From Escherichia coli (GTDB lineage: Bacteria > Pseudomonadota > Gammaproteobacteria > Enterobacterales > Enterobacteriaceae): a stretch of 64,000 bases of DNA. Location: assembly GCF_016903815.1 (NCBI RefSeq), contig NZ_CP069973.1. One strand, written 5' to 3'. The first letter of the stretch is position 1, and every line of letters starts with the position of its first letter. The notes below the pieces were generated by a model. The model was not told the origin of the DNA, did no database searches, and saw only the letters and a list, made by a program, of their open reading frames with translations. Shown piece after piece: positions 1 through 64,000 of this stretch. Both the position numbers and the translations under genes were made by a program.

Positions 1-203
1 AACGCGGCCTGATCCTGATAGCATTCCGGGCTGGCACAGCCGAGCAGCGCCTCGCGGACGCTGCCATCGGAAAGCGGAATACGGGCTGAAAGTAAAGTCG
101 CACCCCAGTCCATCAGCGTGACTACCATCCCTGCGTTGTTACGCAAAGTTAACAGTCGGTACGGCTGACCATCGGGTGCCAGTGCGGGAGTTTCGTTCAG
201 CAC
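1..203 (-). CDS. galM: aldose 1-epimerase (galactose mutarotase), N-terminal ~67 codons; gene runs off window start
   Basis: Minus-strand frame opens at GTG overlapping galK stop (GTGCTGA) and translates [28 protein letters not shown]...; absent from ORF track because its stop is outside the window; fits gal operon order E-T-K-M. Confidence 0.75.
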
Positions 204-1345
204 TGTCCTGCTCCTTGTGATGGTTTACAAACGTAAAAAGTCTCTTTAATACCTGTTTTTGCTTCATATTGTTCAGCGACAGCTTGCTGTACGGCAGGCA
301 CCAGCTCTTCCGGGATCAGCGCGACGATACAGCCGCCAAATCCGCCGCCGGTCATGCGTACGCCACCTTTGTCACCAATCACAGCTTTGACGATTTCTAC
401 CAGAGTGTCAATTTGCGGCACGGTGATTTCGAAATCATCGCGCATAGAGGCATGAGACTCCGCCATCAACTCGCCCATACGTTTCAGGTCGCCTTGCTCC
501 AGCGCGCTGGCAGCTTCAACGGTGCGGGCGTTTTCAGTCAGGATATGACGCACGCGTTTCGCCACGATTGGGTCCAGTTCATGCGCAACAGCGTTGAACT
601 CTTCAATGGTGACATCGCGCAGGGCTGGCTGCTGGAAGAAACGCGCACCGGTTTCGCACTGTTCACGACGGGTGTTGTATTCGCTGCCAACCAGGGTACG
701 TTTGAAGTTACTGTTGATGATGACGACAGCCACACCTTTGGGCATGGAAACTGCTTTGGTCCCCAGTGAGCGGCAGTCAATCAGCAAGGCATGATCTTTC
801 TTGCCGAGTGCTGAAATTAGCTGATCCATGATCCCGCAGTTACAGCCAACAAACTGGTTTTCTGCTTCCTGACCGTTAAGCGCGATTTGTGCGCCGTCCA
901 GCGGCAGATGATAAAGCTGCTGCAATACGGTTCCGACCGCGACTTCCAGTGAAGCGGAAGAACTTAACCCAGCACCCTGCGGCACATTGCCGCTGATCAC
1001 CATGTCCACACCGCCGAAGCTGTTGTTACGCAGTTGCAGATGTTTCACCACGCCACGAACGTAGTTCGCCCATTGATAGTTTTCATGCGCGACAATGGGC
1101 GCATCGAGGGAAAACTCGTCGAGCTGATTTTCATAATCGGCTGCCATCACGCGAACTTTACGGTCATCGCGTGGTGCACAACTGATCACGGTTTGATAAT
1201 CAATCGCGCAGGGCAGAACGAAACCGTCGTTGTAGTCGGTGTGTTCACCAATCAAATTCACGCGGCCAGGCGCCTGAATGGTGTGAGTGGCAGGGTAGCC
1301 AAATGCGTTGGCAAACAGAGATTGTGTTTTTTCTTTCAGACTCAT
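197..1345 (-). CDS. galK: galactokinase
   Basis: 382 aa ORF, full-length GHMP kinase matching recalled E. coli GalK; operon position between galT and galM. Confidence 0.97.
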
Positions 1346-1348
1346 TTC

Positions 1349-2395
1349 TTACACTCCGGATTCGCGAAAATGGATATCGCTGACTGCGCGCAAACGCTCT
1401 GCTGCCTGTTCTGCGGTCAGGTCTCGCTGGGTCTCTGCCAGCATTTCATAACCAACCATAAATTTACGTACGGTGGCGGAGCGCAACAGAGGCGGATAAA
1501 AGTGCGCGTGCAGCTGCCAGTGTTGATTCTCTTCGCCATTAAACGGTGCGCCGTGCCAGCCCATAGAGTAGGGGAAGGAGCACTGGAAGAGGTTGTCATA
1601 ACGACTGGTCAGCTTTTTCAACGCCAGCGCCAAATCGCTGCGCTGGCCGTCGGTCAAATCGGTGATCCGCAAAACGTGGGCTTTGGGCAGTAGTAGCGTT
1701 TCGAACGGCCAGGCAGCCCAGTAAGGCACTACGGCTAACCAGTGTTCGGTTTCGACAACGGTACGGCTACCGTCTGCCAGCTCGCGCTGAACATAATCCA
1801 CCAGCATTGGTGATTTCTGTTCGGCAAAATATTCTTTTTGCAGGCGGTCTTCACGCTCAGCTTCGTTAGGCAGGAAGCTATTTGCCCAAATCTGTCCGTG
1901 CGGATGCGGGTTAGAGCAGCCCATCGCCGCACCTTTGTTTTCAAAGACCTGCACCCATGGGTATGTTTTCCCCAGTTCTGCGGTTTGCTCCTGCCAGGTT
2001 TTGACGATTTCCGTCAATGCCGCAACGCTCAGTTCTGGCAACGTTTTACTGTGATCCGGTGAAAAGCAGATCACCCGGCTGGTACCGCGCGCGCTCTGGC
2101 AACGCATCAGCGGATCTTTGCTTTCTGGCGCATCTGGCGTGTCAGACATCAAGGCCGCAAAGTCATTAGTGAAAACGTAAGTCCCGGTGTAATCGGGGTT
2201 TTTATCGCCTGTCACCCGCACATTACCTGCGCAGAGGAAGCAATCTGGATCATGCGCAGGTAACACCTGTTTGGCTGGCGTTTCCTGCGCCCCCTGCCAG
2301 GGGCGCTTAGCGCGGTGCGGTGAAACCAGAATCCATTGCCCGGTGAGCGGGTTGTAGCGGCGATGTGGATGATCAACGGGATTAAATTGCGTCAT
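1349..2395 (-). CDS. galT: galactose-1-phosphate uridylyltransferase
   Basis: 348 aa ORF with HPH active-site motif (CSNPHPHGQ); 3 nt from galK start. Confidence 0.97.
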
Positions 2396-2404
2396 GGTCG
2401 TTCC

Positions 2405-3421
2405 TTAATCGGGATATCCCTGTGGATGGCGTGACTGCCAGTGCCAGGTGTCCTGCGCCATTTCATCGAGTGTGCGCGTCACGCGCCAGTTCAGTTCACG
2501 GTCGGCTTTGCTGGCGTCCGCCCAGTAGGCCGGAAGGTCGCCCTCGCGACGCGGTGCAAAATGATAGTTAACCGGTTTGCCGCAGGCTTTGCTGAAGGCA
2601 TTAACCACGTCCAGCACGCTGCTGCCTACGCCAGCGCCGAGGTTGTAGATGTGTACGCCTGGCTTGTTCGCCAGTTTCTCCATCGCCACGACGTGACCGT
2701 CCGCCAGATCCATTACGTGGATGTAATCGCGTACGCCAGTACCGTCTTCGGTCGGATAATCGTTACCAAAAATCGCCAGCGAGTCGCGACGGCCTACAGC
2801 AACCTGGGCGATGTATGGCATCAGGTTATTCGGAATGCCTTGCGGATCTTCGCCCATATCGCCCGACGGATGTGCGCCAACCGGGTTGAAGTAGCGCAGC
2901 AGGGCAATGCTCCAGTCCGGCTGGGCTTTTTGCAGATCGGTGAGGATCTGTTCAACCATCAGTTTGCTTTTGCCGTAAGGGCTTTGCGGTGTGCCGGTCG
3001 GGAAGCTTTCAACGTATGGAATTTTGGGCTGATCGCCATAAACGGTGGCAGAGGAGCTAAAAATAAAGTTTTTGACGTTCGCGGCGCGCATGGCGCTAAT
3101 CAGGCGGAGAGTACCGTTGACATTGTTGTCGTAATATTCCAGCGGTTTTTGTACCGATTCGCCAACGGCTTTCAGCCCGGCGAAGTGGATCACGGTGTCG
3201 ATAGCGTGATCGTGCAGGATCTCGGTCATCAACGCTTCGTTACGAATATCGCCTTCAACAAACGTTGGATGTTTGCCGCCTAAACGCTCGATAACGGGCA
3301 GTACGCTGCGCTTACTGTTACAGAGGTTATCAAGAATGATGACATCATGACCGTTTTGCAGTAATTGCACACAGGTATGACTTCCAATGTAACCGCTACC
3401 ACCGGTAACCAGAACTCTCAT
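2405..3421 (-). CDS. galE: UDP-glucose 4-epimerase
   Basis: ORF track gives 352 aa; internal ATG at 3421 gives 338 aa beginning MRVLVTGGSGYIGSH (Rossmann GxxGxxG), matching recalled GalE length. Confidence 0.95.
   Translation of the reverse strand: MRVLVTGGSGYIGSHTCVQLLQNGHDVIILDNLCNSKRSVLPVIERLGGKHPTFVEGDIRNEALMTEILHDHAIDTVIHFAGLKAVGESVQKPLEYYDNNVNGTLRLISAMRAANVKNFIFSSSATVYGDQPKIPYVESFPTGTPQSPYGKSKLMVEQILTDLQKAQPDWSIALLRYFNPVGAHPSGDMGEDPQGIPNNLMPYIAQVAVGRRDSLAIFGNDYPTEDGTGVRDYIHVMDLADGHVVAMEKLANKPGVHIYNLGAGVGSSVLDVVNAFSKACGKPVNYHFAPRREGDLPAYWADASKADRELNWRVTRTLDEMAQDTWHWQSRHPQGYPD
3387..3402. promoter_or_regulatory. gal internal operator OI (GalR/GalS)
   Basis: Plus strand ATGTAACCGCTACCAC, reverse complement of the recalled OI sequence GTGGTAGCGGTTACAT, inside the galE 5' coding region. 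Confidence 0.6.
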
Positions 3422-3499
3422 AATTCGCTCCATTAGGCTTATGGTATGAAATAACCATAGCATAACAAAGATGCGAAAAGTGTGACATGGAATAAATTA

Positions 3500-3515
3500 G
3501 TGGAATCGTTTACAC
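3500..3515. promoter_or_regulatory. gal external operator OE (GalR/GalS) within galP1/P2 promoter region
   Basis: Plus strand GTGGAATCGTTTACAC, reverse complement of recalled OE GTGTAAACGATTCCAC, about 80 bp upstream of galE start. Confidence 0.7.
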
Positions 3516-3592
3516 AAGAATTTAGCCGTTTTTTATGCGCGATTAAGTGATTATAAAACAGAGGGTTTATGAATGATTGCGCTTTTTATCTG

Positions 3593-3626
3593 AAAAAAAA
3601 GACGCGGTTTCATGCCTGGATGCGTC
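3593..3626 (-). terminator. putative intrinsic terminator downstream of modF
   Basis: Hairpin GACGC-N16-GCGTC followed on the minus strand by a run of 8 T (plus-strand A8 at 3593-3600). Confidence 0.5.
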
Positions 3627-3683
3627 GAACCGTTGGCCGGAGAGGGCGCTTAGGCCGCCTCCGGCACGGTCAGCACTACCGAC

Positions 3684-5156
3684 TCAATTTATTTTTGTCA
3701 GCACATAGCGATAGAGTCCGCCGTCTGGCACGAACTCAAGACGATGGGTAATACAGGCAGGCGCATCTTCAGCGTGGTGCGAAACAAACAACAATTGCGT
3801 TTCACCTTCGCTAATCAGCACATCAACAAACCGGCGGATAAGCTGGCGATTGAGCGGATCAAGCCCCTGTAGTGGTTCATCGAGAATAAGCAACGTCGGA
3901 TGTTTCACCAGCGCGCGGACGATCAGCGCCAGGCGTTGTTGCCCCCAGGAAAGACTATGGAACGGAGCGTCAGCCGTGCGTTTATCAATGCCGAGAATAT
4001 CCAGCCACTGCTGCACCAGTTTTTGCTGGCGATCCGAAACGGCCTGATAAATGCCAATCGAATCAAAATAGCCAGAAAGAATCACATTACGCACAGTAGT
4101 ACTGACCCGGTAATCCAGATGCAAACTACTGCTGACGTAACCGATATGCTTTTTGATATCCCAGATGGTTTCGCCGCTGCCGCGACGTCGTCCGAAAAGC
4201 GTCAAATCGTTGCTGTAACCTTGCGGATGATCGCCAGTAATCAGGCTTAATAACGTCGATTTTCCCGCGCCATTTGGCCCGACAATTTGCCAGTGTTCAC
4301 CTGGATTCACCTGCCAGCTAAGGTTATTAAGAATGGGGCGATCATTATAAGAAACCACGCCGTTGTTCAGCACAATGCGCGGTTCGTTGGCGGGTAAGGC
4401 GTGACGTGCTGAAGGTTCATCCGGCTCCGGCAGTTGTACACCTTCAAGCTGTTCGCTATGCGCCAGTTGCGCAACGAGTGCTTGTTGGAGCAGTTCCTCT
4501 TTAGCGCCCGTTTCCGCTAACGTACAATCCGCCAGCACGCCAGCAAACTGGACAAATTCCGGGATCTCATCGAAGCGATTGAGCACCAGTACCAGAGTAA
4601 TACCGGACTGATGTAACGAGGCGAGTAGCTCAGCCAGCTGCTGACGTGAGGCAACATCCAGGCCATCGAACGGCTCATCAAGAATCAACAAGTCAGGCTC
4701 CGACATCAGCGCCTGACACAGCAGGGTTTTTCGCGTCTCGCCAGTGGAAAGGTATTTAAAGCGTCGGTCGAGGAGGGCGGTAATACCGAACTGCTGCGCC
4801 AGTTGCATGCAACGCGGAGTATCCTTTACTTCATCCTGAATGATCTCAGCCGTGGTACGCCCGGTGTCATCTTCGCCAGGACTAAGCATATCGGTGTTAT
4901 TCCGCTGCCATTCGTCGCTGACGAGCTTTTGCAATTGCTCGAAGGAGAGACGAGTGATGTGGGAAAACTGGCTTTGCCGTTCACCTTTCAAAAGCGGAAG
5001 TTCCCCCGCCAGCGCGCGGGCCAGGGCCGATTTCCCGCTTCCATTCGAACCGACAAACGCCCAACTATCACCCGCGTTTAACGTTAGCTGAGGCAATTGC
5101 AGCGTTTTTGTGTCGCTAAGACGAAATGTGCCTTGCAAAATTTGCAACGATGACAT
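3684..5156 (-). CDS. modF: molybdate-related ABC ATPase with two ABC domains
   Basis: 494 aa ORF with two Walker A motifs (GSNGSGKS, GPNGAGKS); start moved to internal ATG (MSSLQILQG) for the 490 aa recalled for K-12. Confidence 0.9.
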   Translation of the reverse strand: MSSLQILQGTFRLSDTKTLQLPQLTLNAGDSWAFVGSNGSGKSALARALAGELPLLKGERQSQFSHITRLSFEQLQKLVSDEWQRNNTDMLSPGEDDTGRTTAEIIQDEVKDTPRCMQLAQQFGITALLDRRFKYLSTGETRKTLLCQALMSEPDLLILDEPFDGLDVASRQQLAELLASLHQSGITLVLVLNRFDEIPEFVQFAGVLADCTLAETGAKEELLQQALVAQLAHSEQLEGVQLPEPDEPSARHALPANEPRIVLNNGVVSYNDRPILNNLSWQVNPGEHWQIVGPNGAGKSTLLSLITGDHPQGYSNDLTLFGRRRGSGETIWDIKKHIGYVSSSLHLDYRVSTTVRNVILSGYFDSIGIYQAVSDRQQKLVQQWLDILGIDKRTADAPFHSLSWGQQRLALIVRALVKHPTLLILDEPLQGLDPLNRQLIRRFVDVLISEGETQLLFVSHHAEDAPACITHRLEFVPDGGLYRYVLTKIN

Positions 5157-5223
5157 TTTATATCCCATTTTGTGCAGCGATTACTGACAGGGATACGTGT
5201 TTCATAACAAATTGTCAACACGC

Positions 5224-6012
5224 TTAGCATAGCGTGGCGATAATCACGCTGTCGGCATTAAAGTAGGCCGTGACATTCTGTCCTTGCTGAAGAGAAGTCG
5301 CTTCATTTACCGGCACTGTGGCGCACAGTGTTTGCCCGTCGGGTAGCGCCATTAATACTTCGCACTGCTCTGCGCCGCGCTCAATATGACTAATAATACC
5401 CGGTAATTGGTTGTCGGCGTTTTGTGCGACCGCTTCGTCCTGAGTAATGCCTACCCACGGCGCTTTTAGTAATATCAACACTTCTTTGCCTTCATCCAGC
5501 CCCAGACGCGCGCCGCTTTGTGCGGTAATTGCGACTTTCAGGCGTGTTTTTCCGTCAGCCAGTAAGACATCAACATGCTGTTGAACGTCATCATGATCGC
5601 GGGCGGTGATGGTGCCAAACCATTGGTTACGGGCGCTGGTTTGCAGTGAAAAACGTGAGATCGCGGCCAGCAGGCTGTTCAGCGGCAGGGCGTCATCGTC
5701 ACTTAACACATCAAAGGCTTTTTGCTGGATTTGCGCCAGTAAGTCATAGAGCTGAATCAGTCGCTGACCATAGCGGGTCAGTACTGCGCCGCCGCCACCT
5801 TTACCGCCTGTTGCGCGCTCGACCAGAATATGCTCACTTAACTGATTCATCTCGTTAATGGCATCCCAGGCACTTTTATAGCTGATACCGGCATCTTTCG
5901 CTCCCTGGCTAATGGAACCGGAAAGCGCAATGTGTTTTAGTAGCGAAATGCGGCGCGGGTCGGCGAATAATTTTTGTTGGAGCTTAAGGGTGAGAAGGAT
6001 TTCGGCCTGCAT
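5224..6012 (-). CDS. modE: molybdate-responsive transcriptional regulator
   Basis: 262 aa ORF; divergent from modABC, matches recalled ModE. Confidence 0.95.
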   Translation of the reverse strand: MQAEILLTLKLQQKLFADPRRISLLKHIALSGSISQGAKDAGISYKSAWDAINEMNQLSEHILVERATGGKGGGGAVLTRYGQRLIQLYDLLAQIQQKAFDVLSDDDALPLNSLLAAISRFSLQTSARNQWFGTITARDHDDVQQHVDVLLADGKTRLKVAITAQSGARLGLDEGKEVLILLKAPWVGITQDEAVAQNADNQLPGIISHIERGAEQCEVLMALPDGQTLCATVPVNEATSLQQGQNVTAYFNADSVIIATLC

Positions 6013-6122
6013 AACAATGTCCTGGCAAAAGTCTTATTGTGACGGAAAACGAACGCCACGCAAAGCTGACCGCACAAAAGGGGAGTGCTTTTCTGTGCTT
6101 AGCGGTTAGAATAGTCTCATGA

Positions 6123-6290
<168 letters not shown>

Positions 6291-6298
6291 TTCCCTGA

Positions 6299-6325
6299 AT
6301 GCCCGCTTAGTCGGGCATTTCTTTT
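6299..6325 (+). terminator. putative intrinsic terminator after acrZ
   Basis: Hairpin ATGCCCG-CTTAGT-CGGGCAT followed by TTCTTTT. Confidence 0.5.
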
Positions 6326-6412
6326 GCTCAACTTCCTGCTTTTCCTGCCGATATTTTTTCTCATCTACCTCACAAAGGTTAGCAATAACTGCTGGGAAAA
6401 TTCTGAGTTAGC

Positions 6413-6436
6413 CGTTATATTGACGCCTACATAACG
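6413..6436. promoter_or_regulatory. ModE operator at modA promoter
   Basis: CGTTATATTGACGCCTACATAACG, inverted CGTTATAT/ATATAACG-like half-sites about 20 bp upstream of modA ATG; fits ModE binding motif. Confidence 0.6.
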
Positions 6437-6455
6437 TTACATTAAGGGGTTACCA

Positions 6456-7229
6456 ATGGCTCGTAAATGGTTGAACTTGTTTGCCGGGGCGGCACTCTCT
6501 TTCGCTGTTGCTGGCAATGCACTGGCAGATGAAGGGAAAATCACGGTGTTCGCCGCCGCATCACTGACTAACGCAATGCAGAACATTGCTACGCAGTATA
6601 AAAAAGAGAAAGGCGTGGATGTGGTTTCTTCTTTCGCTTCGTCATCTACTTTGGCCCGTCAGATTGAAGCGGGTGCGCCTGCGGATCTGTTTATTTCTGC
6701 CGATCAGAAATGGATGGATTATGCGGTTGATAAAAAAGCGATCGATACAGCTACACGTCAGACACTGCTCGGCAATAGCCTGGTCGTTGTAGCACCGAAA
6801 GCCAGCGAGCAGAAAGATTTCACCATCGACAGCAAAACTAACTGGACTTCGCTGCTGAATGGCGGTCGCCTCGCGGTTGGCGATCCGGAACATGTCCCTG
6901 CTGGCATTTATGCAAAAGAAGCACTGCAAAAACTGGGCGCATGGGATACGCTCTCCCCGAAACTGGCTCCGGCGGAAGATGTTCGTGGCGCGCTGGCGTT
7001 GGTCGAACGCAATGAAGCGCCGCTGGGTATTGTTTACGGTTCTGACGCAGTTGCCAGCAAAGGGGTAAAAGTGGTTGCCACCTTCCCGGAAGATTCACAT
7101 AAAAAAGTGGAATATCCGGTTGCTGTTGTGGAAGGGCATAATAATGCGACAGTGATAGCATTTTATGATTATCTGAAGGGGCCGCAGGCTGCGGAAATCT
7201 TTAAACGTTACGGATTTACAACCAAGTAA
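6456..7229 (+). CDS. modA: molybdate ABC transporter periplasmic binding protein
   Basis: 257 aa ORF with N-terminal signal peptide; first gene of modABC. Confidence 0.97.
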   Translation: MARKWLNLFAGAALSFAVAGNALADEGKITVFAAASLTNAMQNIATQYKKEKGVDVVSSFASSSTLARQIEAGAPADLFISADQKWMDYAVDKKAIDTATRQTLLGNSLVVVAPKASEQKDFTIDSKTNWTSLLNGGRLAVGDPEHVPAGIYAKEALQKLGAWDTLSPKLAPAEDVRGALALVERNEAPLGIVYGSDAVASKGVKVVATFPEDSHKKVEYPVAVVEGHNNATVIAFYDYLKGPQAAEIFKRYGFTTK

Positions 7230-7918
7230 TGATACTGACCGATCCAGAATGGCAGGCAGTTTTATTAAGCCTGAAAGTTTCTTCCCTGGCTGTGCTGTTT
7301 AGCCTGCCGTTTGGGATCTTTTTTGCCTGGTTACTGGTACGTTGCACGTTTCCGGGCAAAGCTCTGCTCGATAGCGTACTGCATCTACCGCTGGTGTTAC
7401 CGCCCGTGGTCGTCGGTTACTTATTATTAGTTTCGATGGGACGGCGCGGATTTATCGGTGAACGTCTGTATGACTGGTTTGGTCTTTCTTTCGCGTTTAG
7501 CTGGCGCGGTGCGGTTCTCGCTGCCGCTGTCATGTCTTTTCCGCTGATGGTGCGGGCGATTCGTCTGGCGCTGGAAGGTGTTGATATCAAACTGGAGCAG
7601 GCCGCAAGAACACTGGGGGCCGGGCGCTGGCGAGTTTTCTTTACTATCACGTTACCGCTGACCTTACCGGGCATTATTGTTGGTACGGTACTGGCTTTTG
7701 CTCGTTCTCTCGGTGAGTTTGGTGCAACCATCACCTTTGTGTCGAACATTCCTGGCGAAACGCGAACTATTCCCTCTGCCATGTATACCCTGATCCAGAC
7801 CCCCGGCGGGGAAAGTGGCGCGGCGAGACTGTGCATTATTTCTATTGCGCTGGCGATGATCTCCCTCTTGATTTCAGAATGGCTGGCCAGAATCAGCCGT
7901 GAACGGGCGGGGCGCTAA
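7229..7918 (+). CDS. modB: molybdate ABC transporter permease
   Basis: 229 aa polytopic membrane ORF, start overlaps modA stop. Confidence 0.97.
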
Positions 7919-7920
7919 TC

Positions 7921-8979
7921 ATGCTGGAACTGAATTTTTCCCAGACGTTGGGCAACCATTGCCTGACCATTAATGAAACGCTGCCCGCCAATGGCATCAC
8001 TGCTCTCTTTGGCGTCTCCGGTGCCGGAAAAACTTCGCTGATTAACGCCATCAGTGGACTGACGCGCCCGCAAAAAGGGCGGATTGTCCTCAATGGGCGG
8101 GTACTAAATGATGCCGAAAAAGGTATCTGCCTGACGCCGGAAAAGCGTCGCGTTGGCTATGTTTTTCAGGATGCGCGGCTGTTCCCGCATTACAAAGTGC
8201 GTGGCAATCTGCGCTACGGCATGTCGAAAAGTATGGTCGATCAGTTCGATAAGCTGGTGGCGCTTTTAGGCATTGAACCGTTGCTTGACCGTTTACCAGG
8301 CAGCCTGTCCGGAGGCGAAAAACAGCGCGTGGCGATTGGTCGGGCTTTGCTGACAGCACCGGAATTGCTGTTGCTGGATGAACCGCTGGCGTCACTGGAT
8401 ATTCCGCGTAAACGCGAACTGTTGCCTTATCTGCAACGGCTGACACGGGAAATCAACATTCCGATGTTGTATGTCAGCCATTCGCTGGATGAGATCCTCC
8501 ATCTGGCAGACAGAGTGATGGTACTGGAAAACGGTCAGGTGAAAGCCTTTGGCGCGCTGGAGGAAGTGTGGGGCAGTAGCGTGATGAATCCGTGGCTGCC
8601 GAAAGAGCAACAAAGTAGCATTCTGAAAGTGACGGTGCTTGAGCATCATCCGCATTACGCGATGACCGCGCTGGCGCTGGGCGATCAGCATTTGTGGGTC
8701 AATAAGCTGGACGAACCGCTGCAAGCTGCGCTACGTATCCGCATTCAGGCTTCCGATGTTTCTCTGGTTTTACAACCGCCGCAGCAAACCAGCATTCGTA
8801 ACGTATTGCGGGCAAAAGTTGTTAATAGTTATGACGACAACGGCCAGGTGGAAGTGGAGCTGGAAGTCGGCGGTAAAACGCTGTGGGCGCGTATCAGCCC
8901 GTGGGCCAGGGATGAACTGGCGATCAAACCAGGCCTGTGGCTGTACGCGCAAATTAAAAGTGTGTCGATAACCGCCTGA
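7921..8979 (+). CDS. modC: molybdate ABC transporter ATPase
   Basis: 352 aa ORF with Walker [10 protein letters not shown] and signature LSGGEKQR. Confidence 0.97.
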
Positions 8980-9798
8980 TTAAATCAGGTGGCTATAAAT
9001 GAACCGGGCAATGCTGTCGGTGGTGTTATCACCAATCACAATGTTGGCGCGCGCTTTTACCGCATCATCGGCGTTGCCCATCGCCACGCCTGTACCAGCG
9101 GCCTCCAGCATACTGATATCATTAAAGTTATCGCCGAAGGCCACGACGTTTTCCATCGACCAGCCTTGCGCCTCAACCCATTTCGTCAAACGTTTACCTT
9201 TGCTGTTGCCGCCGCGTGCAATATCAACCTGATCCTGCCAGGACCATTCACACTCAAGTCCCAGTTCATGTTCGACATGCTTACCAAAATGCTGCAATTG
9301 CGGCAGGTCATCGTGCGTCAGGGCGAACTTCCATACGGCGTTAACTTGTTGCGCCGTTTCAGCCAGAGAAGCGACTTGTGTGAAAGTCGGACGCTGTTCC
9401 GGCGGCAGGGTTTGCGCCCAGTTAGACGTGCGAATGACATGCCCGGTCGGGTGCTCATAGACCATCGCATCATCCACATACATCAGACCGTGAATGTGGT
9501 GTTCATTCAGCATCTCAATGAGTTGCAGGGCTTTATTAACGGGCATTGGGTCCGCTTCCAGCACTGTTTTTGCATGATAATCATACAAATAGGTGCCATT
9601 ACAGCAAATAGCAGGTGTATCCAGCGCCAGCGCCTGATAAAAAGGATGAATAGCGACGTGATGGCGACCTGTGACGATGATTAATTGATAGCCTGCTTCG
9701 CAAGCGCGGGCTAGGGCTTCTATCGATGATGGAAGCAAGGTCTTTTTCGGGGTCAATAAGGTGCCGTCTAAGTCGAGAGCAATCACGCGTGTGGTCAT
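8980..9798 (-). CDS. ybhA: HAD-family (Cof-like) phosphatase, pyridoxal phosphate phosphatase
   Basis: ORF track 306 aa; internal ATG giving 272 aa MTTRVIALDLDGTLL (HAD DxDGT motif) matches recalled YbhA. Confidence 0.9.
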   Translation of the reverse strand: MTTRVIALDLDGTLLTPKKTLLPSSIEALARACEAGYQLIIVTGRHHVAIHPFYQALALDTPAICCNGTYLYDYHAKTVLEADPMPVNKALQLIEMLNEHHIHGLMYVDDAMVYEHPTGHVIRTSNWAQTLPPEQRPTFTQVASLAETAQQVNAVWKFALTHDDLPQLQHFGKHVEHELGLECEWSWQDQVDIARGGNSKGKRLTKWVEAQGWSMENVVAFGDNFNDISMLEAAGTGVAMGNADDAVKARANIVIGDNTTDSIARFIYSHLI

Positions 9799-9916
9799 GG
9801 CGTATTCCAGATTAAGGTTAAGAATTTTCGTCTGCGCGAATGGTACACCGATACCACTATCGGACAAAATTCTGCGTTTTAATTCAGCATTCACCGCCAA
9901 AAGCGACTAATTTTAG

Positions 9917-10948
<1,032 letters not shown>

Positions 10949-10988
10949 CCGCTGATTTACCCGGCGCAGTCTCTTCTGCGCCGGTGTA

Positions 10989-11942
10989 TTAACCTATCTC
11001 CTGTAACGCATGTCTCTGGCGTTCGACGATATTGGTCCACAAATTGTCTTTATCGTCAGTCCACAAATTAATCAGCAAGGCAAAAAAGCGTTCAGCTGCC
11101 GGAGAAAGCACGGCATCTTTGCGGCGAATAATCCCCAATGTCCGACGTATAACCGGTTCCACCAGCGGGATACCAATAATCGAAGAGTAGGGCGCATGAG
11201 GCATTGCCAGGCCTGGAAGCGCCGAAATCCCTAGTCCTGCCTCCACCAGTCCTAATGACGTCGAAAGATGACGCACTTCGTAAAACCAGTCCAGCTTCCA
11301 GGGCTTGTCGGCTAGCTGTTGTTCTATCAACAGTCGGTTGCCGCTGGAGGAGCGTACGCCAATCATTTTGTAACCCACTAACTCCTGCCATTCTACAAGC
11401 TGCTTTTTGGCCAATGGATGGTCACGCCGACAGGCCAGCACGAACGGCTCGTTGACCAGGGGGGTAAAATCAATGGATGAATTTGTGACGTTGTTCATGT
11501 TTATGCCAAAGTCTGATTCGTTACACAGCACCGATTCCATGCAATTATTCGTGCCTTGTTCCAGAATCCGCACTTTAATATTGGGATACAGCTCATTAAA
11601 TTTACCGATTGCCAGCGGTAAAAAATAAAATACTGCGGTCGGAATACACGCTAATGTCACCATACCACGATGATAAGCATTCATATCACGAATATTAAAA
11701 AGCGTTTCATCGAATTTCTTTATTAATTCCCGCGCCTCCGGGAGCAACCTTTTTCCTGCTTTTGTTAACGTAACCTTGCGAGTTGTACGCTCAAATAGTT
11801 GAATATGTAAATCTTCCTCCATCTTTTTTATTCTTCGCGTTAATGCAGGTTGCGTAATATTGAGTAATTTAGCGGCATTGTTAAATGAACTGGACTCTGC
11901 CAGTATGACAAATGCCTTCATACTTGATAATTCATGCTTCAT
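10989..11942 (-). CDS. ybhD: LysR-family transcriptional regulator
   Basis: ORF track 338 aa; start set to ATG at 11942 (MKHELSSMKAF, GGAG 8 nt upstream) for 317 aa; divergent from ybhH. Confidence 0.9.
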   Translation of the reverse strand: MKHELSSMKAFVILAESSSFNNAAKLLNITQPALTRRIKKMEEDLHIQLFERTTRKVTLTKAGKRLLPEARELIKKFDETLFNIRDMNAYHRGMVTLACIPTAVFYFLPLAIGKFNELYPNIKVRILEQGTNNCMESVLCNESDFGINMNNVTNSSIDFTPLVNEPFVLACRRDHPLAKKQLVEWQELVGYKMIGVRSSSGNRLLIEQQLADKPWKLDWFYEVRHLSTSLGLVEAGLGISALPGLAMPHAPYSSIIGIPLVEPVIRRTLGIIRRKDAVLSPAAERFFALLINLWTDDKDNLWTNIVERQRHALQEIG

Positions 11943-12125
11943 TATTACTCCGGAAAATGGAAGCGTCGATTTTGGGTGGCTGGCCGTTAAAAATTTTAAC
12001 TGCATTTAGCCAACTTAAATTAATGAAAAAATGTTATTAATCGTTGAGCTAAAGTCATTAGAGATGCTTTGCCCTTAATGTAACCATATCGCAATAAGTT
12101 ATGTTTTTAAATTGAGGGCATTATT

Positions 12126-13178
12126 ATGAAAAAAATACCCTGCGTGATGATGCGAGGTGGAACCTCGAGGGGCGCGTTCCTGTTAGCGGAACATTTACCC
12201 GAAGATCAAACGCAGCGCGATAAAATATTGATGGCAATTATGGGTTCCGGTAACGATCTGGAAATTGACGGTATTGGCGGCGGTAATCCGCTGACCAGTA
12301 AAGTCGCCATTATTAGCCGCTCCAGCGATCCGCGTGCAGATGTCGATTATCTGTTTGCTCAAGTTATCGTCCATGAGCAACGTGTCGATACCACGCCTAA
12401 CTGCGGCAATATGCTGTCTGGCGTTGGGGCATTCGCCATTGAAAATGGTTTGATTGCAGCGACTTCGCCAGTTACCCGCGTACGTATCCGCAACGTCAAT
12501 ACGGGTACGTTCATCGAAGCTGATGTGCAAACGCCAAATGGTGTTGTCGAGTACGAGGGTAGCGCCAGAATTGACGGCGTACCGGGTACTGCCGCACCGG
12601 TTGCGCTCACTTTCCTGAATGCCGCCGGAACCAAAACCGGAAAAGTCTTCCCGACGGATAATCAGATTGATTATTTTGACGATGTCCCGGTGACCTGTAT
12701 CGATATGGCGATGCCAGTTGTCATTATTCCTGCTGAATATCTGGGAAAAACAGGCTATGAATTACCGGCGGAGCTGGATGCCGACAAAGCATTATTAGCC
12801 CGCATTGAATCTATCCGTCTACAAGCGGGTAAAGCAATGGGCTTAGGCGATGTCAGTAATATGGTTATCCCTAAACCTGTGCTTATTTCTCCAGCGCAGA
12901 AAGGCGGAGCAATTAATGTGCGTTATTTTATGCCGCATTCTTGCCATCGCGCGCTGGCGATAACCGGTGCTATTGCCATTTCCAGTAGTTGTGCATTGGA
13001 AGGCACCGTCACCCGACAAATCGTCCCTTCTGTAGGATACGGCAATATCAATATTGAACACCCCAGTGGTGCGCTCGACGTTCATTTAAGTAATGAAGGT
13101 CAGGATGCCACGACGTTACGCGCATCTGTTATTCGGACAACCAGAAAAATATTTTCCGGTGAAGTTTTTCTTCCCTGA
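12126..13178 (+). CDS. ybhH: PrpF/AcnD-accessory family putative isomerase
   Basis: 350 aa ORF matching recalled YbhH. Confidence 0.9.
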   Translation: MKKIPCVMMRGGTSRGAFLLAEHLPEDQTQRDKILMAIMGSGNDLEIDGIGGGNPLTSKVAIISRSSDPRADVDYLFAQVIVHEQRVDTTPNCGNMLSGVGAFAIENGLIAATSPVTRVRIRNVNTGTFIEADVQTPNGVVEYEGSARIDGVPGTAAPVALTFLNAAGTKTGKVFPTDNQIDYFDDVPVTCIDMAMPVVIIPAEYLGKTGYELPAELDADKALLARIESIRLQAGKAMGLGDVSNMVIPKPVLISPAQKGGAINVRYFMPHSCHRALAITGAIAISSSCALEGTVTRQIVPSVGYGNINIEHPSGALDVHLSNEGQDATTLRASVIRTTRKIFSGEVFLP

Positions 13179-13253
13179 AAAAATTCGTTGTCAGGATAAG
13201 GACAATCAATAAAGGACTTCTGTATGAGTCATACAGAAAGAACAGGATTTTAA

Positions 13254-14687
13254 ATGAATAAAAAATCGTTATGGAAGCTAATTCTGATATTAGCGATCCC
13301 ATGTATTATTGGCTTTATGCCAGCTCCGGCAGGATTAAGCGAACTGGCGTGGGTGCTTTTTGGTATTTACCTGGCGGCCATTGTGGGGCTGGTTATCAAG
13401 CCTTTCCCGGAACCTGTCGTACTGTTAATTGCCGTTGCTGCCTCCATGGTGGTGGTCGGTAACTTATCCGACGGTGCGTTTAAAACCACCGCCGTATTAA
13501 GCGGTTACTCTTCAGGTACCACCTGGCTGGTGTTCTCGGCGTTTACCTTAAGCGCCGCATTTGTGACCACCGGCTTAGGTAAACGTATTGCCTATTTGCT
13601 GATTGGTAAAATTGGTAGCACTACCCTGGGTCTGGGTTACGTTACGGTATTTCTCGATCTGGTACTGGCTCCGGCAACACCGTCTAACACCGCGCGTGCG
13701 GGCGGCATTGTGTTACCGATCATCAACAGCGTGGCGGTGGCTTTGGGGTCCGAACCGGAAAAAAGCCCGCGTCGTGTCGGACATTACCTGATGATGTCCA
13801 TTTACATGGTCACCAAAACCACCAGCTATATGTTCTTTACCGCAATGGCGGGGAACATTCTGGCGCTGAAAATGATCAACGATATTCTGCACCTGCAAAT
13901 TAGCTGGGGTGGATGGGCGCTGGCCGCCGGATTGCCGGGTATCATTATGCTGCTGGTCACCCCGCTGGTGATTTACACCATGTATCCGCCAGAAATTAAG
14001 AAGGTGGATAACAAAACCATCGCCAAAGCGGGCCTTGCCGAACTGGGACCGATGAAAATCCGCGAAAAAATGCTGCTCGGTGTCTTCGTGCTGGCGCTGC
14101 TGGGCTGGATTTTCAGTAAGTCACTGGGGGTTGATGAATCCACCGTGGCAATCGTTGTTATGGCGACCATGCTGCTGCTGGGTATCGTTACCTGGGAAGA
14201 CGTGGTTAAAAATAAAGGCGGCTGGAATACCTTAATCTGGTACGGCGGTATTATCGGCTTAAGCTCCTTATTATCGAAAGTTAAATTCTTCGAATGGTTA
14301 GCTGAAGTCTTTAAAAATAACCTGGCATTTGATGGTCACGGTAACGTTGCTTTCTTCGTTATTATTTTCCTCAGCATTATCGTGCGTTATTTCTTCGCTT
14401 CCGGTAGTGCCTATATCGTTGCCATGTTACCGGTATTTGCCATGCTGGCGAACGTCTCCGGCGCACCGTTAATGTTAACCGCGCTGGCACTGTTGTTCTC
14501 CAACTCCTATGGCGGCATGGTTACTCACTATGGCGGCGCGGCAGGTCCGGTCATCTTTGGCGTGGGTTATAACGATATTAAATCCTGGTGGTTGGTCGGT
14601 GCGGTACTGACGATATTAACCTTCCTGGTGCATATCACCCTTGGCGTGTGGTGGTGGAATATGCTGATCGGCTGGAACATGCTGTAA
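13254..14687 (+). CDS. ybhI: DASS-family putative di/tricarboxylate transporter
   Basis: 477 aa polytopic membrane ORF. Confidence 0.9.
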   Translation: MNKKSLWKLILILAIPCIIGFMPAPAGLSELAWVLFGIYLAAIVGLVIKPFPEPVVLLIAVAASMVVVGNLSDGAFKTTAVLSGYSSGTTWLVFSAFTLSAAFVTTGLGKRIAYLLIGKIGSTTLGLGYVTVFLDLVLAPATPSNTARAGGIVLPIINSVAVALGSEPEKSPRRVGHYLMMSIYMVTKTTSYMFFTAMAGNILALKMINDILHLQISWGGWALAAGLPGIIMLLVTPLVIYTMYPPEIKKVDNKTIAKAGLAELGPMKIREKMLLGVFVLALLGWIFSKSLGVDESTVAIVVMATMLLLGIVTWEDVVKNKGGWNTLIWYGGIIGLSSLLSKVKFFEWLAEVFKNNLAFDGHGNVAFFVIIFLSIIVRYFFASGSAYIVAMLPVFAMLANVSGAPLMLTALALLFSNSYGGMVTHYGGAAGPVIFGVGYNDIKSWWLVGAVLTILTFLVHITLGVWWWNMLIGWNML

Positions 14688-14689
14688 AT

Positions 14690-14814
14690 ATACTCGTCAT
14701 ACTTCAAGTTGCATGTGCTGCGTCTGCGTTCGCTCACCCCAGTCACTTACTTATGTAAGCTCCTGGGGATTCACTCGATTGTCGCCTTCCTGCAACTCGA
14801 ATTATTTAGAGTAT
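14690..14814. repeat. ERIC (enterobacterial repetitive intergenic consensus / IRU) element
   Basis: Contains CGCTCACCCCAGTCACTTACTT (reverse complement of the ERIC2 primer sequence) and ATGTAAGCTCCTGGGGATTCAC (ERIC1R sequence) plus outer imperfect inverted arms; about 125 bp between ybhI and ybhJ. Confidence 0.75.
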
Positions 14815-14869
14815 ATCCATTTATTATCTTTCTGCGCACTTCTCGGTGCGCAGATATCTGGAGCATTTG

Positions 14870-17131
14870 ATGATCAAGTTATCTGAAAAAGGCGTGTTTC
14901 TCGCCAGTAATAACGAAATAATTGCCGAAGAACATTTCACCGGCGAAATTAAAAAAGAAGAAGCAAAAAAAGGCACTATTGCCTGGTCTATTCTCTCTTC
15001 TCATAATACGTCCGGAAATATGGATAAACTTAAAATTAAGTTTGATTCATTAGCCTCTCACGATATTACCTTTGTTGGTATTGTACAGACCGCTAAAGCG
15101 TCCGGTATGGAACGTTTCCCGCTGCCGTATGTGCTGACCAACTGCCATAACTCACTTTGCGCCGTCGGCGGCACCATTAACGGTGATGACCATGTTTTTG
15201 GTTTATCGGCGGCTCAGCGTTATGGCGGTATTTTTGTGCCTCCGCATATTGCGGTCATCCATCAATATATGCGCGAGATGATGGCAGGCGGCGGCAAAAT
15301 GATCCTCGGGTCAGACAGCCACACCCGTTACGGTGCATTAGGGACAATGGCAGTCGGTGAGGGCGGCGGCGAGTTGGTAAAACAATTGCTTAATGACACC
15401 TGGGATATCGACTATCCGGGAGTTGTTGCGGTGCATCTGACCGGAAAACCAGCGCCGTATGTGGGGCCACAGGATGTGGCGCTGGCTATCATCGGTGCCG
15501 TGTTCAAAAACGGCTACGTCAAAAACAAAGTGATGGAATTCGTAGGTCCCGGTGTTGCTGCGCTCTCTACCGATTTCCGTAACAGCGTTGACGTTATGAC
15601 CACGGAAACGACCTGTTTAAGTTCTGTCTGGCAAACCGATGAAGAAGTCCATAACTGGCTGGCGCTGCACGGTCGCGGCCAGGATTACTGCCAGCTTAAC
15701 CCTCAACCGATGGCGTACTACGATGGCTGCATCAGCGTTGATTTAAGCGCCATCAAACCAATGATTGCGCTGCCGTTCCACCCGAGCAACGTGTATGAAA
15801 TCGACATGCTGAACCAGAACCTGACCGACATTCTGCGTGAGATTGAAATTGAGTCCGAACGCGTGGCGCACGGTAAAGCCAAACTCTCGCTGCTGGATAA
15901 AGTGGAAAATGGTCGCCTGAAAGTGCAGCAGGGGATTATCGCAGGCTGTTCTGGCGGTAACTACGAAAACGTCATCGCGGCGGCGAATGCACTGCGCGGT
16001 CAATCCTGTGGCAATGACACCTTCTCGTTAGCGGTTTACCCGTCATCACAGCCGGTGTTTATGGATTTAGCCAAAAAAGGCGTGGTAGCAGATTTGATTG
16101 GCGCAGGCGCAATCATCAGAACCGCGTTCTGCGGCCCATGCTTTGGCGCGGGCGATACGCCAATCAACAACGGTTTGAGCATTCGCCACACCACGCGTAA
16201 CTTCCCGAACCGCGAAGGCTCTAAGCCAGCCAATGGGCAGATGTCAGCGGTGGCGTTGATGGACGCTCGTTCTATCGCTGCGACTGCGGCAAACGGTGGC
16301 TATTTAACCTCTGCCAGCGAACTTGATTGCTGGGACAACGTGCCGGAGTACGCCTTCGATGTAACGCCGTATAAAAACCGTGTTTATCAGGGCTTTGTGA
16401 AAGGGGCGACCCAGCAACCGCTGATTTACGGACCGAACATTAAAGACTGGCCGGAATTGGGTGCGCTGACTGACAATATCGTCCTCAAAGTGTGCTCGAA
16501 GATCCTCGACGAAGTCACCACCACCGACGAACTGATTCCTTCCGGTGAAACCTCTTCTTATCGTTCAAATCCGATTGGTCTGGCGGAGTTTACCCTGTCA
16601 CGCCGCGATCCAGGTTATGTTGGCAGAAGTAAAGCGACTGCTGAGCTGGAAAATCAGCGTCTGGCGGGGAATGTCAGCGAGCTGACAGAGGTGTTTGCGC
16701 GCATTAAGCAGATTACTGGTCAGGAGCATATTGATCCGCTGCAAACTGAAATTGGCAGCATGGTCTATGCGGTGAAACCAGGCGATGGTTCTGCGCGTGA
16801 GCAGGCGGCGAGCTGCCAGCGTGTGATTGGCGGTCTGGCGAATATTGCCGAGGAGTACGCGACTAAACGCTACCGTTCTAACGTCATCAACTGGGGGATG
16901 TTACCGCTGCAGATGGCGGAAGCGCCAACGTTTGAAGTGGGGGATTACATTTACATCCCTGGCATTAAAGCAGCGCTGGATAATCCGGGTACGACGTTTA
17001 AAGGTTATGTGATCCATGAAGATGCGCCGGTAACGGAAATTACGCTTTACATGGAAAGCCTGACGGCCGAAGAGCGCGAGATTATCAAGGCGGGTAGTTT
17101 GATTAACTTCAATAAAAACCGTCAGATGTAA
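14870..17131 (+). CDS. ybhJ: aconitase-family putative hydratase
   Basis: ORF track begins at an upstream non-ATG start (14846); ATG at 14870 ([10 protein letters not shown]) has GGAG 7 nt upstream and gives the 753 aa recalled for K-12. Confidence 0.9.
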
Positions 17132-17135
17132 AAAA

Positions 17136-17200
17136 AGGCGCTATGAAATATAGCGCCCAGTTTCATTAACCCGATGGTTCAGACTATCGGGTTTTCTTTT
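17136..17200. terminator. paired hairpins between convergent ybhJ and ybhC
   Basis: GGCGCTAT-GAAA-TATAGCGCC hairpin then CCCGATGG...CTATCGGG hairpin followed by T-rich tract. Confidence 0.5.
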
Positions 17201-18484
17201 TTACTTCTTCGCCTCTGCAACCACTTTGCTACCCACGCCGCGGTTATTGTATTCCCACATGCGGTTGTAGTTAGTGTCATTCATATTGCGTTGTATTTCG
17301 TCGCTATCGTCAACACTGCCGGTGTTACCTGCGAATGGACGATTGGAAATCACCGCATCGGCCCACGGTTTCGCCGTGTTAAAACCTTCGTTGATGGCGC
17401 TATCACGGATCACCACCTGACCGTTGGTATTGGCATCAACATCCAGCGAGCGGCCCAGTTGCGCCACGCCATCACCGGAAGCATTGAAACGGCTGTTTAC
17501 GGCGAGGAAACCGTAGTAAATGTTGGACAGCGTAGCCGGTGCAAACACATACGCTTCTTGCTGGGTACGGGAGTTCACCACGCGGAATTCGGTGTTATCG
17601 AACACCACTGCGCCGCGACCAGAAACGATATCCACATCCCCTTCAATATAGCTGTTGGTCACCAGCGTACGCGGCTGACGATTCGTTTCCAGACGGTTCT
17701 GCACACCGCTATTGGTGACAAAGAAGGTGTTCTGACGACCGAGAATGTTAACGTTGTTAATCTGTACCTGGTCACCATCAGTACGCAGTGCCACCGCCGG
17801 ATGGTTACCCGCATCTACGCTATCACCCAGCGTGTTTTCGATGGTCAGGTTTTGCAGTTGCAGGCCATTGTTTTGTGACCAGAAGACCGCAGAGCAGAGA
17901 ACACCGATACTGTCGCTGCGTTTGCTCTGGCAGCTATCGTACATATACCACGCTGGTTTACCTGGCATATATTTGCCGCGCGGGTTGACGTCGTGACGCC
18001 AGTCGGCAGGGCTCATGCCCCCATCAAGGGAAAGCCCAATCTTCACATCAATCGGTTTTTCACCTGTACCGTACAGAGTAATTCCACCCGGAGCGGCAGG
18101 GACATATACCGTTCCCTGATACTCACCAGGCATCACGGCAATATACTGGCGCTTGTTGGTACGCTTGATAATTGCCGCATCTACCGCCGCCTGAATCGTG
18201 GTATGCGTTACACCTTGAGTACCCGCCGGGCCGACAACAAAGTCAGGTTGCGCAGGCAAGGTAATTGGGGAAGGATTCCACGCTGCCGCACCTGGTGTCA
18301 GGGATGCAAAATAGTGTTGAGCATCGAAATTCTGCGCTTCTTTTGCCGACAGAATCGGGCGTGAAGAGGTACCAGGCGCGGTTTGATCAGAAGGACGTTG
18401 ATCGGGCGGTGTTGAGCTACAGGCGGTCAGCGTCACGCCAAAAGCCAATGCCAGCGCCAGACGGGAAACTGAAAATGTGTTCAC
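17201..18484 (-). CDS. ybhC: outer-membrane lipoprotein, pectinesterase-like fold
   Basis: 427 aa ORF with lipoprotein signal (LTAC lipobox). Confidence 0.93.
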   Translation of the reverse strand: MNTFSVSRLALALAFGVTLTACSSTPPDQRPSDQTAPGTSSRPILSAKEAQNFDAQHYFASLTPGAAAWNPSPITLPAQPDFVVGPAGTQGVTHTTIQAAVDAAIIKRTNKRQYIAVMPGEYQGTVYVPAAPGGITLYGTGEKPIDVKIGLSLDGGMSPADWRHDVNPRGKYMPGKPAWYMYDSCQSKRSDSIGVLCSAVFWSQNNGLQLQNLTIENTLGDSVDAGNHPAVALRTDGDQVQINNVNILGRQNTFFVTNSGVQNRLETNRQPRTLVTNSYIEGDVDIVSGRGAVVFDNTEFRVVNSRTQQEAYVFAPATLSNIYYGFLAVNSRFNASGDGVAQLGRSLDVDANTNGQVVIRDSAINEGFNTAKPWADAVISNRPFAGNTGSVDDSDEIQRNMNDTNYNRMWEYNNRGVGSKVVAEAKK

Positions 18485-18635
18485 AGGTTGCTCCGGGCTA
18501 TGAAATAGAAAAATGAATCCGTTGAAGCCTGCTTTTTTATACTAACTTGAGCGAAACGGGAAGGTAAAAAGACAAAAAGTTGTTTTTAATACCTTTAAGT
18601 GATACCAGATGGCATAGCGCCATCTGGCAGAGTGA

Positions 18636-19112
18636 TTAACTAAACATCGCAGTAATCGAGGCGCTTGCCAGAGAGTGGAAATGGACGTTAAACCCGACCA
18701 TCGCGCCGCTGGCACCTTCATCGACATCAATACGTTCTACATCCAGCGCGTGAACGGTAAAAATGTAGCGATGGGTTTCGCCTTTCGGCGGCGCTGCACC
18801 ATCGTACCCGGTTTTACCAAAGTCGGTACGCGTCTGCAAAACGCCGTCTGGCATTGCTACCAGACCAGAGCCAAACCCTTGCGGTAATACGCGGGTATCA
18901 GCGGGTAAATTAACAACGACCCAGTGCCACCAGCCGGAGCCGGTTGGCGCATCCGGGTCGTAGCAGGTGACGACAAAACTTTTCGTTCCCGCAGGAACAT
19001 CATCCCACGCCAGATGCGGTGAAATATTATCGCCATCGTAACCCATGCCGTTAAAGACATGACGATGTGGCAACTTATCGCCATCGCGCAGATCATTACT
19101 GATGAGTTTCAT
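18636..19112 (-). CDS. ybhB: PEBP/YbhB-family protein
   Basis: 158 aa ORF matching recalled YbhB. Confidence 0.93.
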   Translation of the reverse strand: MKLISNDLRDGDKLPHRHVFNGMGYDGDNISPHLAWDDVPAGTKSFVVTCYDPDAPTGSGWWHWVVVNLPADTRVLPQGFGSGLVAMPDGVLQTRTDFGKTGYDGAAPPKGETHRYIFTVHALDVERIDVDEGASGAMVGFNVHFHSLASASITAMFS

Positions 19113-19170
19113 GAACCCTCCTTTCTAGTTTGCAGAAAGTGCAGCCAGAAACCCTCACGCTGACTTCCCG

Positions 19171-20460
19171 TTATTGGCAAAAAAATGTTTCATCCTGCAC
19201 CGCACGATTAACCGCTGCGGTCAGACGCTGCAACTGTTGCGGGAGAATAATATAGGGCGGCATCAGGTAAATCAGTTTGCCAAATGGTCGTATCCAGACA
19301 CCCTGTTCGACAAAGAATTTTTGCAGCGCTGCCATATTCACCGGACGAGTGGTTTCGACCACGCCAATGGCCCCTAGCACGCGCACATCGGCAACCATTT
19401 TGGCATCACGGGCTGGTGCCAGTTGCTCGCGCAGTTGTACTTCAATAGCCACCACCTGCTGCTGCCAGTCGCCAGATTCGAGAATCGCCAGGCTGGCGTT
19501 TGCTGCCGCGCAGGCTAGCGGATTGCCCATAAAAGTTGGCCCATGCATAAAGCAACCGGCTTCGCCGTTACTGATGGTTTCCGCAACCTCGCGCGTGGTG
19601 AGTGTGGCGGAAAGGGTCATTGTACCGCCGGTTAAGGCTTTACCGAGGCACAAAATGTCCGGCGCGATATCTGCATGTTCACAGGCAAACAGTTTGCCAG
19701 TACGACCAAATCCGGTGGCGATCTCGTCGGCAATCAGCAAGATACCTTCGCGATCGCACATTTTGCGGATTCGTTTTAACCATTCCGGATGGTAGATGCG
19801 CATCCCGCCTGCGCCCTGGACAATCGGTTCAATGATCACCGCCGCGATTTCATGACGATGCGCCGCCATCAGGCGGGCAAAGCCCACCATATCGCGCTCA
19901 TCCCATTCACCATCCATGCGGCTTTGCGGGGCGGGAGCAAACAAGTTTTCTGGCAGATAGCCTTTCCACAGGCTGTGCATTGAGTTGTCCGGATCGCACA
20001 CCGACATCGCGCCAAAGGTATCGCCATGATAACCATTGCGGAAGGTCAGAAAACGCTGGCGCGCTTCGCCTTTGGCCTGCCAGTACTGCAACGCCATTTT
20101 CATCGCCACTTCTACCGCTACGGAGCCGGAGTCCGCGAGAAAAACGCATTCCAGCGGTTGCGGCGTCATCGCCACCAGTTTGCGGCACAGCTCAATGGCT
20201 GGCGCATGAGTGATACCGCCAAACATCACATGCGACATGGCATCAATTTGCGACTTCATCGCCGCATTAAGCTGCGGGTGATTGTAACCGTGGATCGCCG
20301 CCCACCAGGACGACATACCGTCAACCAGGCGTCTGCCGTCAGACAAAATTAGCTCGCAACCTTCGGCGCTCGCCACCGGATAAACCGGCAGCGGGGAGGT
20401 CATGGATGTGTAGGGGTGCCAGATATGGCGTTGGTCAAAGGCAAGATCGTCCGTTGTCAT
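19171..20460 (-). CDS. bioA: adenosylmethionine-8-amino-7-oxononanoate aminotransferase
   Basis: ORF track 466 aa; start set to ATG at 20460 ([17 protein letters not shown]) for 429 aa. Confidence 0.95.
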
Positions 20461-20467
20461 AATCGAC

Positions 20468-20507
20468 TTGTAAACCAAATTGAAAAGATTTAGGTTTACG
20501 AGTCTAC
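20468..20507. promoter_or_regulatory. bio operator (BirA) in divergent bioA/bioBFCD promoter
   Basis: TTGTAAACCAAATTGAAAAGATTTAGGTTTACGAG, the ~40 bp imperfect palindrome recalled as bioO, between bioA and bioB. Confidence 0.75.
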
Positions 20508-20546
20508 ACCGAATTAACAACAAAAAACACGTTTTGGAGAAGCCCC

Positions 20547-21587
20547 ATGGCTCACCGCCCACGCTGGACATTGTCGCAAGTCACAGAATTATTTGAAAAA
20601 CCGTTGCTGGATCTGCTGTTTGAAGCGCAGCAGGTGCATCGTCAGCATTTCGATCCACGTCAGGTGCAGGTCAGCACTTTGCTGTCAATTAAGACCGGAG
20701 CTTGTCCGGAAGATTGCAAATATTGCCCGCAAAGCTCGCGCTATAAAACCGGGCTGGAAGCCGAGCGGTTGATGGAAGTTGAACAGGTGCTGGAGTCGGC
20801 GCGAAAAGCGAAAGCGGCGGGATCGACACGTTTCTGTATGGGCGCGGCGTGGAAGAATCCCCACGAACGCGACATGCCCTATCTGGAGCAGATGGTGCAG
20901 GGGGTAAAAGCGATGGGCCTGGAGGCGTGTATGACGCTGGGTACGTTGAGTGAATCTCAGGCGCAGCGCCTTGCGAACGCCGGGCTGGATTACTACAACC
21001 ACAACCTCGACACCTCGCCGGAGTTTTACGGCAATATCATCACCACACGCACTTATCAGGAACGCCTCGATACGCTGGAAAAAGTGCGCGATGCCGGGAT
21101 CAAAGTCTGCTCAGGTGGCATTGTGGGCTTAGGCGAAACGGTAAAAGATCGCGCCGGATTATTACTGCAACTGGCAAACCTGCCGACGCCGCCGGAAAGC
21201 GTGCCAATCAATATGCTGGTGAAGGTGAAAGGCACACCGCTGGCGGATAACGATGATGTCGATGCCTTTGATTTTATTCGCACCATTGCCGTAGCGCGGA
21301 TCATGATGCCGACCTCATACGTGCGCCTTTCTGCCGGACGCGAGCAGATGAATGAACAGACTCAGGCGATGTGCTTTATGGCCGGGGCTAACTCAATTTT
21401 CTACGGTTGCAAACTGCTGACTACGCCGAATCCGGAAGAAGATAAAGACCTGCAACTGTTCCGCAAACTGGGGCTAAATCCGCAGCAAACTGCCGTGCTG
21501 GCAGGGGATAACGAACAACAGCAGCGTCTGGAGCAGGCACTGATGACCCCGGACACTGACGAATATTACAACGCGGCAGCACTATGA
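20547..21587 (+). CDS. bioB: biotin synthase (radical SAM)
   Basis: 346 aa ORF with CxxxCxxC motif (CPEDCKYC). Confidence 0.97.
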
Positions 21588-22738
21588 GCTGGCAGGAGAA
21601 AATCAACGCGGCGCTCGATGCGCGGCGTGCTGCCGATGCCCTGCGTCGCCGTTATCCGGTGGCGCAAGGGGCCGGACGCTGGCTGGTGGCGGACGATCGC
21701 CAGTATCTGAACTTTTCCAGTAACGATTATTTAGGTTTAAGCCATCATCCGCAAATTATCCGTGCCTGGAAGCAGAGTGCGGAGCAATTTGGCGTCGGTA
21801 GCGGCGGCTCCGGTCACGTCAGCGGTTATAGCGTGGCACATCAGGCGCTGGAAGAAGAACTGGCCGAGTGGCTGGGCTATTCGCGGGCACTGCTGTTTAT
21901 CTCTGGTTTTGCCGCTAATCAGGCGGTCATTGCCGCGATGATGGCGAAAGAGGACCGTATTGTTGCCGACCGGCTTAGCCATGCCTCATTGCTGGAGGCT
22001 GCCAGTTTAAGCCCGTCGCAGCTTCGACGTTTTACCCATAACGATGTCGCTCATCTGGCGCGACTGCTTGCTTCCCCCTGTCCGGGGCAGCAACTGGTGG
22101 TGACAGAAGGCGTGTTCAGCATGGACGGCGATAGTGCGCCACTGGCGGAAATCCAGCAAGTAACGCAACAGCACAATGGCTGGTTGATGGTCGATGATGC
22201 CCACGGCACGGGCGTTATCGGGGAGCAGGGGCGTGGCAGCTGCTGGCTGCAAAAGGTAAAACCAGAATTGCTGGTGGTGACTTTTGGCAAAGGATTTGGC
22301 GTCAGCGGGGCAGCGGTGCTTTGCTCCAGTACGGTGGCGGATTATCTGCTGCAATTCGCCCGCCATCTTATCTACAGCACCAGTATGCCGCCCGCTCAGG
22401 CGCAGGCATTACGTGCATCGCTGGCGGTCATTCGCAGTGATGAGGGTGATGCACGGCGCGAAAAACTGGCGGCACTCATTACGCGTTTTCGTGCCGGAGT
22501 ACAGGATTTGCCGTTTACGCTTGCTGATTCATGCAGCGCCATCCAGCCATTGATTGTTGGTGATAACAGCCGTGCGTTACAACTGGCAGAAAAACTGCGC
22601 CAGCAAGGCTGCTGGGTCACGGCGATTCGCCCGCCAACCGTACCTGCTGGTACAGCGCGACTGCGCTTAACACTAACCGCCGCGCATGAAATGCAGGATA
22701 TCGACCGTCTGCTGGAGGTGCTGCATGGCAACGGTTAA
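21584..22738 (+). CDS. bioF: 8-amino-7-oxononanoate synthase
   Basis: 384 aa ORF, start overlaps bioB stop. Confidence 0.97.
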
Positions 22739-23480
22739 TAAACAAGCCATTGCAGCGGCATTTGGTCGGGCAGCCGCGCACTATGAGCAACACGCAGAGT
22801 TACAGCGCCAGAGTGCTGACGTCTTACTGGCAATGCTCCCACAGCGTAAATACACCCACGTACTGGACGCGGGTTGTGGACCTGGCTGGATGAGCCGCCA
22901 TTGGAGAGAGCGTCACGCGCAGGTGACGGCGTTAGATCTCTCGCCGCCAATGCTTGTTCAGGCACGCCATAAAGATGCCGCAGACCATTATCTGGCGGGA
23001 GATATCGAATCCCTGCCGTTAGCGACTGCGACGTTCGATCTTGCATGGAGCAATCTCGCGGTGCAGTGGTGCGGTAATTTATCCACGGCACTTCGCGAGC
23101 TGTATCGGGTGGTGCGCCCCGGAGGCGTGGTCGCGTTTACCACGCTGGTGCAGGGATCGCTCCCTGAATTACATCAGGCGTGGCAGGCGGTGGACGAGCG
23201 CCCGCATGCTAATCGCTTTTTACCGCCAGATGAAATCGAACAGTCGCTGAACGGAGTGCATTATCAACATCATATTCAGCCCATCACGCTGTGGTTTGAT
23301 GATGCGCTCAGTGCTATGCGTTCGCTGAAAGGCATCGGTGCCACGCATCTTCATGAAGGGCGCTACCCACGAATATTAACGCGTTCGCAGTTGCAGCGAT
23401 TGCAACTGGCATGGCCGCAACAACAGGGGCGATATCCTCTGACGTATCATCTTTTTTTGGGAGTGATTGCTCGTGAGTAA
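22725..23480 (+). CDS. bioC: malonyl-ACP O-methyltransferase
   Basis: ORF track 264 aa; internal ATG ([14 protein letters not shown]) gives 251 aa; SAM-MTase motif LDAGCGPG. Confidence 0.9.
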
Positions 23481-24150
23481 ACGTTATTTTGTCACCGGAA
23501 CGGATACCGAAGTGGGGAAAACTGTCGCCAGTTGTGCACTTTTACAAGCCGCGAAGGCAGCAGGTTATCGGACGGCAGGTTATAAACCGGTCGCCTCTGG
23601 CAGCGAAAAGACCCCGGAAGGCTTACGTAATAGTGACGCGCTGGCGTTACAGCGCAACAGCAGCCTGCAGCTGGATTACGCAACGGTAAATCCTTACACC
23701 TTCGCAGAACCCACTTCGCCGCACATCATCAGCGCACAAGAGGGCAGGCCGATAGAATCATTGGTAATGAGCGCCGGATTACGCGCGCTTGAACAACAGG
23801 CTGACTGGGTGTTAGTGGAAGGTGCTGGCGGCTGGTTTACGCCGCTTTCTGACACTTTCACTTTTGCAGATTGGGTAACACAGGAACAACTGCCGGTGAT
23901 ACTGGTAGTTGGTGTGAAACTCGGCTGTATTAATCACGCGATGTTGACGGCACAGGCAATACAACACGCCGGGCTGACTCTGGCGGGTTGGGTGGCGAAT
24001 GATGTCACGCCTCCGGGAAAACGTCACGCTGAATATATGACCACGCTCACCCGCATGATTCCCGCGCCGCTGCTGGGAGAGATCCCCTGGCTTGCAGAAA
24101 ATCCAGAAAATGCGGCAACCGGAAAGTACATAAACCTTGCCTTGTTGTAG
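23473..24150 (+). CDS. bioD: dethiobiotin synthetase
   Basis: ORF track starts at an upstream non-ATG codon (TTG at 23467); GTG at 23473 gives the 225 aa form ([17 protein letters not shown]). Confidence 0.92.
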
Positions 24151-24161
24151 CCATCCTGTAT

Positions 24162-24213
24162 TTGGTTAAATTGCGAGCGAGATCGCGTCTTCGATTGACT
24201 GCAATTTAACCAA
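24162..24213. repeat. 13-bp inverted repeat (TTGGTTAAATTGC ... GCAATTTAACCAA) downstream of bioD
   Basis: Perfect 13-bp arms separated by about 26 nt; likely operon-end stem-loop. Confidence 0.4.
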
Positions 24214-24309
24214 TTAAATTCTAAAATAATCACGAAAAAAATTTTACTTCCGCATCATGCGATGTATGTGGGAATTGCCCAGGCGGCGGGGGATAGGGGC
24301 TGCAGACAG

Positions 24310-24332
24310 TTATCCACTATTCCTGTGGATAA
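24310..24332. promoter_or_regulatory. pair of inverted DnaA boxes upstream of uvrB
   Basis: TTATCCACT and (reverse strand) TTATCCACA 9-mers separated by 5 bp. Confidence 0.55.
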
Positions 24333-24634
24333 CCATGTGTATTAGAGTTAGAAAACACGAGGCAAGCGAGAGAATACGCGGCTTGCACGCGAATTGGCGT
24401 TAAAGACGGCTCAAAGAAATATCTTTTATTTTTTAACTGGTTAGATAATTGCAATGGCAGTCACTGAAGAGGCATCTCTTGCCATAAAACTGTCATCACT
24501 CATCTTGACAAATGTTAAAAAAGCCGTTGCTTTGGGGATAACCCGGTAAGGCCGGAGTTTTATCTCGTCACAGAGTAAATTTTGCTCATGATTGACAGCG
24601 GAGTTTACGCTGTAACAGAAATATTATGGTGAGG

Positions 24635-24654
24635 AACTGTTTTTTTATCCAGTA
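24635..24654 (+). promoter_or_regulatory. LexA (SOS) box overlapping uvrB promoter
   Basis: AACTGTTTTTTTATCCAGTA (CTGT-N8-CCAG) immediately followed by TATAAT -10 hexamer. Confidence 0.7.
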
Positions 24655-24728
24655 TAATTTGTTGGCATAATTAAGTACGACGAGTAAAATTACATACCTG
24701 CCCGCCCAACTCCTTCAGGTAGCGACTC

Positions 24729-26750
24729 ATGAGTAAACCGTTCAAACTGAATTCCGCTTTTAAACCTTCTGGCGATCAGCCAGAGGCGATTCGACGTCTC
24801 GAAGAGGGGCTGGAAGATGGCCTGGCGCACCAGACGTTACTTGGCGTGACTGGCTCCGGGAAAACCTTCACCATTGCCAATGTCATTGCTGATCTTCAGC
24901 GCCCTACCATGGTACTTGCGCCCAACAAAACGCTGGCGGCCCAGTTGTATGGCGAAATGAAAGAGTTCTTCCCGGAAAACGCGGTGGAATATTTCGTCTC
25001 CTACTACGACTACTATCAGCCGGAAGCCTATGTACCGAGTTCCGACACCTTCATTGAGAAAGATGCCTCGGTTAACGAACATATTGAACAGATGCGTTTG
25101 TCCGCCACCAAAGCGATGCTGGAGCGGCGTGATGTGGTTGTGGTGGCGTCTGTTTCCGCGATTTATGGTCTGGGCGATCCTGATTTATATCTCAAGATGA
25201 TGCTCCATCTCACGGTCGGCATGATTATCGATCAGCGCGCGATCCTGCGCCGACTGGCGGAGCTGCAATACGCTCGTAATGATCAGGCATTCCAGCGTGG
25301 TACTTTCCGCGTTCGTGGTGAGGTGATTGATATCTTCCCGGCAGAATCGGATGACATTGCACTTCGCGTGGAGCTGTTTGACGAGGAAGTGGAACGATTG
25401 TCGTTATTTGACCCGCTCACCGGGCAGATTGTTTCCACTATTCCACGTTTTACCATCTACCCGAAAACGCACTACGTCACGCCGCGCGAGCGCATCGTAC
25501 AGGCGATGGAAGAGATCAAAGAAGAACTGGCCGCCAGACGCAAAGTGCTGTTGGAGAACAACAAGTTGCTTGAAGAGCAGCGGCTGACCCAGCGTACCCA
25601 GTTTGATCTGGAGATGATGAACGAGCTGGGCTACTGTTCCGGGATTGAGAACTACTCGCGCTTCCTCTCCGGTCGTGGACCGGGTGAGCCACCGCCGACG
25701 CTGTTTGATTACCTGCCTGCCGATGGGCTGCTGGTGGTCGATGAATCACACGTCACCATTCCGCAAATTGGCGGCATGTATCGCGGTGACCGGGCGCGTA
25801 AAGAGACGCTGGTGGAGTACGGCTTCCGCCTGCCATCAGCGCTGGATAACCGTCCGCTGAAATTTGAAGAGTTCGAAGCATTAGCGCCGCAAACCATCTA
25901 TGTTTCGGCGACGCCGGGTAATTACGAGCTGGAAAAATCCGGCGGCGATGTGGTGGATCAGGTGGTGCGTCCAACCGGATTGCTTGACCCGATAATTGAA
26001 GTGCGGCCGGTGGCGACACAGGTTGATGATCTTCTTTCGGAGATTCGTCAGCGAGCGGCAATTAACGAACGCGTACTGGTTACAACTCTGACCAAGCGAA
26101 TGGCGGAAGATCTCACGGAATATCTCGAAGAACACGGCGAGCGCGTGCGTTATCTTCACTCCGATATCGACACCGTCGAGCGTATGGAGATTATCCGCGA
26201 CTTGCGTCTGGGTGAGTTCGACGTGCTGGTAGGGATCAACTTACTGCGCGAAGGTCTGGATATGCCGGAAGTGTCGCTGGTGGCGATCCTCGACGCTGAC
26301 AAAGAAGGCTTCCTACGTTCCGAACGTTCGTTGATCCAGACTATTGGTCGTGCGGCGCGTAACGTTAACGGTAAAGCGATTCTCTACGGCGATAAGATCA
26401 CCCCGTCAATGGCGAAAGCGATTGGCGAAACCGAACGTCGTCGCGAGAAACAGCAGAAGTACAACGAGGAACACGGTATTACGCCGCAGGGCTTGAACAA
26501 GAAAGTGGTCGATATCCTGGCGCTGGGGCAGAACATTGCTAAAACCAAAGCGAAGGGCAGAGGAAAATCGCGACCGATTGTTGAGCCGGATAATGTGCCG
26601 ATGGATATGTCGCCGAAAGCGTTACAGCAGAAAATCCATGAACTGGAAGGGCTGATGATGCAACACGCGCAAAATCTGGAGTTCGAAGAAGCGGCGCAAA
26701 TTCGTGACCAGTTGCATCAGCTGCGTGAGTTGTTTATTGCCGCGTCGTGA
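24729..26750 (+). CDS. uvrB: excinuclease ABC subunit B
   Basis: 673 aa ORF with Walker A (GVTGSGKT). Confidence 0.98.
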
Positions 26751-26758
26751 CAAGATGA

Positions 26759-26785
26759 CGAAGCCGGAATATTCTTCCGGCTTCG
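26759..26785. terminator. bidirectional hairpin between uvrB and ybhK
   Basis: GAAGCCGGAA-TATTC-TTCCGGCTTC perfect stem. Confidence 0.6.
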
Positions 26786-26787
26786 TG

Positions 26788-27756
<969 letters not shown>

Positions 27757-27893
27757 TTAACCTGCCAATATTGAGGATACAAACTATTTTCTTCTACCTC
27801 TAAAGGACGATGCACGCTATGCCTCTCTGATGATGTATATCAAAGTAAAACCGCCATTTTCCCTTATTCTGTAGCGAAATAGCACGATCATGA

Positions 27894-27917
27894 CGCTATA
27901 TACATGATTACATAGCG
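27894..27917. promoter_or_regulatory. putative ModE site in moaA promoter
   Basis: CGCTATATACATGATTACATAGCG, inverted CGCTATATA/TA(C)ATAGCG half-sites. Confidence 0.5.
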
Positions 27918-27974
27918 AAAGTGTGGATGGTAAAAATCTCATTTACGCGCTAGTATCGGCTTAACCACTAAACA

Positions 27975-28092
27975 CTCTAGCCTCTGCACCTGGGTCAACT
28001 GATACGGTGCTTTGGCCGTGACAATGCTCGTAAAGATTGCCACCAGGGCGAAGGAAGAAATGACTTCGCCTCCCGTATCTGGAAAGGTGTAC
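27975..28092 (+). ncRNA. moaA 5' leader, putative Moco (molybdenum cofactor) riboswitch
   Basis: Long structured leader (CCUCUGCACCUGGGUCAACUGAUACGGUGC...GCCACCAGGGCGAAGG...) ending at the moaA RBS; placement and sequence fit the recalled Moco RNA motif; extent approximate. Confidence 0.55.
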
Positions 28093-29082
28093 ATGGCTTC
28101 ACAACTGACTGATGCATTTGCGCGTAAGTTTTACTACTTGCGCCTGTCGATTACTGATGTGTGTAACTTTCGTTGCACCTACTGCCTGCCGGATGGCTAC
28201 AAACCGAGCGGCGTCACCAATAAAGGCTTTCTTACCGTCGATGAAATTCGCCGGGTTACGCGCGCCTTTGCCAGTCTGGGCACCGAAAAAGTGCGCCTGA
28301 CAGGCGGTGAGCCGTCTTTACGCCGCGACTTTACCGATATCATCGCCGCTGTGCGGGAAAACGACGCTATCCGCCAGATTGCGGTCACCACCAATGGTTA
28401 CCGTCTGGAACGCGATGTGGCGAACTGGCGCGATGCGGGACTTACTGGCATCAACGTCAGCGTTGATAGCCTTGACGCTCGCCAGTTTCATGCCATTACC
28501 GGGCAGGATAAATTCAACCAGGTCATGGCAGGGATCGATGCTGCATTTGAGGCCGGTTTTGAGAAGGTCAAAGTCAATACCGTGCTGATGCGTGATGTTA
28601 ATCATCATCAGCTCGACACCTTTCTGAACTGGATCCAGCATCGCCCTATCCAGCTGCGTTTCATCGAATTGATGGAAACGGGCGAGGGCAGCGAGCTCTT
28701 CCGTAAGCATCACATCTCTGGTCAGGTTCTGCGTGACGAGCTACTGCGTCGCGGCTGGATCCACCAATTACGTCAACGCAGCGACGGTCCCGCGCAAGTC
28801 TTTTGTCATCCGGATTACGCCGGAGAGATTGGCCTTATCATGCCGTATGAAAAAGACTTCTGCGCCACTTGCAACCGCCTGCGCGTTTCCTCCATTGGTA
28901 AACTCCATCTCTGCCTGTTTGGTGAAGGCGGCGTTAACCTGCGCGATCTGCTGGAAGACGATACCCAGCAACAGGCGCTGGAAGCGCGTATTTCAGCGGC
29001 GCTGCGGGAGAAGAAACAGACCCATTTCCTGCACCAAAACAACACCGGTATTACGCAAAACTTATCGTACATTGGCGGCTAA
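28093..29082 (+). CDS. moaA: GTP 3',8-cyclase (radical SAM)
   Basis: ORF track 356 aa; ATG at 28093 ([31 protein letters not shown]) gives 329 aa with CxxxCxxC. Confidence 0.95.
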
Positions 29083-29103
29083 AACGTCAAAAGGAGAGAT
29101 CAG

Positions 29104-29616
29104 ATGAGTCAGGTAAGCACTGAATTTATCCCGACCCGTATTGCTATTCTTACGGTTTCTAATCGTCGTGGTGAAGAAGACGATACCTCCGGTCACTATC
29201 TGCGCGATTCGGCGCAGGAAGCGGGCCATCACGTTGTCGATAAAGCCATTGTGAAAGAAAACCGCTACGCTATTCGCGCTCAGGTATCTGCGTGGATCGC
29301 CAGCGACGATGTACAAGTGGTATTGATTACGGGGGGGACTGGCCTGACGGAAGGAGATCAGGCTCCCGAAGCGCTGCTGCCGTTGTTCGACCGTGAAGTT
29401 GAAGGTTTTGGTGAAGTGTTCCGGATGTTGTCGTTCGAAGAGATTGGCACTTCCACGTTGCAATCTCGTGCGGTAGCGGGCGTCGCTAACAAAACGCTGA
29501 TTTTCGCCATGCCGGGTTCGACCAAAGCGTGCCGTACCGCATGGGAAAATATCATTGCGCCGCAGCTCGATGCCCGTACGCGTCCGTGTAATTTCCATCC
29601 ACATTTGAAGAAATAA
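29104..29616 (+). CDS. moaB: molybdenum cofactor biosynthesis protein B
   Basis: 170 aa ORF. Confidence 0.97.
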
Positions 29617-29618
29617 GT

Positions 29619-30104
29619 ATGTCGCAACTGACCCATATCAACGCCGCTGGCGAAGCGCACATGGTGGATGTCTCCGCCAAAGCGGAAACCGTGCGTGAAG
29701 CGCGCGCCGAAGCCTTTGTCACCATGCGCAGCGAGACGCTGGCGATGATTATTGATGGTCGCCACCACAAAGGCGACGTATTTGCCACTGCGCGTATCGC
29801 CGGTATTCAGGCGGCAAAACGCACCTGGGATCTGATCCCGCTGTGTCACCCGCTGATGCTCAGCAAAGTTGAAGTCAATTTACAGGCCGAGCCGGAGCAC
29901 AATCGGGTACGTATAGAAACCTTATGCCGCCTGACCGGGAAAACCGGTGTCGAAATGGAAGCGTTAACCGCGGCCTCCGTGGCGGCGCTGACCATTTATG
30001 ACATGTGCAAAGCGGTGCAAAAAGATATGGTAATTGGTCCGGTACGTTTGCTGGCGAAGAGTGGCGGCAAGTCGGGTGACTTTAAGGTGGAAGCGGATGA
30101 TTAA
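29619..30104 (+). CDS. moaC: cyclic pyranopterin monophosphate synthase
   Basis: 161 aa ORF. Confidence 0.97.
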
Positions 30105-30342
30105 AGTTCTTTTTTTCGCCCAGGTGCGCGAGTTGGTGGGAACAGATGCAACCGAAGTGGCTGCAGATTTCCCAACCGTTGAAGCGTTACGCCAACATCT
30201 GGCTGCGCAGAGCGATCGCTGGGCGCTGGCGCTGGAAGATGGCAAATTGCTGGCTGCCGTCAACCAGACGCTGGTGAGTTTTGACCATCCGCTGACTGAC
30301 GGCGACGAAGTGGCTTTCTTCCCGCCGGTAACCGGAGGTTAA
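30097..30342 (+). CDS. moaD: molybdopterin synthase sulfur-carrier subunit
   Basis: Internal ATG of 102 aa ORF gives 81 aa [13 protein letters not shown]...FFPPVTGG (C-terminal GG). Confidence 0.93.
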
Positions 30343-30343
30343 G

Positions 30344-30796
30344 ATGGCAGAAACCAAAATTGTTGTCGGCCCGCAGCCATTCAGCGTAGGAGAAGAGTAT
30401 CCGTGGCTGGCGGAGCGTGATGAAGACGGTGCGGTAGTCACCTTTACCGGTAAGGTGCGCAACCATAACCTTGGCGACAGCGTCAAAGCATTAACCCTCG
30501 AACACTATCCGGGGATGACTGAAAAAGCACTGGCAGAAATTGTCGATGAAGCGCGTAACCGCTGGCCGCTGGGGCGCGTCACGGTGATTCACCGCATCGG
30601 GGAATTATGGCCGGGCGATGAAATCGTTTTTGTCGGTGTCACCAGTGCGCATCGCAGCAGTGCGTTTGAAGCCGGGCAGTTTATTATGGATTATCTCAAA
30701 ACCCGCGCACCGTTCTGGAAGCGCGAAGCCACGCCGGAAGGCGACCGCTGGGTCGAAGCCCGGGAGAGCGATCAGCAGGCGGCAAAACGCTGGTAG
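30344..30796 (+). CDS. moaE: molybdopterin synthase catalytic subunit
   Basis: 150 aa ORF. Confidence 0.97.
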   Translation: MAETKIVVGPQPFSVGEEYPWLAERDEDGAVVTFTGKVRNHNLGDSVKALTLEHYPGMTEKALAEIVDEARNRWPLGRVTVIHRIGELWPGDEIVFVGVTSAHRSSAFEAGQFIMDYLKTRAPFWKREATPEGDRWVEARESDQQAAKRW

Positions 30797-30932
30797 TTTT
30801 TTGTTAGCCGGATAAGGCACAGCTGCGTCCGGCAATTTCACCGCTCAGTACATGTGTTTACGCTGCGTCGATGCACAGCCTCATCATTTTGCAGTATCCT
30901 TAAGATATTCCTTATATCTTCAGGAGATCGTC

Positions 30933-31637
30933 ATGGACAGATTCCCACGTTCTGATTCAATTGTACAACTCCGGGCTGGCTTGCAAACTTATATGGCGCA
31001 AGTCTATGGCTGGATGACCGTTGGCTTGTTGCTGACCGCATTTGTTGCCTGGTATGCGGCTAATTCCGCGGCCGTGATGGAGCTGTTGTTCACTAACCGT
31101 GTCTTTTTAATCGGTCTGATCATCGCGCAATTAGCATTGGTTATTGTGTTATCAGCGATGATTCAAAAGCTGAGCGCAGGTGTAACGACGATGCTCTTTA
31201 TGCTTTATTCGGCGCTGACGGGTCTTACGCTTTCCAGTATTTTCATTGTCTATACCGCTGCTTCTATCGCCAGTACTTTCGTCGTTACTGCCGGGATGTT
31301 TGGCGCAATGAGCCTGTACGGTTACACCACGAAGCGCGATCTAAGCGGCTTTGGCAATATGCTGTTTATGGCGTTAATCGGCATTGTGCTGGCATCGCTG
31401 GTCAACTTCTGGCTGAAAAGCGAAGCATTGATGTGGGCAGTCACCTACATCAGCGTGATTGTCTTTGTCGGATTGACGGCGTATGACACTCAGAAATTGA
31501 AAAATATGGGTGAGCAGATTGATACCCGCGACACGTCGAACCTGCGCAAATATTCCATTCTTGGCGCGTTAACCTTGTATCTGGACTTCATCAACCTGTT
31601 CCTGATGTTGCTGCGGATCTTCGGCAACCGCCGTTAA
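30933..31637 (+). CDS. ybhL: BAX inhibitor-1 family inner-membrane protein
   Basis: ORF track 261 aa; ATG at 30933 (MDRFPRSDSIVQL, GGAG upstream) gives 234 aa, 7 predicted TM. Confidence 0.92.
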   Translation: MDRFPRSDSIVQLRAGLQTYMAQVYGWMTVGLLLTAFVAWYAANSAAVMELLFTNRVFLIGLIIAQLALVIVLSAMIQKLSAGVTTMLFMLYSALTGLTLSSIFIVYTAASIASTFVVTAGMFGAMSLYGYTTKRDLSGFGNMLFMALIGIVLASLVNFWLKSEALMWAVTYISVIVFVGLTAYDTQKLKNMGEQIDTRDTSNLRKYSILGALTLYLDFINLFLMLLRIFGNRR

Positions 31638-31655
31638 TTCTTTTTCACCATCAAT

Positions 31656-31683
31656 ATCCCGGCCATGTGTCGGGATTTTTTTG
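31656..31683 (+). terminator. putative intrinsic terminator after ybhL
   Basis: ATCCCG-N9-CGGGAT hairpin followed by T7. Confidence 0.55.
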
Positions 31684-32395
31684 TGCACAGAAAACCCCCA
31701 GCTAGGCTGGGGGTTCCGGAAAGCTTTCAGCTTTGAGCCAGTTATTAAAACCCCTTTTGATTTGTTAAAACACCTTGCGGTCTGGCAACTGCAAGTGTCA
31801 AACAAGAAATCAAAAGGGGGTCCCAATGGGGAACGAAAAGAGCTTAGCGCACACCCGATGGAACTGTAAATATCACATAGTTTTTGCGCCAAAATACCGA
31901 AGACAGGTGTTCTACAGAGAGAAGCGTAGAGCAATAGGCAGTATTTTGAGAAAGCTGTGTGAGTGGAAAAGCGTACGGATTCTGGAAGCTGAATGCTGTG
32001 CAGATCATATCCATATGCTTGTGGAGATCCCGCCCAAAATGAGCGTATCCGGGTTTATGGGATATCTGAAAGGGAAAAGCAGTCTGATGCTTTACGAGCA
32101 GTTTGGTGATTTGAAATTCAAATACAGGAACAGGGAGTTCTGGTGCAGAGGGTACTACGTCGATACAGTGGGTAAGAACACGGCGAAGATACAGGATTAC
32201 ATAAAGCACCAGCTTGAAGAGGATAAAATGGGAGAGCAGTTATCGATTCCCTATCCGGGCAGCCCGTTTACGGGCCGTAAGTAACGAAGTTGGATGCAAA
32301 TGTCAGATCGTGTGCGCCTGTTAGGGCGCGGCTGGTAAGAGAGCCTTATAGGCGCATTTGAAAAACCTCCGGCTATGCCGGAGGATATTTATTTC
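31684..32395 (+). mobile_element. IS200-family insertion sequence (IS200/IS605 family, about 0.7 kb)
   Basis: Contains Y1 transposase gene; left-end perfect palindrome AAACCCCCAGC-TAG-GCTGGGGGTT and a right-end subterminal hairpin CCTCCGGC-TAT-GCCGGAGG; ends approximate (about ±15 bp). Confidence 0.7.
31826..32284 (+). CDS. tnpA: IS200 TnpA (HUH/Y1 transposase, 152 aa)
   Basis: MGNEKSLAHTRWNCKYHIVFAPKYRR...HIHMLVEIPPK... closely matches recalled Salmonella IS200 TnpA; ORF track's upstream extension rejected. Confidence 0.92.
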   Translation: MGNEKSLAHTRWNCKYHIVFAPKYRRQVFYREKRRAIGSILRKLCEWKSVRILEAECCADHIHMLVEIPPKMSVSGFMGYLKGKSSLMLYEQFGDLKFKYRNREFWCRGYYVDTVGKNTAKIQDYIKHQLEEDKMGEQLSIPYPGSPFTGRK

Positions 32396-32553
32396 TTACT
32401 AAAAACGACACTTAACAAGTACCAGGTATAAAATATGCCTTATGGCCGAGCGGAAGTGTTTTCCGTATCCATAAATACAAAAGTATTTTGTATGCGTGGT
32501 TTTAAATTTATTGATGGTGAATATTAATATTTTTTCTAGGGACAACTAAAAGA

Positions 32554-32943
32554 ATGGAATCATACTCGCAAAACAGCAATAAATTAGATTTTCAGCACGA
32601 GGCCAGGATATTAAACGGTATATGGCTCATTACCGCTTTGGGTATGGTGGCAACCGCAGGGCTGGTCCTGGTGATCATCATGAATGCCGCATTAATGAGT
32701 GAACGACCCGTTTGGGTAATAAGTTGCTTAATGATAGTGTTATGGTCAGGCATTATCTCGCATGGACGAAATAAGCTCCTTGAACTGGCAGGAAAATGCC
32801 ATAGCGAAGAGTTGTGGAGTCCGGTTCGTTGCGCTTTTACAGGTGCATTAACACTCTATTACTATTTTATCGGCTTCTTTGGGATACTTGCCGCTATAGC
32901 TATAACGCTTGTCTGGCAAAGGCATACGCGTTTTTTTCATTAG
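32554..32943 (+). CDS. ybhM: YbhM-like membrane protein, apparently truncated (129 aa)
   Basis: N-terminus MESYSQNSNKLDFQHEARILNGIW, about 3 TM segments; much shorter than the ~237 aa I recall for K-12 ybhM. Confidence 0.65.
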   Translation: MESYSQNSNKLDFQHEARILNGIWLITALGMVATAGLVLVIIMNAALMSERPVWVISCLMIVLWSGIISHGRNKLLELAGKCHSEELWSPVRCAFTGALTLYYYFIGFFGILAAIAITLVWQRHTRFFH

Positions 32944-32978
32944 TCGTAAATGCACATACTAAAGAACTTAACTAAACT

Positions 32979-33935
32979 TCACATCGCCGCTTCATTTTTC
33001 GCTCGTAGCTTCTTCGCCTGGCTTTCCAGTAGCAGGTAACAGATCAGCGCCAGCAGCAGCGGGATAAAGTAATACAGGACGCGATAAGCGAGCAGGGCGG
33101 CGATAATGCTCCCTTTCGAGGTATGCTCCCCAGCCAGTAGCGCGATAAATACCGCTTCCAGCACACCAATCCCCGCCGGAATATGCACGATGACGCCAGC
33201 AATACTACTAACCAGTAACACGCCCAGTACAAAGAAATAGTTCACGCTTTGACCAAGTAACAGCCAGATAATCGCCCCCATTACCATCCAGTTAACGCTG
33301 GAAATCAGCATCTGGGCGAGGGCAAATTTCCATGAAGGCAGCACCAGCTTTTGTCCTTTGATGGTCATATGGCGGTGCTTCGCGAAAGCGCAAAACCACA
33401 AATAAACCGCGATAATCATCAATAAGCCAATGCCGAGAATACGCAGCGTGGTTTGATCGACATACCAGTGATCCGGCAACTCCACCACGCCTGCGGTAAA
33501 GATAATCCCTGCCAGTAAAATATAGCCCAGCCAGTTGGTGGTAATACTGAGCGAGAAAATCCGCGTAATAGTGCTGCCCGGTAACCCTAGCCGGGAGTAC
33601 AAACGATAGCGCATACCAATGCCGCCGACCCAGGTACTGAGCGTCAGGTTGAAGGCGTAGCAGATAAACGACACCAGCATCACCTGGCGCTTCGCCAGTT
33701 TGTGACCGCAGTAAAAGCGGGCGAGCAGATCATAGCAGCCGTAAATCAGATAACTGACGACCACCAGCCCGACCGCACTGAGCAACGCAACGCGATTGTA
33801 GTCGCGGATGACCTTCCAGACCTCTTCCCAGTCCACCTTTTTGGCGTAGACCACCAGCAACACTATCACCGCGATAAAAAACAGCCAGGTGAGGATCTTC
33901 TTTGCTAAGCGCCAGCGTGGGTGTGATTTACTCAT
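32979..33935 (-). CDS. ybhN: inner-membrane protein (UPF0104 / lysylphosphatidylglycerol synthase TM region-like)
   Basis: 318 aa polytopic ORF, first gene of ybhN-clsB-ybhP arrangement. Confidence 0.93.
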   Translation of the reverse strand: MSKSHPRWRLAKKILTWLFFIAVIVLLVVYAKKVDWEEVWKVIRDYNRVALLSAVGLVVVSYLIYGCYDLLARFYCGHKLAKRQVMLVSFICYAFNLTLSTWVGGIGMRYRLYSRLGLPGSTITRIFSLSITTNWLGYILLAGIIFTAGVVELPDHWYVDQTTLRILGIGLLMIIAVYLWFCAFAKHRHMTIKGQKLVLPSWKFALAQMLISSVNWMVMGAIIWLLLGQSVNYFFVLGVLLVSSIAGVIVHIPAGIGVLEAVFIALLAGEHTSKGSIIAALLAYRVLYYFIPLLLALICYLLLESQAKKLRAKNEAAM

Positions 33936-35176
33936 CAGGGTTTTACCCCCGTGTTTTCAGTTTCTACCCGATCCTGCGTTTCCATTGTCGGCTGAGCGGG
34001 CGGGTCAACCTGCGCCAGACGTGGTGTGTGTGCCGGAAGCCAGCCGACCAGCGCCGGGAAGTGGCGTAAAAAGTGGAAGGCCAGCACGCTTTTGGTCAGA
34101 TTCCACCAGGTGCGTTTCGGCAGCATGGTTTCATCCACCTGCTGGCAGTCTGCGGCGATAATGCCGTTCAGATTATCGCGCAGCGTCTGGTTAAAATGAC
34201 GATCGTGGATGATGACATTTGCTTCGAGATTCAGTGACAAACTGAGCGGATCGAGATTACTGGACCCTACCGTCGCCCAGTGATCGTCCATCAACGCCAC
34301 TTTGCCGTGGAGCGGGCGGCGGCGATACTCAAAAACCTGAACGCCGCCTTTAACCAGATAGTTATACAGCAAGCGCGCGCCGACTCTGACAATCGGCATA
34401 TCCGGTTCGCCCTGAATGATCAGTTTGATCCGCACCCCGCGCCGTGCCGCTTTACGCAAGGCGTGTAAAAATCGATAGCCGGGGAAGAAGTAGGCGTTGG
34501 CGATAATCACTTCCCGCCGTGCCTGAGTGAGCATTTTCAGATAGTGACGTTCAATATCATCGCGATGTTCTTCGTTATCGCGCCAGACCAGCAATACCTG
34601 CGCTTCTCCCGGCTGGCGGTTCTCTTCCGCTTTGTGATGACGTCGCCACCAGCGTCGTGCCGCGCTCTGTCCTGGCAGGTTTTCCAGTTCAAATTGCAGA
34701 ATATCTTCGACAATCGGCCCTTCAAGGCGCACCGCGTAATCCTGTTTAGCCTCTGGACCGTAGCTGGACATATGCTCGGCGGAGTAATTCAGCCCGCCAA
34801 TAAAGGCGATATGCGCGTCGATCACCACAATTTTGCGATGCATCCGGCGAAACACATTGGTGCGCATACCAAAAAGGCGAGGGCGGGGATCGTAGTAGCG
34901 GAACACCACGCCAGCGGCCGTCAGTTCATTGACAAACTCATCGCTGAGATCCGGCGAACCGTAGCCATCAAGTAAGACTTCCGCTTTTACCCCGCGTTGC
35001 GCTGCTGCCAGTAGTGCCGCATGCAGTTGTTTGCCGACGTCATCCTCAAACCAGATAAACGTTTCAAGAATGATGCGTTCTTGTGCCTCGCCAATCGCCT
35101 TAAACACCGCGGGATAATATTGCTCGCCGTTTTCCAGCAACTGGATCTTATTGCCTTCGCGCCAGCTACATTTCAT
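33935..35176 (-). CDS. clsB: cardiolipin synthase B (PLD superfamily, two HKD motifs)
   Basis: 413 aa ORF with HRKIVVID and [11 protein letters not shown] motifs. Confidence 0.95.
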
Positions 35177-35934
35177 AAATGAATCTCCGCACTTAAAGGG
35201 GCATGATCAGAAAGGTGTCGCCATGTCCGCAGCGGCAACGCGGTTGGCGCGCTGGCGCTGGCATTTTTGACGTAGATCCTGTCCAGTCGTAGTAGAGGAA
35301 ATTGCACCGGAAACGTGCGCGCCGGGCGTCCGTGGGCGCGGGTAAAAATCTCATCCAGTCCGGCCTGCACTTTTAACGGATGATTAGCTTTTTGCCGCCA
35401 GTCATTGAAATCACCCGCCACCAATACCGGTTCGCCGTCCGGTAGCTCATTCACCCATTCGGCGAGCATCGCAAGCTGCGCCTGACGGTGCGCCTCACGC
35501 AGGCCCAAATGTACGCACATTACATGAATCGCTTTTCCGGTCATCGGCGGCACAATGCGGCAGTAGAGCACGCCGCGCTTTTCCGCACCATCGACCGAAA
35601 CATCGCGGTTTTCATAATGTTCAATGGGATAGCGCGACAGTACGGCGTTACCGTGATGCCCTTCCGGGTATACGGCATTGCGACCGTAGGCAAAATCGCT
35701 CCACATAGTGTCGGCGAGAAACTCGTAGTGCGAGGTATCGGGCCAGTTTTCCACATGCAGCGGATGAACTTCGTGCGCGCCCATCACTTCCTGCAGGCAA
35801 ACAATATCGGCGCTGACGGTACGCACGGCGTCGCGAAGTTCCGGCAAAATGAAGCGTCGGTTAAACGCGGTAAAGCCTTTGTGAATGTTGATGGTGAGCA
35901 CCTTGAACGAAAATTGTTGTGTTTGATCGGGCAT
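35173..35934 (-). CDS. ybhP: endonuclease/exonuclease/phosphatase-family protein
   Basis: 253 aa ORF, start overlaps clsB. Confidence 0.93.
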
Positions 35935-36066
35935 AATTTTCCTGTCTTTGCCTCTTATCTCATTGAAATAGTGTAGTCGGCGTCACAAAAAGGTGCGGTC
36001 TTACGGAATTTTCCGTAAAGTTCGGTACTCTGAGTAAGTAGAGATAAATTCTTCAGGAGAGAAGCC

Positions 36067-50811: not shown

Positions 50812-53094
50812 TCAGAAATGCATATTGGCCGTGAGCAGGAAGGTTCTTGGCTCGCCCGGGTGATAACGGTAGCCGCTCTTGTTGATTGAGGCGACGTAAT
50901 CGGTATCAAACAGGTTGTAGACGTTTAGCTGGAAGTCGAGATTGCGATTAACCCGATACCCCAGTTTAGCGTCGGCGACCCAATAACCTTCGGTAAACGC
51001 TGGCGTTCCCACCGCGCCGTCAGAACCTTTATGCATACTGCCGATATAGCGTGCGCCCGCACCAACGGAAATATCATCGGTTGCCTGATACTGGCTCCAT
51101 AAGGTAAAGGCGTGCTCCGGGGTATACGGCAGCGATGAGGAACCATCCTGGGCAACATCTTTGCCGTTTTTGATGGTTGCTTTTTGCTGGGTATAGCCGC
51201 CAATCACCTGCCACGCGGGAGTGATATTCCCGGCCACGGATATCTCATAGCCTTCGACGCGTTTCTTACCGTATTGCGAGTAAGTTCCGTCATCATTTTG
51301 CTCAACTTCATTTTCGATATCAGTACGGAACAGCGCGGCGGTGAGCAACAGGCGTTTATCCAGAACCTGCCATTTGGTGCCAATCTCGCTGGTGTTGGCT
51401 TTTTGCGGTTTAAAATCGGTGCGGTTGGCACTGTTACCGCTGCCAGACTGCGCAAGGGCGAAGTTGTTGCCGCCCGGAGGCTGCTGGGAAACGGCATAGT
51501 TAATATAGACATTGCCGTTTTCCGTCAGGTGATAAAGCGCCCCGGCTTTCCAGTTCACCAGATTGCCCGACTTAGCGGTATCGACGGTGGTGACCGGAGA
51601 ACCTTTTGCCATGCCAGCAGGGCAGGTGATGGCACCGCGTCCGCTGCCGCCGCAGGCGGTGGCACTGTCATATTCAGTATGATAATTATCCAGACGGATC
51701 CCGCCGTTCAGCTCAAAATCACGGGTGATTTGCAGCGTATCGAAGGCGTAAATTGCGAAGGTATCCGTCTGACCATTGGCGTTTGCGCCGTTGCGCGTCA
51801 GGCCGCCGGGATGAATGCTGCTGTCAGGATGATAAATATTTACCGCAGGTAACGTCACCGGATTAACGCCGTAGTTAGTCTGCGTTTCACGGGTAAATTC
51901 CACGCCGGTACTGACATCATGACCGATAGAAGCGGTATAGAACGTCGAGGTCAGGTTGGTCTGGTTGGTGAGAATTTTATTACTCACATCTTTAGCATTC
52001 GCCGTGCGTGACCAGGTCCAGCTATTCACATCGCTGGTGGGCTGGGTAATATTCGACGCCCCACCCATAATCGCCGTCATCAGGTAATCCTGCTTCACGC
52101 GCGACCAACGGGTAGTATTGCGAATGGTGGTGTTATCGTTGATGTCGTGCTCAAAACGCATGGTAGCGGTGTCGGTGGTCGAATCGTCGTAATCGGAATC
52201 CGTGCCGTAAAAGTTATGCGTATCAACTTTTCCGGAATGATTCAGGGCCGCCGTTCCCGCAGATGGGGCAGAATAGCCCGGCAAACCGATGGTCGGAATG
52301 CCGCCGTCTGGCGTGTTGTGCTGGGTGACATGCAGATAATTAAGATACAAACGATTCGCTGTACCAAGGCCAAAAGCGACAGAAGGGGCGATGCCGTAAC
52401 GCTCATTTTTGACTTTGTCGCGTCCGGCATCGTGCGTTTTTTCGCCCATCACATTCAGGCGCGCCGCGGTGGTATCACCAATGACCTGATTGACGTCCAG
52501 TGTGCCGCGGCGGAACCAGGCGCTACCAATACTGGCGGAGGCGTCAATGCCGGAATCATTGCGCGGCTGCTTGCTGATCATATTGATCGAGCCTGTCGGT
52601 GCGCTGCGCCCGTAGTCGGTGCCGGACGGCCCTTTAATCACTTCGACCTGCTCGGTATTGAAGGTGTCGCGCGAGACGCTGCCGATATCGCGAATGCCAT
52701 CAATATAAATACTGTTAGAGGTATCAGCACCGCGCATATAAATGGCGTCGCCAGTGGTGGAGTTACCGTTCTCACCCGCAAAAAACGCACCCACGCCGGG
52801 GACGTTTTTGAGTGCGTCGGTAAGGTTGGTTGCGCCCTGATCTTTAATCACTTGTTCAGAAATCACCGTCATCGTGCGGGTAGTATCCGCTACCGGACGC
52901 GAGAATTTCGGATCTGCAGATTGTTGTGGCGCATAAAGCGAAGGCGTTGATGCTTCGACAACCAGCGTGTCATCCGCGTTAGTTTGCCCTTCGGCGGCGA
53001 GTGCCTGAGCCACAGGCGTGATGCCAATACAAAGACCGGCAAAGAACGTGAGCGAATGAAATTGTCTGGCAGGGAAATTGCGATTGTTTTCCAT
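50812..53094 (-). CDS. fiu: TonB-dependent catecholate siderophore receptor
   Basis: 760 aa ORF with signal peptide, TonB box region and C-terminal aromatic residue (…ANMHF). Confidence 0.97.
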
Positions 53095-53198
53095 TTTGCA
53101 GGTGACTTTTTCTTATATGTTGAAATTTTCACTGCCACGAGAAAGCCTCTCTGCGGATGCGATGCCACTGTTAATCTCGTGATAGCGCTCGTGCAAGT

Positions 53199-53223
53199 GA
53201 TAATAATTTTGATAAGCATTATC
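53199..53223 (-). promoter_or_regulatory. Fur box upstream of fiu
   Basis: Minus-strand GATAATGCTTATCAAAATTATTATC, resembling GATAATGATAATCATTATC consensus, about 100 bp upstream of fiu start. Confidence 0.55.
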
Positions 53224-53358
53224 ACTTGGCGCGATTTTCTATCACCCATTGTGCGAAAAAGAAATACATTTATTTACATTACGTTCATATTTGATGTTTT
53301 TTGATTACAAAACAGGCGAAAACTGCATCCAGAGGCGAATGCAGTTACGTTGGTGGGG

Positions 53359-53619
53359 TTATTTGTAGATGGTTGCAGTACCGAACATCTGGTCATTTCC
53401 GCCTGCGGAATTAATGACATAACCTTTCGCGCCTTGCTCGCGCGCTTTTTCTGCCAGTTTATCCTCCAGATCGCTTAGGTTTGATGCGCCAGTTGCCGAA
53501 ACGGTACCGGCGGGCCGTAGCTGACCGCTGTCCAGGTTACTCATCGGTTGCGCGGCATAAGCCGTGAGAGAGATTCCGCTCAGGACGGTGGCAATCAGTA
53601 GTGTGAGGCACTTTTTCAT
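53359..53619 (-). CDS. mcbA: DUF1471 (YhcN-family) periplasmic protein
   Basis: ORF track 134 aa; internal ATG (MKKCLTLLIATVLSG, GAGGATG SD) gives 86 aa; C-terminal ...GTATIYK, paralog of ybiJ. Confidence 0.88.
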   Translation of the reverse strand: MKKCLTLLIATVLSGISLTAYAAQPMSNLDSGQLRPAGTVSATGASNLSDLEDKLAEKAREQGAKGYVINSAGGNDQMFGTATIYK

Positions 53620-53894
53620 AATGACATCCTCATAAATACAACGGGTAGTGCCTGATAAGTGTAGGTCGCCTGGGCGATGAAAATGACGCAAAAAATTGAC
53701 AGAGATACGCTTATTTTTTGAACGATATATTTTTACAAAATAAGACAAATCAATGACATGCATGATGCTGATTTTTATGATGAATTGCCATAAACCATAG
53801 CCATGTTAAGGTTTTTAGAAATGATAAACGCAGCCAGATATTTACCCTGTCGCGTTATGCGGGTATCTTACGCCGCTGCTTAAAGGAGAATGCT

Positions 53895-54821
53895 ATGTCC
53901 GCCCAGAAACCGGGGTTGCATCCGCGCAACCGTCATCACAGCCGCTACGATCTCGCCACGCTTTGTCAGGTCAATCCTGAACTCAGGCAATTCCTCACGC
54001 TTACACCCGCCGGGGAGCAAAGCGTAGACTTTGCCAATCCGCTGGCGGTGAAGGCGCTCAATAAGGCGTTGCTGGCCCATTTTTACGCCGTAGCGAACTG
54101 GGATATCCCCGACGGTTTTCTCTGCCCGCCAGTACCGGGCCGGGCGGATTATATTCATCACCTTGCCGATTTACTGGCAGAAGCAAGCGGAACAATTCCA
54201 GCTAATGCCAGCATTCTGGATATCGGCGTTGGTGCGAACTGTATTTACCCGCTGATTGGTGTACATGAATATGGCTGGCGTTTTACTGGTAGTGAAACCA
54301 GCAGCCAGGCGTTAAGCAGTGCGCAGGCGATCATCAGTGCTAATCCGGGGCTTAACCGCGCCATTCGTCTGCGTCGGCAAAAAGAGAGTGGGGCGATTTT
54401 TAACGGCATCATCCATAAAAACGAGCAATACGACGCGACCTTGTGTAACCCGCCATTCCACGATTCCGCCGCTGCGGCACGGGCAGGTAGTGAACGTAAA
54501 CGCCGTAACCTGGGGCTGAACAAAGACGATGCACTGAACTTTGGTGGTCAGCAACAGGAGTTGTGGTGTGAAGGCGGTGAAGTCGCTTTTATCAAAAAGA
54601 TGATTGAAGAGAGCAAAGGCTTCGCGAAGCAGGTGATGTGGTTTACCTCGCTGGTATCTCGTGGCGAAAACTTGCCGCCGTTGTATCGTGCTCTGACGGA
54701 CGTGGGCGCGGTGAAAGTGGTCAAAAAAGAGATGGCCCAGGGGCAAAAGCAGAGCCGCTTTATTGCCTGGACCTTTATGAACGACGAGCAGCGCCGCCGT
54801 TTTGTCAATCGCCAGCGTTAA
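53895..54821 (+). CDS. rlmF: 23S rRNA m6A1618 methyltransferase
   Basis: 308 aa ORF with NPPFH motif. Confidence 0.95.
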
Positions 54822-57043
54822 AGCGTTGGTTCCCCCGGCGGCAGCGGTTCAGCCGGGGCCGCGCCCGGAGCAGGCAGCACCTGATAAGTCTGTACCGGCG
54901 CGCGAACACCCGCCAGGTCGAAATGTTTTTTCACCTGGCTGTCGAGGGCAAAGCGGACCGTCCACTGTTTGAGTGGCAGCGTGGTGAACGAAACACGCAG
55001 TGTAAATGCGGTATTGCTTAAGCCGACAATCCCGGCAAAATTCGGTTCACCAATAATCAGCCCGCGAATTTCTTCGTTTTCCATCAATTCCGCTACCGCA
55101 TCTTTCAGTGCCTGATTGGCTTTATCAGCATCTTCATGGCGATCAACATCGTAATTTGCCACCACCGAACCAATGCCGCGGACGAAGTTAGCAAAGGTGG
55201 TTATCGAAGACCATGGAATGATGTGATACGCCCCGGTATCCTGACGCACGCCCACGGAGCGAATCGACATCCGTTCCACAGTGCCGGTCAACGGCCCGAT
55301 AGTCACCAAATCTCCAGTGTTCATGCCGTTTTCAAACTGAATAAATACCCCGGTGATAATATCTTTCACCAGCGTTTGCGAACCAAAAGAGATAGCCAGC
55401 CCCAATGCACCGGCACCTGCCAGCAATGGCGCGATATTAACGCCGATTTCCGACAACACAATCATGATGGTGATGGTACTGATAATCACCGCCAGCGCGT
55501 TACGGAACAGCGTCAGCAGGGTACGCGTACGGGCGCTGGGTAGTGGGCGGCCATGAATATCCGAAGCCAGCCTGTTTTCGATCAAACTGGCGAGCACCGT
55601 CCAGCCAACCGCCGAGAAGAAAAGAATGAGTGCGATACGGATCAGGATATCTACGGTTTTCTGCCCCGCACCGTTTTGCAGCCAGTTCCAGAAATCGAAC
55701 AATCCCCATGCGCTCAACAGCAACATTACCGCCACGCAGACGGTCAGAATACGCGCCGTTTTCAGCGCCGCCGAAAGCCAGCCATTCAGCCGTTTTTGCA
55801 ACTCCGGATAGTTACGCTGAGTATGTGGCGAGAGGGTGATGGTTTTCGCCAGCCAGCGGGAAAACATACCGGAAACAAATGCTGCGATACCAATAATCGC
55901 CAGGCTGCGCACCGTTGCACCCATCATAAATTTCAGGCTGTTGCCCGGATCGAACAACGAAAAGAAAAACAGCACGATAAAATAGGCGCTTGCCAGCCAG
56001 TGCCACACCAGCGCAAAGGCGCGGATAAACAAGCTGAAAAAGGCCAGCGAATGCTCCGCGAAGTTGAGCAAATGCTGGGTAATCTCTTTTTTATTACGAA
56101 AGATCAGGTACAACGCCCAGACGGTCATGCACAGCATAATGATGACGTTCGCCAGCGCACCTATCTGTACATTCACCTGATTAGAGATAATCGGCACGGC
56201 GACAATCAGGCCATAGCCAATCAGGCTGCTTAACCAGCTCAGGCGACGACTCCAGTAACGGGCGGTCTCGTCATGAATCGTGAACGGGCGCAGTTCCGCC
56301 ACGTTTGGGCAAAAAATCAGGCGTAGTACGGCTTTGAAAAATTCAATCAGGGCAAAGGCGCTGAGAAACAAACTTTGTTGGAAAGCGATGGTGCGACTGC
56401 CCGCATTCAGGTTGTCGCTTAAAACCTGACCGACAAATAATGTCAGTGCCAGTAACAGCAGGTCGATAATAAACGCCCCGATAATCATCGCCGGAAGCTG
56501 CAACCAGTTGCTGCGTTCGCGATTTTTTTGCCGCGCCCACTGGCCCATTTTGCGATACAGCGGCAGTGCGCACAGACGAATCAGCCAGTAAAAACCAAAC
56601 ACTAATACCGCTAACATTGAAAAATGGGTCAACGCATTGCTGAAGGTTTGTGGATTAAACGGCTTATGCGGGGAGCCGGTGATATTGCGATAAAGTTGTC
56701 CGAAGCGGGCGGAAAGGGCTTCACCATAATGGCGGCTGACTTCGGTGACTTTTTGCAGCACGGTTTGCTCTTCAACCAGCGTCGGCGGCACGATCTTCGG
56801 TACGGGTTCCGCAGGGGGCGTCGCGGCGACGGTGCGCAACTGGTCGATCAACTCTTTACGCGAGGTGTCATTATCCAGCACATCCGCCAGTGCGCCATAG
56901 GCCGCTTTTTTTTGTTCGATATCCGGTTCAGGGGCCGGTTCAGTCGTTGAGTCCGTTGTCGTTGTGGTTGTAACGCCGGGTATGGATACCGCGTGGGCAG
57001 GTGCGCCCAGCAGGCAGAAGAGGATGAACAGGATCCACCGCAT
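54818..57043 (-). CDS. ybiO: MscS-family mechanosensitive channel
   Basis: ORF track 750 aa; ATG at 57043 ([25 protein letters not shown]) gives 741 aa. Confidence 0.93.
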
Positions 57044-57159
57044 GACTCCTCCAGTGAGAAAACAGAGCAAAAAGATAAGTATAGATGCTGGGGGAGGAGC
57101 GATTTTAAATGAGAGGAATCTGGTGTGCCTCCCTTTCGGGGGAAAGGGAGGCTGAGAAG

Positions 57160-57882
57160 TTAAGAGACGTGCTGCAAAAATTCCTGCAAGCGCTGGCTCG
57201 GTGGGTTCTTGATCAACACCTGCGGATCGCCATCTTCCGCAATCCGGCCTTTGTCGATAAAGATCAGGCGCGAAGCTACTTTCTCGGCAAAACCGATTTC
57301 GTGTGTCACGATCACCATCGTCATCCCTTCTTCAGCCAGATCCTGCATAACCTTCAGCACTTCATGGCGCAGTTCCGGGTCAAGAGCGGAAGTCGGTTCA
57401 TCAAACAGCATCATTTTCGGCTTCACCGCCAGCGCGCGTGCGATCGCCACACGCTGCTGTTGACCACCAGAAAGTTCGGAAGGGTAGTGATGTGCACGTT
57501 CTGCCAGACCGACTTTCGCCAGCAGCTCACGCGCCAGTTTTTCCGCCTCTTCTTTGTTCGCGCCACGCACGCGTAGCGGACCAAACATGACGTTTTCCAG
57601 CGCCGTCAGATGCGGGAAGAGGTAAAACTGCTGGAACACCATACCTGCTTCCTGGCGAATCAGGCGCTCGTCAACTTTCGGATCGTTAACCTTCAGGCCA
57701 TCAACAATCAGATCGCCGGAAGTGATTTCTTCCAGTTTGTTGATGCAGCGCAGCAGGGTCGATTTACCGGAACCGGACGGCCCGATAATCACCACGACTT
57801 CGCCCTGAGCAATGTTCAAATCGATATTGTGCAGCACCTGGGTTGGACCAAAATGCTTGGAGACGTTTTTAAATTCAATCAC
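57160..57882 (-). CDS. glnQ: glutamine ABC transporter ATPase
   Basis: 240 aa ORF, Walker [10 protein letters not shown], signature LSGGQQQR. Confidence 0.97.
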
Positions 57883-58538
57883 AGGATTTTCATCCTTCTT
57901 TCCAGACGACGCAGAATAAAGCTCAGCACCAGGGTAATAATCAGATAGAACACCGCCACGGCGCTCCAGATCTCAAGGGCGCGGAAGTTACCGGCAATAA
58001 TTTCTTGCCCCTGACGGGTCAGTTCCGCCACGCCGATAACAATAAACAGCGAGGTGTCTTTAATGCTGATGATCCACTGGTTACCCAGCGGCGGCAGCAT
58101 ACGACGCAGTGCCAGCGGTAAAATGACGTAGCGAATGGTTTCCCAACGTGAAAGACCAAGCGCCAGTCCTGCTTCACGAAAACCTTTGTGGATAGACAGC
58201 ACCGCACCACGCGTGATTTCCGCAATGTACGCGCCGGAGTTGATCATGATGGTGACCACCGCCGCAGTAAACGGGTCGATGCGTAAGTCGTTAAACGCCA
58301 TCGGCAGGGCGAAATAGATAAACATCACCTGGACGACGATAGGTGTGCCGCGGATCACTTCAATAAAGACCAGCGCGACGTGGTTGGCTATCCAACCACC
58401 GAAGGTGCGTGCAAAACCTGCCAGCAATCCGATCACCAGACCGCCAGCCAAACCGAGGACCGAGATCCACAGGGTCATTTTGGCACCTTCAATCAGAAGC
58501 GGAATGGCAGGCCAGATGGCACTCCAGTCAAACTGCAT
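57879..58538 (-). CDS. glnP: glutamine ABC transporter permease
   Basis: 219 aa membrane ORF. Confidence 0.97.
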
Positions 58539-58587
58539 ATGTTGTTCCTGTTACCGTGGTGTAAATAATCAAATTCAGGGTAATTAA

Positions 58588-58668
58588 TGGCCCCGGAGCG
58601 GGTTTGCGCCCCTCACCCTAATCCTCTCCCCAGAGGGGAGAGGGAACTGCCAGTGCGCCTTACAGGCG
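58588..58668. repeat. GC-rich palindromic intergenic repeat (BoxC/REP-like)
   Basis: CCCCTCACCCTAATCCTCTCCCCAGAGGGGAGAGGGAACTGCC with dyad CTCTCCCC-AGA-GGGGAGAG between glnP and glnH; family name from memory. Confidence 0.4.
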
Positions 58669-58676
58669 TAGCGTTA

Positions 58677-59438
<762 letters not shown>

Positions 59439-59469
59439 CTATCCACGGGACGATCCCCTGCGTGACATT

Positions 59470-59493
59470 CACATATATGAAAAAATCGTGCCA
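59470..59493 (-). promoter_or_regulatory. sigma-54 promoter glnHp2
   Basis: Minus-strand TGGCACGATTTTTTCATATATGTG (TGGCAC-N5-TTTCA, -24/-12 class). Confidence 0.5.
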
Positions 59494-59565
59494 GTTTTGC
59501 AACTCATTGATTTATCGAGATGCGGTAAAAACGTGATGCACGATTTATAGGGCAATACCCTGAAG

Positions 59566-59597
59566 GTGCACCATTCTGGGGCACCAAACTGGTGCGC
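59566..59597. promoter_or_regulatory. tandem NtrC enhancer sites upstream of glnHp2
   Basis: TGCACCATTCTGGGGCACCAAACTGGTGCGC with GCACCA/TGGTGC half-sites. Confidence 0.5.
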
Positions 59598-59826
59598 TAA
59601 AATTGTGCACTCAACACAGTGATTATTTAGCGTAAAACCTGATGAAAAAACAATCTTTATGTAACAATTGTGTGATGATGTGGATACAAAAAATTTACTT
59701 AATCAGCTGGAGATAGCAGATGAATGCACTAAATAAGTGCGTTGAGGTGGGCTGCAAAACAAAACGGCCTCCTGTCAGGAAGCCGCTTTTATCGGGTACT
59801 AAAGTTCTCCACCATCAGCGATGGAT

Positions 59827-60474
<648 letters not shown>

Positions 60475-60590
60475 TTAGATATATTGATAAGAACAATTCT
60501 TATTTATTTGCTCGCCAGGAATTTTCGGAATAAATATGCTTTTGCATAATTCGATATATAAAGACGGTGTAGAGGAAAAGTAGCGAGAAA

Positions 60591-60620
60591 TTCTGCATGG
60601 TTATGCATAACCATGCAGAA
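60591..60620. terminator. 30-bp perfect palindrome, probable rhtA terminator
   Basis: TTCTGCATGGTTATGCATAACCATGCAGAA, 9 bp downstream of rhtA stop. Confidence 0.45.
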
Positions 60621-60628
60621 ATGTAAAT

Positions 60629-61516
60629 TTAATTAATGTCTAATTCTTTTATTTTGCTCTCTTTGCGTACTGTCAGCGTAGACCCCATTGAAGCGGCGAT
60701 GATAGCGCCGAGCGCCAGCAGCTGTATGGGTGTCAGTGTTTCTCCGAGGAAAATCATCCCGGAAACGGCAGCCAGCGCCGGTTCCATGCTCATCAGCGTA
60801 CCAAATGTCCGTGTTGGCAAACGGGTGAGGGCAATCATTTCCAGCGAATAAGGCAGAGCGGTCGAGAGAATAGCGACCGCCAGACCCAATGGAATAACCG
60901 ACCAGTGCCAGAGTGCTTCACCAGCCTGAAGCGCTCCAATTGGCACGAAAATTAACGCTGCAATCAACGAACCAATTGCCACCGTCGCAGGGCCATGTTC
61001 TGCTCCTGCGCGTTGCCCACTTAAAATGTAAATAGCCCAACAAGCCCCGGCCCCCAGAGCCAGCGCACAGCCGGTTAAATCGACATGGGAAACGTCTTGC
61101 CCCAGCGGTAGCAGGAACCACAGACCAAGAACCGCCAGAACAACCCAGACGAAATCTACCGGGCGACGAGAAGAGAACAGCGCCACCGCCAGTGGTCCGG
61201 TGAACTCCAGCGCCACCGCAATACCCAGCGGTACCGTCTGAATAGAAAGATAAAAAAGATAATTCATCCCCCCCAGCGAAACGCCGTAAAACAACAGCGG
61301 TAACCGTTGCTCTTTGGCAAAGCGCAGTCGCCATGGCTTAAAGAACGCGATGAGGATCAGCGTTCCTAATGCCAGACGCAGCGCAGTGACACCCGGTGCG
61401 CCCACCAGAGGAAAAAGTGACTTAGCTAACGAGGCTCCACCCTGAATAGACGCCATGGCAACGAGCAATATGACTATTGGTAACCAGACCGGCATTTTAC
61501 GTAATGAACCAGGCAT
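60629..61516 (-). CDS. rhtA: DMT-family threonine/homoserine exporter
   Basis: ORF track 299 aa; internal ATG (MPGSLRKMPVWL) gives 295 aa, 10 TM. Confidence 0.93.
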   Translation of the reverse strand: MPGSLRKMPVWLPIVILLVAMASIQGGASLAKSLFPLVGAPGVTALRLALGTLILIAFFKPWRLRFAKEQRLPLLFYGVSLGGMNYLFYLSIQTVPLGIAVALEFTGPLAVALFSSRRPVDFVWVVLAVLGLWFLLPLGQDVSHVDLTGCALALGAGACWAIYILSGQRAGAEHGPATVAIGSLIAALIFVPIGALQAGEALWHWSVIPLGLAVAILSTALPYSLEMIALTRLPTRTFGTLMSMEPALAAVSGMIFLGETLTPIQLLALGAIIAASMGSTLTVRKESKIKELDIN

Positions 61517-61868
61517 CCTTTCTCCCACAAATATCTAGACTTAAGTAAAGCGTGGAGTGTACTGGATATACCCAATGCTGGTTGAGCATTTGTTGAAAAA
61601 ATTTTCCCCCGTTTTGACTAAAATGCGCCAGGATTGATGGAATCATTAGTCTGGTGATTAGGAATAATCTGGATGAATGACAGGGAAAACATGCGTAATA
61701 CTTACGCAGTTCTCTGAAAAAGTGATTTAAATTTAGATGGATAGCGGTGTATGGAAACGTTCTGTTACATGAAATGGCCCGTTAGACATCACAAATCGCG
61801 AAGAGTTTCCCATTAATTTTTGATATATTTAAAACTTAGGACTTATTTGAATCACATTTGAGGTGGTT

Positions 61869-62384
61869 ATGAAAAAAATTGCATGTCTTTCAGCACTGGC
61901 CGCAGTTCTGGCTTTCACCGCAGGTACTTCCGTAGCTGCGACTTCTACCGTAACTGGCGGTTACGCACAGAGCGACGCTCAGGGCCAAATGAACAAAATG
62001 GGCGGTTTCAACCTGAAATACCGCTATGAAGAAGACAACAGCCCGCTGGGTGTGATCGGTTCTTTCACTTACACCGAGAAAAGCCGTACTGCAAGCTCTG
62101 GTGACTACAACAAAAACCAGTACTACGGCATCACTGCTGGTCCGGCTTACCGCATTAACGACTGGGCAAGCATCTACGGTGTAGTGGGTGTGGGTTATGG
62201 TAAATTCCAGACCACTGAATACCCGACCTACAAACACGACACCAGCGACTACGGTTTCTCCTACGGTGCTGGTCTGCAGTTCAACCCGATGGAAAACGTT
62301 GCTCTGGACTTCTCTTACGAGCAGAGCCGTATTCGTAGCGTTGACGTAGGCACCTGGATTGCCGGTGTTGGTTACCGCTTCTAA
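61869..62384 (+). CDS. ompX: outer membrane protein X
   Basis: ORF track starts at an upstream non-ATG codon (GTG at 61863); ATG at 61869 gives 171 aa MKKIACLSALAAVLAFTAGTSVA..., C-terminal YRF. Confidence 0.97.
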   Translation: MKKIACLSALAAVLAFTAGTSVAATSTVTGGYAQSDAQGQMNKMGGFNLKYRYEEDNSPLGVIGSFTYTEKSRTASSGDYNKNQYYGITAGPAYRINDWASIYGVVGVGYGKFQTTEYPTYKHDTSDYGFSYGAGLQFNPMENVALDFSYEQSRIRSVDVGTWIAGVGYRF

Positions 62385-62399
62385 TCACTTCGTTGATAT

Positions 62400-62432
62400 A
62401 AAAAATCCGCCTCTCGGGGCGGATTTTTGTTT
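62400..62432. terminator. bidirectional terminator between ompX and opgE
   Basis: A5-ATCCGCC-TCTCGG-GGCGGAT-T5GTTTTT hairpin flanked by A- and T-runs. Confidence 0.6.
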
Positions 62433-64000
62433 TTAAGGTTTCGGGTCGAAAATATCGGTTCCGAGATGGTTGTAATCCACCTTCTGTAACTGGAAGTTGG
62501 TGATGTATATCGGCCCGGCTTTCTTCTCAGATATAAACGGGTATTTGATGTTAATTTCCTTCGCTTTAATTCCCGTCCACTGGGAGAAAAAGCCTAAGAA
62601 GTCATTGGCAGAGCGGCGGGCTTTAATCACCCGATGCGCTTTATCGTCGCTCGAAATGACCATAAAAGGCACCTGGAAATTTTGCTGATATTTATCATCA
62701 TGGGCAAGGTATTGCACGTCTTTGCCGCGCTCTTTAAAAGCCAGACCGTGGTCAGAAAAGTAAACCAGCGAGAAGCTGCTGCCGCTGTTGCGTAACTGAT
62801 CGTACAGCTTGCGCAGTAAATCGTCTGTTTGCGTCATGGTATAGAGATAGCACGACGTTTCTTTCGATTGCACAAAGGTTTCGTATTTGCCTTGTGTTCG
62901 GTCGCAGGCCTGCGGATGTGAGCCCATCAGATGTAAAACAATCAGCTGCGGTTGCGAGTGCTCTTGCGCCAGCACTTGAGCGGTCATATCCAGTAACGCT
63001 TCGTCTTTCGTGTTTTTATCTGCTTCAAAATTACCTTCTTTCAGGAAGTACACTTCATCTGCACGTTTGGCGATGCTGGCGATGGCGGTATCGTATTCGC
63101 CGATTTGGCCCTGGTTGGAAAACCACCAGGTCTGGAAGCCCGCGCGATTTGCCAGGGTGACAAAGTTATCCTGAAACTGTGGTTTGCCATCGACTACGCG
63201 ATTGAGCGTTAAGCCAAGCGATTTCTGCGTGGAGCCACTGGCGGCAATGTAGTCAGCAAATATCAAACCGTTAACGCTGCTGGCAAACGGGGTATTGTCC
63301 CAGTGACCGCCAAAGGCACCGAGGGCATCGCGACGCGCGCTTTCACCGATCACCACCACATAGGTCTGATACTTCGGCTTAACGGCAGTGACCGTCCAGG
63401 TATCTTTCATTCCGGACAGTTTTGCCATCCGTTCTTGCTCTTCAATCACCTCGTTATTATTGACGATGACATCCTTAGCAAAACGAAATACCGGATAGCC
63501 AGTATCTTTCAGTTTAAATACGCCACCCCAGGCCAGGTTTTGCACGGGAGCAACAAAAAATGTCGCCACACTGAATACCAGACACAGGCTGTCGAAGGTA
63601 TTCCAGCGCGCTTTTTCATTCTCTTTTTTTCGCCTGATTGCTATTACGCCGAGCGCAAAAATAAATAAGCCGACCAGGTAGCTGTACCACGGAAAAATCG
63701 TCAGGATTTCGGTCGACTCTTCCATATTGGTGGAGTGCAATGCCAGCAATGTATTGAAATTAGGCGCGCCGTAGGCCTGAGCAAAAGGGAAATAACAAGC
63801 CGCCACCAGCGAACTGACACCGACCAGAACTTTTTGTACGCGAGGCAATGTTCGCCATAGCAAAAGCAACATAGCCGTAAACGCAGCGGTGTAGAGCAAA
63901 CTGAAGGGATAACCTAAGCCGAGGTTAATTAATAGCGACTGTAAAAAGTAGAACGCAGTCCACGGGCTAAATACCCGGCTACGGGTAACAAGCGATTCTT
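62433..64000 (-). CDS. opgE: phosphoethanolamine transferase (OPG modification), 5' end beyond window
   Basis: Minus-strand frame is open from the stop at 62433 to the window edge (…ESLVTRSRVFSPWTAFYFLQ… upstream of the ORF-track start); K-12 length (527 aa) implies the start lies about 16 nt beyond position 64000. Confidence 0.9.
   Translation of the reverse strand, partial: ESLVTRSRVFSPWTAFYFLQSLLINLGLGYPFSLLYTAAFTAMLLLLWRTLPRVQKVLVGVSSLVAACYFPFAQAYGAPNFNTLLALHSTNMEESTEILTIFPWYSYLVGLFIFALGVIAIRRKKENEKARWNTFDSLCLVFSVATFFVAPVQNLAWGGVFKLKDTGYPVFRFAKDVIVNNNEVIEEQERMAKLSGMKDTWTVTAVKPKYQTYVVVIGESARRDALGAFGGHWDNTPFASSVNGLIFADYIAASGSTQKSLGLTLNRVVDGKPQFQDNFVTLANRAGFQTWWFSNQGQIGEYDTAIASIAKRADEVYFLKEGNFEADKNTKDEALLDMTAQVLAQEHSQPQLIVLHLMGSHPQACDRTQGKYETFVQSKETSCYLYTMTQTDDLLRKLYDQLRNSGSSFSLVYFSDHGLAFKERGKDVQYLAHDDKYQQNFQVPFMVISSDDKAHRVIKARRSANDFLGFFSQWTGIKAKEINIKYPFISEKKAGPIYITNFQLQKVDYNHLGTDIFDPKP

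Follow-up and report, generated by a model that had tools for sequence, protein, structure and literature searches.

A perfect 30-bp palindrome between rhtA and dps of Escherichia coli probably encodes an RNA stem-loop that defines the 3' end of the rhtA transcript

Introduction

The 298-bp spacer between rhtA and dps of E. coli carries a perfect palindrome at its rhtA end, and the question that it raises is whether this element acts as RNA, at the end of the rhtA transcript, or as DNA, in the regulatory region of the downstream gene. A preliminary description of the locus had offered both readings, a transcription terminator and the binding site of a dimeric regulator. The two genes lie on the same strand, with the dps start codon at ~60330 (-), and the palindrome lies 260-290 bp upstream of this codon, outside the dps core promoter. 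Positions are those of the window, that is, the whole 64-kb stretch of DNA that was analyzed. Here, we examined the fold of the element, its conservation in related genera, and its position with respect to published RNA 3' ends.

Results

The palindrome and its fold

The sequence at 60591-60620, TTCTGCATGGTTATGCATAACCATGCAGAA, is identical to its own reverse complement, with arms of 15 nt, and the perfect self-complementarity claimed in the preliminary description is thus confirmed. The symmetry stops at 30 bp because A opposes A at 60590/60621. Since the runner-up perfect palindrome in the window has an arm of only 7 nt and the longest arms in 100 first-order Markov simulations of the window ranged from 6 to 11, the 30-bp palindrome is not a chance feature. 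The distance to the rhtA stop codon, previously given as 9 bp, has to be corrected to 8 nt (60621-60628). The features of the locus are collected in Table 1.

Table 1. Features of the rhtA 3' region in the window, and arms of the corresponding hairpin in related genera.
Feature	Position in window	Strand	Sequence	Basis or remark
rhtA coding sequence, threonine/homoserine exporter, 295 aa	60629..61516	-		Open reading frame list; RefSeq annotation of identical K-12 and O157 DNA
rhtA stop codon	60629-60631	-	TAA	
Spacer between stop codon and hairpin, 8 nt	60621..60628	-	RNA AUUUACAU	Offset roughly conserved, 5-12 nt in most relatives
Palindrome/RNA hairpin, rhtA-sense	60591..60620	-		Self-complementarity, fold, covariation in 74 sequences
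Hairpin 5' arm	60620-60608	-	UUCUGCAUGGUUA	
Hairpin loop	60607-60604	-	UGCA	
Hairpin 3' arm	60603-60591	-	UAACCAUGCAGAA	
Hairpin core	60593..60618	-	CUGCAUGGUUAUGCAUAACCAUGCAG	Same in examined E. coli variants and three further Escherichia species
3' tail with mapped rhtA mRNA 3' end	60582..60590	-	UUUCUCGC(U)	TRS Supplementary Data 3 and 4, PMC10687069
C-rich, G-poor stretch, putative Rho-loading (rut-like) tract	60554..60583	-		Suggested by composition, 9 C and 1 G in 30 nt
Arms in Escherichia, Citrobacter, Salmonella, Enterobacter			TATTCTGCATGG...CCATGCAGAATA	
Arms in Buttiauxella			TATTTACCGTGG...CCACGGTAAATA	
Arms in Kosakonia			TATTCAGCATGAG...CTCATGCTGAATA	
Arms in Atlantibacter			TTATTCCGCATC...GATGCGGAATAA	

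When folded as RNA of the rhtA-sense (-) strand, the palindrome forms a 13-bp stem closed by a UGCA loop, with a free energy of about -19 to -20 kcal/mol. The fold of a 101-nt rhtA-sense segment reached -20.2 kcal/mol (z = -3.96), and none of 200 shuffled sequences was as stable; the element therefore has the stable stem-loop of an intrinsic terminator, in a stem with 5 G-C pairs out of 13 and an A-U rich remainder. The opposite strand folds equally well, as is inherent in any palindrome. A comparison of sense and antisense energies over 65-nt segments showed a modest bias (mean -0.8 kcal/mol, p = 0.02), and the pair-level count of G·U described below is the better strand test.

A published 3'-end map places the rhtA terminus just past the hairpin

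The TRS study, in which a 3'-terminus caller was run on RNAtag-seq data from E. coli K-12 in LB (PMC10687069), lists a 'Primary' rhtA terminus on the (-) strand with the dominant position at 849165 and a peak at 849163-849170 (Supplementary Data 3), as well as an rhtA 3' UTR of 46 nt (Supplementary Data 4). The fold sequence given in that table for the terminus, AAUUAAAUUUACAUUUCUGCAUGGUUAUGCAUAACCAUGCAGAAUUUCUCGC at -18.7 kcal/mol, is exactly the palindrome hairpin. By setting the rhtA coding sequence of K-12 (849210-850097) against window position 60629, position 849165 was placed at 60584, 7 nt past the stem, and the peak at 60582-60589. Thus, the 3'-end mapping proposed in the preliminary description could be taken from published data, and an RNA 3' end about 7-9 nt past the stem, as expected of an intrinsic terminator, is found in vivo in this one dataset. 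The support comes from a single high-throughput dataset in which one of the three libraries was non-significant (adjusted p = 0, 0.19, and 0.003; PMC10687069). Adams et al. report neither a 3' end at 848852-850273 in their curated Term-seq set nor a Rho-termination region at 848,800-849,299 (PMC7815308), and an rhtA entry is absent from TERMITe. However, absence from the lists of Adams et al. says little, because rhtA is weakly expressed (~0.05 read starts per nt) and the power of detection is low in both directions. A mapped 3' end by itself looks the same whether transcription terminates at the hairpin or a longer transcript is trimmed back to it.

The same TRS data bear on whether the region gives rise to a product of its own. 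Since rhtA was no outlier for 3'-UTR over-expression, in the comparison of 3'-UTR and coding-sequence coverage, in any of three libraries and no transcription start is listed nearby (PMC10687069), an independent small RNA derived from the 3' UTR is disfavored, and an Rfam search of 59500-62000 with E values up to 10 returned nothing at the hairpin. A small ORF could be proposed from ATG codons inside the two arms, which open frames of 36 and 32 aa (60504-60614 and 60500-60598, both on the (-) strand), but the frames that start in the hairpins of related species range from 2 to 64 aa, are missing in several genera, and encode unrelated sequences. A small ORF or an independent small RNA is therefore scarcely credible as the reason for the palindrome.

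Two neighboring features were recorded along the way. The dps terminator hairpin, GCGGCUUCCUGACAGGAGGCCGUUUUGUUUUG, lies at 59754-59789 (-) and extends to 59844; the primary 3' end of dps is at K-12 position 848334 (PMC10687069). Its sub-threshold Rfam matches (ctRNA_p42d, 26.9 bits; STnc70, 19.9 bits) probably reflect generic terminator resemblance. On the other side of rhtA, a gene for a 21-aa small protein, annotated by RefSeq as YliM or as hypothetical, is located at ~61751-61816 (+), between rhtA and ompX and close upstream of the latter.

The hairpin is kept across Enterobacteriaceae while its sequence changes

To follow the element beyond E. coli, one genome per species was scanned, giving 80 Enterobacteriaceae rhtA loci, in 79 of which dps lies ~300 bp downstream of rhtA. 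A hairpin was found 5-12 nt past the rhtA stop codon in nearly all loci, with arms that vary by genus (Table 1; other genera carry further variants) and an unpaired center of 0 to 10 nt. From a plain MAFFT alignment (A1), which comprised 74 distinct sequences and had been fitted to no structure, RNAalifold predicted the helix with compensatory changes at every pair. In this 14-pair helix, standard pairs made up 89% of the cells, compared to 72% when partners were shuffled and 32-46% when partners were slid by 1-3 columns; cells changed on both sides numbered 181, compared to 52 and 26-52; and the covariation score was 0.536, compared to 0.203 and 0.07-0.13, respectively. None of 500 shuffles matched the observed value on any of the three measures, and both-side changes were present at all 14 pairs. 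The sequences are related to each other, and cell counts of this kind overstate the number of independent events. In addition, some of the paired changes could have arisen by template-switch mutation in quasi-palindromes, without selection.

Judged from these sequence comparisons, the rhtA hairpin is conserved by shape, not by sequence, across enteric bacteria, and the conservation that the preliminary description had called for is present as covariation at a held position. That description had also named, as the outcome that would speak against it, rhtA transcripts ending elsewhere together with a palindrome lacking conservation; on both counts the opposite was found, in the mapped terminus and in the covariation.

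Two groups differ in what surrounds the element. In Mangrovibacter the conserved hairpin is missing, and a standard GC-rich hairpin followed by a UUUUU run is found further downstream instead (AGCCCGUUCAAACGGGCUUUUCUU and AUAACCCG..CGGGUUAUUUUUU, located 43-60 nt past the rhtA stop codon in locus L069 and 31-52 nt past it in locus L072). In the Enterobacter/Lelliottia group, a conserved AGGCCA motif is seen 3-25 nt past the hairpin (loci L034, L035, L039, L054, L058, and L068), and in some members it makes a second short hairpin, e.g., GGCCACGUCAGUGGCU.

Within E. coli, BLAST found the site at one place per genome, both strands counted, in 5420 of 5426 complete genomes, a copy count that is insensitive to short sites; the 5407 genomes with at least 99% identity are so scored over the aligned part only and are not a count of perfect 30-mers. 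Because the palindrome occurs at one place per genome in these 5420 genomes, membership of a REP-like repeat family was ruled out. Among 30 evenly spaced E. coli genomes, the full perfect 30-mer was present in 23, 29 nt of it in 6, and 27 nt in 1. In the common variant, the 3' arm ends in U instead of A on the sense strand, so that the outermost A-U pair is lost and the U-run is extended to UUUUCUC; APEC IMT5155 and THO-003 are examples of the B2-type strains that carry it. The core CUGCAUGG...CCAUGCAG is the same across the E. coli variants, and only outer A-U pairs vary. In E. albertii, a double change relative to E. coli replaces a C-G by a U-A pair in the hairpin. Only Escherichia has the perfect 30-bp symmetry; where it reads GGTTA-TGCA-TAACC, Citrobacter reads GGTT-TGCAT-AACC, so that the Escherichia form has one extra A.

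As separate observations, the A-to-U change at 60591 occurs in about one fifth of the sampled E. coli genomes (B2-type loci L085, L086, and L002), and E. coli 2017-02-1CC carries an IS1B element between the palindrome and the dps promoter (L003 2661-3428; ~window 60491-60499), flanked by a target duplication, GAACAATTC, which has moved rhtA and its hairpin ~0.8 kb from dps. This insertion lies ~90 bp from the palindrome and was set aside as unrelated to it.

The pairing pattern points to selection on RNA of the rhtA-sense strand

A transition in one arm of a paired element creates either a G·T or an A·C mismatch. The first is tolerated as G·U in RNA of the strand concerned, the second solely on the opposite strand, and equal numbers of the two are expected if the site evolves neutrally or functions as duplex DNA. 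On the rhtA-sense strand, we counted 63 G·U cells and 25 A·C cells, and 54 and 13, respectively, for the inner 11 pairs. With a strand-symmetric hairpin finder, the unique hairpins gave 22 G·U against 4 A·C. When shared ancestry is allowed for, we count roughly 13 independent sense-strand G·U events against 4 A·C events. Moreover, Buttiauxella shows the series G-C, G·U, A-U and Kosakonia the series C-G, U·G, U-A; series of this type are the classic compensatory route in RNA. Taken together, the excess of G·U and the wobble series indicate selection on RNA transcribed from the rhtA-sense strand. Template-switch mutation could help keep quasi-palindromes perfect, and it would not yield a G·U bias.

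The dps promoter sites of the same spacer are conserved differently

The alternative raised in the preliminary description was a site for a dimeric regulator; the palindrome would then be a DNA operator from which a dimeric transcription factor acts distally on dps, or on rhtA. A perfect 30-bp inverted repeat that is nearly invariant within E. coli and stands upstream of a heavily regulated promoter would suit this reading, and the distal dps regulatory region that contains the palindrome was reported to be important for full dps expression (PMC4433220). Against it, an operator should keep its half-sites at orthologous loci and hold them at a fixed spacing, but all 14 paired columns vary on both sides, the arms differing by genus with complementarity kept (Table 1), and the distance between arms runs from 0 to 10 nt. 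The G·U versus A·C asymmetry would be meaningless for duplex DNA. Half-sites do not occur above chance elsewhere in the 64-kb window, and no link between the palindrome and any regulator was found in the literature; a search for rhtA together with the palindrome, bicyclomycin, or ProQ likewise found nothing relevant.

An internal comparison is provided by the dps promoter itself. In a whole-spacer alignment of 17 genera (A2), the mid-spacer could not be aligned and the hairpin was kept in pairing only, whereas the dps core promoter was invariant in sequence, including CTATTA-N4-GATAGG (60416-60431), GCTATACTT with the -10 element, and the leader with the ribosome-binding site. Two blocks of this promoter resemble known sites and are invariant or nearly so across the 17 genera: CTATTAGTGTGATAGG at 60416-60431 (-), which is OxyR-site-like, and ATAGCCGGTGCTAT at 60380-60393 (-), an inverted repeat overlapping the -10 element. 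The latter, ATAGC-N4-GCTAT, is MntR-box-like. An MntR site within the palindrome was accordingly rejected, the MntR-box-like motif lying over the dps -10 element and not in the palindrome. The likeness of the Salmonella form (TGATATG-C-ATAATCA) to a Fur box was also dropped, the arms in other genera being unrelated. With arms and spacing variable, a strand bias of G·U, and the true operators of the same spacer invariant, the proposed dimeric regulator site is unsupported and we regard it as very unlikely.

A different action at the level of DNA is extrusion of a cruciform, or other branched DNA, as a target for nucleoid proteins such as Dps. The single-stranded DNA hairpin at the palindrome is stable (-13.3 kcal/mol, z = -6.2), and a preference of Dps for branched DNA and inverted repeats has been proposed by the Ozoline group; in their footprinting, a stretch ~175 bp from primer dps_F1 was protected from DNase I (PMC4433220), and this stretch directly adjoins the palindrome. 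Primer dps_F2 of the same experiments anneals on the dps-proximal palindrome arm. However, the protected site (CTTTTCCTCTACACCG...) lies beside the palindrome, not within it, and Dps binding was weaker for the distal fragment, which bears the palindrome, than for the proximal one (PMC4433220). The strand-asymmetric G·U pattern favors RNA, and a 30-bp cruciform that extrudes in vivo around a 4-nt center is hypothetical. We consider a role as a cruciform target to be highly improbable.

The tail past the hairpin is poor in U

The remaining alternative concerns the kind of RNA element, namely a canonical intrinsic terminator that is sufficient by itself, the hairpin and UUUCUC releasing RNA polymerase without a factor. 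The stable hairpin, a mapped 3' end at the classic release distance of 7 nt past the stem, the three to four U directly past the stem in E. coli (UUUU in B2-type strains), and the lack of a nearby Rho-termination region in the lists of Adams et al. are all in keeping with it. However, the sense-strand tail, UUUCUCGCUACUUUUCC, has 4 U in its first 8 nt and so does not provide the U-rich tract of 7-8 nt past the stem that marks an intrinsic terminator; the U-tract check suggested in the preliminary description thus gave a weak tract. A consensus terminator/promoter scan made no call at the hairpin, an A-tract upstream is missing (the upstream spacer is AUUUACAU), and the share of G-C pairs in the stem is low.

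The related species speak against this reading as well. Under a permissive U-tract rule (5 or more T within 8 nt, counted from 0-2 nt past the stem), 16 of 79 loci pass at the rhtA hairpin and 63 fail, and in 59 of the 79 a canonical-looking terminator is absent anywhere between rhtA and dps. The tails past the full stem in related species are usually C-rich and U-poor, e.g., UUCCCCC, UUCCCC, UCCCCCUGCC, AUCCCCCCAG, and UCCCCCUG. Because 63 of 79 relatives keep the hairpin without a U-rich tail, the conserved function of the hairpin appears to be independent of a U-tract. In E. coli, UUUCUC (K-12, O157) or UUUUCUC (B2-type) replaces the AAUAUUC of most relatives, so that the E. coli element is possibly an intermediate terminator: its short proximal U3-U4 run could confer partial termination activity, and the A-to-U change of B2-type strains may bring the hairpin closer to a canonical terminator. 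Of the terminator proposed in the preliminary description, the stable fold, the 3' end, and the covariation stand, while the weak U-tract does not fit a textbook intrinsic terminator. We consider a self-sufficient canonical terminator rather unlikely.

A precedent for hairpins of this kind exists. Dar and Sorek (2018) reported that Rho-dependent transcripts end precisely past stable stem-loops that lack U-tracts and upstream A-tracts, that this class shows an excess of C over G downstream, that the stem-loops shield the RNA from PNPase and RNase II, and that terminators may switch type simply through their U content (PMC6061677). At rhtA we find such an arrangement, a stem before a precise 3' end with neither a U-rich tail nor an A-tract. 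An excess of C over G was also seen downstream in the 74 loci, with a skew of 0.3-0.45 in most bins from +46 to +195, a value that is uncontrolled for spacer composition and may simply reflect the AT-rich composition upstream of a promoter.

Discussion

We conclude that the palindrome very probably encodes an RNA stem-loop that defines the 3' end of rhtA and would block exonucleases, and that in E. coli it is probably also a weak intrinsic terminator, with Rho possibly finishing the task. According to this model, the rhtA (-) transcript would end in the 13-bp hairpin that begins 8 nt past the stop codon, and the hairpin would set the mature 3' end and bar the way to 3'-to-5' exonucleases. The ancestral role was most likely that of a protective stem-loop, because most Enterobacteriaceae hairpins are without a U-tract; E. 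coli would then have gained a short U-run by which the hairpin probably terminates some transcription on its own. Read-through could end further downstream, plausibly through Rho acting on the C-rich tract, and the hairpin, standing between rhtA transcription and the dps promoter region on the same strand, may insulate dps.

The mRNA channel of the ribosome covers roughly 9 nt past the stop codon, and with a gap of 8 nt between this codon and the hairpin a terminating ribosome would reach about the base of the helix, so the hairpin can presumably stay folded during translation. During translation, naked RNA upstream of the hairpin would presumably be unavailable.

A more elaborate possibility, which we think unlikely, is that the hairpin does more than passively end the message and is a conserved element, deliberately kept free of a U-tract, whose leakiness is tuned by Rho, by translation at the stop codon, or by an RNA-binding protein. 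If true, transcription of rhtA would be coupled to, or insulated from, the dps promoter region, which lies on the same strand ~200 bp further downstream, and the family-wide hold of the hairpin position and of its UAUU...AAUA base would be explained.

As for what the result means, the rhtA transcription unit now has a fixed 3' boundary, which has little importance beyond annotation: the rhtA 3'-end stem-loop is ordinary and its terminus is already in a published table, and what is new in the conservation analysis is detail, the kind of element being familiar. The perfect palindrome is a refinement, specific to Escherichia, of an older hairpin, and a candidate distal operator is removed from the well-studied regulatory region of dps. 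The locus is also a clean small case in which an RNA hairpin can be separated from a protein site by covariation, loop length, G·U asymmetry, and the contrast with invariant operators. Finally, the rhtA hairpin may be a terminator in transition from the U-tract-less to the U-tract type.

Set beside known systems, the rhtA element resembles the OxyR- and MntR-type operators of dps in being an intergenic inverted repeat upstream of that gene, but those sites are conserved in sequence, while the rhtA hairpin is conserved in pairing, with variable spacing and an RNA-type wobble asymmetry. It shares with REP/BIME elements an extragenic position at the 3' end of a gene, where such palindromes can stabilize the upstream mRNA; unlike them, it is single-copy, lacks the REP consensus, and occupies one orthologous position. 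With canonical intrinsic terminators it has in common a hairpin after the stop codon, a 3' end 7 nt past the stem, and a usual stem length and energy, but it lacks a U-tract in most relatives and has a weak one in E. coli, it has no upstream A-tract, and its stem is A-U rich, with 5 of 13 pairs G-C. It also resembles the protective stem-loops of Dar and Sorek (PMC6061677): the stem stands immediately before a precise steady-state 3' end, U is reduced past the stem, an upstream A-tract is absent, the downstream sequence has an apparent excess of C over G, and expression of the gene is weak. Unlike that class, the E. coli rhtA tail keeps a run of 3-4 U, so that it may represent a mixed or transitional case, in which Rho might play a part.
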